A DNA stretch of 64,000 bases from Hyphochytrium catenoides (taxonomy: Eukaryota > Protista > Hyphochytriomycota): positions 62,001-126,000 of the forward strand of contig FLMG01001160.1 in the NCBI GenBank assembly GCA_900088475.1. The letters are read 5' to 3'. The notes under the pieces are model-generated. The model saw nothing but the letters and a program-made list of their open reading frames with translations, had not been told where the DNA came from and did no database searches. Numbering within the stretch: the stretch's first letter is position 1; every line of letters starts with the position of its first letter. Positions 1-64,000 of the stretch are shown piece by piece. The position numbers and the translations under genes are program-made.

Positions 1-384
1 GAGAGGATCCCACGTTATTTGACCCAGAGTGAAGCAGTAAGCGGCGGCAATGCAAGTGAAAGCTCTAAGAGGGACAGCGCTCGGTCCTGAAGGCTGTCCC
101 GCATGAGATGCACATAGGGTTCTGCTGTACTCCTCCATTCTCAGTCGGATGGCATCCTCTCCTTATAGCAGTTTAACTCATTTAGGTCTGTCGCTTAGCT
201 GCAAATGTTCCCATCCTAGTAAGAAGATGATGGATATCACTTAGGTCGTGCTGATGTAAAGGTAACGTCTCGTACTGCCTCTGCTTGTACTGGTGGTGTA
301 AGCTGCATGTGCCCGATAGATCTCTGTTATATACTTCCTAGTCAGCAAAATAATATTGAAACATGCTTTGACTGCGACAAGCGA

Positions 385-3300
385 CTATTCGAGTTTACTA
401 TGGCTTGACATCATCCTAAGGAGTGACCTCGTGCTGGTTGATAGCCGCTGCTTAACATCCGTCACTAGCCGATCGACGTCATTGCGAGATAGATCTGTCT
501 CCGTCCGCCTAGATGATGAGGAATCTCTGGAGAGTAGGTCCCAGAAGGTTCCTTTAGCATCTCTCAGGTCCGAAAACGTGCCTTCTTCTACAAGCATCCC
601 GTCTTTGAAGACAAGTATCTTGTCGGCTTCAGCAGTGGTATGCAGTCGATGGGTGACCTGTGATTGAAGCGTATCTTAGCTGTGGGCCTTGAGTATACAT
701 TATCATCTGACCAGGCAACACGTACCGAGATCAAGGTGATCTTCCTTTCCTTGCAGAGCTTACGCACGGAGGACAGAATCTCGCTCTCGGTCTCAGGGTC
801 GAGAGCACTAGTTGCCTGGAATGGACAATGATCAGATTCGCATCTTTCTAGAAAACATAAAGGCGGGGATAACTAACCTCGTCGAGTAAAAGTATTGATG
901 GCTTTCTGCAGAGCGCTCTTGCAAGGCAGATCCGCTGTGCTTGGCCGCCGCTGATACTGACTTTTGCGTGCTGGCCGAGCACTGTGTTGAAGCCCTCATC
1001 CAGAGAGCTCACGAACTTGTCGCATTCCGCCAGCTTTGCAGCCTCAATGCAATCATCGTCCGTCGCAGTCACATTTCCATAACGAATATTCTCGAGAATG
1101 GTTCCGTTAAGTAACATCGTCTCTTGAAAGACGATTCCCACCTGCTTGAGGTAACTCTGATAGTCATAGTCATTCAAAGGGACGTCATCCACCCGGATGA
1201 CGCCTCCATTGGGTTCCCGAAACCTCAGCAAAAGGTTTAGGATTGTGCTCTTTCCGCCACCACTAGTACCACAGACACAAACGAAGGTACCTGCGGGTAC
1301 GAGGAAATTGGCGTGGTTGATGGTGTACTTGCTTTGCAGTGGCTGGTATTTGAAAGTTACGTCCTCAAAGCGGATGCCGGACGTAAGCGGAGCTGATGGC
1401 ATCCTAACAGCTCGAGTTGAATCCTTCATTCCTTGAGTATGAACATTGCTCTGTCGAGCAAGGAGGTTGTCAATCTTTTGCAGGCTTCCGGAGTTACTGA
1501 TTGCCCACCGCATGAAGCCACCGATGTTTGCAACGGGATTGATCATCCCGTTGTATAGCTGCACCATCGCTGTGAAAGAGCCAATGCTGAGGTCACCATC
1601 CGCCGAAGCTAAGGCCAAGGCAGCAGTCAGTAGTGCTATGAACAAGTTCATTCCAGAAGTCACTTCAATCTGAACGATGTTAGACCAAAGCTGACTCTTC
1701 ATAGTTGTTTGACGAAGAAGCTCGCTGCTCTTTTCAAACTTGTTTATAAAGTATGACTGCAATCCGTAAGCTCTGATAGCTTTCTGGCAAGTGATCCCGT
1801 TCTGGAACTCCGCTGCGAGATAGGCATTGTTGGTGACGTAGTCCTTGGACAAATTCGCAGCCTTAACACGTGGACCAACGATGAGGATGACCAGCATGAA
1901 GGATATCCCAACAAAGCCCGCTATCCACTGTCTGTAGAACACGTAGAGAATGGAAAAGATGACGGTGGCCGCGGGATTGATAAGATTCCAGACGATCGAA
2001 ATCCATAGCGTTGATACACGTTGAATGTCGCTGTTAAAAATGTTATTCAGCTCCCCCTCGGTATACAAAGAAAAGAACTCCGTAGGACTTGAGAGAGTAG
2101 TCTGTACGAGGTCCATTTGTAACTTTTTGATACCAGTTGATATGACTGCAGACTGTGCGTAGCCTAGCGCATTATTCCCTAGGATGTTGGGAATACATAG
2201 TACCAGCAGAAAGATGATATTTGTATGAACCGAAGAAGTGAGGCCATCTTTGAGACCATCTACAATGCCTTGTAGTGCGTAAGCTTGGGCAGGAGCCACT
2301 GCGGCTAGAATGATGCTTGAAAGGGTGGCCAGTAACACATTTCTTTTCTGGGTTGACCAGTGGCTTGCTGTGCTTTGAATCACCTCCAACGGCCCATACG
2401 CCATCTGGGCGTCGTGAACCACCATGGACTGCAGGTGCGCTATCATCTCAGACGCTGTCATCTTGGCAGGGCGGTGGATAAGGGCAGTAGCTAAGAATTC
2501 GAGATACTCTGGCATGCTTATCATACCACTCGTTTTCCCGCTAACTATTTCTAGGTCTCGATGAAGCACAAGCGCTTCGTTCAACGTACAGAAGGGAAAA
2601 GATCGGATAGCTTGCTGTACTGAGTCTACCGCAATCTGTAGCTCAGGCCCTGCATTCATACTACTCAACAGCAGCTGTGAATAACGCTGTGAGGCAGGTC
2701 TGGATAGGAGTCTACCACAGCAGATCATACTATGGACTGCCAGCAGAGCGAGGTCGACCTCATCTAGACCACTCTGAGCCGCAAAAGCAACTCTCACTGC
2801 CACGACGCCCACGATGGCCATCACAGCTGCCAGATCAATCAAATTTGTCTTCGATTTCTGAAAAAATTTGCCGAGCGCTCCCATCCGACAAAGCTGCTCA
2901 GCGGCCATGAATGTTGACAAACCAACTGCAACACACTGCAGGAAAAGGTCAGAGAGCTAGTTCGTTTTCTACATAAGGTACTGCCTTACCACTTCCCATA
3001 GCCAGGACGTCTGCAGAGCTGCGGCGCCTGAAGCGCTCTCAACAAACATACGTGCAAGAAGGACTGCCACTTGAAGCAGAAGCACAATGGAGCCGAGCTT
3101 GTAGACCCAGCCATTGACCCATCGAAGGCCATCTCGAGCTGACGAAAAGTCCTGCTTTTGCTCTTCTGATAGTCCTTTCTCCATTGTGCCGAGTTTCTCA
3201 GGACCTAGGATTGGAGGGACTGACATTGACCCAGACATAGCTAGATCATCCATCGCGTACCACGACTTCAAGAGCTTCAGGAGGAGTTATTTTTCGTAAT

Positions 3301-3434
3301 CAAGCAGCATCACTTGGTGTGGACTCAGCTCTATTCACCTTCTGGATTGCCCGACACACTCGTGGACTCAATTGTTCCTCAGTACCAGGGCCCTATCAAC
3401 TTCGCCTCGAAAAGACTTGGCGCCACCTTACCAT
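385..3434 (-). CDS. ABCB-type half ABC transporter (TMD-NBD) with an N-terminal 4-TM extension; multi-exon
   Basis: Walker A GTSGGGKST, Q-loop VFQE, signature ISGGQAQR, Walker B/D-loop ILLLDE|ATSALD and H-loop VTHRL are restored by GT-AG introns at 816-877 and 658-725. Phase-0 intron 2936-2989 joins the upstream ORF (WEV|CVAVG). The 5' exons (ATG 3434, introns ~3393-3431 and ~3275-3338) are less certain. Confidence 0.9.
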
Positions 3435-4343
3435 CAAAGTTTCCAACAGATAGGCGACATCAACGATGAACCCCAACTACGGCAAGAGCTGAGAGGCTTC
3501 ACGCCCAGACAAGCACATCAACGTAGAAAGGGCAGGGCGAAGCGGTGAAGTGCGTGCTCCTGCAAGACAGGATAAGGGGGAGGATCGCCGCACTGTCGGA
3601 GGCACGCTCAGTGATGAAGCGAAGGAGAGAGAGAGAGAAAGCAGAAGAGATGTGAACAGAGTTTGCACTTTGATGGTAAGTCCAGTGTGAAACGGACCTT
3701 GTGGTCCGAATCCGTCTAAAGCCGGAAATAAAGCGTAAAACACGTTCTAAAACGGGATATTCCTTATGGGTTTCCATGCACACACTACAAGGGGAGCTCT
3801 GAAGCTAAGTCCGTAAAGATGTAGCTAGCTACCAGTACCGACGCTCAGACATGCCCAACTCATGTTTATATCCACCACTATAAACTGCTACTGTGAGTTC
3901 AATTACGGAGTTTCTTAGGTCCATTCATTACCCTCCTTGATCGCATCGTCACCAATGATTCCTATTCCGGAACCAAAGCCTATCATTTATCTCTCACGGT
4001 TCCAAAAAGGGTGATCAATTAAGCGGCAGGGACATCCCGCTATCGGAGATTAGAGCGTTGACCTCTTCTGAAGCTTGGACAGAGATCCCGTAGAGATTTG
4101 TCAGTTGCCGTCACTGAGCATAAGTGGGAAGACAAACAGGTGAGCCGCAACCTACAGGTGGCATCTGTAAGAAGCAGAGTTTGCTTGGAAAAAAGAGTTG
4201 TAGAGAGTGGTGTGCTTGGCAAAGATTCTGAAAGAGCGGACGCCAAAGGCCTTAGAGCTGCGGAGATCGCATATTTGTGCCACATGGCTTGACTCCAAAG
4301 TGACGGACGGCATTGCTCACCCCGCGTCTTTGTAGGAAGAACC

Positions 4344-4669
4344 ATGACCAATCTCCAGAACACGCACGCAAGGACCCACAGCAAGGGCGGTCGCCGATGC
4401 CGTACCTGCAACAACCACTATGGTAGGTGACGCTTAACAGATCACTTCATTGAACATGGTTCTCATCTAGGTGTTGCTTAGCTATTATCCGGAAGTACAA
4501 CATCAACATGTGCCGTCAGTGCTTCCGCTCGTACGCACCTGCTATCGGCTTTGTCAAGGTGAGTCTACTCGCTGACTTTTCTTGATGCATGATTGCTAAC
4601 ATTAGCTCTTGACGCCCCTATTTTGACCTCGGCACTTCCCTCATTGTTGCTCCCATACAGTACAAGTAA
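4344..4669 (+). CDS. RPS29: 40S ribosomal protein S29 (uS14), 3 exons, 54 aa
   Basis: Exons 4344-4422, 4482-4558 and 4661-4669 give [54 protein letters not shown], with CxxC...CRQCFR zinc ligands. Missed by the ORF track. Confidence 0.95.
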
Positions 4670-4886
4670 GTAGCACACAGCTGCCTACTAGCTCAGAATG
4701 CAGGATGCCCACTGAGCTCTAAAAAGCTCAGAAGTTCGAGTACGCTCAAAGACGGACTGTGTAATAAAGTTTTTATTGCGCAAGTTTGACGGCAGAAGCG
4801 GCATCTTGTCTCGTACAACCCCATTCGAATCTCCGACTTGTATTCTACTGAGTCTAACTCTCGCTGAAATCTCTTTTTACTGTATA

Positions 4887-7777
4887 TCACTTCTTAGCGG
4901 TGGCTGCACGGACTCGGTGCATCAACTCCTGAATCTTGCTTGGGTCTTTCTTCCCTGGCAACTCTTCTAAACTCCCTGAAACGTCTATTCCCCATGGCGA
5001 GGCTTCTTGAATGACCTTGTCGACGTTGTCTACACTAATTCCGCCTGTGGTGCTTGAGGTAAGCTGGGTACCATCAGGGTCTAGCGGCTCCCATAGCATG
5101 GGTTACCTGCAACTATCACCGGAAGCCCCTTGTCGGCCAATGTCTTGGCGACTTGCCAGTTAAATGTCTTCCCTGTGCCGCCTTGGTTGCAAAGGCGAAC
5201 GGTTTAGTTCAGAATCGCCCACCAGCTTTCAGGATACAATTTAAAGTATCGCTTACCTTTTTGACCATTGACAGCGGTATCGAGCAGGACTGCGACTGTC
5301 CAGCCTGTCATAGAAAGTAAGACGGGGCATATTCATTTTACTAGCCTTCACCCGCACATGCCAAGTAGAGGAAAGAGACAATGTAGAGTGAAAGCTGTGA
5401 CTTGCCTGCTCTTATGTTACTCAAAACCTCTCCGGCTAAGTTGCCGCTGTCCGCCGGAATGTGCTCAACCTTGATGGCCGGGACTTTTAGCTGATGCGCA
5501 AACTCATACGCTGCAAGGGAAGAAGAACGTTAACCTGTTATCATTAGCTAAAGAGAAAGGGGCAGAGGTAGATAGAAAAGGAGAAGCGTAGAGGTCCGTA
5601 CACTCGTCTCCATGCAGTTGCACGAGGTCAATGCCTGCGCTGTCGATAACGGAGTTTATAAATCCCAGTGAGTGGTTTTGGAAGACTCCAACGACTACCG
5701 GCTTCTTTTTGCTCTGTAGCATGTTCGCACTGTCGAGAAGGAGGCTAGATGAGTTTGACGCAGCATTTTGAAGGCCTTGTAAAGAGAAGAAGGGATAGCT
5801 GCTTGTCATAGAATATAAAGGTGAAAGGAGCTTGGGGACAGGAGCAACAGTTTCCCTGAACAAATGAGAGACAAGACGCAACTTTCGCCACTTCTAGTGG
5901 GCTGGCACGTACCAACTCTGAAACCACTCGGTGACATTAACGGCCGGTGTGGGATAGAATTCAGAGAAGTCTATCCGATCCGACCTTTCTCCGAATTTTC
6001 TAACCTCTGTCACTATCTCCTTTGCCTGCTCTGGCGTAACCTTGCGAGGCGATTTCTCTGCAAAAATGAGGCCAATGAAGTCTGCTCCACTTCGAGCAGC
6101 AACCATTGCGTCTTCCGCATTGGTAATTCCACAGATCTTGACAAAAGTCTTGGCCTGTACCGCCACCCCTTTTAATCCCTTAAGACCAGTGGGATTTTGG
6201 TAGATGTACCCCGTAGCGTCAGGAGTCATCGAAAGCACAACTCCACTGGACTCGACAGCTCAGTACCTGGACAGCTAAGTATGGGTCCGCACTTCTCATC
6301 AGGCTCTCACCCACTAGGACACCCCGGCAACCGCAAGAGGTATATTTGATTACGTCCTCCCGAGCCGCAATGCCGCTAAGTGCCATTAGGGCCACTCCCT
6401 CGCGACCTGTAGTATCAGTAAGGGTGAGACAGATGGCCGGCGTTGAAGAAAGGTTTTGGTGAGAAATACGTCTCGCCTTAAGACACTTGTCCTGTTGCGC
6501 TCCCACCCGGGTTGCACGTGCATTCTCTCCTTACGCATTTGAACTGCGGTCTTTTTCTTTATTGTAGGCCCTCTGGATCGCTCTCTTACTGCAGAACTTA
6601 CAGCCTCCATCCACCCCACCGTTTTCCACCTGGGACCATGATATTCTCTCCTACCTAGCAGGCCTCTCTCCTGCAAGATGCTGGCTATCCGGATCGTCCT
6701 ATCCATGTCCACCTGGAAAGTATGCAAATCTCGGTTGTTAACCCCGATAACCTTTGCTCCAGCCTCCAATGCCACTTCTAGTTCTGCTTCGGACACAACT
6801 TCCACCAAAGGCTCCATTCCACGATCTCTTGCAGCCTGCATAGGATTGTTAGCTGCCTCGTCTAAAGGAGCATTGTCCGTTAAGCTTCAACACCTCTTTA
6901 GCGGCCTCTACGCCTCCGTACTACAGCCCATCATCCACTTCTAAACAATGATATCTCCCTCACCTACCGCTAGCAGCGCACGGAAGGTAGCAGGATCTAG
7001 GATTGAGAGCATGAGAAGGACTGTGTCAGCTCCAAAGGCGACCGCCTCTGCAATACATTCGTTAGTTATAGCCAAGCCGGCGTAGAGAGGAGGATGGCAA
7101 CCGACCGTCAAGTTGGTATTCATCTATAATAAAGTCCTTCCTTAGCACTGCCGGTCGCCGTTTATAGCTGGTGATTGCATTCCGAACCTAGAGAGGAGTA
7201 TGAATCAATCTATGCTCGAGGGAATAAGGTCCCACTTTGAGAGAATAACAGAGCGGAATGCGCCTTGCAAGATCAGAGCTCTCTTATTCCGAGCTAAGGG
7301 TTCGCAGGTGTTACCTACCGTAAGCATGTCTTGCAAGGTGCCCTTGAACCACTTGGGCTCCGTCAAGACCGAGATGACGCCGGCACCAGCGTTTGCGTAC
7401 TTGCTTGCAATATCTAGCACAGGGAGGTTGGTAAGCTACGTGGTCCGTTGGACAAAAGAAAGTTTCCACCTGCAGCGTTGGCGTTTGGGGCAATGACTCC
7501 TTTGCTAGGACTGGCTCGCTTGAACTCTGCAGCGATAGCAACTTCAGGAGCTTCCTATGCACCGAACGTCGCCGCACACGCGTCTTGGCGTCAGACTAGC
7601 TTAATCAGCGACAGTTAACGGACATACCTCCCACAGCCGCTCAAACAAGTTCAGCGGCTGTCCGTAGGCTGCCAAGGTGGCACCCGCCAACTTTGCTAGC
7701 TCATGTGTCGAGACCTGTTCCCTTGCATGGTGGACATCCCGCCGCCTCTGCGCGGTTATATCCTCCAAGATCGTCAT
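4887..7777 (-). CDS. trpCF: Bifunctional indole-3-glycerol phosphate synthase / phosphoribosylanthranilate isomerase (TrpC-TrpF fusion), multi-exon
   Basis: Starts [19 protein letters not shown] motifs: [54 protein letters not shown] motifs: [35 protein letters not shown]...KD. Stop at 4887. Confidence 0.93.
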
Positions 7778-8528
7778 CTGGCGGTCCTGTAGAGCTTAGC
7801 ACCCACACCTTCTCCAAGTGAGTCGAGGGCAAGCACTCTTCTCTCACAAAGGTACTCGGCGTGTCTATCTACCTTTCAGCTCGGAACGGGCTTGCCTCTG
7901 CGCGGAACTGCATGTGTTCCTGAAGATGCTGTGTCGTCTTTGGGGCAGAAAGACGAGCTCGAGCTGGCGACAGGTTGTTGAAGGAGAAATTTATGATCAG
8001 AACCCATCTCTCACCGGCATCCCTGATATCAAAGGACTACTACAGAATAAGGGCCATCATAGTACATCATATTCACGATTTTGGCCTTGAAAGTGTTCTT
8101 GTAACATCACACATCTTCAGCTTGCTGGTCCTTGCTGAGGAGGACTGAGGACGTGAGACCTCGAGGGACATGCCTCCTCACAAGTCCGCACGAAAGGAAT
8201 GCGGCAGCCACCAAGAGAGGAAGCTGCAAGACCTAGGATGCACTTCATGGGTTTACTCATGAGTCTCTGAGATCAGAAATGAGACACTCCGGTGCCTCAC
8301 ACGATAGCTTTTGAAGCTCGGCGGCAGAAGATTGTCCCGGATCCCTACTATGGAGAGGCATGAGGCGCACCATGCGAGGCTTACGTCACGAGGCTGTCTC
8401 TGGTTCAGCGTCTGGAGGGTTTGCTGAGAGGTGATAGGGCCAACGCCAGCTGACATATAAAGGAGACGGAAGCCCTGGAAGGAGCTAGTTGCAAGAAAGT
8501 AGCTAACCTTGAAGGGGTGGTGGACAAC

Positions 8529-11500
8529 ATGAAGAGCTTATCCTTCCAAATTGAGATCTTTGAAGAGCTATTGCGGGAAGATGGGATTCTCGTCATGGGC
8601 AAAGGTCTGGGTCTGAAGAAGATACTCGCTAAGTTCATGAGGCTTTATTGCACTCCACATGTAAGATGCTGCTCAAAGCTGTGCTGAAGGACAAAAAAAA
8701 TCTCTAACCAATGGCTGCATGAACCCTCTAAACATTGCTTGTTTTACCCAGCGTTTGGTTTTCGTCCTTAATGCGGCATCAGAGTTCCTCACGTTCCGGC
8801 GTATGCTACTTCTCGATGGCGTGCCCGAGAAGGAGTTGCCAAAGGTTCGCTTCCCTACCATCCTAATCAGTCGCTGCATCTCTTGTCTTTAAAGAGTCTT
8901 CTTTTCCATGACTTCCACCTCCAGGCTTTTGATGTTCTTCTTCTTCTCTCACTTTTAGCTGATCACGAACGAGTTCACAATCAGCGACAGAGAGCGTATG
9001 TATCTGGAAGGTGGCTGCTTCGTCATCACTTCTCGCATCCTCGTTGTTGATCTTCTAATGAGAAAGGTGGACCCAAAGCTAATCAGCGGCATCTTGGTGC
9101 ACAACGCGCACCGAGTCACGGAAACATCTACAGAGACTTTTATTATACGTCTTTTCCGGCAGGTAAGGGGAGGCTTCTCTTAAAATGCCCGGACATAGGC
9201 AAAAAAAGACATATTCTGGTCACGGTGGCTTGTGGATGTCGTGTAGGAGCCGTGGGCAAGCTTACAAGCTCTCGCATCTTGTTCTGACGATCTGCACAAT
9301 GCGCACTGATTCCCACTCTTGACAGCTGAATACTGCAGGATTCGTCAAGGCCTTCTCAGACGAGCCAGAATCTCTGGTGTCAGGCTTTAACAAGATAGAA
9401 AAGGTCAAGTAAGGAGTTGTACTTCAGCTCCCACTCTTACAGTTCACGACTGGGTCTCCAAATTTCAGCGTGCTTCTTCCTGTGAGGTCAGGCGTTGTTG
9501 GAGCTGCTGCTTGCTTATCAAAGTCCCTAAACCTTACAGTCCGCTGTCTCTTAGTGGCGCAATGTCTGAGCATTAACATGCCTTGCTTCCCTGTCCAAAA
9601 CATGAATTGTTGTAGGTCCTTAAGCACCTGCAAGTTCGCAGGCTCTTTCTATACCCACGATTTCACGCTGCGATATCGGACTGTTTTGCATCTCTGCAAC
9701 CAGAGGTTGTCGAGCTCTCCCAGCCGCTCACTTCAAATATGCAAGAGATGCAGCAAGCGATTCTAGTAGCGATGGATGCATGCATTAGCGAATTGAAAAA
9801 GAGCAAGCAAATCGACACGTCGGAGCTAACTGTCGAGAATGGGCTGCACAAATCCTTCGACGTGTATATTAGACGACAGTTGGACCCGATATGGCATAAG
9901 GTGACTCCCAAGACTAAACAGTTAGTGAACGACCTCAAAGTACTTCGGAAACTGCTGTCATACCTCGTGCGCTACGACGCTATCACTCTATACTCGTTCC
10001 TGATTATGCTTAAGGCATCCAATAGCAGCATGCAACGTTCAATGTCCCTGTGGCTCTTAACGGAGGCGGCGGATCGGCTGTTCAAATTTGCCAAAGAAAG
10101 GATCTACAAGTTGTCGTACTATATGAAAAAGGAAGAGAGTAAGACACAGTCGAGACAGGATAACGGTGAGGCAGATTCGGTAGAGCTAGAGGACCGGAAG
10201 ATGGATCTTGTACTGGAAGAGAACCCGAAGTGGAAACTGGTTGCAGAAGTTCTCGACGAGATTTATGAAACCTATGAAAAGGAGAAGAAAGGGCATTGTC
10301 CCTATCCCGGAGGTTGCCGAGTGCTTGTCATGGTTCATGATGATCGTACTGCAGCTCAGCTGCGGGAATACCTTCAGCTCGGAGGCCGGGGTATGCTCCG
10401 ATTTCGGTTCTCTCGCTTTCTTAAACAGTACAATAGAAAGTTCCATCGGTCAAATAGTCTCAGGTAAGATGGCCCTCGCGCATTAGTCCCTTCCAATAGT
10501 TGTCTTTAGGTATTCTCTTCGTCCTAGCGCTAGACGGGAACTTTTGGTTTTCTTAATGAGAACATGAGCAGCGATCAAACTATAAAAGGCTAGATGTATC
10601 GTCGTTGGTGTCCATGACCGGCCGTACCCAGGTTCTTGAGGGATACTAATGGAAAATTATTTTAGGCAAGCCCACGCCCAGCAGCTAAAGCGGAAGACGG
10701 AATTTCACGAACCGTGGCAGGATTCGTCTCTCACGCTCGAACAAAGACTTCTCCTTAAGCTCGAAACTCAGCTGGCCGACTTCCTACTAAAGAGAGACTT
10801 GGAGGTCGACAAGCCTTCCATAGTGGCGGCGTCCTCTAACAAAAAGAGAAAGGTTGGGTCCGGCCCCAAGCCAAATGGAGATCAGACAGGGTCAGCACTG
10901 AGCAGATCTGGATCTCTTCAAAGTGACTCAGAGTTTCATAGCGAAAAGAAGACTATGGAGGCTCAGCACGAGGAGTTCTTTAGCTCTCTCGCCTCTTATG
11001 GTCTCTCAATGGAAGAGCTGGAGGAGTTCTCTCTCTCTCAGGCTCCAGCTTCTTTATCCGCAGCGATCCTTTTGCCCCAAAAGGAGGAGATCGAGGATAC
11101 TGGAGAAGCGGCATCGGAGGACCCAGTTTCACAGTTCCGCAGAGAGTTCGTACACGCCGAAGACGTAAACTCCTTGCACGTCGTACTTATGTCCTATGGA
11201 CAGATGGAGCAATCCACTTCTGTTCTGGAGGATTTCCTACCTACCTTTGTCGTATTGTACGACCCAGGTAACCAGAATAGTAGTGTGCACTCCTCTTAAC
11301 TGGCTGTCGCAAAGCTGAATGCTATTTAATATTCTCCTTTGGCTCCGCGCCCTTCAGCCTAGGCCTAGGGTGGGGTCAGCCCTTTCCCCCAAGGTGCTTC
11401 ATTGAACTCTTTGTGCATGTGCTTGAGACTACCTTAATTGGACCGTCAGGCAGGCTGACGTCTTTTACTTTGATGTTCAACTTCTTACTCTTCTATTCCT

Positions 11501-13029
11501 TACAGAGATCTCTTTCATTCGAGAGCTGGAGGTATACAAAGCGGAGCATCCAGAGGTCCCTCTCCGAGTATATTTTTTAATCTACGAGGAAAGTGTGGAA
11601 GAGCAGAAGTACCTGACGGAGATCAGGCGGGAAAAGGAAGCGTTTGAGAGTCTAATCCAGCTGAAGAAGCACATGATAGTTCCTAACATATCTCCTGCTC
11701 CTACGCTTTCGCCCGCTGGGCCACCCCCACTTTCAATGGACACAAGGACATCACGTCCAGCAAAGTCTAAACCTAAAGCTCCTCCTACGATAGTCATAGA
11801 CGTCAGAGAGTTTCGATCCCCACTTCCATTCCTCCTGCATCTCGCTGGATTTGAGGTCCATCCCGTAACCCTAGAGGTTGGTGATCTTATTCTTTCTCCA
11901 GAAATATGCGTTGAAAGGAAAAGCGTCAGCGATCTTTTCTCCTCCTTTGCCTCTGGAAGGCTGTACAATCAGGTAGAGAATATGAGCAGGTGAGGAATAT
12001 GGCGCTGCGGTTCTTCCCATGATCCTCGTTGCTTTACAATTCTGAGCAAGGCGCAGTCCTGAACGGTCTTAGCAGTAACTCTATGCCCCACTCTAGTCTT
12101 CCACCAGACCATGGCTCCGATATGGTTCAATCGCACGTCTGGCTCTCCTAGACCTATGCCACTCCCTTGTACTCTCTCTTTTATAACCTTCACTGTACCG
12201 TGTTTGCCCTGTGCCAGCTTTGACTCTGGACAATGACATGCTGAATAAAGCATGAATGCCCTCCTTTGACCTCACATCTCTTTCCATACTTCTCCATACG
12301 TATCCCTCTTCCCATAATCAGGTACTATAAAACTCCATGCCTTCTTATCGAGTTCACACCCGAGAAAGCGTTCTCCCTACAGACGCCTTCAGAACTGCCC
12401 CCGGATATTTCTCCATCCTCAATCTCTTCGAAGCTGGTCCTTCTGACCTCACACTTTCCTGCCCTGAGGATCATTTGGTCGCGTTCTCCACATGCGAGTG
12501 TCGACCTGATCAAGATGCTAAAGACCAATCAAGTAAGTTGATTAAGCGCCACGCAAAAGACACGTACAGATCGCCCTTAGAATACACTGGAGGCCTTCAT
12601 AGCTTGCCAAGAATGGTAGATATGCTGGTGTTAAACGAGCGGGGCATCAAGGTAGTGTTGGGGTGGAGTAATTTTATTGCGCATTCAGGAGCTGCGCGTT
12701 AAGAATGACTGAGAGATGATTGCAAGTGTCCCTTTCCAACCCTAACGCCAAGGTTTCATTGTTAGGACGAACCTGATCTTGACACAGCTATGACTGTCGG
12801 CACCGAGGACGGTACGGCCGGGGGAGGCTCTGCCGCGCAGCAGTACAACCTCATCCCCATGGATGTACTACGAAAGTTTCCTGGTGTGACCACTCACAAT
12901 CTGAGACCTATCATGAATAAGCTGAACAACCTCGCTGAGCTAGCCACGGCTTCGGAGGAGGAGATTATAAAGGTGATGGGCAAGGTGAACGCTAAGCCTT
13001 TGCTTAGGTTCCTACAGAAGAGAGAGTAA
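8529..13029 (+). CDS. ERCC4: DNA repair endonuclease XPF/ERCC4 (Rad1), multi-exon
   Basis: N-terminal helicase-like part (ITSRILVVDLL, LVHNAHRVTETSTETFIIRLFR, LEENPKW); nuclease domain IDVREFRS...VGDLILSPEICVERKSVSDL...GRLYNQ; C-terminal HhH (LRKFPGVT). Confidence 0.93.
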
Positions 13030-13251
13030 CAGCAGGGGTGGACGGTGAGCATCGTAAGCTTCACAATCTCCACAGAGTAACATCTTTAGCGCTCAGAAGA
13101 GAGAGCTTGTTATTACAGGATGTTGGTATTTAACATGATCTTTCCCTTTATAACTAGCCAATGCTAGGTTATCTAACGAGGGCCAGGCAATTAAGTGTGA
13201 CCTGATGCGCGATATTGGTCCAATGTACTGCTCCATCTATAGCCCCTCTCC

Positions 13252-14306
13252 TTAGCTGAGCGCGCGCACTCTTGCTTCTGCTTGAATCCTCGCTGCGCTC
13301 GCGTAATCCTGTCTAAGCTTCTCGTACTCGTGGTAGGGTAGCTTCACCTTGGAGCTTTTGTATTTGGTAAGTACGGCGGACCGCAGAAGAGAGGGAGTGA
13401 TTCGACCTCTATAGCCCGCCTTTCTGACCAAGGACTGGACTGTCTCGTCGTGATTCCAGCCTAACATGGTTCAGTGGTCTTTAGTAACAAAGGAAAAGCC
13501 CAGTCGGAAAGCAGAGATTTATGATGAGACTCTTACCCTGCTCGTGTGCTACCTCAGGCAGGAATGTAGCACTATACTCGGTCTTCCTCTCGTCAACGAA
13601 AGAGATGGTAACTCCGTGAGTCCCAATCTACACCAACGCAGGGATAGTTGTCAGCACATGCTTTTTATGACCAATGCACTGCAGGTGCTACCGCTAGACT
13701 TCTGATCATTGAACCCACACTCGCAAACGACCCACACCCGCAAAACAAGAACGATACTGTTGCCCGTTGGCGCCACTGCTTACCTCCCAGTCCTTCAAAT
13801 GACCACAAACTTCATGATCCGTAAGCAATGAAACTGCAGCTCTAAGGTACTTCACCTCGGAGTGGTCAATTGGGCTGAAGCGCCGGTCCCTAAAAGCACT
13901 GCACGAGGCGTAGTAGGATAGCCTTGACAATGGCACAGGAGACAATGTTCCTATACACCCACGTAGCTCATAATCTCCCTGTCTTGTCTGCTTCTCCCAT
14001 GTAACAAATAGAGGGCTAACGGCGACGATGAGAGAAAACATATGGGTCAGCAACTTGTCCGTCGCCATGATGGAGAGCTGTATATTGCAACGGTCACCAC
14101 CACATGTTTTTGGTCTAACGAAAAGCACTGTGGAAGGAAGCGAAAGGACAGCCTCATTGAAAGTCGTGCCCACCACTTTAATTGGAGATTATTGCTTACC
14201 ATTCCTTGCTGACATCCACAGTTGCCTGCAACGCTGGTTGAGACGCCTGCTGGAGCTCTGCCAGTATGACATCGAAACAATACACGCAGAGATCTAAAGA
14301 GGCCAT
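13252..14306 (-). CDS. AMMECR1: AMMECR1-family protein, 4 exons
   Basis: MASLDLCVYCFDV, then CPLFVTW, LRGCIGT, AFRDRRFSPI, ATFLPEVAHEQGW and KYKSSK; all match AMMECR1 hallmarks. Confidence 0.9.
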
Positions 14307-15117
14307 CGGCACCGCAGCCCTCGTACCGAAGCTAGCACACTGGCCAGCCCGGACAAGATACGGCTCTCGTCTCTGGTTGTGCCCTTCGACCAGAGCCCTG
14401 ACTGCAAACTGCCGCTAACCCCAAAATGACTCTTGGTGGGAACTAGCAGATCTATTAGTTAAAGGGCAATTTTTCTGTTATAAAGCTTCACGGGCCCTGG
14501 CAAACCCCAGTCACCCTCAATCCAGTTTCCTGATGGAAGCTGTCAGAAGTCTAAAGCTGCGCACAGTCGACGCCAGGGGTTCAAGCTGGATGGCCGGGCC
14601 TCCTGTGACATCATAATAAGTTGTGCTGCTGCTGCCGTTAGTAAGCTTGCTACGAGTAGAGGCTTGGGACGATGTTGCGGGAAGTGAGGTGGATCACAGC
14701 AGGAGCGAGGAGTGAAGCTGTGGGTCTGTCGGTGCGATGACAGGAACTGCTTGCAGACTTTGCAATAGATTCCTCCTTCTGAAACATTCCAAAGTGAAAG
14801 AAAAGCTGCCCTGAACTACTGAACGTAGTCATGATCGGAATGTTTCATAGAAGTTATTATTTGTATTTATCTCGGAAATTTCTACATAACAACCTCTTCT
14901 CTTCAGTCCTTTGAGGGATCCAACGGCGGCCGCTAGGGCCCCACAGCCCTCGCAGCAGCAGCAGACAGAGAAGAAGAGCTACGCTAGGCGTGGGATCCCA
15001 AGTAAATAGCCGTCATTCACTCCGTCAATAGATAGAGATCTTCCAGCGCTCCTTTCTTGACAGAATGTATGCAATCCTTCAATTCAACCTGTCGTGCTCC
15101 TGTCTGACTCTTTTAAA

Positions 15118-16476
15118 TTATGCCTGAGCTGCTCCGGTCACCTCCTGACAATACTGCCGCAACGCCTTGGCGCGGCTCTCTACGTTGTCTCCTCCATTCT
15201 TCACTGTCTTTACCACTTGAGAGCCTATGACCGCACCATCAGCAAACTTCTGGACTTGTAGCACATGCTCCCGGGTCGAGAGACCAAATCCAACCGCCAG
15301 CGGCAGGGAGGTGTGGCTTCGTACTAGGTATAAACACATATGTTTTGAGCGAGTCGGGTTACACATGCCTTCAGAGACGTACGCTGCTGTACCTCTTTCA
15401 ATAAACTGCTGTAAGTCTTCTGGAAGCTCTGTCCGTGCTCCCGTAACTCCTGTTAGGCTGTGAATAGGCACAATGAGCGCTGGCTGTGGCAGGTGTGAAA
15501 GTGAATCTTATCTTAGCGGACCTTACGCAGTATACGTATCCAGTAGCCGTCTTGGCGATCTTTTCTATAGGCAAGATAGGTCATCAGTAGGGCTACACCG
15601 GGTTTTCAGTTCTCTTATAGCTTACCGAGACGGGCGTCAGTAGAAGTCGGGGCGACCAAAGGAATGAGAGCTAGTCCATATTTCTTGCCTAGTTCATAAT
15701 ATACGCTCGCCTCTTCTGGTGGCAAATCCACAATGATAAAGCCATCTACTCCGGCTTTGTAAGGAAAAGGAAGACACGGTCCTATGAGCACTCCAGCCTT
15801 CTTCTTGTACCTGAATTAGAGTTCCCCGAGGACCTACCTTCTTGAGCATCCTGCATTAGCTTCTCGGTCCCATAAGAAAGAAAGGGGTTGAGATACCTGG
15901 CAGAGCAGGAACTCTAACTTAAGCCTGTACAAGATGTTGATGCACCAGAGCACGAGTCTTACCCCATGAGGACCACCGGAGCCGTCACCCCTGCTTGACG
16001 GGCTGCCTTCACTGTGCTAATGACATCGTGTAGGCTTGTTTCGTTGACCAGCGCTACCTGATTGGCCTCCTGGATGGTAGGCCCATCTGCCATGGGGTCT
16101 GAAAAAGGTACGCCCAGCTGGTCATACCATGAACAAGTGGAGTTGGTAACAGTCGACTCCGCTTTCAAGGTCACATTAGGTACCTCAATAATGTCAGCTC
16201 CTCCCTGCTGCATGGCAAGCATCAGTTGGGCCGTGTCCTGCTTAATGGGGAACCCGCAAGTGATGTACGGGATGAAGGCAGCTCGTTGCTCCTTCTTAGC
16301 CTTCTCAAAAACATCCTGAAGTGTCGGCCTGCAAAAACGCCAAACAAGTAGCTCAGCTACAGTCCCTCGCCAAAGCCTATGCCCTATGGTCATACTCCCT
16401 ACTCCAGTCGACGTACACGGTGGGATGCTAGTCTCCCTCACCCTTCGTTAGGCTTTCGTTAGGCTTACCTTGACAT
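15118..16476 (-). CDS. trpA: Tryptophan synthase alpha subunit, stand-alone, multi-exon
   Basis: MSRPTLQDVFEKAKKEQRAAFIPYITCGFP, IIE|LGVPFSDPMADGPTIQEAN (catalytic Glu and Asp present), VLMGYLNP, GFIIVDLPPEE, YCVSLTGVTG, VGFGLS, ADGAVIGS. TAA at 15118. Confidence 0.93.
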
Positions 16477-17255
16477 AATAGACGATCACCAAAGCCCTGC
16501 CCTTGTCTTCCAGTATAGTGGCTCTCTTCCCAGACAGCTGGTTATGCTGGTTAGGCAATAGCGGCGAGGTGACTGCTAATGGTGCTTCCGGTCAGTAGAC
16601 GATTGATGACTTGATGATTAGCGGATAGACGGAGGAGTGCCGACATCACGAGCGCCGACTCAGAAGCTCAACAAACCCCGCCTGACCACGCTGCCAGAAT
16701 CAGATTCACAAACGCAACAAAGCCTTCCTCATCCTCCGCCGTACCCGGAGTACAGACTTAATAAGGCTCGCGAGGCCTTATTCAGATCATACGCCGCGTA
16801 AAGTTCGATTATTAGAGTACATTAAGCGCATATACCTGATAGTAAACCGCCTTTGGAGCTTGGTCTTACATTGTTGTTTACCTTAAGTTATTCCGCCTGA
16901 AGGTTTCCGCAGTTGTCGTTTGAAACTTTGAGGGATGATGGGCGAGGGAGGCAGAGGGAGGATGGAGGAGCGAGAGATCGATGCGAAGCCAGCACCTAGG
17001 GCCACGCTCTTTCTCATGGATGAGAAGCTCCGCAGCTCTGCTAAATTAGTGCTTCAGGCATAAGAGGGCAGTCTGGTTGGTGAGGCTACTTGAAGCCTGG
17101 GAAAGGGCGCGAAGAGTATGCTGAAGTTGCATTCCTGCGCACCGGTCTCCCTGTCAACCGAGTGGTGGTTGACCTCACAAGTCTAGGCGGTGCACAGGGG
17201 GACTCCAAGTGAGGGCTCCAACAGTGTCAGAGCCTAGAGAAGAGAAAATCCCATA

Positions 17256-24013
<6,758 letters not shown>

Positions 24014-24633
24014 GGGACCAGTCGGAAACTAACCCAGGGAGGTTACAGACGAACTGTGAAGGGAGCCTGTCTAGACAAAAGAGCCATATCCAGAGAGAGC
24101 TATGGACCTTTCAAATGGCTAAAATGACTGAGTATCCAGGGCTAGGGTCCTGCTCGTTCGTGCAATGGCGGTCTACACGAAGAAGCCCTTTTTTTGTCGT
24201 CGGCTACAGAAGCAGACCTTACAAAATGACCTTAATAAAATTATCTTGAATTATAGTGCCAGTTGTTGTTTCTTCGGGCGACAGTTCTAATGCTGAGCTC
24301 ATCGGGGCCCAACTCTGGCACCTTTTTCAGGATGCTATGCCTAGTAGAGGAGCTGCGCTAACCGCTGATATTTCTTTCTTCGATCCCTAATATGAGGTAT
24401 GCTGAGTGCCGGTTCATTGAGTTGATGAACTTATCACTCAGACGGGCCAAACGTAGCTCAAATGTAACTATGGCAGAGCGGTTGACATTGTCAAGCCTTT
24501 TTCCCATAACCCATTATTAGCGAGGTCACAATGGTAGTTGCGCCAGTGGTACCGTTCTTGGGTTAAAAGTTGACAGGATGGGGCCAGATCCGAGCCTCCT
24601 CAGGTCTTCAGATGCGCGATGATGGCTCTCTAC

Positions 24634-27364
24634 TAGGGTTGTATATCGGTTGGATTTACCGATAGCGGAAAGATCGGTAAAAGTGGCACCGATATATCGG
24701 GAAATGTCGGCTAACCGATATCGCCAAATTTGACGTGGAATAACTATTCCCTCCCACTCACTTCGTTGTGTGCTGCTTCATTCTTCGTTGATGGTTGCAG
24801 ATCTCCACAAGATACTACTACATGGCAGAAAGACGCATCACCGTGAGGCAGATATGGCTCTATTATTATTATCATAATGTTCTTCACCGCTGGTAGCATC
24901 ATCGTCAAGCTGAACTCTTTCGTTGTTAGGAAGTTTCTGTATTGGTTCTTTTTGGAAAGAGAAAATCATGATTATTATCAAGAAGCAAGAAGCCCATCAT
25001 GGGAGGAGAATAAGAAAGACTTATATTTTTTTACTCAAGAGTCGCTCTGACACTGTCCCCTAAGGCCTCATATTCATCTAGACATAGAAATGGCTTCTTA
25101 CTATTAATCTAAAACTTCGACCAGCTGATCCTCGCTACACTTAGATCGTCTAATACGTTGGATTGTGTCTAACAAGTTTCCAGTTCTTACCAGAGGCCCC
25201 AATGAAGTGCACGGTGAGAGAGATATAGGGCTCCTGCGCAACACTAGTCCAACAGTCTGACGTAATAGCCACGTTTTGGTCCTTCAGTTGGCTTATTACG
25301 GACCTCTGTGCCAGGAGCTTGAGCTCATCCAAACGTCGATCAACGGTAGCCGGCGCTGGAACCGACGCTCCTCTCGTCTGAGCGGCTTCAATAAGCTTCC
25401 TAAAGTGGGGACTCCTGACCACGGCCAAGGGTTGCTTGTCACACACAATCCAACGTATTAGACGATCTAAGAATAGGGCTTCGCCTCCCTTCTGAACAAA
25501 GCTATTGAGCTTTCCTTGAGCGGCTTTATCCTCGTTAAGTTCCCTGATCCGTCCTCGGTGATTGGCCCGAAGATGAGCGTATAAATTGCTCGTAGAGAGG
25601 CTGGATCCCATGCTTACCTCGTCGTGGCACAGTGAACAGATGACGACTTCTGGAAGCCTATTATGGGCATACTTGGTGAACCTTTTCCACACTTCAGACC
25701 TTGCCTTCTGTGGTTTCGCTCTAGGCCAGGTTCGGAGCCTTTTTCCTTTTTTCGCTTCCTCTTGTGCGTGCGGCCTCTCGGTCTTCTTCAGCGCCATCGT
25801 CTTCTTCCATCTGATGAGCAATCTTCCTATTATCATCCTCATCATCCCGTGCACTGGTCCTACTTTTAGAGTCTACTTTGCAACTACCTTGAATGAAGCA
25901 AGTTAGTAGTAGGTGCCCTTCTGAGGCTGATTTGCGACGTGTCTGTGGCCCTCTCGTTTCCTTACCCGCGGTAGTATTCTGGTCCGTGTCGACAGCAGCT
26001 GACGAGTCTTCTTCTTCATTAGAGTCATCTCTATTTTCGTCGGGTACGTATTCCTCCGACGATGATGGCCTAGAAGACGCCACGCCAGGAGACGATGGCG
26101 TCCCTTCCTCATTAAGGTCTTCTGGAAGTAAAGACTCCATGGTTCCACCACCAGGTGACGGTGGCTTTCGTTGTTCTCTTTCTTCTTCGCGTGCTTTGCG
26201 GACCAACTCTGCTGCAAGCTCCTGATGCTGAGTAGAGAGTAAATCGGTCATGACGAGGAGTGATGAGGCTTCTTCCTGTGGTCTTTAGGCTGCCAGCTGC
26301 TGCAGGGATAACTTCCTTCTCCCAGCTGATTGTCCTGCGGATACGCCTGAGATAAGGGCCGCTGAATGAGGAAAGGAAAAGCTCGTCGCAGCAGCCTCCG
26401 TGGAATCCGCCACTTCTTTCTTCATCATCTTTCTGTACAGAAGGAAAAAAACTAACAGTAGTGTGATCCGCTACCCGGTCGCCTGAAGTATGACCTCATG
26501 TATGTAGAATAACAATAGTACTTGTTTGAGACGGAATGCGGTAGATAATTAAAGCATTTTCAGTAGTAGTAATTAAGGAAGTAAATAAAAGTAGTAGTAA
26601 CGAGGCTGGCTACGTTGCTAGATTAAGTCATGATGCCAAGCTCGCTCGTTACGCGGAGGAATGTTTCGTCCCGCTGGTCTGGGAGACATTTGGTGGAGCT
26701 ACCACGGAAGTCCACGCAACGCTCCGCCACTAGATTAGAGCAGTTCGCGACAGGTGCGGAGGAGGGGGTTTGTCTTCTTCTTCTCTCTTCAGTTCCATGT
26801 ATGAGAGGATATCAACACATATCCAGCGCTGTAATGCACAAATGGTGCGCAGTCGCCTTCCTTTGCCACGGGCAATTCGCGAGGATGTTCTACAGCAACA
26901 GCAACAACTGCAGCAAATCCGAAGATGGAGGAGAGGTGGAGCCGCAGTCCAGAGCTTTTAGTATAGACCTTAAGAGCTGGTACGTTTATTAGTACTAGGG
27001 TAGTATAGGGATTTGTAGTAGTGCTCTTTAGTGCTTTCTAGTAGTAAGAGCTTTCTAAAAGTGGTCAATAAAAGTAGTAATAGTACATGGATTGATGTGT
27101 ACATCTTCTATCTTATTGAATGGTTGGTGAACGGTGATCTTCATCACTCTAGTAGTAGTGGTTTCGTCTCCCCTTCCATTTTAGGTGAAAGGGGATGGAA
27201 TAGAGCCTATAGGAAAAGAGAGAAGTACTAATATCGGTTGATATCGTATCGGAATATCGGTATCGGTCATTGATATCGGATTATCGGATGGCCGTTCGGT
27301 AGTGAACCGATATTCCCGATATTTGCCGATATTATCGGTTAACCGATACCGATGTGCAACTCTA
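24634..27364 (-). mobile_element. hAT (Ac/Ds-like) DNA transposon, internally deleted and non-autonomous
   Basis: Imperfect TIRs TAGGGTTGTATATCGGT (24634) and the reverse complement TAGAGTTGCACATCGGT (ending 27364). Dense subterminal ATCGG/CCGAT repeats at 24640-24725 and 27230-27352. The 8-mer CTCTCTAC occurs at 24626-24633 and 27367-27374. Contains a transposase fragment. Confidence 0.85.
25150..26251 (-). pseudogene. Truncated, frameshifted hAT transposase (BED zinc finger plus start of DDE domain)
   Basis: SEVWKRF...CSLC...SNLYAHLRANH (BED finger), WIVCDKQPLAVVRSPHFRKLI and AITSDCWTS...YISLTVHFI (first catalytic Asp). The ORF ends at 25150, so the rest of the catalytic and dimerisation domains is missing. 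Frame break near 25725-25752. Confidence 0.85.
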
Positions 27365-29456
27365 CACTCTCTACGAGACTATGAAAAACGCGGCACATCA
27401 TCCCTTTCTTGGAGCTCTCTCAAAGCTCTGAGCAGACCGTGGTCGTGGGAATTGACGCTTCTACTGGGGGATGAAGGAAGCGTTAGCTGTCAGATCTCAG
27501 TGTGGGGATAAGTGATTCCGGGTAAACTTCATTGATTGGATGCTCTAATTCCTTCAGGAGGCGCCATCCATCCATCAAATCACAGGCTTGCGATCTTGTT
27601 ACTAAAGGGCACTCACCTCAGGCAGAACCATTCATTCACGCGGATCATCTTGGTACATTATTGAACACAGCCACACCATCAGGCAGTGGGTCAGAGCTCA
27701 GAGCTGTAGAGCTGTGGGTCAAGAGCGGCAATCTAAAAGTCTTTGTCCGTCATAGAAAGCTATCCAAAGTCCGTTTTGGAGCGAGCTTGGCGAACTCATT
27801 GACAGATCATTGCAGCAGGCAGCGCAATACTCAGTGACTCCTCCGGGACAGAGCTGTGTGGTAGGTGCCACGCGTACTGCAGAATAGATGTAATGTATGT
27901 CCTTTACCGTAGAGGCTCCGTAGTGGTTGGGGCTATATTAAGACTTAAACATGCTACGCTGAGGAGCGTCTCTTTCGCGGAAACCAGCACCTAACCCTGC
28001 TGGCTGTTTTCCTTATAATCGTTCTTAGTTGTATTCAGCAGTACTGCCCAAAGATTCAATAGATACAGAGTCGATAATATGTCCAATGATTAAAGTACCT
28101 TCCATGAAGGTTGTCACACACCCTTAGTGACATCCTACCTCCATGAGTACTGAGATTTCTGTATGAGGACATGTTATTGATCAATATCGCGATGCACTGT
28201 GCTAGGCGGATCAGTTGGTGGGAGGACCATGAGTTTCCCCTTCCTTCTTTCACTACAGAGCTCTTCTCACTACTCAATGAAGAGCATGCTGGTTATAAGG
28301 ACTGAGGTTAAATTATTCACCGTACTATGGTGTCGGAGCTAGGAGTACTAGTTGACAGCCAGGGTCCTAAAGCTACTCCTCTTTGTCAACGGCTTTTGCT
28401 TCGCATGCACACAAAGATAATGAAGTGGAGAACTTCTTTTGGGGTTCGCCTAGGATAATCCATATGGATGAATCCGGGCTTCCGTTTATGCTATAAATCT
28501 AAACTAGAATTCCATCTTTAGTCAAGCGCGATGGTAAGAGGCCGCCTTCTCTATTGAAATCACCCAGGCACGTACTTAGTAGTCTACTAGGAAAAGGGCT
28601 ACTATGGAAAGCGCTTGCCTGTAGGAACTACCAAGAGGCTCCCTCCATGTGCTAATGGAGTGCAAAAGTGCTCCTCACTTGAAATGGGTTAGAAATAAAC
28701 TGAAGTCGCTTGCTTGTTAATTGCCTATTCTTCATAAGAAGCTGCCAACCTCAGCTCTTTCTTGTGACGCCACAAGGAATCGTATTTTATTTTGTGTGAT
28801 GCACTTTGCACTTCACTTTCACTTTTGCCAGCTGATTTCGTATGGAGAAGGACTCCGGTGAAAGAAGTTGAGGAAGATCAGCTGCGACTGCTGCGGACCT
28901 TGATAGTTAACTAGCAGCACAATCATTGTGGGATCTGCGATAAGTGGCTCTCTTTGTAGCTGTTCGGAGGACGCCTGAAGATCATTACTCCCTAGCCAAT
29001 GAAGAAGATCAGGGAATACAAGATGCTCCTCCTACCAGTAAATTCTTCCGTCCCGTCCATCGTACTGCCAAGCCAAGGAGGGGCTACTCCTAGGAGGAGA
29101 TATCATCATCATGCGCTACCGTACTTGTACTAGCAGGCACAACGTGAGGTTGACGGCTGATGAGGTGGCCACGGCTGGAGAGACCACGAGGGATACTAGA
29201 TAGTTCTATGCACTCTGGAGGTGAGCCAGGGATAAAGCTTGTTGTTTGTAGAAGAAGAAGGGCAAAAAGTTGGTTCCCGTCAGTCGTAGATCAACCCGGT
29301 CATCTCCTCCTCCCGTTTTTTTACTCATACTGCTGGTCCACGGTGTTGCTTTTTATAAGCAATACTATGGCGGCATTCCTGTCGGACAGAATGTCAGTTC
29401 CTCACGAAGGGAAACTAACGCATTTTTTATCACCCTGCCTTCCGCTCTGCTCCTCG

Positions 29457-29995
29457 NNNNNNNNNNNNNNNNNNNNNNNNNNNNNNNNNNNNNNNNNNNN
29501 NNNNNNNNNNNNNNNNNNNNNNNNNNNNNNNNNNNNNNNNNACAATCATGGCCATCGCTAGCGCGAGTACTACTTTTGTGACGACGAAAGGAAGCTATGG
29601 TAAATGGCCGGCTCTCTACTACAACTGGTCGTGATAACGTGGATTTCCGATGCCATGGAGCTACATTGACCTGTGGAAAGGAGCATCGCATTATAGGGTC
29701 GTTGGGACATTCGGTCCAAACGTGCTGGATTGGCAGCAGGGACAACGCCGCTCCCGCAAAGCTAGCTCCACATTATTAACAAGAATAATAGCTCCTTTCA
29801 TCCCTTCGTCTTGGGAAGACATAGTGATGTGAGCGCAATGATGACGTAGAATAGGTTTGTTAGATAATTTACAATCCTTGCATGGCGCGGAGGCGAGGGT
29901 AGTTCTGAGGCCCATCTTCTCCTCCCTGGCCTGTCAGCAGTCCAGTTGAGGNNNNNNNNNNNNNNNNNNNNNNNNNNNNNNNNNNNNNNNNNNNN
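29457..29995. other. Assembly gaps (N runs 29457-29541 and 29952-29995; others at 38099-38140 and 48720-48755)
   Basis: N characters in the sequence. Confidence 1.
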
Positions 29996-32900
29996 GGATC
30001 TTGAAGATACGCTGGCAGGCAGTGCAGCATGGACTCAGGAGACCAGCTAGTGTAGTTCTAACAGTTACACAAAAGCGGCTGAGCTCTGTCATAGTCTACT
30101 ACTGCACTTGGTTCTTCTCATTCAGTTGTATTGGTAGCGGTGGAGGATGGAGGATGCATGCCTTCAAGAATGTTATGGGTGATGATGCTTTAAGGGCGAG
30201 CTGATGCATGATGATGAGGTCTTGTGGTAGCTCCGAGGCAGAGAAGGCAGAGAGCTTTTTACACCCAGAGGTAGAACGGCAGATAAAACTCCAATGTAAT
30301 AAGAGAGAACTAAGAGGGTTAGTTAGTTGTAGAAGCCAGGCAAAGACTCTTAGACCACAAAGGGACAAGAACTGATTGTCCCCATTGAGCGATGGCGCCC
30401 TCGTTTGGTGAGTAAAGTGTCCACCAGATCGCCAAAAAGGGAGAGATGATGCTGAGTTGGGCTAATCTACAAGCGATGACTGACAGGCTGCTGGAAACTG
30501 GAATTCTATTTTGGTCATCTTCCCTCTTGATGAATGTAGCAGGGCTGATGTTTGGTGTTGAAGCTGCTACTTGTACATACAAACGAGGACAGGATAGAAC
30601 GATTCTACCGTATTTGCCTAAAGAGAATATTAACAAAACACAGCCGCCAGCCAAACACCACAAAGAAAGAAGATGCAAGCGCCAAAAAAATAGAAGTCAA
30701 ACCTTTGGCCTTGCCTTCGTTCCACAGTGGCTCTATGCTTCGCCGCCCCAATGACAGGATAGAAGCTTGAAGCTTAGGGAGCACATAGTAATACATGGAC
30801 AGCTTGCAAAGACTTTGAGACGCTATCTTGACTGGCCCTAGTACGCTGTCAAGTGCCTGCAATTGGAGGAGGGGATCTGTCTGTATGAAGGCAAGCTAGA
30901 GTTTGCTGCTCAAGGTAATAATGCTTTGCAAGGTGCTCTCATCTTCACATGGGTATTAGTAGCCTCATGTGTCAAAGAGAATAAGGCTGCAGCGAATGTC
31001 CTAAGAAACAGATGGAGGGATGCGTAAGGTTAGGTCCAAAATCTACAAGGCTATGACGGAGAAGCTGGTCATACAGAGCTAGGAGCTAATTACAATTACA
31101 CAAGGCTGACAAACCACAAATAGTCGCTCTGCTGCTTATAGTAAGGAGGCGTGTTGATCGCCATGAGCTGTAGCTCCAAAGCGAAGCCCTTCTACTTCTA
31201 GAACAGCCATCAAACGCCTTTCGCAGCCATCCTGGAAATATCGTATGCATGCAAGCTAATCAATCGCCTTTTCAGGAGGGTGTAGAGGAAGGGGGAACGC
31301 ATCCATGTTCTGTGGGTCGCGGTCAAGATCAGGCAGTAATAATAAGAATGGATAGTTGAAGCATTCTTTAATGCTTGGTCCCTCGTCTCAAGCCATTGTA
31401 GGTTTGAAATCTATAGACAGAAGACAGACAAAGGGTCGGCTGGGTCCAAATATACCCCCTGCCTTTTTAGAAATAGAAGCGAGATTCTGTCAGCTTGGGT
31501 GGAACCCTTTGTACCGGACCCAAAGCTTGTGGTCCAGAGTCTTTATTGGGACTTCTGCCCTTTGCATGGTCACCAATACTAATTTCCTTCTTTGGATGGG
31601 TGATCAGAAGGAACTCAAGAAGGCAGGTAGCAGTTTGCTTGATCTTTTCTTCCTACTCATCAGGCGTAAAACCTTTTATCCGCAGCCCGAGCCTAGCTCA
31701 CCGTATCCTTGATTAAGCATGTAGTGGTAGAAAGTAATGGAAGCATCCTGAAACTACGGTAGGGTATGAAAGTATGAAGGTATGAAACGGGGTCTATTGG
31801 CAGTATTGGAAGAGAGTGAGGCAAATAGAAGCTGGATTATTAGAGCCTCGCCGACATATAGCAATAAAGTTACGGGGCTATTATGAATCTCTAATTTTTG
31901 CGTGGCATACCATACTACGCTTATTAGGCCGAAGGTAGTGCCAAAATTAGGGCGAACGTACTTATATAGACCAATCCGGTCCTGTTTGATAGTTCTTCCA
32001 GTAGAATTCTAATAAGGACTAATCAAAGTCTAGCAAAAGTATTCAAGGACATAGACCTCTTGAGTTCTGCTCCTATCATACAAGCCTTCCAGCACTACCA
32101 TCTATTGCGTGGGAATAGTATTTGGGGAGTAGCAGTAGAATTCACTTTAATGCTTTCTACAAGTAGTAGTAAGAGCTTTCTAAAAGTGGTCAATAAACGA
32201 AGGTAGAATTACATTCTTCTGGTGCTTGCTTGGAGTTTCTTTTGAATCGGTCAAGGACGTTGGAAGCCCTTGCTGGTGGGACATTACCCTCTTCGTAGCA
32301 GAAGAATGAGACAGGCAGATCGGTTCTTCGTACTACTAACCTTTCCATTTACTTATTTAGTTCTACCCAGAGTAAATGTTACGAGTATAGCCTACCAAAC
32401 CAAGTCTGGGTGCATGACGCTGGGACAGGGTGGAGATGGAAGAAGAGGAATAAGTTGAGGCCGTGATGTGCTTTCATTAGACCAGCACAAGGCGGGTAGG
32501 ACATCATCATTCCGATTTTGACGCAAAGGGATGGGTGAGTCTCTCACTACGTCTCGATGTTATTCTTAGTATAAGGTTCAGAGCACCGCAGCAGTAGGGT
32601 GAAGGGCAGCAAAAGTAGCAATGAGGTGGGCTGCGGAGGTTCTACACACTGACCAAGAGGTGAAAAGAAAGGTGAGACACAGAGTAAGCAAGACAAGAGG
32701 AACCTTTAGGCTTTAGGTCTAGAGATCTATTATTGATGTCTTTTGTTGAAGAACAATATTTTATGACGGAATATTGTCTTCAAGTTCACCGTATTACCAC
32801 GGCCGCAGCTCATAGGTGATACCATTACCTTAGCCAATCGTATTCCCCCCAAGTAGACATAACCTGTAACAGTTAAACCTTTGTACCCAGCACTATTACC

Positions 32901-33032
32901 CGTACGTTCGCCGCATGAGGGCAGAGGTTCCTGCCATTCTTTGACAGCAAGCTGGAGGCTTCTACTTTTCTGGAAGAACAAACAGACAACTGAAGGTCAT
33001 CACCCAGACGACAAGAGAAAAGAGATCCTCAT

Positions 33033-33089
33033 CCTCTCTCTCTCGTCCCCTCTCTCATCCTTGGCTCTCTCTCTCTCTCATATCCTTGG

Positions 33090-33123
<34 letters not shown>

Positions 33124-33250
33124 CCTCTCTCTATGTCTCTATGTCTCTATGTCTCTCTCTCTCATGCTTCTATTTCTCTCATTCTTTCGACTCCTCCTCC
33201 TTGCTCTCTTCCTCTTCTTTTTACACTCTCCTTTCTGTCTGTCTCTTGAC
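33033..33250 (+). repeat. Imperfect (CT)n polypyrimidine tract upstream of the C2H2 gene
   Basis: Directly visible CT dinucleotide runs. Confidence 0.9.
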
Positions 33251-33879
33251 TCTCGCCACTGAACATTCTTTTCCAGTCTCTCCTCCTCCTCAACCCTTCT
33301 CTCTCCTGTCCGCTCTCGGCCGCTCTCGTCTCAAGGATCCGGACGAGCTTACCGAAGAGAAGAAGAGCTTCTACATGATACCTCTGTGCTGCTGTTGTTA
33401 CCAAACCTTGAGCTGCTTCCGTCTCTGGCTCCCACTCTCTCTCTGCTCTCTTCTCCTACAGCAGGTCGGAGCCCGCGCCGCCTCGTGCTCCTCTAACTCG
33501 CTTCGCTGCTCTTTATTAGTCAAACTTCATGAGTCTTACTGGCAAGAAGCCCCGAACAGCAGCTAAAAGAATACTCTTGCCCTTTACACTGGCGCTTGGA
33601 AGGTTTTTCGCGCTGTACTGTTTACGATCATCCCTTGGTGTACTGCCCACCGCTGCCAAGATTATCCGGCCTTTCTGAGTCCAGAGTGCAGGGTGGCCTG
33701 GGGTTATGATGATCATGGTGGCTTTCTAGCAGTGAAGCATAGCTTTCGGGTCCACACTGTGACCTGAAGCCGGAAGAGTTATATAGCTTTTCTGCTAGCG
33801 CCGACAGCTAATTAGCTCCTGAAAAGGGGCCAGCTGTAATAGAGCAACGCGGGTTGTGCGGCTTGTCCTTTAGCCCGTC

Positions 33880-35773
<1,894 letters not shown>

Positions 35774-36219
35774 AGCCCTACCACGTCCCATGATACATGT
35801 CGTCAAGGCCCCAATGTACCCTAGCATGTGCTTTCATGCCCAAAGCAAGGGCCAAGCCTCAACTCTGTGTTACGAGTAGGCGATGATAGAAGGGCCTGAG
35901 GTGCAGATTGTCTTCCCTATGGGCGTTTGTCGCTGGGTATAGGTGCACTTAGTCTGTGTGTCTCACTCTGTCTGTCATCTTCAGAATAAGGAAGACAACT
36001 CTTGTTCTTCTCACAGTCCTGATTGAAAGGCTGAGCGAGGACCAAGCACTGGCTATTTCGCAAGATCTTCTCCAACGTCTCCATTTTTGTACAGATTAGT
36101 GTCTCCTCTATCTTCTAGCTAAGAAATGGAAAACTCATCAGCTATAATATGAAGAAACCGGGGCTAGGCCCCTCCCTTGTTCCAATCACCAACTGCTTTT
36201 TTCCCCAGTCACTACTGTA

Positions 36220-39189
36220 CTATGGCGATCTCGGTCTACAGTCTAACACCTCCTGCGTGATGTACTCTGATATTGCTTGGGTCCTAAGAAGAAGCTCCAG
36301 AAAGTGCTGGTGATCCTTGGGACAACGCTGGACAAAGTCATCCTCATCCAGCACGGCTATAGCCTCTGAAGCGTCTCCAATAACGAGACACTGCTCCTTG
36401 ATACCCAGAAGTAGTTCCGCTATCAGGGCATTGCACTGGCGAGCTATAATGGCAGCTGGCAGGACTGTGCATTGTCGGCTTCCATATAAGGTGGGCTGCT
36501 CAGGACCATCGCAGCGAGCATTATGCGGCTCCATGGCGTCTTGCAACTCCTCTCGTACCCTGTAAAAGGCCTCAGGTAGACGCTTCCCAGCCTCTGCCAG
36601 GGGATTCCAGCATACTGCCTCTACCTGTTCTGTCCCGTAAAGCTGGCCGTTGTCCAAGTCTACCACCACGACTGGCGATCCAGATCCTACACTAGCTAAA
36701 GTGAAGTACTCGGAGCAGATTCCTACGATAAAGGGGGTGGGGCACTCAAGCAGTGAGCCAAGCCTTTTGGGCAGTACAGGCGCGTAAACGTGGCACCATT
36801 GCAATGGACGAAGCAGATAACGTAGAGCTTCCCCGCACCCAGCTAGCCAGGCGTGTGATGTTGAGTAGAATAAAATTCGACATTCTAGCAAGGCACACGC
36901 TAGAAGCTGCAAGGTACTTGAGACACCCAGCCGCTCAAGCAAGGCGGAGATGTAGTCGGAATTTACATCCTCACCGACCCTACTCCAACTGCCAGTCACT
37001 GGAGACATTAAAGCCTCTTCGTCCTCCAGGTAAGGACTCATTGCCGACGGTCTCGACGAGGACCTATGAAATGAGCGGGACCTGACATATGCGCGGCTGG
37101 ACCTTGATACCATAGCCTCTAGTATGCTCTCAACTTCGGAGAAGGCACTCTCATCAACAGAGAAGTCTGGTTTCATGAGCGTATTTTTGAACACACGGCG
37201 GAGCATTGGTAAGATAGGACATCGTGATAGGATGCAGTGGCCCCGAAGGACAGTGGCCCCTAAGACAGTAGAATTGTTCTGCTTTTCATTCCGCTCCTCT
37301 TCGTTCCGAGCGTTGTAGACATAGGAGACTCCATAGTAGTCGCCTGAGGGCACTGAGTGAACGAAAGGAAAAATAGTCGGCAGCGGAGGACGTTCCGAAG
37401 GTTGAAGCAGTCTCTCGTCGGGCACCAAGAATGGCTGTATGCGTCTGTAGAGTGCTAAACACTCGGTCTCTCCTTGCGGCCCGGGATGCAGTTTTCGCAA
37501 ATGTATGGCTTTAACACTTGACGTAGGTTGGCTCCATGCTACCTGATCCTGGGTTAGACTTCTTGATACTCCCTCCCTAACCTCAAAAGAGACAATCAAT
37601 TCTACTAGAGTGTCCTCAGAAGCCATGTTCCGAAGAGAGTGGTGAGGGATCCGGAAGACAGGGCTCTGATGAATCTGTAAGCCTTTTGGAACCTCTGCTT
37701 GCTTGATTAGTTGGCTGAGCTTAGGGCTGGTTGGAGGCCTATTCCTCTTATCTGTAGAGTCCAACACTTGGCTATCTTCTAGAGCTTCCCTATCGTCTAA
37801 TAGGGCTTTATAGAGCTTGCTGCGGAGGAAGCGTGGATAGAGAGACGCTTCCATGGTAACGAACAGCTCCTACAATATTGAGAAGCAAACATGAGAAAGA
37901 AATTCACCTTGACTGAGCAAACAACCCCCTGCTGAATCTGAGCCCTGTCTCTCCTTGCTTTTCTTTCATTTGGTCTTCTCATTAGGTATCTCCCTTGCAT
38001 AGCCCACGATGTAACGTACTCTAACCCGTTCTAGCTGATCAACCCTACCTGCTGGATCCTTTGCAATGCAGACATCAAATGCGCTTTGCCATCCTCCTNN
38101 NNNNNNNNNNNNNNNNNNNNNNNNNNNNNNNNNNNNNNNNACGCGCAAGAACTGGCTTCAGAGTAAACTCAAGCTGCATCCAGATAAAGAGAGTCATGTG
38201 CTGTCTGGTCTGCAAGAGAAAGAGCAGAAAGTAGTGCGCTGCCCTGGTGTTCTGCAATGCGGCGCGCAAGCGCGTTAGGGGTGACAGGCACAGAGAGATA
38301 TGAGTGTAACACTGGCTCTTACAGCTAGAGTCTTGTCCAAAGGCAGATACTGCCCCACAGAGCCTAACTCGTTCACCATCTCCGCATACTGTGAGCTCCC
38401 CTGAAATCTGGGGAGCTCTTTTTTAGTGAGGTCGTTCTCAATGATGCGTTGGAGGTCTTCTAACGCGGCATCTAGAGTGTCCACGCTCAACAGCTTCTTC
38501 TTCAAAGAGGCTACAGCGTTGCTGTCAAGCCTCAGCGCTGAGGCTATTTCGAAGGGGGAGCTTGACTGAAAGTATTTCTCGTATATCCGTATGCAGTGGG
38601 ATCTCCTAGGAGGTAGAACAGTCAGTGAGGGATAGATAAGGCAGCTCAGCCATGTAATGCAGGGGTTCTCTTAGGTGTCTATAGAACTCTACTCGCACCT
38701 CTGTTCTTTAGAAACCATCTTGACTTGGTAAATCTGTAGAAGAACTAGAACTTTGGACCTCCGGACGTCGGACGATAAGTACTCGAGGAAGTAAGGCAGC
38801 CTGTTAGGATCCTTGATAAGAAAGTCTAGCGACAGTTGCTCTTCTCTGTCCTTGAACAGTCCAGGACTGGCCCTTGGTCGCTCAATCGTTACAGCAGTGG
38901 GGTGGATGGTAGAGTGTTGTCGAGCTTGACTGATTAGGCCGCGGTTACTTGAACGTCCTCTAGTATCTGGAAGAATAGCACCAACGGAGCTCGGCACTAT
39001 GGCCTCCATTATCGCTGACCTAACCCCCACAGATCCCGCAGCAGCCAAGCTGCTTGGGCGGCGCGAGTTTGAGTGCGTGGGTGCATTCTCAGATTTAGCT
39101 GGTGCACCTGAAGGGGACCCCGTCGGGTATCCTTCCTCTTCGCCGAACAGCCATGATTCCAGCCTTCTGGCTCTATTAAGGAGAGACAT
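36220..39189 (-). CDS. RGS-RGS-DENN domain protein (putative G-alpha GAP and Rab GEF)
   Basis: RGS-like 1: LSLDFLIKDPNRLPYFLEYL...IRIYEKYF...ELPRFQGSSQY. RGS-like 2: LPLDKTLANTRAAHYFLLFL...MEASLYPRFLRSKLY. DENN core: ALLECRILFYS...LLRPLQWCHVYAPVLP...LECPTPFIVGI...VVVDLD; dDENN: FLELLLRTQAISEYI. An N-gap at 38099-38140 leaves the central splicing unresolved. Confidence 0.8.
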
Positions 39190-40177
39190 TATCCCTGTCC
39201 GACACCAGATCTACCACTCTGATCTGTCGTGTCGTCCTTTGAACCCTTGAAGACACTGTCCTACAAGAAGCAGGAATCACACCAACAAAGTTTTTTGCTC
39301 TGGGGCCGGCTTGAGGGCAAGAAAAGTAATCAAGGTTTCTACCCCTTCTGAATAAGGAGAGGAATCGCCTGTGTCGCTTGTCAGGCAGCAGAGAGGGAGC
39401 CCGACAACACTAAGTTTCCTCCTATCTAACAACTTCGTTGTCTAGTTTGTTCCAACGCGCGAAGAAGAGGGCGATATGAGACTGGCATCGGAGAGCAGTC
39501 ATGCAGTCATCAGAGCGCCAAGATCTAATGAGCGAACAGGAGCGCCACTGGCAGTCACTCCTGCAGCTCCAAGAAGAGGGCCAATGTCAGAGGCGCAGAA
39601 ACTGTTCGGCAGCTTGTGCGAGGCCGACGGAAGAAGCGGAGAGGAAACGCAGAAATTGGGAAAAAATGCCGCTTCGTTCTTTTCGTGGAACGCCGTCAAA
39701 TCGTGTACGAGCCTAAACAGTACAATAGACAGATTCGGAGGGCAGTGGATTGACCGAAAACAGTCCCTGTATGTCGAAAACAGCGGGTGGTGTCTGCAGT
39801 CTGTAATAAAGGCCCAAGAAAGACTGAGAGGCAAGCTTCATTCCGTCTTCAGATTCGCAGTCTGATGATGGCTCCTGCTCTTGGCGCACGCTCACTCTTA
39901 TTAGGCAGAGCAGCATCAGTCTCTGCTGAGAGTTAGAGGCGAAGTTGCATTCTTATTGCCATCAATAATCCGCCTCTTCTTGCTTTATTGTAGTAGTGTG
40001 GGCCACGCAGCGCGAGTGAAAGCACTTCAGGGCCGAGTCCAGATTGGGCCATCTACAGAACTGGCTCGGTGAATCACCTGTAGAGGTTGTGTGACGCGGA
40101 TGCTTGGTGCCGCATGACTTCACCGTCAGAGGTATAATGTAACAGCATCAGTAAGAAGCAGTGCGTCTGTCAGAGGC

Positions 40178-42352
40178 ATGACCTGGCGGTATATTCTGCG
40201 AAGAGGCGGCAGGGTTGCCCCAGCCCAGCTGAAGGGACTTATTCGCTGGGAGGGAAGGAAGATAATGGGCTCCAGCCGTGGACTTGCTGTGGCGGGATAT
40301 TCCCACGGTTTATTCGTCACAGATTTACTACCCCAGCCGGCGACGTACTATAGTCCGAAGAAACGTGATAGTCAACCGGAGCCGCAGGAACTAGAGTGGA
40401 CACGTCCAGAAGCACGTCAGTCTGACCTTGAACAGCAACTACTTCAGACACTTGCGTCGCCGGACATTACGGTGCCTGAGATGTTGACGAAGCTCAAGGA
40501 ATACGAGGCTAAGACGCAGAAAGTGATTTGCTGGGCTTACACGACGGTAATACAGAGGTGTCGGCGAACGGGGAAACATGAGCATTTTCTCATGGTGTAT
40601 GATGCAGTGCGGGGCTTAGAAGCCGAGCTTCAGTGTGATGCCTTCCGGACACTCTTTTCATACTTTGCGGGACAATGCAGTGACCTAAAGCGGACAACCA
40701 GTCTCCTGAAGTGGACATTGGATCATCAACTGGAGGCCAACAGGATCGAGATCTTGAGACCAGTATGGGAGGATGCATTTTTGCTCTTCTGCCGACTGCA
40801 CGCTCCCGCACACGCTTTTGAGATCTGGAAACTATACGCTCGTCATGGGTTGCAGCCGTCACGGGATATGTGGAACTACTTTGTCTCAATGTGCGGAAGA
40901 ATGGGAAAGATTGACCAATTGGACGCCGTGCTTAGAGATATGATCTCCGTGAATAAGCTGGTACCAAGGCCCGGTACTCTTCACCGTGTGATGCTAGCCT
41001 ACATTGAAGCGAACAGAATTGACAAGGCGGAGATGCTGCTGCAATGGATTATGGATCAGAAGGTGATGCTCAATAGCAATGACTTGCCTATATCCATCAT
41101 GAAGCTCTACGAAGTAAAAGCAGACGTAGCAGAGGCACACTCAATGTTCAAATGGCTCAGGGAGGACAAAAAGGTGGTGCTACCTGTAGCTGCCAACAAC
41201 ATTATGCTCAAAATGTATGCCAAAAACCAGCTAGCTGACTACGCCTCCATTCTGTTGGAAACCATGATAGAAGAAGGCCAAAGGAAAAGACTTCGGAGGC
41301 CGAATGTGGAAAGCTTCAACGCGGTACTCCAGGCGCACGCTGCTGCCGGGAATTTGGAAAAGGCCCTTGCGACCTTCAAAGTTATGACTGAGAGGTACAA
41401 GATTGACCCCGATGAGACCACCAACGCTATCATCGGAAGCTTTGCCCATCGATACGACCTAAAGGACTTTTTGAGGCGGGTCATGCCCTACAAAGGTTTT
41501 TTGCCGTCACTTCTTGTCGAGTATTGGCAACGATCAGATTGGAAGAAAGTCATTGAGGTTGCCAAGGTCATGGATAACCAAGGCATAAGCCATACCAGAT
41601 TATCAAAGCTCCTCGCTGCAGGGTCGCATGCCGTGGTAGGGAGTAGTTCAACAGCCAAGGATCTGATATTAAGCTACCTTGCTGAGGGTGGCAAGCAAGT
41701 CAAGGCAACTACCTGCACCAAAATACTGCGTGCCGTGGGGTCCGCGTTTGGCAGCCATGAGGCTATTACGCTTTACAGACGGCTGCAAGAGAAAGGCCTG
41801 AAGCCTGACATTGTTCTCTTTACCGCCCTTATTCACATAACTACAAAGGAAAAGAACGTCATGGCGGCAGAGGAGGTACTTGCGGCAATGGTAGCCCAGA
41901 ATATGAAGCCAGACTTTCGTGTTCTTACCAGTCTGCAAAAGCTCTATTGCGAAGCGGCCGAGGTCTCAAAAGCAGAGCAAGTATTTGACGGGTTCTACTC
42001 AATTCAAAAGAGGCCTCCATCCTCAGTGTTCGTCCACTTAATCGTGATGTATCGAAGACTGCAGCGCTTCGATGAAGCCTTAAAGGTTTTTCAGAGATTG
42101 CGAAGCACAGGATACAAGCCAAATCCCGAGATTTATTCCTTTTTGCTCTTCGGAGGGGTGCCAGATGATAAGGAGGCTATTCAAGCGGAGATTGCTTCAG
42201 GTCCGAGCTGGGCACAACGAGAGGCAGAGCTCCAGTCTACCTGCAAGGTTTGGCTAGATAGAGCACACATCGCAATGGCTGGCGACGGCATCAGCATTGA
42301 TGAAGTCTGCGATGCTAGAAGAAAAGTTCTTTCTAGGGGGCTTCCCAAGTGA
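40178..42352 (+). CDS. Pentatricopeptide repeat (PPR) protein, intronless, probably mitochondrial
   Basis: 724-aa ORF with ~35-aa repeats (PNVESFNAVLQAHAAAGNLEKALATFKVM, GLKPDIVLFTALI, GYKPNPEIYSFLL) and an Arg-rich, acid-poor N-terminus. Confidence 0.9.
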   Translation: MTWRYILRRGGRVAPAQLKGLIRWEGRKIMGSSRGLAVAGYSHGLFVTDLLPQPATYYSPKKRDSQPEPQELEWTRPEARQSDLEQQLLQTLASPDITVPEMLTKLKEYEAKTQKVICWAYTTVIQRCRRTGKHEHFLMVYDAVRGLEAELQCDAFRTLFSYFAGQCSDLKRTTSLLKWTLDHQLEANRIEILRPVWEDAFLLFCRLHAPAHAFEIWKLYARHGLQPSRDMWNYFVSMCGRMGKIDQLDAVLRDMISVNKLVPRPGTLHRVMLAYIEANRIDKAEMLLQWIMDQKVMLNSNDLPISIMKLYEVKADVAEAHSMFKWLREDKKVVLPVAANNIMLKMYAKNQLADYASILLETMIEEGQRKRLRRPNVESFNAVLQAHAAAGNLEKALATFKVMTERYKIDPDETTNAIIGSFAHRYDLKDFLRRVMPYKGFLPSLLVEYWQRSDWKKVIEVAKVMDNQGISHTRLSKLLAAGSHAVVGSSSTAKDLILSYLAEGGKQVKATTCTKILRAVGSAFGSHEAITLYRRLQEKGLKPDIVLFTALIHITTKEKNVMAAEEVLAAMVAQNMKPDFRVLTSLQKLYCEAAEVSKAEQVFDGFYSIQKRPPSSVFVHLIVMYRRLQRFDEALKVFQRLRSTGYKPNPEIYSFLLFGGVPDDKEAIQAEIASGPSWAQREAELQSTCKVWLDRAHIAMAGDGISIDEVCDARRKVLSRGLPK

Positions 42353-42453
42353 GGATTTCTGTCTGTACCATACTCTATAAATCATGCGAGCTTCGTTTGC
42401 TTTTTCCAGATTTGTCTCCTTCATCCAAGTCTTCGGGCTTGCAGTTTGGATCA

Positions 42454-42995
42454 TCATGATGCTTTCAACTTCCGTGATTGACGGAGCTCCATTCGCTTAA
42501 CTTTAATCAGCATGTCTGCCATGTTCCTAATCATTAAGAGCTAGAAAGCATGGTCAACGTAACGCCCCCAAATTAGCAAAGCGTTTGAAAGGATCCTGAC
42601 GTAATGCTTGGTGGCCGTACCAGATGTATAAGTCCTATAAAAAGCAGAGGTCCAGCGTAGAGAGCTCCCATAAAAATACCATGGGAGTCAAAGTATTGCT
42701 GTGTGGCAAACGTCCTCCAATGGCTCACGCCCAGGTCATTTAAAGGCTTGGTCAGAGCTAGAAGCCCAACGAGGAGGAAGAAGAGGAGGGTCTGTGTATT
42801 CGTGCTTTTCCGGCCTATGATCACGGCTAAGAGAATAACGATCTCGGCCGCAAATAGAGCGAAGATCCATTTGTCTTCTCTGCAGTTGACAGCATGGTAG
42901 AAGGCTAGAAGAGACTGGGTGAAGGAGTACTCAGGACGCGGGACTTTGCGAATCTCGCTCTTGATCACCTGCTCAATAACTCCATTCCACTCCAT
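42454..42995 (-). CDS. TMEM18: Transmembrane protein 18 homologue, 2 exons
   Basis: AFYHAVNCRED-W, LNDLGVSHWRTFATQQYFDSHGIFMG...PLL. Intron 42541-42620, then a basic tail LIKVKRMELRQSRKLKAS. Confidence 0.88.
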
Positions 42996-43642
42996 AATCG
43001 ACAAGAAGAGGCCAGGAGCCCGACGAGAGGACAAGACCTCCAAGCTCTTCCCGTTGGCGGTTGCTGCTAATCAAGTCAATGTTATGACGCTGTTTATCAC
43101 GATGCGCTTCTTTGAGTCATGTTGGCTCCATTGATGCCATCCAAACTCTATGTCAGATCGCGATGAAGCTGTCGCTGAAGCTCAGACGTGGGAGGCAATT
43201 GACAGATGGCAATCGACCATCATCTGTAGAGTAGGCTCTCTTCTGAAACTTTATGGTTGCTTTCAGTTTGTAAGAAATAAACGCTAGACTCTATCTATTT
43301 GAACTGATCTAGAGTCAAAAGAACTTTCAATGGTTGAAGCTTTCAGTGCTGCGGGATAATCTTCTGTACTCGTAACCTGGCCAAGAAACATGAGCCTGAC
43401 AGCAGCAGCGGGGCAGCTTCTCATGGGCTCATGATGAGGACCAAGAACGGGAGAGAACGAAAGTCTTACCCACTAGAGACGACGCCCTTGGTGGGCTTCT
43501 CTTTCTCATACTCTTCTGCCTACAGACAAAGCAGCATTACTATTCGTCCTAGGCGGTAACTGGCCGTGGCAATCATCAAGCTCCGGCCTCGTGGTCACCT
43601 TGCCATTTTGGTAGTCCGTGTTTAACATAGTTGGCGTAGAGC

Positions 43643-44662
43643 ATGGCAAGCAGAGCTGTTGAGGAGCTTCTATGGAACCCACAGCCTTTGCCTTCGACAT
43701 CCCGTATCCACAGAGTTCTTCAATTACAACTGGTAGGTCAAGATAATAACTGATGAGACTATGTGTGCACTGTATATAACTGACAAAGACGGCGAAGCTA
43801 GCTTTATGGCATCGTGTCCAGTGTTCAATGCACCATCAACGTTGCTCAAGGATGTATCATTGGCACGGATCGAACCTTGCAGTGTACTCTCCAACCTCAT
43901 AAAAGCAAGGAAGCAGCTGAGCTAATGCTTCTGCTGTGCTACACTGGAAGCGTACTTATCGCCTACCGTAGCCTTAAGCTGGTAAGAACTCCCTCCACGA
44001 CTTGATGCCGAGATGCTTGACAGAACTTTTTACTATTATCAGTACTTCAGAATCATGCTGGTATGGACTCTCATTCTCTGCTTTCGGATGGTCTTTGTCA
44101 GAGGCCTCCTGCTAGTGGCGCCGAGCGCACTCAGCTCTGCCTGGAAGAGCAGCAATGGAGGGTGGGACAGATATGCGAGGATTCTAGGGTTGTTCATACA
44201 TACAGCGGGTGCAGTACTGAACGTAAGCTATGCTTCTTGGCCTCACTACAGTTAGTTATCTTCTTTTAACCCGCGCTTACTGGTTTGTCTGTAGGTAATT
44301 TCTCTTGGTTATGCTTTTTACTTGGTCAAGACACTAGGACGAGGAGTGGTACGAGGGGCACCATTTAAGTTTAACAGGAGGAGGAACTTTAGAGCTAGAG
44401 ACGATCGCGGGATCCCAAAGACGTCTGCCTCACTGTACAGAACAAAGTTAGAGTAGAGAGGGTAGCAGTGCCACTATCCTGGTTTCAACGGCAACTGCTA
44501 CAGGGATGCTGTGCCTGCCAGCTCAAGGCAAATGGTCCAGTTAGATGGGCCACTCGATCCTGCACACTCACGAACCAAGTCTGCACTGCTTCATCAGCAG
44601 CAATGGTGTCAGGAAGAGCCAAAGCACAGCCTCTTGCTCCTCCTTTGTACAATATCAAGTAG
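43643..44662 (+). CDS. Hypothetical multi-pass membrane protein (~241 aa, 5 exons)
   Basis: Exons 43643-43732, 43802-43981, 44043-44222, 44295-44348 and 44441-44662 join through four canonical phase-0 GT-AG introns into one open frame with several hydrophobic segments. No family recognised. Confidence 0.5.
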
Positions 44663-45136
44663 CAAATATCTTCAGATCGCCACCCTCTCTTCGCCTACGA
44701 CGCCGTTGACGAGCATCCCTTTGAAGACAAGAGGCCTCTCACCTCTGTGGCAGGTTCATGGTGATCTCGGTGATCTCATGATCTCTTATGTCATCGAAGG
44801 TCTCTCGAGTTCTAACAACTCGTCATTTTTCTACGCAAGGCGATGACCGCAAACTGCACAATAACGCCCTTCCTTATTTGACACGCAAACACTTAATCTT
44901 TACATCATAATTCACTCTTGATGGAGCCAAATCGACACTACCATGTGAATTCCACACAAAGTGCAAGCTAGAAATGCACTCAATGCTGACAATCTTGACA
45001 GCAAGAGACAGGATTGACAGAAGAGGGTTGAGAGTCAGAGAAAAGACACAGAAACAATCAGCTAAGCCATGCCTAAGACAGAGCTTAACTAAACCTAGGA
45101 GATGAGGAGAGAGAGAGACGTCCGAACGCTGCGCAG

Positions 45137-48100
45137 ATGTGGGTGTGGGAGGATCGATCAGAAGCAACACTGAGCAGAAGCAGAACAGCCGCAGCTTCAA
45201 CCTTCAATGCTCATCATCAATCATCTGCATCTTCCAGCTGCTGGCTCCACAACTCTGGAACATCACGCGACCATCAGGAATCTCAAGTCTGGCCCTATTT
45301 AGAGTGTCAAGGAGAGGGGCCTGCTGGAAAGTGGCTCCTAGAAGAAAGAAACAAGGCAATACCTTCGCAAGGGTGGACCACGAGCACTATTCCTGCCATC
45401 GTGCCGCGCTTACCAAGCCTGATGGAAACACTGTTGACCTCGTTGAAGGTTTGGTCCTTTGGTCTTTGGACTATTTATTTGTCGGCCCTTACTGACGTAG
45501 CAAACATCTGTAAAGAATCGTCAGCATGCAGTTGAGGGAATGCTTGAAGCCGTTCAGGGCTTTGAAAGCTCTTTCAAGGTTCCTCCTGTTGCGTACTTGC
45601 CCCTTGGGCTACCCTGATATTCTAGCTGACAAAGCCTGTCCTTTTGGGCCTCTTCAATACCCTTCACGTACAGGGCCTTTCTCAGGCATGCCTTTCGCTA
45701 ACAATGGCTGCAGAGAAATTAACTTCCAGGTGAGTGTCCTATCTCCCTCAAGCCCCCTGCTGATCTGATCCTAGACCCTATGGCAGTCATTCGATATCGT
45801 CGGAAGCCCCTCCCAATCTTTTGCTGGTCGGAGATCTCCATGAGCTGCTTCTTTCTCCCTTTGCAAGACTGGTGGAACATGACTTGATGTCACCCTTAAG
45901 GCGGCTTCTGAAAAGTTATCTGCGTTTGGAGGTGGGTTGAAGTTTCTGAATGGCGCTCGTCCTCTGTTCCTTTCTCTCTCGTCTTTCTTATCACGACGGC
46001 CATATGTCCTTCTTCTGGTTTCATGATGTCGGGATGATAGCTCATTGTGGGTCCTCAGACGGACGAACTCGAGCCACGGACCTTCCACTGTCTTACCTGC
46101 CGCCATGAGACTTCACCCTCAAGCTTTCCTCTTCCCTTGCTGTCCGGGTAAGAAGTCAAATGGGTGGGGTCCTGGAATTTGCAGCCCAACCCTGACTGCC
46201 GTCTCCTCTGGTTGGCTATCTTGCGCGATACCCTTGCGAAACTTCTTTCCTTCTGTCCTCCCGATATACCCTTTTGCACAGGAAGCAGCTCCAGGCAATG
46301 GGTGGTTCACAATCCCCTAGAAGGAGCCCATCACTTGCATCCCAGCAATGCCGTACGTTAGCTTCTCACCGAGTCGACGAAAGAACGCAGCTCACTGCAT
46401 GCGGACTGTTCTATTCCAGGCACTGCCTTCAGAACCGGCGATGATGTCGTACAGCAGCTCTGTAAGGATGTGGTACGGCAACTCTCTTTCTGCGTCCAGT
46501 CCGAGCGGACCTGCACTGCAGAAGATTCATCTTGCGCTGCTTCGACGCTTTCGGTCATTAGGTTTCTGTATTTCCCAAACTCATCTGGCGGCCAATGCTT
46601 CTGATGCCTCCGCAAGATGATCATTATGTTGCTTATTCTGACCCTTGTTATATTACTGATTCAGGCTAAGATACAAGCTGAGTGCCTCCACGACCTCCTG
46701 TCTCTTGTAAGCCGTGATGGTGTTACCCATCCGCTTCTGCAGCTTCATGAGCGTGATAGCTGGTCTCTGCTTGAGGACGCTGATCTAATAAGCCCCACAC
46801 TCAGTCCCATGCAAGAGAACGGACCCCCAGCTAATACTAAGAGAGGCCTACATGAGGATGGGGTCAACTTCAGGGGAGGGCGGAATGACGAGGTATGTTC
46901 CGACACGTCTGAATAGCCACACAGGCTCCGTCTCCCTACTTTCTAAGATTGGATCAAAACCTTTCCTTGTTGAATTAGGAGCTTCCACAACCCTATTGGT
47001 GCCGTAATGCTGATAAAAGCTACGCTAAGGCCGGGGACAGTGCAGGAAATGGCCTGGACAGAGCCATTCCACGTAGTCGAAAAAGAGGGCTAACAGGACT
47101 CCCTATCAATCGTCTGTGCATTTATCTCGACCTAAGGGACTTCTCCACTCTGTTCAAGGTAAGAATGGATCTTTGTTAGTCAAGTCTGACTTTGAGGTCG
47201 AAATACAGGTCCCTGGGCTAACCGCAGATTACAGGTCTCTAATGGCATCCGAAAGGTTCTACGAGGCCACCTCTGTCTTTGGCGACTTATCATTAAACAG
47301 GGGGGTGTCCCTGACAAGGTAGGCTTCACCTTGCTGTGTGAACAGAGAGAAAGATGGGGGCAAAGGTAGAGGGGTCGTCAGAGTGGCAATGGTCACGCAT
47401 TCTTCCTGTACCAGATTGGCTTAAAGGCAGGACTACGCTGGCCTAGAAGCCTTCCTCTTCCAGGATCTTCGACGAGGGAGGGACGCCAGCATTGATGCCT
47501 CTTTATCTCTTTCCGTAGGTTCGCCCACACTTCTGGTTGCAAGTGTGTACTAGGCAAGCCCCGTGGCTGCAGGGTCAGAGCCGTCTTCCTAGATCGGCAA
47601 GCTTTATTATTGGTCAACGATGGGGAGGAGAGTCCACAACAAGGAAGGGGGTGTCTTACTATGCAAATCTGCTGAAAGAGGTTGAGATCCTTTCCCAATC
47701 TATGAAACTCGGGGGTATGAGCGCTTCAACAAGACAGAGCTAAAAGTGGCTGGATGAGATCGACATTGATGTTGGAAGGAGTTCTCCTCTATGCGCTAGC
47801 CTTGATGATCAGGTTCAGCCCGCTCCTTGTTCGTAGCAGTTTTTGGTCCCTGGAACTCTCCTACTTCCCTTGGGTTTCAGTCTTGCCCAAAAGGAATAAA
47901 CCCGACACTTAAGTTTGGCACCTCTTCTTTCTATGGTTGCTAACTCTGGCGTAAGTGCAGGAGCTTCTTCTTTTCCGCGATGGGCTCAGAAGGGTGCTTA
48001 GTGCCTTTGCTGTCCAACAGCCAGAGGTGCGCTATGTGCAAGGGATGAACTATACTGCGGCTATGCTATTGGAGGTGAGCCCATGTCCCCTCTGCGCTTC

Positions 48101-49348
48101 ACAAAACTGCAGTGTCAATTAGAGCTTCTGTTATCCTTAGTTGACGTCTATGTTCCCTGTGGGGAGATTAACACCCCTTTTTTCGATTGAGCGTCAGTCA
48201 ACCATCAGTTCAGTTACATCCTCTATTCCTTGCTCTCTCTCCGGGTACTGCCTGCATTCGTGTGGCTTTAGCCTTCAATCGATCCCTTACGGGTTATACA
48301 CATGTTTCAAACTCTTAAATCTTCAATTGTGCTTCACATCCTTATGTCTGTTTAGCTCATCAAGGATGAAGAGAGGACTTTTCAGATCATCTGCGGGCTG
48401 TTCTCAAGCCTAAATCTGATTAGGATATTCACACCCGGCTTTCCGTTGTTAGATGAGACGTTCCGTCAGGTTAGGGGACACTCTTTCCATGTCAACCCCA
48501 TCCTTCTCTTCGTATGAGATTGTTGTTCATCTCTAGCTAACGTCAATTTCAGCGCCCAGCTCGGGCTTGAATGTCTTCATATACTTTTTTTCATTCTGTC
48601 TGTCCTTTCCCGGACAGGCTCCTGCCCGTCGTACGCAGTACTCATAAAGCTCTTGTCTCGTTTTCATTCGACCAACCTGGCCCCCAACCTCCATCAACAT
48701 CCCCTTCTCCTCCCCCCTTNNNNNNNNNNNNNNNNNNNNNNNNNNNNNNNNNNNNTGCCCAGCACTAGTCCAGCATTTCCATCACCTGGGTCTTTCGTTG
48801 TCGATGTTTGCTCCTCGGTGGCTTCTGACGCTCTTCACGTCATTGAAAAGATATCCTTCATGTTGACCACTATCCGACTCTGTGCAGGCTGGCATCATCT
48901 ATCTCTTGCGTCTGTTGCTGCTTCCCCGGGTGTAACTAATTATCGCTGTATGGGACATCAGAGCCTTTACTGCTATCCGCCTGTCGGCATTTGATTGCTT
49001 AATCGCCACATTAGCTGCGAGGTTTCTCTTAACTGTTGACTACCCTGCCTGCAGAGTTTATTTACAGAACCTGGGATGTGCTGCTGGTAGAAGGTTGGAG
49101 AACGATGGTTAGTGCGTCTCTGGCATTGCTAATGGAAATGGCGCCTAGCTTGCTGGAGGAGGACTCGCTGGAGGGGTGTCTCACGTTATTGCGGCATCCT
49201 AGGTACAAGATGAACCACTGTAAAATTGGTCGTGGAACTGGGCTCACTCTTTCATATACCTAGGCTACGGGCTGGCGCAACGCCCCAAGACCTTATCGGC
49301 AGAATGCACTCCATATTAGTCAGTCCACTTCTAGTGGACTTGGTGTAG
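45137..49348 (+). CDS. TBC-domain Rab GTPase-activating protein, multi-exon (5' structure uncertain)
   Basis: EIDIDVGRS (IxxDxxR arginine finger, ~47755), LRRVLSAFAVQQPEVRYVQGMNYTAAMLL (YxQ glutamine finger), IFTPGFPLL, RWFLTLLTTLPAEFIYRTWDVLLVEGW. TAG at 49346-49348. Confidence 0.8.
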
Positions 49349-49888
49349 AGATGACGATACGGAAGGACTAAGTGTAGCGATGACAATACGAAAGACGCTT
49401 AGACGTCTTCTCAACCGCCAGTGCTCATCCCAACCCCGCTGGTGGCTTACAGTATTCTATTCCTTCGTTAGTTCTTAGCGCTAACCGGCAGCGAGCTTCG
49501 AAAGTGCTTCACTTGTTGCCCGCAACATTTGACAGGAAATGTGAGCCTGGCTTTATTTATGTATGGATATCAGAGAGTAGACGCGTTCAACTTCAGCTTC
49601 CAAATGCACCCAATCTGAAGTCACGGGACCTCCTCGCCTCACACTGCTTGAATCCGCTTAATGAGCCAGAACTACGGGGAAAGTACGGACCACCTAGACC
49701 CTTAGCAATATTTAAGCTCTATACAAACCCTTCTCAATAAGGAGACGTTTCTTTGACAACCCTGCGCAAATCTCTCTCTGCCTTATTCATTGGGAGAAGC
49801 GCTTTTAATGACTTTCCTGGGCACTTATCTAGCTTTCCTGGTGCGCTTGATGTCTTCATAGGTCAACGGTACCGTGGACAACCTCTCT

Positions 49889-52800
49889 TTACTCGTCTTC
49901 CGACTCTGGAGGCTTATCCAGGCCCAAAATTTCCTCCAATTTGTTCTGGAAACGGAGGCGGTATTGCTCTGGAGGAGCAGCACTGAGCCCATCGGCATCC
50001 TTTCGGAGAAAAGTAACCTTGGAGAACCGCTCCAGACGCTTCTGAAGTGTCCTACGGACGCAAATTGAATAAGTGAGGAGTTTAAAGAACATGACATAGA
50101 GGAAGACAACACAAACGAAGAGTACAGCGGGACCACTTTGTAGCTGCCTTACCACTGCTGAAGGATGTCGATGAGTCCGAAATAATAGTACGCAGGCCCC
50201 ACGACAGTGCTGGCCTTCTTCATATGCTCGTTCAAGGACCCAGGCTCCTGTCGCAGACACAGCCAATTACCATTTTAGCACGGGCAACGCGGGACCAGCT
50301 TGGCAGAGGCAAGAGGGAAAACGCCTCAAAATAGGGTATAGATCTCCGCCCTCCCCCGCCCCCGCCCTTCCTCTGGGGCGACTTAACCGAGAGACACAGC
50401 ACAAAGATGAGTGTGAAGGGCTAATGGAAGAACCTTGTTCATGTCATTGGGGGATCCTTGGACAGAAGAGGCTTGGCCCGCGAGTGAGATTGAGGTGCCC
50501 TTTTGCTGATTCATCTGTAAACAGAAGGCGGAAGCCGTGTTTCAGATGGGCCATACGCTAAGATTCCATGACCGTCCTGTCTACCATAACATGCGGTCTT
50601 ACCTCTGCAACATGATCTGCATTGACGTTGTATGTCATGTTATGGACACCGATGAGAAGGGAGTAGTCCATGATTCGACGCCGAGCCAGAAAGTTGGAGT
50701 CCTTGACAATGATATGGTTCAACTCTTCCGCCTCTCTACGGTTCATCCGCACCTGAACATTGAACAATCAGCAGTGACGCTGTGGTCTCTAGCTTCTCGT
50801 TTACTTGTCTCTCTCCCTGTTACCAAGAAACTTCCTATCCTATACTGCTTAAAGCTTCTCTCCAACCTCTCTTAAGTAATCATGTGCCTTTCGAGTTCTC
50901 ACGCCCTTGTTTCGCATCCTAAGACCACTACGATCGTTCATCCTCCTTTCAAGACATCAAGGCACGAGAGCGCGCTGTCCTTCAATCGACTTTGTAGGCC
51001 CTTACCTTCTTTGTCAGGTCATTATCCTTGAGTACGGTGTCAGGTTCATGCGAGCCGCCTCTAGCTTCACAATTGAGATCCTTCGATTGCGGCCCATACC
51101 TATTGCAGGAAGATATGGGTTCAGGTCAGACGACATGGCGACAACCACAGGCAAGGAGGACGGGACGAGTTCCTTTGCTTGATGATGAGGTGATTTCCAG
51201 TCCAAGAGAGGCAGTCATAACTCAAGGGGTGATCTCGTAGAGAATATAATGGGAAGGAATGCGACTATGGTGGAGGACAAGCAAAACCAAAAACTACGCT
51301 AGAGCCATTCCCAGAGAGCCTTCTGACCTGTACTTCGCGTTGCAGTTCCGGCAGGTAACCAGTGACCCGTCCTTCGGCTTCTTGTGGGTGCGGTTAACCC
51401 AAGAACCCTTGATGTCATACCTTGGCAGTAGCAAGCGTGGTGTAAGAATAGGCTCAGCCATCACACCTCACAAAGAGAGGGGCAAGATCCACAGATTTGA
51501 AGATTGAGAAGGGCAGCCGATATGTGGCGATAAATCAAGCGGGACTAGTGCTGGGAGAGAGGAGCCAATAAGGTACGCCCTCCCAAGTCAGAAGTAATAT
51601 ACTGCGTCACTAAGAAGATCTGGTTTTGTCTATACCTCGCATGTATAACCATAGCTGTGTCAAAAACATTGGCCATGACAAAGAAGTAGAAAGTCTTCTT
51701 GTACATCTTGAAGTGAACAGCATGGCAGCCATAGAACCTAAAATAACCAGATCAGCGTGGCACTGTAAGAAGACTGATGATGAAGAGGGGAGACAGGTCT
51801 CGTGCTAGAAGTCAGTTGAGACTACGTGTAGAAAGACAGAAAGCAGGGTAAGCCGCAGGCAATCGGACAAAAGCGCGAAGGAAGATCTCAAGGGATGGAT
51901 TAGAAGCATCATCTGCCAATGCCAACGAAACCAAGTAGGGCGACGGCCCTAATAACAAGTAAAGACCAGTAAAGAAGGGTAAGGCATCTGTCGCCCTTGG
52001 TGTTGCAAGGCAAGATTCTAGGAGTCATGGAGCTAGCAACAGTGCCAACACGGTTCAATTGAGAGAAGACCTTGAAGGTCCTAACCTTATTAGCAAGCTC
52101 TTGGGGTTGTTCTTGAGGTGCTCGCAGTAGTGCTCGGCAATTCTCCTTAAAAAGGTGCTTTCCTCTGGACTCATACTCTTAACGATATACTTCTGGTCAC
52201 TTGAGAAGTACATGAAAGCGCCGCTAGCACCTTCACTAATCCGCTCCTTCGTAATCTTTGATAAGGAGCTGCAGTAGTCCTCGGTCGAGACTCCAGAGAA
52301 CTCCCTGGTCGTGAAAGAGTCAAGGTTAATAACCGAGCAAAAGGTAGTCTGGTGCTAAAAGTACAACGACCATGATGACTCCAACGACACCTTGTGGAAG
52401 CTAAGTATAGTAAGCAAGGAAATTCTGAAGATCGACGAAACTCTAAGAACCGGAGAGTTTATGGAAGTAGCGACAAATAAGGGCTGTGGCATCGGACCTG
52501 ATCTGCCGGAAGATATGCGGGTAATAGTCGGTGAACTCATTCTTAGCACTTTGCTTCATCTCTACCCCTTGAGGCGGTTCCAAAATCTTCGTCACCTCAG
52601 GGGTATTTGCCCCAACCTCAGAAAGACTCCGCACTGCCTGTAAAGAAGTACAGAAGCGTTACGTGATTGGCAACGCTCCAAAGCACGGAAGGAGCCAAAC
52701 CTGCATGATGCCCCGGGTAGTATAATAACGAATCTCACTCCTGAGAGCAGTGTTTAACTGTGGATGTAAGTCCACATCCACGTCTGCTCCACTCTTGGTT

Positions 52801-55712
52801 CCCTTCACTCGGTCCTTGGGGGAAAGATAGGGCACGCCGGGTCAGCCGCTTCCGCGCATTGTTCACACCCCTTATTGCTGTTGAGCTCACCTCTGATCTA
52901 AACTCGTTGATGCTGAACCAGACCACAAAGTCAACATATCCCTTCGCAGTGATGAGGAAGGGCACCAGCTGCAAGGCGAGAGGATTTGGGGTTAATTAGA
53001 AGATGATCGGAGGCGTTCGAGCTACTGAAAGTTACCCAAGAGACTAGTCAGCACTCTAGTTGAGACTAGCACAAGTTGAACCGTAAGGTTCCAAACAAAA
53101 GAGTCACGCTATTGCTGTGACCGCAATCGTAGGCAGTGACCAAAGAGAGGCTGAGGCAGAAGGGACAATGTGCACCCAGACTATAGCTTGCTACCGCCTC
53201 CATTCCTCACCTGCTTCAACCAAATGTCATTTCTCGATTTTAAGCCATCGATTTCACCAGTTTCATCGTCATATCGATAGAAGTCTGAACCAAAGGTGAA
53301 GAGGAAAGGTATGTAGAAGCAGAAGACAATAGACCAGTAGAGAAGAATCGCCAAAACGTAGAGAGTGACCGAGCGAAGCACCCTCATGCGTAAGTCCAAT
53401 GTCTTGAGCAGCCCTTGACGAAGACGGTTCCAGGCGAAGAGTGTAACATAGACTCCGAAACTACAATTTAGATGGAAGTAAAAGAGGAAGGAAGGTCAGC
53501 CATTGTCTCTGCTCGACGGTATAGCCGTTTTCTGAGCACACCTGTAGAAGATGATAAGCCAAGCATAGAAAAACACCCACGAGCGCCAATTTGCTGCCGT
53601 CGGGTTCGTGCTTCTCATCTGGACATTGGTCCAGCAAAAATCGCCCACATCCGACTGACCAGAGAAGCTCTCTTCGGACGCTAAGATGATGGCGGCAATC
53701 GCCGAGGAACCCCAGACTATTAGATGATAGAAGCGAACATTCCGCTTATAGTCCGTGAAGGGATTGGTGAGTGATTGGCGAAGGTCGATGGTCATCATAA
53801 AGAACCAGGCCTCGGCTGCGAAGATTGTAAACTCAATAATTCCCGCCTAGGTAAAGAGAGCCAGAGAAGACAGCAATCAGGAAAACGTCTAGTCCAACGG
53901 CGCAGCAATAGAGCGACACATAATACATTAAGAGCCGGCCGGGTTTAAGAGCATATAGCCCTCAATCTAGTCAGATAAGGGAGAGGTAGCAAGAGGAAAG
54001 CGCCGGAAAGAGAGGACAAATGCGGCTAATGGAGAGCCAGAGCTTTAAAGTGCTAAGGTGACTCTAGAGCGGAAAATGGGACACGGCAGACGCTGACAAG
54101 ACAGAAACAGAGAGGCATAGAGGGTACGTTTAGATTATTTCCTCCTACCGTGACTCGACAAGCAGTCTTATTAGATATTTCCAGGTTGCTCCCACAGGAA
54201 TCAAAGCCGTCGGAGCACTTCACCACCGAGGTGATGAGCACCACCAGGCTGAACACAAGATCGCAACAGGAGCGGTAATAAATCAATGGATTTGGATGCT
54301 TCTTCCATGTGCGTCGCGTGGAGTAGGTAAAGACCACCGAAAGACAGGAAATAACGGAGATGACACTGCCTGTGATGGTGCCTATAGGAAAAATTGGCCA
54401 CTCACTACCAACGAACGAAGGGAAAACACGAGTGCTTAGTGTAAGCCAAATGAGTTCCATGTCCAGCGAGCAATAAAAATGAACGTGCGACGAACATTAT
54501 AGTTGGACTACATAGCAGAGGTTCAAGCAGTATATCCCGCCCTAGAGAACTTAAAGTCAAAGGTACTGAGAGTATCACAGCCAGACCAGAAGATCAAAAT
54601 GATGCAGTAGCAGCAGATATGAGAGAGCCAAGCGTGTGGCTAGCAGCATTTGACGAGGATCACCTTCCAGGAGGATCAAAGTCGGCGAAGATCAAGCTTG
54701 TCACAAGGCCAATTAAGAAGAGGAGGAACATCGTCAACTGCTGCCTCCAGTTCTTTCTCAGAAGGGCTGAGCTCGCAGACAAACATCCTTTTCCCTCGTC
54801 TCCACCAATGGTGCGGTCAGAAGGGTGCATGCTTTGGATGTTTCTGGCTGAGTCTAGTGGGACCTCATTGTCGCCCGGCTTTCGTCTTCGTCCCTCTGCC
54901 CGTTTCGGCTCTCGGTCTTCCTGCAAGTCCTCACTGCGGTAGCTGAGCAACATGAGCCTATATGAAGCAAGATACTATACATACTTCCCCAATCTTCTGT
55001 CTCCCACGCTCTCTACCTCTGAGCTCGTCTATTCCTGGCATAACTCTTTTACCATTCCCAATCTAGACGTTTATCCCTGTAACCTACGTACCCGAAGGCT
55101 CGGAAGTCTGGTTCATACTTCGGGGAGCGGTCAATGTACGAAGACCGAGAGCTGGTAGGTTGGTTCGGAGGAAATCTCTGCTCGTCAACCTCAATATCCA
55201 CCTAGCAAGGGTATGAGAAACTCCACGTTAGCCATAAGACAATAAGTGACTTCCCCGCAAGGATACACTCTTACAGCAGGAAGTGGATCCGGAAGCTGTC
55301 TTCCACTTGCTGGTAGACCAGACGGGTCTACTCTTCCGCCTGCCGGACGTGAAGGTGCTGGCTGTAAGACGTTTGCCGCGTAGCCTCCCGCCACCATGCG
55401 AGTGCCCGGAGTGTAATAGCCGCCAGCAGCATAACCCGCACCGTCAGGACCATTTCCTGCAGCAGCTGCAGCATACCCTCCGGGCCCTCCTGCAGCAGCA
55501 GCGTAACCTCCTCGGCCTCCAGCTGCCCCATACTGTCCATACGTAGCAGCATAGGATCGACCCCCGCCAGGTCCTAGGTAGCCTCCTGCAGCTGTTGTTT
55601 GTCCGGCATAAGCTCCCGTTGGGCCATTGCCATACATCCCTGCTGCTTGGTAGCGGTAAGGGTTGCCATTTCTTGCCCGGCCATTCTCTTCCTGCCCCGT
55701 AGAGTTATCCAT
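49889..55712 (-). CDS. GPCR-PIPK: 7TM receptor fused to a phosphatidylinositol-phosphate kinase, with a long N-terminal extension
   Basis: cAMP-receptor-like 7TM region (GSVISVISCLSVVFTY, HPNPLIYYRSCCD, SLTNPF, FCW, KGYVDFVVWF). PIPK motifs: FTDYYPHIFRQIR, SEGASGAFMYFSSDQKYIVK, RFYGCH, YDIKGSWVNR, LKDND, IMDYSLLIGVH, YFGLIDILQ, SAAPPEQYRLRF. 5' exons 55712-55275, 55201-55092 and 54942-54664 splice in frame to 54404. Confidence 0.88.
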
Positions 55713-56226
55713 CCTGGTGTCGAGAGAATGGAGCTCACCGAAGCACTTGAAAGTCCTCTTGGGTTAGAGTGGCAGTCCAGCTTCACTTGTTGGGCTCGTT
55801 GCAAGCATGTGCTTGGGTCATTGTGTTCGCAACCTGTCAGATGTATTGGACTTCAGAGGGTATGAAAGGAGTGCATTGGGAACGTTGCATATCATCACCT
55901 GCACCAGATGCAGATCATCCAACTCCTGCTCCGGAGCTTCTTAAAGCTTGTTGGAGGTTTGCAGACAACTTGGAGACGTGGTCACTCGTGATAGCAGGCA
56001 ACCGCTAGCAGAGAGGCCACTGATGATGAAGGTTCATCTTGACTTTGGTGATGGGGTAAGGAGACATGAAAGAGGCTGGTAGTTGAGGAAGGTGCAGTTC
56101 AAGAGGAAGAGACAGCGGGAAAGGTGTCAAAGAGCGAGCTGAGTGCGATGAGTGAGAAAGAGACCGGAACGGAAGAAAGAGACTGAAAAGGGTTGTGGGG
56201 AAAAAAGTGCGAGGAGGACATAGAGA

Positions 56227-56420
56227 ATGAGAGAGAGAGAAACAGAGAGCGACAGAGACAGAGTCAGAGAAAGTGGGCAGTGGAGGAAGAGGAAGAGAAA
56301 GAGAGGGGAACGAGATAAGGAGAGAGAGAGAGAGAGAGAGAAGGGCAATGAGAAAGAGAGAGGGGTGGGAGACAGAGGAAAACATACAGACAGAGAGAGA
56401 AAGAGATAGAGACAGGGAAA
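56227..56420 (-). repeat. Imperfect (GA)n tract, read as (CT)n on the GPCR-PIPK sense strand
   Basis: Directly visible GA dinucleotide runs. Confidence 0.9.
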
Positions 56421-59400
56421 CAAAGGTGGGGGATGTAAGAAGTGCAGTTGGTGATGCTGTTGCTCTGGCTCCTTCATCTGATCGAGCCCACAATCGCCAA
56501 GGGAGACAGCTTACCCGCGAGACAGAGTGGGATACAGAGCAACCGAGAGGCATGGATTGAGACACTCAATTCCTGGTATAAAGCATCGCTTAGGGAGCCA
56601 AACGTGCAAGACAGAGAGAGACAAGAAAGGCAAGAGAATTAGGAGTGGACTAATGCGGGCTGCATTATTCCCTTTCCTCGCGGCCATAAAATGCCAAAGC
56701 ATGAGGCTTTACAGGTCTTATTACTGCATTGTGAATATGATAAAAGCCTTCCTAGGAAAGATGAATGATAACTACACATCACTGATTGAAGGGAGTAGTA
56801 ATGTCATAACACTAGGATCTAAACTCTCATCTGGTCATACTACTTCCACACAAAACATTGATCAGAACCCAAATACACACACTGCTTGCGCTGTAAACAT
56901 GACCAACAGCGGACTACAAACTTCATTGCTCTTCTGGAAGAGAAGCCTGATGGTGATGGACATTGTTCTTGGTGGTTCACCTCCTCCTTCTTCTCCTTCT
57001 CCCCTTATTATTGCTGCTGAGGAAGTCAACTCCTGATTCTTCGTTTACTGATGATGAGCGTGGGAGCAGATTGAGCTGAAGCCGAGATTACGGCGGTATC
57101 TTCTTTAAAAAAATTCTTGTTTCTTCTTCCTCTTCTTCTTCTGCCTTTCTTATTCCTTTCATCGTCTCCTTCTTCTTCTCTCTCCTTTTTCTTCTCTTCC
57201 CCTCTTCTTTATAGTAGTAGCAGTAATGAGTTCTATAAAGTAGTAGTGATCATGGAATTAAAAAAAGACGATAAATCTCTACCAAGAACAATAATTTTTG
57301 TTCGATGAGACTAATATTTTTTATTATAATAGAGTAGACAGTGGCAGCTCATCATTCTCTACCATGAGCAGCAGCTCATCATTTTCTTCCATTATAAAAG
57401 AGTATCAGCATCTTTCTTTGTTACCTGTTTTGGTCCCCTGCGCATGCGTCCTGCTCCTGCCACCACCTTTTATCATCATCAAGTGGCCTCCTTCTTGCAT
57501 TTGGTTGCTCGTCAGCCGTCAGCCGCCTCCTCCTCCGTCGTTTTCACTCGTTGATGAAGCACGACGTATTATTCTCATTCTTGACCCATAGTTTCATGGC
57601 GGTCGTGTTCGGTACAGAAGAGGATATCACGGATAAGGGAGAGGAGGAGATGGTCCGCCAGTATAGCGTTGTCGTATCATCTGGCTGCTGGTTGATTGCC
57701 GAGTATTGTCCCCTGGCCTATTATCACGTCATTTGCTATTCCTGTCCTTTCCGTGTGGTTGAAGTGGAAAGAAGCTCTTCTTCTGGCATTATTAAACATT
57801 AAGATTCCAGCCAGCAACAAGTGGATAGTAATGCCTCTCGCGAGGAAAAGGAAATAGCGTAGCAAGAAGGTCACTAAAGTATCGGGCATAGCCCGGGCTA
57901 GTTCTTCTTCCGATAATGACGATTGCTGGAAAAAATCCTGTGGGATGGAGGGGGCTAGAGATTTATGATGCGACAGTGGATATAATGTACCTACTTAGCG
58001 ACGAGGAAGGACTATTAGCACTTTCTCAGATATTTTCAGTAACTTGTCATTGCTACGTCGTCCTGTGATTCTCGATAGTCAATATGGTGCGATTATTTCA
58101 ATAGCTCCGCCGGCCATACCAGTTCCTGGGTGAACTGCGGCTAGTTCGCTTGCAATAATGATGAACATTAGGAGAAAGGAATGCCGTTCTGTCCAATAAT
58201 AAGCAGCAAGGAAGTGTAGTAGTAGTCGCGCACTGATGCAGTGACGTTTAGCCCCCTCACTCCTTATGGCAGTTAGAGTTTATTCGTTAGTTGCTGAAGT
58301 CACCCTTTCTGGGTATCCCTGAACGAACAGTTGTAGGTGGATGTCCCACGTCTGCCATACAGCACAGGAGGGCGGGGATGCTTCTGCGTCGCCTCCCCCA
58401 CTAATAATAATCCTACGCCAAAGTACTCCAAGAATTTTTGCCGCCTCTTTACATCCTTCACGCAACTTTCATCATACTATATATAGACTTCAGTGATGAT
58501 GGTAAGTTGTGTGCACCTAGCAGGTTCTTGGAGGCTTTTGGGGGGGAGTTGGCTCTTTCTGCAACATATCTCCCATGGCAGTATTCCCGGCTGCTGGTGT
58601 CTTCAAGGCATCTGGAGGATCTTATTATTGATTATTAACTTTATAGTTATTGCCCATTTGTTGTCGGACAACAAGAAGTAATGGTAGAAAGATGCTTTCT
58701 TCAACCTTTCTTGCTTTAATGTTTTTTGTTGTTATCATATAATAGTGGCCCCTACGTTTGGAGGGCTTCTTTCTAAAGATGCTTCCACCACCAGTAAGTG
58801 ACAGACAAAAGAAAGAGATGAGTACATCATACATAGTGCCTTCTGATTGTCTGGGCTAAGTCAGTTTTAAAGTAATAATATTTCGTCTATTTGGGGGTAG
58901 ATAGTAGCTGGACAAATGCACGAACCGCAGCCCCTTTCAAACAATAGCGAAATGCAAATAGAAGTCCTCCACTACTCTTCTAGGCCAACAATAGAACTAC
59001 ATGATACGCTGTTTCATTTTGCTTGGGGAAAAACAGAGGAGGGCAGTACATCATCATCAGGGCGATGATGGAGGCATGATGCGAGCCACCACTACTTCAG
59101 TGAAGAGCAAAATGTAGTTCTACTGGCTATCCACGTCATGGGCGGGCGGTGGTGATCAAGAATTTTATGGCCGCTTTTGCTGTAATAAGGATGCCCAACT
59201 GCGGGACACTTGTTGGCTGGACAAGGAGAAAGAGTGGGTTAGAGACGAAGAAATTTCGTGGCGGCAAGACTCAGGTTGACAGACCAAGGTGTGCTTCTGA
59301 GAAGTAGTTCCCCTTTCTTAGTGTCAATTCGATGGAAGTGGACCCATAGAGTAACTTTTGCCGAAGCTGTCACGGCAACAGATCGCTATAAAATGTCATC

Positions 59401-61548
59401 ATCATCATCCTCATTAGATTAGGTCACCTCCTCCTGAGCATCTTACGTGATAGGTACGTACAAGTGCAATTCTTGCTGTGAGAGCTGCAGCTCGAGGTGC
59501 ATCAACCAGTTGATTCAGATTGGGCGTTCCCATCAGAACTACAGGGGTAAGTAGTTCATGGTCTCGCTGCGATGATGAAGTGGAAGGTGTGACACAAAGG
59601 TGACTTTTATCTGGAGGAAGAAAGGCATCTCGCAGCTAATAAGTGCAGCTGTTGTAGTTCTACCTGCAGCCTCACACCTTTCATTCCCGTGGATCTTTTT
59701 TTCTGTTCCTATCTCCCATTCCCTGCAAAATTGTCGTCATGGTCTTGTCTCGTTTCTCATTGACATCAATGATCGACAGAACTCAAAGATGCAAGGAGAC
59801 TAATCTGGCTCTTCAGCAAAGGACATGTGGATGGATGGTGGGCAGTCCAACATAAGCCAAAACGTGGCAGATACCGTGGTTCAGAAGCGCTGAGTAATGC
59901 GTAGTAATTTGGACAGAGACGAAGCTTTCGAAAATAGTAGACACTGTGGGGGTGTTCTTTGACCAAGAATTAGCAATAAAATCAACCGTCATAGTAATAG
60001 TAATAGCCATATTAAGATATCTTTCCGAATCTTTCAAACTTTGCTGTTAAGGGTTAGGGAGCCTTGTTAGCTAAGAGCAGGTGTAGAAAATAACCGTATA
60101 TTTTCCTGGTAGGCCGTCAGGGTGGTGATGTCTCTCTGGTAGTTCTATCTTAAAGGAGGGAGCTTTACTCTGTGGAAAGAAAGGTGTAGAATTAATGTAG
60201 GAAGCAGCACTCTCTGAGGGTACTTCTTTCTTCTGCTATTCATCAGAGTGGAAGTAGAGCGGAAGCAGGATGGCTCTCTTTTTTTTCAACTTTATGTAAA
60301 AAGGTTCCATGAATTTCCCGCATAGCTTGGGATCCGAAAATGCTATTCCTTATTGCTGCGGGCTTCATCCATTCGCAAAATAGCGGGTAGGTTGAGTACG
60401 ACATCATACTAGATTGGGCTCTGTTGCACGGAAATAAAGAAGATTATTTTCTCACCAATAGCTTCTTTTATTTTTGGAGCGGGAAAAAACACGTTACCTT
60501 TAGTTCTTTGGACACAAGCCATACTTTTCTTCACTTTACAGTTACCTAGTCCTTTTTTGGTCCTGCCTTACCGGCGCTTGTAAATCAGAGCTGTTTAAGT
60601 GTACAACTACAACGAACTTTTTTCAGACCCACCCACTCTTTCCCATGAAAAAGGGCCAATGATTTGGACTTTTAGCCCGCTGAAATTCGAGGGAGTCCAA
60701 GTAGCTGTCCAAGTAGTTCCTCCATAATTGATTCAAGCCCACCCGTCCTCTCTGATCCTCACACTTATATCCCGCCCTTGACCCTTCTGACTAGGCTAAC
60801 TTGTTCACTTCCACTTGTGGGTTAGCAAGGCGGGTGGGATCGTAACCATATCATCCCTTTTATTAGCTATTTGGCCCTGGAAGATGGGTGGTCGCTTTGG
60901 TCAAGAATTATTTCAGCGATGAGCTGTGTGGCACTTTTTCTCCCTCATCCGTCCGTCCCCTCTTAATCACAGTCCCAAGTACAGAAATCCTGCAATGATG
61001 CCCAAGATATTCATTACACACAATTTAGGTCACAGCCCAGGCGAACGTTTGAAGGAAATGAGCGGATCCTTTACCTCATCGCCTTGCAAGGCTGGGGGAG
61101 CTGAGGGGTCAAGAAAGTGGGTGGGAAAAGGGGAAACGCAGGCAGGGACGGGGAGGCCAGTGTCGACTAGACAGAGTGGGGGGAGGTGGGAAGCAGCACC
61201 GTTAGTTTACGGGACTGTGAGATACAGAGGATCGGATATAGATAAGATACTGCTGTCAGATCAGAACGGCCTGTGTACATACAGAGAGAGAAGGGAGAGG
61301 AGGGGAAAGGGTGAAAGATGTACAGTACAGTCTCAGAGGGCGGAGAAGGATTAGGCTGGAGTACTTTCTCAGTTCTGGTTCTTGGCCTTCTTCGGAGGCC
61401 ATTTTAGGAGCGGGGCAAAAATGTGAAGCGGCGTAGGATTGAGGAGGGGATCTTTGTCAGAAGGGTAGGTACGGGCCCGCTCGATGAGAGGACAACAGGC
61501 AGCAGAACCTTATGGCGAAAGAGCGGGTAGGAAGCCATCTCACCAGTC

Positions 61549-61549
<1 letters not shown>

Positions 61550-61585
<36 letters not shown>

Positions 61586-61975
61586 CCCTCCTCTCTCTCT
61601 CTCTCTCTTTCTCTCTCTTTCTTTCTTTCTCTTCTCCTCTCTCTATAGCTCTCTTTCTCTCTCTTCCTCTTCCTCTCCATGTCTCTGTCGTTGGCTTGCC
61701 TCTTCCCCAGATATGCCTTCACTGTCAAAGGTTCTAACGCTTTTTGCTCTCTCTGTCTCTCCCTCTCTCCTCCTCTCTTTCTCTCACTCCCTCTCTCTCT
61801 GCTCTCTCTTTCTCTCTCTCTCACATTGCTCTTGGTCATCACGAAAGGGAGAGGAGAGAACAGTCTCTGGGTAGGTGACAGGAGAGCCGACACCTCATCA
61901 AACATGTGGCCTTCTTCCTGTTCCTCTCTCTCTCTCTTCTACTCTCTTTCTCCTCTTTCTCCCTCTCTCTTCTCA
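61550..61975 (+). repeat. Imperfect (CT)n polypyrimidine tract upstream of the H+-ATPase
   Basis: Directly visible CT runs, followed by a probable 5'-UTR intron ending at CCCTTCGTAG (~62139). Confidence 0.9.
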
Positions 61976-62171
61976 GGCTAGCCGCAGAGTCTCTCTTCGG
62001 CTGCTCGCCGCTCATTCTTCATTTTCGGCAGCCGGTGCTTCGCCGCCAACCACTGGTCAATCTCAGAGATCACAGTCTCGCCTGGTCTCTTCTCTCGATA
62101 CAAGGGAAGACAAGTTTTGTCTTGCTTCTCCCTTCGTAGGCAGACGAAACTCTAAAGAAAGGACCAAAGCT

Positions 62172-64000
62172 ATGGCTGCTGGGGGCGCCGAGACTTCCCA
62201 GAACTATCAGTCGATGAAGACTCCTGATGAATATACCAATGCTGCTGGGCAGGTGGAATGGGGAAATGTTCCCCTTGAGGCAGCTCTTGAGAGGCTGCGC
62301 GCATCTAGAGAAGGTCTTTCAAGCGGCGAGGCCGACAAAAGATTTGCAGAGTTCGGACCCAACAAGCTTCCTGAGGAAAAGGTCAACCCGCTGATGGTCT
62401 TCCTTGGATTTATGTGGAACCCCCTCTCCTGGGCTATGGAAGTAGCTGCGATTCTCGCCATCATCCTTCTTGACTACCCAGACTTCATCCTGATCTTCTG
62501 TCTACTTCTGCTTAATGCGTGCATCGGGTTCTTTGAGGAGATGCAGGCTGGCAATGCAGTTGCGGCTTTGATGGACCAGCTGGCGCCTGAAAGCAAGGTT
62601 CTCCGCGACGGAGCTTGGACCAACCTTCCCGCTGACCGCCTGGTGCCAGGAGACGTCATCCGTATTCGTCTCGGAGATGTCGTCCCTGCTGATCTTAAGC
62701 TCCTCGAGGGTGATCATGTTAAGATTGATCAGTCTTCTCTTACCGGCGAATCTCTTCCTGTCACCAAGACCACGGGCGATGAGGCGTACTCTGGTTCCGT
62801 TGTAAAGCAGGGTGAAATCGAGGCCGTCGTAACAGAGACCGGTGTGAACACTTTCCTTGGCAGAGCTGCCTCGTTGATGAACGATGCGGAGACTCACGGC
62901 AGATTGCAGCAGGTTCTGACTACGGTCGGTAACTTCTGTCTCATCTCTATCGTGCTTTGGTGCATCATTGAGATCGTCGTACAGTTTGCAGTCCGCAAGG
63001 ACCAGAACTCATGCCGCCTTGTTGAGAATGGCTGCGAGGCTCTGCAGAACATCCTGGTTCCCATTGTCGGTGGTATCCCTGTTGCTATGCCCACGGTTCT
63101 TTCCGTCACTATGGCTATTGGTTCTACAAAGCTTGCCAAGCAGAGTGCCATTGTCACTCGCCTGACCGCCATTGAGGAAATGGCTAGCATGGAAATTCTC
63201 TGCTCTGACAAGACTGGAACTCTGACCCTGAACCAACTCACTGTGGACCAGGACAACTTGATTCCTTACAACGGATTTTCCACCTCCCAAATTCTGTATG
63301 ATGGTGCTCTAGCTGCACGTACGGAGAACAACGAGCCTATTGATGTGTGCATCCACGAGACTTGCCCTGAGAAAGATGAGCTGTGGAAGAAGCACACTCT
63401 GCTGCACTACACACCGTTCGATCCTACTACCAAGCGCACCATCGCCAAGATCAAGAACAACGAGACTGGCGTCGTCTTTAGGACTTCCAAGGGTGCTCCT
63501 CAGGTCATTCTTAACATGGACGTTAACGCTGACAAGCTGCGAGCAGACGTAGAAGACAAGATTGACGAGTTTGCTAGCCGTGGATACCGTGCGCTTGGTG
63601 TGGGCCGTGATGACTCTGGAGATGTCCCTCTTGAGGAGTGCAAGTGGAAGATGGTCGGTCTGCTCCCTCTCTTTGACCCTCCTCGCCATGACACCGCTGA
63701 CACCATCAAGAGAGCTATTGATCTTGGAGTTATGGTGAAGATGGTTACGGGCGACCAGAAGGCCATTGCAGTTGAGACATGCCGCCAGCTTGGTATGCCA
63801 ACCAACATCCTGGACACTTCCTTCTTCAATCAGGCGCCTCCTCCTGGAATTAGTCTGCCTGACCTTATCTACAACACCGATGGCTTTGCTCAAGTGTTCC
63901 CTGAGCACAAGTTTGAGATTGTGAAGCAGCTGCAGCTCCGTGGCCATGTGGTCGGTATGACTGGTGATGGTGTCAACGATGCACCAGCTCTCTCTCAGGC
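62172..64000 (+). CDS. PMA: Plasma-membrane P-type (P3A) H+-ATPase, 3' end beyond the window
   Basis: Open frame from ATG 62172 to the window end: FGPNKLPEEK...FLGFMWNPLSWAME, DQSSLTGESLP, GGIPVAMPTVLSVT, CSDKTGTLT (phospho-Asp), KGAPQV, FDPPRHDT, MTGDGVNDAPAL. Absent from the ORF track because there is no stop. Confidence 0.96.
   Translation, partial: MAAGGAETSQNYQSMKTPDEYTNAAGQVEWGNVPLEAALERLRASREGLSSGEADKRFAEFGPNKLPEEKVNPLMVFLGFMWNPLSWAMEVAAILAIILLDYPDFILIFCLLLLNACIGFFEEMQAGNAVAALMDQLAPESKVLRDGAWTNLPADRLVPGDVIRIRLGDVVPADLKLLEGDHVKIDQSSLTGESLPVTKTTGDEAYSGSVVKQGEIEAVVTETGVNTFLGRAASLMNDAETHGRLQQVLTTVGNFCLISIVLWCIIEIVVQFAVRKDQNSCRLVENGCEALQNILVPIVGGIPVAMPTVLSVTMAIGSTKLAKQSAIVTRLTAIEEMASMEILCSDKTGTLTLNQLTVDQDNLIPYNGFSTSQILYDGALAARTENNEPIDVCIHETCPEKDELWKKHTLLHYTPFDPTTKRTIAKIKNNETGVVFRTSKGAPQVILNMDVNADKLRADVEDKIDEFASRGYRALGVGRDDSGDVPLEECKWKMVGLLPLFDPPRHDTADTIKRAIDLGVMVKMVTGDQKAIAVETCRQLGMPTNILDTSFFNQAPPPGISLPDLIYNTDGFAQVFPEHKFEIVKQLQLRGHVVGMTGDGVNDAPALSQ

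Follow-up and report, generated by a model that had tools for sequence, protein, structure and literature searches.

A predicted ABCB-type half transporter with a voltage-sensor-like N-terminal module in Hyphochytrium catenoides, and its oomycete relatives

Few proteins other than channels carry an S1-S4 voltage-sensor domain (VSD). A 2023 review that covers all sensor-bearing families gives only a few non-channel examples, namely SLC9C1, a protozoan adenylyl cyclase and the voltage-sensing phosphatases, and ABC proteins do not appear in it (PMC10651576). SLC9C1, for which experiments have demonstrated a dependence on voltage (PMC10651576), is a dimeric transporter with an S1-S4 sensor derived from Ion_trans. 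It is a secondary-active exchanger, in which the sensor lies C-terminal to the transport domain and is followed by a cyclic-nucleotide-binding domain. The TRP/PKD and two-pore channels have Ion_trans-derived S1-S4 domains with few S4 charges, which act as ligand or structural modules next to a retained pore domain (S5-S6). Hv1 is a further sensor-bearing protein, which consists of the sensor only, and in the Ci-VSP/TPTE phosphatases an N-terminal S1-S4 domain with a full charge ladder in S4 is joined to a soluble phosphatase. Among ABC transporters, TAP1/2, ABCB6, ABCB9 and ABCC/SUR have an extra N-terminal helical bundle, TMD0, before the type IV exporter core. These bundles generally serve partner binding or trafficking and not transport, and no descent from voltage sensors is known for those of TAP, ABCB6/9 and ABCC. 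No published description of a VSD-ABC pairing, or of a family with such an architecture, was found in the literature, which agrees with a first-pass annotation of the locus described here, where the architecture had not been recognized as a described family.

The window, a 64,000-nucleotide stretch of Hyphochytrium catenoides contig FLMG01001160.1, includes a gene (385..3253, minus strand) with a spliced translation of 894 amino acids, in which voltage-sensor-like helices and a linker are fused to an ABC pump. The preferred reading, to which a probability of roughly 0.6 is assigned, is that this is a divergent member of a family of proteins composed of a VSD-derived module, a linker and an intact ABC pump, and that the module would most likely be largely static and serve in regulation or anchoring.

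The gene has four exons on the minus strand (3253..2990, 2935..878, 815..726 and 657..385, stop included), separated by three introns of 54, 62 and 68 nt, all three with GT..AG borders. Intron 1 (2936..2989, minus strand; GTAAGG...CTGCAG), which falls within S2 and contains an in-frame TAG, is the same canonical 54-nt intron that the first-pass annotation had proposed. The five peptide strings quoted in that annotation are all present in the spliced translation, and its four hydrophobic helices ahead of the ABC membrane domain can be seen by hydropathy within a 288-aa N-terminal extension. Exon 1 (2990-3253) starts at the ATG at 3253, with an in-frame stop upstream, and exon 2 (878-2935) is a single open frame that extends from S2 across the ABC membrane domain as far as Walker B. 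Because S2 to Walker B are contained in one unbroken exon, the fusion is independent of splicing and most of it can be read straight from the DNA; S1 is the only helix whose joining depends on intron 1. Once this intron is removed, the alignment to the homologues P0001, P0008 and P0023 is continuous through S1 and S2, and the spliced 894-aa protein aligns colinearly with its homologues, a colinearity that argues for the predicted join of exon 1 to exon 2. The single public RNA run found gives no support for this junction, its only contribution being one 230-nt contig at 1062-1291, in the ATPase region. An uninterrupted single ORF in the Saprolegnia parasitica homologue, sought as independent proof of the fusion, was not found; that gene has introns, and its pieces are colinear and on one strand.

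The membrane domain of the pump (Pfam ABC_membrane; aa 289-556; 1532..2335, minus strand) covers profile positions 2-274 of 274 at E 2.3e-25, and the nucleotide-binding domain and C-terminal tail (385..1318, minus strand), encoded across introns 2 and 3, match Pfam ABC_tran at E 3.1e-24. The catalytic motifs of the ATPase, all on the minus strand, form a full set: Walker A (1244-1270), the Q-loop (1121-1135), the signature ISGGQ (941-955), Walker B ILLLDE with its glutamate (878-895) and the H-loop (643-657). With one domain of each type and complete motifs, the protein is an ABCB-type (type IV) half transporter, as had been claimed at the outset. The closest solved relatives of the ABC part are ABCB19, ABCB1, ABCB11 and ABCB4, followed by MsbA and Atm1. 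No substrate can be inferred, because the NCBIfam matches are generic MsbA-like or ABCB entries only and fall far under their cut-offs.

The family comprises about 35 ABC half transporters that share this N-terminal extension, and it is represented in Saprolegnia, Aphanomyces, Achlya, Thraustotheca, Pythium and Phytophthora and on environmental contigs. On the evidence of sequence comparison, the gene in the window is assigned to this oomycete-wide family of ABCB-type half transporters as a divergent member. Both N-terminal modules are present in all of the 16 best matches to its ABC part (E 1e-126 to 1e-109). For aa 89-288, a word-index protein search gave no match and an exhaustive phmmer search was needed, which returned 14 cluster representatives at E-values between 2e-19 and 2e-6; with few exceptions, these are ABC half transporters that also have the extension. 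By BLASTP, aa 13-285 align with aa 46-318 of P0001 at E 1e-26. A family profile built without the window's row matches aa 87-141 (S2-S3) at E 1.7e-9, as a single target, so that the resemblance in S2-S3 is beyond chance. The family profile matches the linker at E 9e-24, and only these two regions of the protein score against it. In a phylogenetic tree, 25 family rows and P0036 are separated from the remaining outgroup rows with a support of 100/99, and a group of 24 rows that includes the window's protein and excludes P0036 has a support of 92/85.

The branch of the window's protein in this tree is about eight times the median length, and several residues conserved in the family have been lost from it. 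Together with the RNA run that does not cover the junction, this could be taken to mean that the gene model is an artefact in which exon 1 is not joined, or that the divergent copy is decaying and non-functional. Such an explanation is very improbable in view of four open exons with canonical splice sites, intact ATPase motifs, an exon 1 that aligns with S1 of the homologues and a stretch from S2 to Walker B that is uninterrupted.

At the family level, the N-terminal module is homologous to the S1-S4 voltage-sensor domains of Ion_trans channels. When a profile of the family S1-S4 region (18 sequences) was compared with the PDB, the best 60 of 96 matches were all voltage-sensor proteins (E 4e-5 to 2e-3), led by Cav1.3 (4e-5), NavPaS (7e-5), SLC9C1 (1.7e-4) and NavAb (2.4e-4), and PKD2 was matched at E 2e-3. 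The register of S1-S3 is correct in the alignments to NavAb, Cav1.3 and NavPaS, where NavAb F/E/R/D is aligned to Y, D and R in S2 and D in S3 of the family. Extending the alignment from 18 to 27 sequences made the search no sharper (best E 1e-3 vs 4e-5), and the matches listed are still purely sensors; in the 27-sequence profile alignment, the family charge-transfer residues Y, D/E, R and D fall on the same NavAb F/E/R/D. These PDB profile E-values (4e-5 to 1e-3) are modest. Ion_trans (PF00520) is the only Pfam family that recurs, in 5 of 17 and a further 4 of 8 homologue N-termini, with scores of 15.5-24.1 bits and a best E of 2.3e-5 at 24.1 bits. The gathering score of this family is 25 bits and is reached by none of the 17 + 8 N-termini tested; public annotation overlooks the module because all members score just under this threshold. 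The window's protein itself has no Ion_trans match at E<=10, and phmmer with its N-terminus found nothing in the PDB at E<=10, neither a sensor nor a TMD0. Its link to voltage sensors is therefore transitive, with the family as the intermediate. Two Pfam matches of its N-terminus, DUF6631 and TrbC, were set aside as noise.

An AF2 model of the N-terminus of the homologue P0001, and not of the window's protein, has four long helices (pLDDT 81), with S4 extending as one long helix (model residues 104-140). The top 50 Foldseek matches of this model are all NavAb, CavAb or Nav1.7. With VIA-align, the best natural structural match is the Ci-VSP sensor (Z 12.5, rmsd 3.0, 125 aligned), and NALCN (Z 12.4), SLC9C1 (Z 11.7, rmsd 2.2), TPC1, TPC2 and TPC3 are also matched. 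Ion_trans clusters lead both the shape and the feature searches of the ESM Atlas. A TPTE2-like cluster is among the Atlas matches of the module.

In the VIA-align search, the scores of designed four-helix bundles reach those of true sensors, and the four-helix fold alone is for that reason unspecific. This result and the sub-threshold scores of all Pfam Ion_trans matches are what a chance or convergent resemblance would produce, in which an unrelated four-helix TMD0, as in TAP, ABCB6/9 and ABCC, looks like a sensor through generic helical-bundle packing. However, the best 60 of 96 PDB profile matches are exclusively sensors with the signature residues in register, Foldseek, which scores sequence and shape together, has only Nav/Cav channels in its top 50, and no ABC TMD0 occurs among the 60 PDB profile matches listed in either search; convergence is accordingly considered quite improbable. 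The voltage-sensor-like module claimed from the first reading is thus borne out by the family profile against the PDB, by Pfam Ion_trans and by the P0001 model in Foldseek and VIA-align.

Like SLC9C1, the family combines a transporter with an Ion_trans-derived S1-S4 sensor in what is presumed to be a dimer, and the SLC9C1 sensor is among its best matches in both sequence and structure. In contrast to SLC9C1, the family has its sensor ahead of the pump, a primary-active ABC protein, and two charges in S4. As in Ci-VSP/TPTE, the S1-S4 region is N-terminal and a cytosolic effector is reached via the end of S4. The family also shares with the TRP/PKD and two-pore channels an Ion_trans-derived S1-S4 with few S4 charges, but it has no pore and its partner is an ABC pump.

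The predicted helices of the window's protein can be placed individually, all on the minus strand. The S1-like helix (aa 49-71, WVYKLGSIVLLLQVAVLLARMFV; 3041..3109) is placed by hydropathy, alignment and the key-site table, and the S1 Asp of the family is replaced in it by L60/Q61. The S2-like helix (aa 85-109, across intron 1; 2873..3001), placed by the key-site table and the family-profile match, contains E101 and R105 (E-x3-R); M98, adjoined by F97, is found at the aromatic position, which is Tyr in the family and Phe in NavAb. A lysine-rich cytosolic S2-S3 loop precedes the S3-like helix (aa 119-136; 2792..2845), which is placed by the family alignment, the key-site table and the family-profile match and in which D122 and R136 are family-invariant. 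The S2-S3 motif given in the first-pass annotation is present in its key elements (E followed by R at +4 in S2, and N-x2-D in S3), but not with the spacing as written, the real spacing being F-x3-E-x3-R-x2-A-x-G-x-FF-x5-N-x2-D-x3-V. The S4-like helix (aa 147-168; 2696..2761), placed by the key-site table, has R163 and R167, followed by P168, as its sole basic residues. It has no R-x-x-R ladder and lacks a series of at least three Arg/Lys at every third position, and S4 is charge-poor, as had been noted. From the positive-inside rule, four transmembrane helices with the N-terminus inside and S4 ending in the cytosol are predicted, and the charges fit this topology, with a lysine-rich S2-S3 loop and acidic or neutral outer loops.

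Across the family, the S2 Arg, the S3 Asp and the Arg at the end of S3 are invariant, and the R and K of S4 are at least 90% conserved; S4 contains two Lys/Arg, rarely three or four, with two basic residues at its inner end. Most members have a polybasic stretch after S4 (KPRARxFSKKLH) that recalls the VSP linker. In the window's copy, the charge-transfer-centre residues E101, R105 and D122 are present; it has neither the S1 Asp nor an aromatic residue at the S2 position, and the polybasic stretch after S4 is also lost.

The family may include truly voltage- or pH-regulated ABC pumps, in which the module would move or rearrange with the potential and relay this change via the long S4 and the linker, as in SLC9C1 and Ci-VSP. 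Conservation within the module is highest at the charge-transfer-centre residues, S4 continues as a single long helix into the cytosolic domain of the P0001 model, and the SLC9C1 sensor is one of the best matches both in sequence and in structure. In addition, the homologue SPRG_00289 has been found by mass spectrometry in plasma-membrane microdomains of Saprolegnia (PMC11302233), and a potential exists across this membrane. However, the two basic residues of S4 are both at the inner end and are spaced by four and not three, and the window's copy additionally has the three losses listed above, and a regulated pump of this type is considered unlikely. Classical voltage gating is doubtful because S4 has two basic residues in place of a charge ladder, and steep voltage sensing by the module would be unlikely.

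Between S4 and the ABC membrane domain is a predicted cytosolic helical linker (aa 182-288; 2336..2656, minus strand), supported by the family HMM match and containing a family-invariant S-T-x-x-H-W-x-x-Q motif (2348-2374, minus strand). Its AF2 model (pLDDT 78) has no significant known fold by Foldseek or VIA-align, and the linker has no Pfam family. Its best structural neighbors, spidroin N-terminal domains (Z 6.7-8.1), are within helical-bundle noise and do not indicate kinship.

The first-pass annotation had seen an EF-hand-like motif in the linker, at what is here termed the EF-like stretch (aa 215-236; 2492-2557, minus strand), and a working EF-hand would make this a calcium-regulated pump. 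The second half of the loop does fit G-x-[IM]-[ST]-x-x-E-[FYL]-x-x-F-L, the helix-loop-helix arrangement occurs twice in the models, where the loops contain short strands, and weak Atlas matches include EF-hand clusters (by shape, TM 0.47) and, by features, an EFhand_Ca_insen cluster at 0.91 whose recognition is under the reliability mark. However, the EF-hand pattern, D-x-[DNS]-x-[DENSTG]-G-x-[ILVMC]-x-x-x-[DE], defines a 12-residue loop in which positions 1, 3, 5 and 12 supply oxygen ligands, and these positions are S, K, S and E in the window (SGKTSGMISMPE) and C, R, D and E in the family consensus, so that positions 1 and 3 are not acidic. Pfam EF-hand families match 0 of 17 family members at E<=1, the sole calcium-binding match of the linker profile in the PDB is parvalbumin at E 1.7, the best Foldseek E is 0.35, and no EF-hand protein is among the 50 VIA-align rows listed in either search. 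Six routes in all yielded no significant sequence or fold match; the EF-hand reading is not supported, and a calcium-regulated pump is considered highly improbable.

In the protein, three units are fused in order, namely an S1-S4-derived four-helix module, a helical linker of about 110 residues, and an ABC membrane domain with its ATPase. The module retains the inner charge network, formed by the S2 acid and Arg, the S3 Asp, and a pair of basic residues at the inner S4 end, and has lost the outer S4 gating charges. In the preferred reading of a largely static module, it would have a regulatory or anchoring role and be the counterpart of the TMD0 found in other ABC transporters, and the long S4 helix and linker bundle could bias the elbow helix and TM1 of the pump. 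The half transporter is presumably a homodimeric type IV exporter, and a regulatory role of the module is likewise presumed. A bolder version, speculative and rather unlikely, is that this would be the first ATP-driven (primary-active) transporter controlled by a VSD, in which the activity of an oomycete plasma-membrane ABC exporter would be set by the membrane potential, or by a ligand or lipid occupying the sensor crevice, via the long S4 and a new cytosolic coupling domain.

A VSD-derived module on an ABC pump represents a new class of partner for voltage sensors. The fusion provides a natural test case for the reuse of an S1-S4 bundle after the loss of its gating charges, and for whether membrane potential can tune ATP-driven transport. 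The family is widespread in oomycetes, including pathogens of fish and plants, and because the plasma membrane contains at least one of its members (PMC11302233), it is amenable to ordinary expression and knock-out study.

The gene under study lies on the minus strand and, in a reading of 3400..1, comprises four exons (3253..2990, 2935..878, 815..726 and 657..385, the last including the stop codon), separated by three introns of 54, 62 and 68 nt, each bounded by GT..AG. The spliced product is 894 aa in length. A Pfam search identifies ABC_membrane (E 2.3e-25) and ABC_tran (E 3.1e-24) and no other significant domain, and an NCBIfam search returned generic matches alone, all below their cut-offs. 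The nearest solved structures to the pump are ABCB19, ABCB1, ABCB11 and ABCB4, followed by MsbA and Atm1. Given that the ATPase motifs are all present (Walker A GTSGGGKST, Q-loop, signature ISGGQ, Walker B with its glutamate ILLLDE, and H-loop VTHRL), the protein looks like a working ABCB-type half transporter. Just upstream of the gene start, on the same strand, is a tryptophan-pathway gene of several exons that encodes IGPS and PRAI domains (4887-7600, minus strand; Pfam). Three short exons at 4344-4680 on the plus strand, read by eye (...CRTCNNHY / ... / YK*), presumably belong to a ribosomal protein eS29 gene, and its 27-aa first exon has no match in Pfam.

The first-pass annotation placed an intron at 2936-2989, joining four N-terminal helices (S1-S4) to the pump. 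This is exactly intron 1 of the gene model, every peptide string quoted there is found in the spliced translation, and the observation as a whole is confirmed. Intron 1 carries an in-frame TAG, and read-through is therefore impossible. Exon 2 keeps one reading frame open from S2 all the way to Walker B, with S3, S4, the linker and the ABC membrane domain in between, so that most of the module-pump fusion can be read directly from the DNA; splicing is needed for S1 alone, and the rest of the module is fused to the pump within this exon. The single public RNA run sharing words with the stretch yielded one 230-nt contig, at 1062-1291, and no RNA support for the gene model. The joining of exon 1 to exon 2 is supported by comparison with homologues, since the spliced protein aligns colinearly with them, starting ahead of S1 and continuing up to where the ABC domain begins; in BLASTP, aa 13-285 pair with aa 46-318 of P0001, a homologous protein (E 1e-26).

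The N-terminal extension (aa 1-288) has hydropathy peaks at S1, S3 and S4, with a weaker peak at S2. A word-index protein search found no relatives of the extension. An exhaustive phmmer search with aa 89-288 detected 14 cluster representatives (E 2e-19 to 2e-6), nearly all of them ABC half transporters of 900-1060 aa with an equivalent extension. The named sources are Saprolegnia parasitica, S. diclina, Aphanomyces astaci, A. invadans, Achlya hypogyna, Thraustotheca clavata and Pythium insidiosum, and their members are annotated publicly as 'hypothetical' or 'ABC superfamily' in every case. With the ABC part as query, 16 proteins stand apart at the top (E 1e-126 to 1e-109, 40-44% identity), adding Phytophthora fragariaefolia and P. 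kernoviae to the sources; the next match follows at E 1e-80, and generic ABCB proteins from 1e-66. Family HMMs detect both N-terminal modules in all 16 leading matches. A maximum-likelihood tree built on the ABC part separates the 25 family rows and P0036, that next-nearest relative, from the remaining outgroup rows (support 100/99). The window protein falls inside a 24-row group without P0036 (support 92/85); its branch is some eight times as long as the median, and its exact placement is unsure. Family profiles built without the window's row match its linker (E 9e-24) and its S2-S3 region (aa 87-141; E 1.7e-9, single target), and its S1 and S4 have diverged too far to score by themselves.

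P0036 (1044 aa, from a Logan assembly) has a weakly sensor-like N-terminus (Pfam Ion_trans E 0.002; family HMM 23.6 bits) and no match to the family linker-domain HMM; the fusion may be present here in an early or divergent form. In the environmental protein P0007 (928 aa), another sensor-like module (aa 523-687) and linker (aa 693-812) come after the second half of an ABC transporter. It has the look of two family genes, arranged head to tail, that the gene caller joined, hence a tandem duplication. Saprolegnia parasitica has at least four paralogues (SPRG_00289, 14590, 13766 and 16665). SPRG_00289 (locus L002, KK583189.1, gene 1501-4890) contains several introns; its sensor, linker and ABC parts all lie on one strand in colinear order. 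It was detected, with 10 peptides, among proteins enriched in S. parasitica plasma-membrane microdomains, labelled 'ABC transporter' and nothing more (PMC11302233). Saprolegnian members share a 25-30-residue insertion in the S3-S4 extracellular loop, with N-Q-x-E-x-Y at its end, which is missing in the Pythium members, P0001, the homologues P0015 and P0016, and the window protein (alignment A1).

The window protein alone gives no Ion_trans signal in Pfam or in phmmer against the PDB. At the family level, an S1-S4 HMM of 18 sequences found 96 matches at E<=10 among all PDB sequences, and the best 60 of these are all voltage-sensor proteins, aligned across S1-S3 (Cav1.3 4e-5, NavPaS 7e-5, SLC9C1 1.7e-4, NavAb/CavAb 2.4e-4, PKD2 2e-3). 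A 27-sequence profile gave the same outcome with somewhat weaker E-values, adding Ci-VSP. NavAb Phe, Glu, Arg and Asp, the residues that form the charge-transfer centre of that channel, are matched in the profile alignments by Tyr, Asp/Glu and Arg of the family's S2 and Asp of its S3. Ion_trans is the sole recurring Pfam family among the family N-termini (5/17 and 4/8 in the sets searched; best E 2.3e-5, 24.1 bits), in every case below the 25-bit cut-off, which would account for annotations naming members as hypothetical or ABC only. An AF2 model of the P0001 N-terminus, with the family alignment as input, has a pLDDT of 81. The 50 top-ranked Foldseek matches to it in the PDB consist entirely of NavAb, CavAb or Nav1.7 chimeras, with a best E of 2.3e-4. 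In VIA-align, residues 1-130 of the model superpose on the Ci-VSP sensor (Z 12.5, rmsd 3.0, 125 aligned), NALCN (Z 12.4), KCNQ2, CatSper, Cav1.2 and SLC9C1 (Z 11.7); since designed four-helix bundles reach equally high scores, shape alone is unspecific. In the ESM Atlas, Ion_trans clusters lead both by features and by shape, along with a TPTE2-like cluster. It is very probable (roughly 0.85-0.9) that the module is homologous to S1-S4 sensors. The sensor-derived origin first proposed for the window protein is supported at the level of the family, through the profiles, Pfam Ion_trans and the P0001 model, and the window's divergent copy is linked to it through homology.

The module has a conserved inner network consisting of an S2 acid, an invariant S2 Arg, an invariant S3 Asp and an invariant Arg closing S3. 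At the inner end of S4, an Arg and a Lys four residues apart, followed by Pro, are conserved; nearly every member has two basic residues in the 21-residue S4 segment, where no R-x-x-R ladder was seen. The window copy retains E101, R105, D122, R136, R163, R167 and P168, and lacks the family S1 Asp (L60/Q61 instead) and the S2 aromatic residue (M98, with F97 adjacent). Most members have a polybasic KPRARxFSKKLH directly after S4, at the membrane-cytosol boundary (alignments A1/A2), reminiscent of the lipid-binding linker in voltage-sensing phosphatases; it is lost from the window copy, which has SRPASQRYSQLLL there. In the P0001 model, one long helix (model residues 104-140) carries S4 on into the cytosolic domain. 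An N-in topology, in which the chain would reach ABC TM1 at its cytosolic start, agrees with the distribution of charges.

Within the extension, conservation is highest in the linker (aa 182-288), which has an invariant S-T-x-x-H-W-x-x-Q immediately ahead of TM1 and matches no Pfam entry. For the linker of the window protein itself, AF2 gives a domain of five helices and two short strands (pLDDT 78), and the top VIA-align matches are spidroin N-terminal domains (Z 6.7-8.1). The first-pass annotation also saw an EF-hand-like motif here, a reading that the evidence does not support: a linker profile found nothing significant in the PDB (a designed protein at E 0.009, parvalbumin at E 1.7), the best Foldseek E is 0.35, no EF-hand protein is among the 50 matches listed in either VIA-align search, and positions 1 and 3 of the EF-like loop are not acidic. 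There are two weak hints of such a fold, namely EF-hand clusters at up to TM 0.47, among unrelated folds scoring equally, and a Ca-insensitive EF-hand cluster that scores 0.91 in the feature search, where recognition falls below the reliability mark. Should the linker derive from paired EF-hands, it would most likely be Ca-insensitive.

Full-text literature searches found no description of a voltage sensor combined with an ABC protein, and a search for oomycete ABC inventories brought up nothing relevant. A 2023 review of all sensor-bearing protein families covers channels, voltage-sensing phosphatase, sNHE and protozoan adenylyl cyclase, with ABC proteins absent (PMC10651576). The sensor-ABC pairing is a novel variation on two known themes, the fusion of a sensor to another protein and the ABC pump that carries an additional membrane domain at its N-terminus. 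We infer that the module is a mostly static, sensor-derived regulatory or anchoring domain, and it is possible that it confers weak voltage dependence or another kind of sensing.

What the first reader, a model, noticed from the sequence alone, without database searches (positions are those of the whole stretch)
36220..39189. Tandem RGS-RGS-DENN fusion protein
Seen: two RGS-like units, each opening with L.L..LL/TL...YF..Y/FL and closing with PRF..S..Y, precede a full DENN module. Known: RGS domains bind or act as GAPs for G-alpha, DENN domains are Rab GEFs, and the well-studied animal DENN proteins lack RGS domains. Inference: a direct link from heterotrimeric G proteins to Rab activation, analogous to RGS-RhoGEFs. 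The usual ENxxFW motif is not evident, so these may be binding modules rather than GAPs.
Basis: partly seen in the sequence, partly recalled or inferred. Interest (0 to 1): 0.7.

Follow-up and report, generated by a model that had tools for sequence, protein, structure and literature searches.

The report
Conserved RGS-RGS-DENN Rab exchange factor gene
This is a real four-exon gene of a water-mould relative (probably Hyphochytrium catenoides) for a protein of about 900 residues with two degenerate RGS-type domains joined to a complete DENN Rab-activating module; the layout is shared with oomycetes and some other protists, is unstudied, and the RGS parts look like binding modules rather than G-protein switch-off enzymes.

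Summary
On the minus strand, 39189 to 36220, lies a four-exon gene (GT..AG introns of 93, 71 and 179 nt).

- **Domains.** It encodes a conserved N-terminal motif, two RGS-like units and a full uDENN-cDENN-dDENN module.
- **Assembly gap.** The gap sits inside RGS unit 2. Contigs from two public runs bridge it with 118 letters instead of 42 N. That puts both flanks in frame (2703 nt, 900 codons), but I could not see the letters themselves.
- **RGS and DENN are one gene.** The last helices of unit 2 and the whole DENN module share one uninterrupted exon.
- **Not a one-off fusion.** Colinear orthologues occur in 30 or more oomycete species. Looser relatives with the same layout occur in chlorarachniophytes. 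Databases list them only under automatic names, and I found no paper on them.
- **Probably not GAPs.** In every family member whose RGS region was aligned, both units lack the Glu-Asn pair and the loop Asn; the loop of the window's unit 2 is unread. Canonical RGS domains of this same genome keep these G-alpha contacts. GAP activity is therefore unlikely.

New member of a catalogued but uncharacterised family; moderate interest.

The parts
38699..39189 (-). Exon 1. Holds the ATG at 39189, the conserved N-terminal motif (L-E-S-W-L-F-G-E-E), a disordered stretch and the first helices of RGS unit 1. It ends in phase 2, with donor GT at 38698.
   Evidence: ORF and frames. Colinear with Albugo P0001 residues 2-151. 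Splice sites and upstream stop.
38606..38698 (-). Intron 1, 93 nt, GT..AG, with a CTGAC branch-like site.
38323..38605 (-). Exon 2. Holds the rest of RGS unit 1 (through L-P-R-F...Q-Y), a short linker and the first helix of unit 2.
   Evidence: Pfam RGS 1.2e-5, 26.1 bits, profile positions 50-116. Aligns with P0001 residues 165-249 and tiles onto unit 1 of the oomycete alignment.
38252..38322 (-). Intron 2, 71 nt, GT..AG, with a CTAAC branch site.
38049..38251 (-). Exon 3, the middle of RGS unit 2. It is interrupted by the assembly gap.
   Evidence: The left part (38141-38251) is 58-67% identical to unit 2 of oomycete orthologues. The right part (38049-38096) runs in phase 0 into exon 4.
38099..38140 (.). 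Assembly gap, written as 42 N. The true length is 118 nt, about 40 codons together with the two flanking bases. It covers the central helices and the alpha5-alpha6 loop of unit 2.
   Evidence: Contigs of X1 and X2 bridge it: 'skips 42, 118 letters between'. Frame arithmetic. The implied 56 residues between the flanking motifs compare with 61 in Phytophthora.
37870..38048 (-). Intron 3, 179 nt, GT..AG.
36220..37869 (-). Exon 4, one open frame of 549 codons plus TAG. It holds the last helices of RGS unit 2, a linker and the whole DENN module.
38374..38835 (-). RGS-like unit 1 (contains intron 1).
   Evidence: Pfam. Profile hits to RGS1, RGS17, RGS3 and RGS2 in PDB. The Albugo counterpart folds as an RGS domain, Z about 14, rmsd 1.8-2.5 A.
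37798..38346 (-). RGS-like unit 2 (contains introns 2 and 3 and the gap).
   Evidence: The orthologous unit passes Pfam RGS over profile positions 3-115. The profile hits RGS7 and RGS12 in PDB. The window fragments align to it.
36235..37665 (-). DENN module: a longin-type uDENN lobe, cDENN (Pfam match 36649-36951) and dDENN (Pfam match 36250-36348).
   Evidence: Pfam DENN 1.4e-28. PDB sequence hits to DENND1B and DENND1A. Model residues 69-545 align with DENND1B residues 2-374, Z 21.4.

Best explanation
This is a single-copy nuclear gene, probably of Hyphochytrium catenoides. It encodes a protein of about 900 residues from a conserved stramenopile/rhizarian family. The layout is a short conserved N-terminal motif, two non-canonical RGS-homology domains in tandem, a disordered linker, and a complete DENN module.

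The DENN module most likely works as a guanine-nucleotide exchange factor for a Rab GTPase. That is inferred from the family, not shown here.

The two RGS-homology domains have lost the residues that canonical RGS proteins use to stabilise the G-alpha transition state. They most likely act as non-catalytic modules that bind a GTP-loaded GTPase or target the protein. This would place or switch on the exchange factor at a membrane.

My odds for the bound partner are about 35% G-alpha-GTP, 35% a Rab-GTP, and 30% something else or an intramolecular role.
For: Gene model:
- All three introns are GT..AG, there is a stop upstream of the ATG, and the CDS is 2703 nt once the gap is taken as 118 nt.
- Every exon is colinear with Albugo P0001 and with the 19-species oomycete alignment.
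- A search of the own genome with the tandem profile matched only this locus (the profile includes this gene's own exon fragments).

RGS homology:
- Pfam.
- PDB profile hits.
- RGS fold for unit 1 of the Albugo orthologue.

DENN:
-.

Loss of GAP residues:
- Six canonical RGS domains of the same genome keep V-E-N, E-[IV]-N-[IV]-S and N-R-F.
- The fused units have neither the E-N pair nor the loop Asn, in the window and in all orthologues and distant relatives aligned.
- The window's RGS match is among the weakest of 65 in this genome.

Possible partners:
- At least 2 G-alpha genes are present.
- RGS domains that bind Rab-GTP are documented (PMC13596360).

Conservation of the fusion:
-.
Against: - No RNA data could be laid on the gene. 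Splicing and expression are inferred from homology and splice signals only.
- The 118 gap letters are unseen, so a stop or a small intron there is not excluded, and the alpha5-alpha6 loop of the window's unit 2 is unread.
- The DENN model has only moderate confidence (mean pLDDT 62).
- Some RGS-homology domains without the canonical residues still bind G-alpha (rgRGS of RhoGEFs, GRK2; from general knowledge). Sequence alone therefore cannot decide the partner.
- Ser replaces the loop Asn in active RZ-type RGS proteins, and Albugo unit 1 has Ser there.
Confidence: 0.72

Rival explanations
1. The tandem RGS-homology domains bind activated G-alpha, and so couple heterotrimeric G-protein signalling directly to Rab activation, as RGS-RhoGEFs couple G-alpha12/13 to Rho.
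For: - RGS homology is real.
- The genome has at least 2 G-alpha genes and a large RGS repertoire.
- The fusion is conserved across lineages that have G-alpha.
- rgRGS domains also lack canonical GAP residues yet bind G-alpha (general knowledge).
Against: - Of the RGS4 contact residues mapped here, only the Arg before Phe survives.
- Unit 1 carries a 3-4 residue insertion in the loop that touches switch I.
- There is no direct binding evidence anywhere.
Confidence: 0.3
2. The RGS-homology domains bind Rab-GTP. The protein would then be effector and exchange factor in one chain, giving a Rab cascade or a positive feedback loop, with no link to heterotrimeric G proteins.
For: - SNX13 and SNX14 RGS domains bind Rab5, Rab9, Rab11 and Rab32 in the GTP form, while canonical RGS8 does not (PMC13596360).
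- The tandem RGS domains of D-AKAP2 bind Rab4 and Rab11 (Eggers 2009, cited in PMC3425129 and PMC13596360).
- The SNX25 RGS domain ties for best structural match to unit 1, Z 14.3.
- The partner domain here is itself a Rab regulator.
Against: - The structural match to SNX25 is tied with canonical RGS16, RGS3 and RGS4, so it does not discriminate.
- No Rab-binding residues are defined that could be checked.
- The Rab-binding result is a 2026 preprint.
Confidence: 0.3
3. One or both units are active GAPs for G-alpha, so the protein both terminates G-protein signalling and activates a Rab.
For: - Both units are true RGS homologues.
- Albugo unit 1 has Ser at the loop position, as in active RZ-type RGS proteins.
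- The Arg of the P-R-F motif is kept.
Against: - The E-N pair is absent from both units in all members aligned.
- The loop residue is Ala in the window and in P. sojae unit 1, and Leu or Ala in unit 2 of the oomycetes.
- Canonical RGS domains of the same genome keep all of these.
Confidence: 0.07
4. Artefact. The gap hides a misjoin or a stop, so the RGS part and the DENN part are two genes, or the gene is broken.
For: - The assembly as written (42 N) is out of frame.
- No RNA evidence was obtained.
Against: - Two runs give one contig each across the gap, with the same 118 letters' length, which restores the frame.
- The resulting unit length matches the orthologues.
- The end of RGS unit 2 and the DENN module lie in one open exon.
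- The same order is seen in complete transcript-derived ORFs of relatives.
Confidence: 0.03

Closest known systems
Oomycete 'UDENN domain-containing protein' / 'RGS domain' orthogroup (e.g. Albugo laibachii F0WS.. = P0001, Phytophthora sojae PHYSODRAFT_255868 = P0018, Achlya hypogyna ACHHYP_03615 = P0066)
   Same: It has the same N-terminal motif, the same two RGS units, the same linker position and the same DENN module. It is colinear over the full length. The first part of unit 2 is 58-67% identical.
   Different: Only 27-29% identity over the DENN part, and about equally distant from peronosporalean and saprolegnian members. This fits a sister lineage. The window protein is slightly shorter (900 against 912-1120 residues) and lacks the insertion in unit 1 that oomycetes carry after the second helix.
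DENND1A/DENND1B (connecdenn) GEF domain, Rab35 exchange factors (PDB 3TW8, 6EKK)
   Same: A two-lobed DENN fold with 333 of 343 residues superposable, Z 21.4. The sequence motif around the P-x-x-W-x-H-V-Y-x-P-V-L-P core is shared.
   Different: 15-18% identity. The window protein has long disordered insertions and an N-terminal RGS tandem in place of the C-terminal clathrin/AP-2 motifs of DENND1. The Rab substrate is unknown.
RGS-RhoGEFs (p115RhoGEF, LARG, PDZ-RhoGEF)
   Same: The logic is alike: an RGS-homology domain placed N-terminal to an exchange factor for a small GTPase.
   Different: These have a single rgRGS domain with its own extra elements and a DH-PH exchange factor for Rho, and they are animal proteins. 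Pfam RGS-like (PF09128) does not match the window protein. G-alpha binding is not shown here.
SNX13/SNX14/SNX25 RGS domains and the tandem RGS domains of D-AKAP2 (AKAP10)
   Same: These are non-canonical RGS-homology domains in trafficking proteins that bind Rab-GTP (PMC13596360). D-AKAP2 also has two RGS domains in tandem. SNX25 is among the best structural matches.
   Different: There is no PXA/PX or PKA-binding context, and no sequence similarity beyond that of the RGS superfamily. No family-specific relationship was established.

Membership tests
RGS domain superfamily (Pfam PF00615, nine-helix RGS fold) | Profile match above the curated cut-off | tested here: met
   Window exon 2 alone scores 26.1 bits against 23.9, and the six-frame genome scan gives 26.7 bits. 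In the orthologues each unit scored alone gives 40 and 38 bits (P0018) and 32.4 and 31.3 bits (P0001). The window units could not be scored whole, because unit 1 is split by an intron and unit 2 by the gap.
RGS domain superfamily (Pfam PF00615, nine-helix RGS fold) | RGS fold | tested here: met
   The AlphaFold model of the Albugo tandem has pLDDT 82.5. Unit 1 aligns to RGS16, RGS4, RGS3 and SNX25 at Z about 14, rmsd 1.8-2.5 A over about 120 residues. Unit 2 was not searched on its own. It is all-helical in the model, and its RGS assignment rests on sequence profiles.
Catalytic RGS GAPs (R4/R7/R12/RZ type) | Glu-Asn pair before F-W (RGS4 E87/N88; residue numbers from memory) | tested here: not met
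   Unit 1 has S-K-V (Q-V in oomycetes) and unit 2 has M-T (F-E in oomycetes) at the aligned positions. Six canonical RGS domains of the same genome all have E-N.
Catalytic RGS GAPs (R4/R7/R12/RZ type) | Asn (Ser in the RZ type) in the alpha5-alpha6 loop (RGS4 N128) | tested here: not met
   Unit 1 has Ala followed by a 3-4 residue insertion in the window. For unit 2 this position lies in the unread gap in the window, and the orthologues have Leu or Ala. The canonical paralogues have E-[IV]-N-[IV]-S.
Catalytic RGS GAPs (R4/R7/R12/RZ type) | Acceleration of G-alpha GTP hydrolysis | not testable with these tools
   Needs a biochemical assay.
DENN-domain Rab GEFs | Core DENN profile match | tested here: met
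   PF02141 scores 100.6 bits against 23.4, but only profile positions 86-185 are matched. DENND1B gives 4.6e-9 by sequence.
DENN-domain Rab GEFs | Tripartite module: longin-type uDENN plus DENN plus dDENN | tested here: met
   Pfam uDENN gives no hit and dDENN scores 22.7 bits, below 26.8. The model aligns over DENND1B residues 2-374, 333 residues, Z 21.4, and also to DENND10 at Z 16.4. Model confidence is moderate (pLDDT 62).
DENN-domain Rab GEFs | Nucleotide exchange on a Rab | not testable with these tools
   Needs a GEF assay against the organism's Rabs.
Oomycete-type RGS-RGS-DENN orthogroup | Full-length colinearity, including the N-terminal motif, and a single copy | tested here: met
   The tandem profile matched only this locus in the own genome; that profile includes this gene's own exon fragments.
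RGS-RhoGEF-like G-alpha effectors | RGS-like (rgRGS, PF09128) profile and binding to activated G-alpha | tested here: not met
   No PF09128 match at E up to 1 in the window exons or in P0001/P0018. Binding cannot be tested. This is a resemblance in logic only.
Rab-binding RGS domains (SNX13/14/25, D-AKAP2) | Specific similarity beyond the general RGS fold; GTP-dependent Rab binding | tested here: inconclusive
   SNX25 at Z 14.3 is tied with canonical RGS domains. SNX13 and SNX25 appear only as weak profile hits. Binding cannot be tested.

The most novel reading that the evidence does not exclude
The RGS-RGS-DENN family would be an old SAR-wide switch. Its degenerate RGS domains would read the GTP state of another GTPase (G-alpha, or an upstream Rab) and so turn on a DENN exchange factor. 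That would be the first direct, single-chain coupling of receptor/G-protein signalling (or of one Rab) to Rab activation, a Rab counterpart of the RGS-RhoGEFs.
Probability: 0.3. Interest if true: 0.75.

Novelty: new member of a known kind. Interest (0 to 1): 0.45.

Why it matters
DENN proteins are the largest class of Rab exchange factors, and what recruits and switches them on is mostly unknown. Here a DENN module has stayed fused to two RGS-homology domains across oomycetes (including major crop and fish pathogens), a hyphochytrid and chlorarachniophytes. That argues for a functional coupling.

The family offers a simple test of whether non-canonical RGS domains are general GTPase-GTP readers. 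The question was raised in 2026 for SNX13/14. It also tests whether G-protein signalling feeds directly into membrane traffic in these organisms. No paper on the family was found, so the field is open, but the gene itself is one more member of a catalogued family.

Tried and rejected
- **Reading the gap letters.** An exact-product look-up of the Logan contig that spans the gap found nothing; records of this genome appear to be withheld. Read laying gave the length (118) but not the letters.
- **A second copy or haplotig in the own genome.** There is none.
- **RNA evidence.** No listed run is on record as RNA. Reads were laid on the gap, so splicing and expression remain untested.
- **P0002, an ENA protein of 900 residues with the most similar DENN core.** A profile comparison with the tandem-RGS alignment gave only 23 columns at E 0.069. 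It is not counted as a family member.
- **Global alignment of the exon fragments with P0001.** This scattered them and was replaced by pairwise BLAST.
- **Bacterial promoter/terminator scan.** It is meaningless for this eukaryotic gene.
- **Literature.** Six full-text searches found no paper on RGS fused to DENN. Anantharaman et al. 2011 (PMC3396428), the survey most likely to list the architecture, is not held, so prior mention there cannot be excluded.
- **Joined spliced protein.** I did not search or fold it. The window's own RGS units were therefore never scored whole, and the tandem structure was predicted for the Albugo orthologue.
Full report
**Organism and setting.** The window is eukaryotic and gene-dense. 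A split C2H2 zinc-finger gene lies at 33880-35773 (+) and a PPR-like gene at 40178-42352 (+), on either side of the finding. The assembly has 61.0 Mb in 4759 records. Earlier notes of the scan call it a relative of the oomycetes, probably Hyphochytrium catenoides. The genome paper reports 4758 scaffolds plus a mitochondrial record, Illumina runs from 2011 and a later HiSeq set, and a diploid genome with about 2.75% SNPs (PMC5795050). That fits the run years and the scattered single-base differences seen. I take the identification as likely, not proven. That paper mentions neither RGS nor DENN.

**Gene model.** The gene is on the minus strand. Six-frame translation and the sequence give four exons:

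| Exon | Coordinates |
|---|---|
| 1 | 39189-38699 |
| 2 | 38605-38323 |
| 3 | 38251-38049 |
| 4 | 37869-36220 |

- The introns are 93, 71 and 179 nt, and all are GT..AG. Intron 2 has a CTAAC branch site; intron 1 has a CTGAC branch-like site.
- An in-frame stop lies 8 codons upstream of the ATG.
- Each exon translation matches the Albugo laibachii protein P0001 in order. Exon 1 matches residues 2-151, exon 2 residues 165-249, the left part of exon 3 residues 253-285 (58% identity), and exon 4 residues 348-373 and 458-910.
The joined protein was never built, searched or folded.

**The gap.**
- The assembly gap (38099-38140) lies inside exon 3, in the middle of RGS unit 2.
- As written (42 N), the two flanks are out of frame.
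- Contigs from two public DNA runs of the same organism each cross it. Both have 118 letters between 38098 and 38141.
- 118 plus the two bases 38098-38097 make 120 nt, or 40 codons. This joins the two reading frames exactly and gives a CDS of 2703 nt, or 900 residues.
- The implied 56 residues between the P-V-L-A-R and E-L-F-V-T motifs compare with 61 in Phytophthora.
- The letters themselves were not shown, and a look-up of the contig failed. A stop or a tiny intron in the gap is therefore unlikely but not excluded, and this part of unit 2 is unread.

**One gene, not two.** The closing helices of RGS unit 2 (E-L-F-V-T-M-E-A-S-L-Y-P-R-F-L-R-S-K-L-Y) and the whole DENN module lie in the same uninterrupted 549-codon exon. 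The RGS and DENN parts therefore cannot be separate transcripts unless unit 2 is itself cut. Complete transcript-derived ORFs of relatives carry both parts. I obtained no RNA evidence for this gene.

**Domains: RGS.**
- Exon 2 alone passes the Pfam RGS cut-off, at 26.1 bits against 23.9.
- In the orthologues each unit passes alone: 40 and 38 bits in P. sojae, 32.4 and 31.3 bits in Albugo.
- Profiles of unit 1 and of unit 2 find RGS1, RGS17, RGS3, RGS7 and RGS12 among solved structures.
- An AlphaFold model of the Albugo tandem has mean pLDDT 82.5. Its unit 1 matches RGS domains at Z about 14 and rmsd 1.8-2.5 A over about 120 residues.
- Unit 2 was not tested separately by structure.

**Domains: DENN.**
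- Pfam DENN scores 100.6 bits. dDENN scores 22.7 bits, just under its cut-off.
- DENND1B and DENND1A are the only PDB sequence hits.
- The model of exon 4 has mean pLDDT 62. It superposes on 333 of 343 residues of the DENND1B GEF domain at Z 21.4, across both the longin lobe and the DENN lobe.

**A family, not a one-off.**
- A word search with the Albugo protein found the same RGS-plus-DENN layout in Phytophthora, Pythium, Globisporangium, Lagenidium, Hyaloperonospora, Peronospora, Bremia, Plasmopara, Peronosclerospora and others. All carry only automatic names.
- The ESM Atlas holds a cluster of 83 members, mostly Oomycota, with DENN in 100% and RGS in 75%.
- An exhaustive HMMER search of 1.84 billion representatives with the tandem-RGS profile found only 156 proteins at E up to 0.001, and 11 at 1e-30 or better.
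- I checked the eight longest non-redundant hits that span both units. All carry DENN, and seven of the eight also pass the Pfam RGS scan; the Amorphochlora hit P0115 shows only DENN and uDENN. They are:
  - Achlya hypogyna;
  - a second, shorter paralogue in Lagenidium;
  - three chlorarachniophytes (Norrisiella, Chlorarachnion, Amorphochlora);
  - one EukProt transcript with an added PH domain;
  - two unnamed sequences.
- The window protein is about equally distant from peronosporalean and saprolegnian members, as expected for a sister lineage.
- Within this genome the tandem profile, which includes the window's own exon fragments, matched no other locus.

**Are the RGS units GAPs?**
- The same genome has at least 65 RGS hits, and the window's hit is among the weakest.
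- Six of the best canonical ones all show V/E-E-N before the aromatic pair, E-[IV]-N-[IV]-S in the alpha5-alpha6 loop, and N-R-F.
- At the aligned positions the fused units have no Glu-Asn pair. Unit 1 has Ala (Ser in Albugo) followed by a 3-4 residue insertion in place of the loop Asn. Unit 2 of the orthologues has Leu or Ala there. Only the Arg before Phe is kept.
- The same holds in the chlorarachniophyte and other distant members.
- The mapping to RGS4 residues E87, N88, N128 and R167 rests on my memory of the RGS4-Gi-alpha1 structure and on the alignments shown. I conclude that GAP activity is unlikely.

**Which partner?**
- A 2026 preprint shows that the non-canonical RGS domains of SNX13 and SNX14 bind Rab5, Rab9, Rab11 and Rab32 in the GTP form, while canonical RGS8 does not. 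It names D-AKAP2, with its two RGS domains, as a precedent (PMC13596360; Eggers 2009 is cited in PMC3425129).
- A Rab-binding tandem fused to a Rab exchange factor would give a Rab cascade or a feedback loop.
- The structural matches do not discriminate, since SNX25 ties with RGS16, RGS3 and RGS4.
- I rate the two partners as about equally likely.

**Literature.** Six full-text searches found no paper that describes RGS fused to DENN. Two oomycete G-protein signalling papers do not mention it, nor does the DENN survey of Zhang et al. 2012. The GPCR-system survey PMC3971589 does not mention DENN. The RGS architecture survey of Anantharaman et al. 2011 could not be read.

**Verdict.** The gene is a new, hyphochytrid member of a catalogued but unstudied family. 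It is of moderate interest, mainly as a ready test case for what non-canonical RGS domains bind.

Noticed in passing
own genome G000, e.g. C3438:7218-7544, C4108:239120-239458, C44:2452-2772 (loci L005-L010): There are at least 65 six-frame RGS-domain hits over the Pfam cut-off, many in open frames of 200-350 residues. The six I read keep the canonical E-N and loop Asn. This looks like a large canonical RGS family for a stramenopile.
   Followed up: partly
G000:C3226:135525-135821 and C3226:156788-157774 (L002): An RGS hit lies about 21 kb from the best G-alpha gene on the same contig.
   Followed up: no
window 38099-38140: The assembly gap written as 42 N is 118 nt long in contigs of two public runs. 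Single-base differences between the runs and the assembly around it fit the reported heterozygosity (PMC5795050).
   Followed up: yes
window 39130-39165 (exon 1, residues about 9-20): A short N-terminal motif, L-[ED]-x-W-L-F-G-E-[ED], is shared by the window protein and all oomycete orthologues. Its function is unknown.
   Followed up: no
proteins P0094, P0097, P0115/P0209, P0074, P0087: The tandem RGS plus DENN layout also occurs in three chlorarachniophytes (1419-1625 residues), in a EukProt transcript with an added PH domain, and as a second, shorter paralogue in Lagenidium giganteum.
   Followed up: partly
PDB 9fqr chain Ou, against model m2f816e31ae29 residues 8-271: A protein of the bovine sperm axonemal doublet aligns over both RGS units of the Albugo tandem (236 residues, Z 12.8, very high rmsd). 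It may be another tandem-RGS protein. I did not identify it.
   Followed up: no
window 54664-55712 and 2490-3130: Earlier notes on this window list a GPCR-PIPK gene and an ABC transporter with a voltage-sensor-like front end. Both are signalling and transport oddities of the same lineage. I did not examine them.
   Followed up: no
window 33880-35773 (+) and 40178-42352 (+): The flanking genes are a Gln/Ser-rich protein ending in C2H2 zinc fingers, which seems split by an intron near 35390-35560, and a 724-residue PPR-like repeat protein. Intergenic spacers are under 1 kb.
   Followed up: no

Follow-up and report, generated by a model that had tools for sequence, protein, structure and literature searches.

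A GK2-like GPCR-PIPK gene in the hyphochytrid Hyphochytrium catenoides, with a conserved helix ahead of the seven-helix domain and a candidate Gly/Tyr/Ala-rich first exon

We analysed a 64,000-nt stretch of the Hyphochytrium catenoides genome (contig FLMG01001160.1, positions 62,001–126,000; hereafter the window). By sequence comparison, the minus strand contains here the 5′ portion of a GK2-like GPCR-PIPK gene in a hyphochytrid host, and its reading frame closes with a stop codon at 49889. The joint explanation that we rank best, at slightly better than even probability, is a GK2-like GPCR-PIPK with eight helices: an additional helix, TM0, enters the membrane with its N-terminus inside, preceded by a cytosolic tail that most likely begins at ATG 55712. 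The features of the locus are collected in Table 1.

The identity of the gene as a GPCR-PIPK, proposed in an initial annotation made from the bare sequence, is borne out by Pfam matches to both the 7TM and the PIP5K parts and by collinear tblastn matches to oomycete proteins. In the receptor part, exons E4 and E5 yielded a Dicty_CAR match of 21.9 bits (Pfam cut-off, 21 bits) together with 7tm_2 and a weak Frizzled match, in keeping with a receptor of the cAR/Frizzled/secretin-like type. Pfam PIP5K (PF01504) was matched by three exons of the kinase part, with E values of 5.6e-19, 3.5e-10 and 1.1e-4, and tblastn showed the downstream exons to be collinear with oomycete GPCR-PIPKs as far as the stop codon. 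Between receptor and kinase, a tblastn match to oomycete GPCR-PIPKs reads as the linker LR(x)9GI, a motif diagnostic of GPCR-PIPKs that is located between these two parts (PMC5784254, PMC12716839). The receptor and kinase exons lie on the same strand, are collinear and contain no stop once spliced.

Introns are numerous in this gene, with a count of at least 12, and this distinguishes it from oomycete GK2. Eight introns are anchored by homology; these measure 76–348 nt, and all of them carry G at donor position +5. The published H. catenoides genome comprises 4758 scaffolds plus the mitochondrion, with introns that average 208 bp and occur at 3.64 per gene (PMC5795050), and GPCRs and PIPKs are not mentioned in that genome paper (PMC5795050). 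We located at least seven further loci of the same 7TM type in this genome, several of them with PIPK exons in view.

Table 1 Features of the GPCR-PIPK locus in window coordinates, listed in the direction of transcription
Feature	Coordinates	Strand	Basis
CT/GA-rich simple repeats, ~500 nt upstream of ATG 55712	56222–56425	.	Repeat location
E1, candidate first coding exon, 438 nt, 146 codons	55275–55712	−	Codon log-odds 0.162; no homologue
Candidate intron 1, 73 nt, GTAAGA...TAG	55202–55274	−	Donor +5 = G
E2, candidate exon, 110 nt	55092–55201	−	Codon log-odds 0.145; no homology
Candidate intron 2, 149 nt, GTACGT...CAG	54943–55091	−	Contains ATG 54953 and ATG 54982
E3, membrane-proximal tail and TM0, 279 nt	54664–54942	−	GK2-tail profile E 1.2e-4; BLAST alignments with orthologue N-termini; codon log-odds 0.103
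TM0, supernumerary hydrophobic helix, E3 residues 68–86, starting near ATG 54731	54684–54740	−	Mean Kyte–Doolittle 2.21
Intron 3, between TM0 and TM1, 259 nt, GTGATC...TAG	54405–54663	−	Flanking exons both homology-supported
E4 (TM1, first intracellular loop with HPNP, TM2, first extracellular loop)	54149–54404	−	40–52% identity to GK2-type orthologues; weak Pfam Frizzled
E5 (TM3, TM4, start of TM5)	53542–53846	−	Dicty_CAR 21.9 bits, 7tm_2; 255 library matches at E ≤ 1e-3
E6 (53460–53211), intron and E7 (52968–52891); TM5 to TM7	52891–53460	−	tblastn with oomycete GPCR-PIPKs
LR(x)9GI linker	52707–52745	−	tblastn match
PIPK domain exons and stop codon (49891–49889)	49889–52354	−	Pfam PIP5K; tblastn

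A search with exon E5 against 1.84 billion representatives returned 255 matches at E ≤ 1e-3, the nearest being oomycete proteins and environmental contigs; a metagenome scan with the same exon found no relative. In a word search with the Hyaloperonospora orthologue, the nearest named relatives were GPCR-PIPK, Pi-PIPK-D2 and PiGK2, and oomycete GK2 (PIPK-D2) appears to be the closest family. The GK2 proteins of Phytophthora infestans, Plasmopara halstedii and Hyaloperonospora brassicae share with this gene a tail, TM0, a cAR/Frizzled-like 7TM domain, the LR(x)9GI linker and the PIPK domain, with identities of 40–52% in TM1–TM2 and 41–60% in TM3–TM4. Also common to both are a basic/aromatic stretch before TM0, a Met where this helix begins, Ala-Asp where it ends, and the HPNP loop. 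The tails differ: oomycete tails carry an acidic DESSEDS block and a GWFHAK motif, neither of which is present here, and a tail that includes E1 would be Gly/Tyr/Ala-rich, in contrast to the Ser/Pro-rich tails of oomycete GK2. Hyphochytrids were not covered by the 2018 survey (PMC5784254). A 7TM domain fused to a C-terminal PIP 5-kinase is likewise found in Dictyostelium RpkA and across the wider GPCR-PIPK family, for which roles in the turnover of phosphoinositides, in phagocytosis and in development are described (PMC3206951, PMC5784254). RpkA is set apart by its description as a seven-helix protein, as against the eight helices proposed here.

Upstream of the receptor exon that opens at 54404, the initial annotation had placed three further exons. 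Their coordinates and phases, and the GT–AG introns between them, were all confirmed on the minus strand, as was the count of 253 added residues, which corresponds to E1, E2 and the part of E3 that precedes the Met of the hydrophobic segment (146 + 37 + 70). The Gly/Tyr/Ala repeats and the single RGG are present in E1. This exon opens at the first ATG past an in-frame stop (55766–55764) and ends in phase 0 before GTAAGA; if intron 1 is left unspliced, its frame runs on to a stop at 55193–55191, giving a stand-alone ORF of 173 codons. Split codons specify Gly at the E2/E3 junction and Ser at E3/E4. Intron 3 has just two in-frame GT–AG solutions, both from the same donor, which does not carry the usual G at +5. 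The CT/GA-rich repeats ahead of E1 may belong to a promoter or leader region.

The proposal that these exons splice in frame onto the 7TM exon stands as far as the frame is concerned; as an argument for joining them it counts for nothing. Consensus-like sites allow 19 stop-free paths with one intron and 170 with two that lead from E1 to the E3 frame, and the statement that the exons splice in frame is uninformative because such paths are abundant by chance. In-frame spliceability was accordingly dropped as evidence for exon joining after the paths had been enumerated. E2 is needed to hold the frame in the two-intron path originally proposed, and one of the chance paths consists of a single 300-nt intron that leaves from donor 55274, skips E2 and resumes the exon at 54974.

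We consider it somewhat more likely than not, from sequence features, that E1 is part of this GPCR-PIPK gene. Its assignment to the receptor transcript in the initial annotation is favoured in that E1 is coding-like and well placed, and is weakened in that no orthologue tail is homologous to it and ATG 54953 provides a rival start. The context of ATG 55712 is strong (A at −3, G at +4), and the donors that follow E1 and E2 have G at +5, as do all eight homology-anchored introns. E2 has a codon log-odds score in the top 1.7% of equal-length stop-free non-coding windows, and its GC content at the three codon positions (0.56/0.44/0.56) compares with 0.56/0.45/0.55 in the training ORFs. The region from 55.8 to 61.5 kb contains no long ORF (GC 0.45), and no other gene was found within ~6 kb upstream of E1. 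We also considered whether E1 could be the final exon of another minus-strand gene lying upstream; this was ruled out, as the same region is devoid of long ORFs.

Homology searches with the two upstream exons, each used by itself, gave no relatives. Neither E1 nor E2 matched the homologue tails by BLAST or with a profile of GK2 tails. When this profile was run against 1110 ORF pieces from 40–64 kb of the window, the minus-strand E3 ORF was the sole match, and E1 and E2 were unmatched. Pfam identified no domain on either exon, and metagenome searches returned nothing for them. E1 matched only itself in its own genome, with no paralogue, and had no usable match in the ESM Atlas; the unspliced 173-codon ORF found nothing at E ≤ 0.01 in a word search. 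To the eye, E2 resembles the acidic DESSEDS block that oomycete tails contain, but this likeness was rejected: the order of motifs is wrong, and BLAST and the profile did not support it. Among the paralogues, no Gly/Tyr-rich upstream exon was seen, save a mildly Gly/Tyr/Pro-rich stretch on contig C183. In the environmental orthologue P0032, which is AT-rich, a single ORF encodes a tail of 189 residues, rich in Gly, Ser and Tyr, together with TM0 and TM1–3. The combined Gly and Tyr content of E1 is 0.35, compared with at most 0.25 in any homologue tail.

Of the competing explanations, the one that survives best is that the receptor begins inside E3 or a short way ahead of it, at ATG 54953 (with a 75-residue tail) or ATG 54830, still with TM0 and a tail in the cytosol, and that the Gly/Tyr/Ala ORF is a separate small gene with 173 codons and its end at 55191. 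We regard this as unlikely, at roughly one chance in four. ATG 54953 is in the E3 frame, yet its context is weak (C at −3, T at +4), and an out-of-frame ATG at 54982, in good context and opening 42 codons, lies 29 nt ahead of it. The resulting tail length would be typical, given a family median of 55 residues and seemingly 58 in the closest paralogue (contig C3113), and the separation agrees with E1 and E2 sharing nothing with orthologue tails and with the abundance of chance in-frame paths. It would leave just 238 nt between the stop of the upstream ORF and ATG 54953 to accommodate a 3′ end as well as a promoter and leader, and it would make E2 non-coding in spite of its codon usage. Moreover, a word search found no stand-alone E1-like protein of 95–303 residues.

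That E1 is coding is, on its codon statistics, probable to a good degree of confidence. Its composition is Gly 25%, Ala 21%, Tyr 10% and Pro 10%, and it would be improbable for this ORF to be an untranslated, low-complexity, GC-rich leader or promoter stretch that is open through its composition. Three sense and two antisense frames are indeed open over 70–90 codons there, but frame 1 is clearly the best of the three sense frames (0.162, 0.061 and −0.251). By a rough estimate, 64 kb of random sequence would yield about 0.7 ORFs this long. Against this, the codon log-odds score of E1 (0.162, versus 0.106 ± 0.065 for training ORFs and ~0.02 for stop-free non-coding windows) is higher than that of every one of 80 length-matched, stop-free non-coding windows. 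E1 is without a homologue in the searches made and its GC3 is 0.38, as against 0.55 in training ORFs, which would suit an untranslated stretch; its Gly codon proportions, however, equal those of the training ORFs, and ~9 copies of the G-Y-A-A motif occur with synonymous codon variation. The repetition of this motif through synonymous codon changes points to selection on the peptide. Under the explanation that we favour, the tail in H. catenoides would most likely begin at ATG 55712 with the Gly/Tyr/Ala exon, and E1 would be joined to E3 either via E2 or by one 300-nt intron.

TM0, encoded by E3, is very likely a true internal helix. The initial annotation had suggested an eighth transmembrane helix as a feature of this gene, and had recommended a comparison of orthologue N-termini. 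That comparison confirmed a conserved helix and showed it to be a family trait of oomycete-type GPCR-PIPKs that extends well beyond this gene: among 55 homologues, defined as matches with an initial Met and an HPNP loop following TM1, 47 possess another hydrophobic segment, placed 20–30 residues ahead of TM1. The tails ahead of TM0 have a median length of 55 residues and reach 221; in the P. infestans orthologue, TM0 follows a tail of ~170 residues. The H. catenoides paralogues on contigs C183, C3415, C3113 and C345 have TM0 in one ORF with upstream coding sequence, and on C183, C3415 and C345 this ORF also includes TM1. Here, the arrangement KNWRQQ-Met-helix-Ala-Asp aligns with the orthologue arrangement of NNYKIQ, two variable residues, Met, helix and Ala-Asp.

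For structure prediction we used orthologue P0005, because the protein in the window may not be joined. The AlphaFold2 model, built from a 56-row alignment, has a pTM of 0.80 and places a helix at residues 41–60 (pLDDT 95–98), followed by seven helices. Frizzled, Smoothened and class A receptors match this model at Z 20–22, from residues 59–65 on only. As these matches begin only after TM0, TM0 lies outside the canonical 7TM fold in the model. The Platysulcus member P0092, from a deep stramenopile, lacks TM0, and the helix is therefore not universal in the GPCR-PIPK family.

Translation very probably starts upstream of 54731. Three upstream starts are available to the E3 frame: ATG 54830, ATG 54953 and, via splicing, ATG 55712. 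A start only at 54731, which the initial annotation had named as the counter-case to its reading, is unlikely because the residues just upstream are conserved, the E3 codons are coding-like and the paralogue ORFs continue upstream. We give very little credence to an ordinary 7TM protein that starts at ATG 54731 only, loses TM0 as a signal peptide and exposes a very short N-terminus outside the cell: it would fit the Met at the start of TM0 (found here and in 10/10 aligned GK2-type orthologues), the one public Saprolegnia gene model that begins at that Met and the Ala then Asp that closes the segment in most orthologues, but not the residues right before the Met that this gene has in common with oomycete orthologues, the 20–221-residue tails that precede the helix in the same ORF in most homologues, the paralogues on contigs C3113 and C345 that have no Met there, the coding-like first 45 codons of E3, or the high confidence with which the helix packs in the P0005 model.

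Only a start at 54731 would bring a hydrophobic core to within ~30 residues of the Met, which, with a cleavage site after it, is the layout taken here to indicate a signal peptide. GPCRs with cleavable N-terminal signal peptides are comparable in that a hydrophobic segment before TM1 would orient TM1. They differ from the present case, in which TM0 is internal in most relatives, at 20–221 residues from the N-terminus, is ~19–20 residues long and forms a packed helix in the model. An extra isoform that lacks the tail may nevertheless arise from the Met at TM0, since this Met is conserved in the GK2 group and the Saprolegnia model starts there.

From the charge bias around TM0 and the P0005 model, we infer that the N-terminus is cytosolic and that TM0 is inserted N-in as a signal anchor. 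The cytosolic location of the tail put forward in the initial annotation is likewise what the charges flanking TM0 predict: the 15 residues before the helix contain three K/R and no D/E, and those after it no K/R and three D/E. Averaged over 90 homologues, K/R number 2.46 before TM0 and 0.57 after it, which fits the positive-inside rule. The loop between TM0 and TM1 has a median of 7 residues and contains an N-x-S/T site in 32 of the 90 homologues. TM0 would insert N-in and set the orientation of TM1; the N-terminal tail would therefore be in the cytosol, on the same face of the membrane as the C-terminal PIPK. The extracellular N-terminus of the customary drawings would then be just the ~7–14-residue loop between TM0 and TM1. 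The tail would be an intrinsically disordered, fast-evolving region that could affect trafficking, clustering or kinase activity.

The composition of E1 is of low complexity with spaced aromatics, consisting largely of Gly, Ala and Tyr with its G-Y-A-A type motifs; Gln and Asn are scarce. A description of this exon as prion-like or phase-separating is speculative and would draw on composition alone. E1 resembles the N-termini of FUS, hnRNPA1 and annexin A7/A11 in composition only, with regular Tyr among Gly/Ala, one RGG and predicted disorder, and differs from them in its high content of Ala and low content of Ser, Gln and Asn. Word and ESM Atlas searches found no sequence relationship between E1 and domains of this type. 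A more far-reaching reading would combine these elements: GK-type proteins of oomycetes and hyphochytrids would have eight helices with both ends cytosolic, a FUS-like tail would cluster the receptor-kinase in membrane-bound condensates and tune local PI(4,5)P2 synthesis, and the TM0 Met would give a tail-less signal-peptide isoform. As a whole, we consider this reading a long shot.

Published accounts describe GPCR-PIPKs as seven-helix proteins with an extracellular N-terminus (PMC5784254, PMC6033456, PMC3206951), and we found no mention of the TM0 layout in them (PMC5784254, PMC6033456, PMC3206951). What is new here is a member of this known family in a previously unsurveyed lineage. The Gly/Tyr tail would be a lineage-specific variation and, if confirmed, a curiosity. 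If TM0 is a true membrane helix, the consequences are wider: there would be almost no extracellular N-terminal part for ligand binding, the long variable tails would be cytosolic, beside the kinase, and gene models that start at the TM0 Met would probably be truncated. Cytosolic tails, if real, would alter how regulation and localisation of these proteins are studied in plant- and animal-pathogenic oomycetes. The GK family in a hyphochytrid, with a GK2-like member alongside seven or more other loci that have this type of 7TM, would mean that the expansion of the family predates the split from oomycetes.

The candidate Gly/Tyr/Ala first exon, E1, can be joined to the gene by a single GT-AG intron of 300 nt that keeps the frame and skips E2, the candidate 110-nt exon. 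Because this intron is also in frame, more than one intron structure is possible even with E1 in the gene. A profile of the N-terminal tail that precedes the extra helix TM0 in GK2, the closest oomycete GPCR-PIPK subfamily, gave a weak match on the plus strand (E 0.013 among 1110 pieces), to an open piece that lies antisense to E2. The part of the profile matched was the GSY...GWF stretch; as the strand is wrong, the match is probably due to chance.

The region upstream of the gene (55800-61500, about 6 kb) contains no ORF longer than roughly 130 codons, low-complexity ORFs excepted, and has a GC content of 0.45, compared with 0.49-0.52 elsewhere.

Positions of features in the window and contigs of related loci
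Feature	Position	Remark
Alternative E1 intron	donor 55274, acceptor 54975	exon from 54974
Open piece matching the GK2 tail profile	55083-55202	plus strand
CT/GA microsatellites	56222-56425	inside the 55800-61500 region
Assembly gaps (runs of N)	48720-48755, 29457-29541, 29952-29995, 38099-38140	first listed: about 1.1 kb past the GPCR-PIPK gene 3' end
Further 7TM loci (L007-L019)	contigs C183, C3113, C345, C3386, C1536, C3556, C3415	

Some public oomycete GK2 models have as their first residue precisely the Met that is conserved in TM0, as in Saprolegnia parasitica (P0201, SPRG_22110), or a conserved Met upstream of it (P0061); such models are likely to be truncated annotations or alternative starts. 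In the 1389-aa Albugo laibachii PiPIPKD2 model (P0195), about 600 residues bearing LysM- and TLDc-type Pfam domains are fused ahead of the GK2 tail. Two gene models may have been merged here, or the tail, which is predicted to be cytosolic, carries a genuine N-terminal fusion.

The H. catenoides genome has at least seven other loci with the same 7TM type, several of them with PIPK exons. The extra helix is present at four inspected loci (C183, C3113, C345 and C3415) and absent at that on C3556. The number of 7TM loci, several with PIPK exons, shows that the GPCR-PIPK family is expanded in this hyphochytrid, whereas among stramenopiles outside the oomycetes a 2018 survey recorded it in only a single one (PMC5784254).
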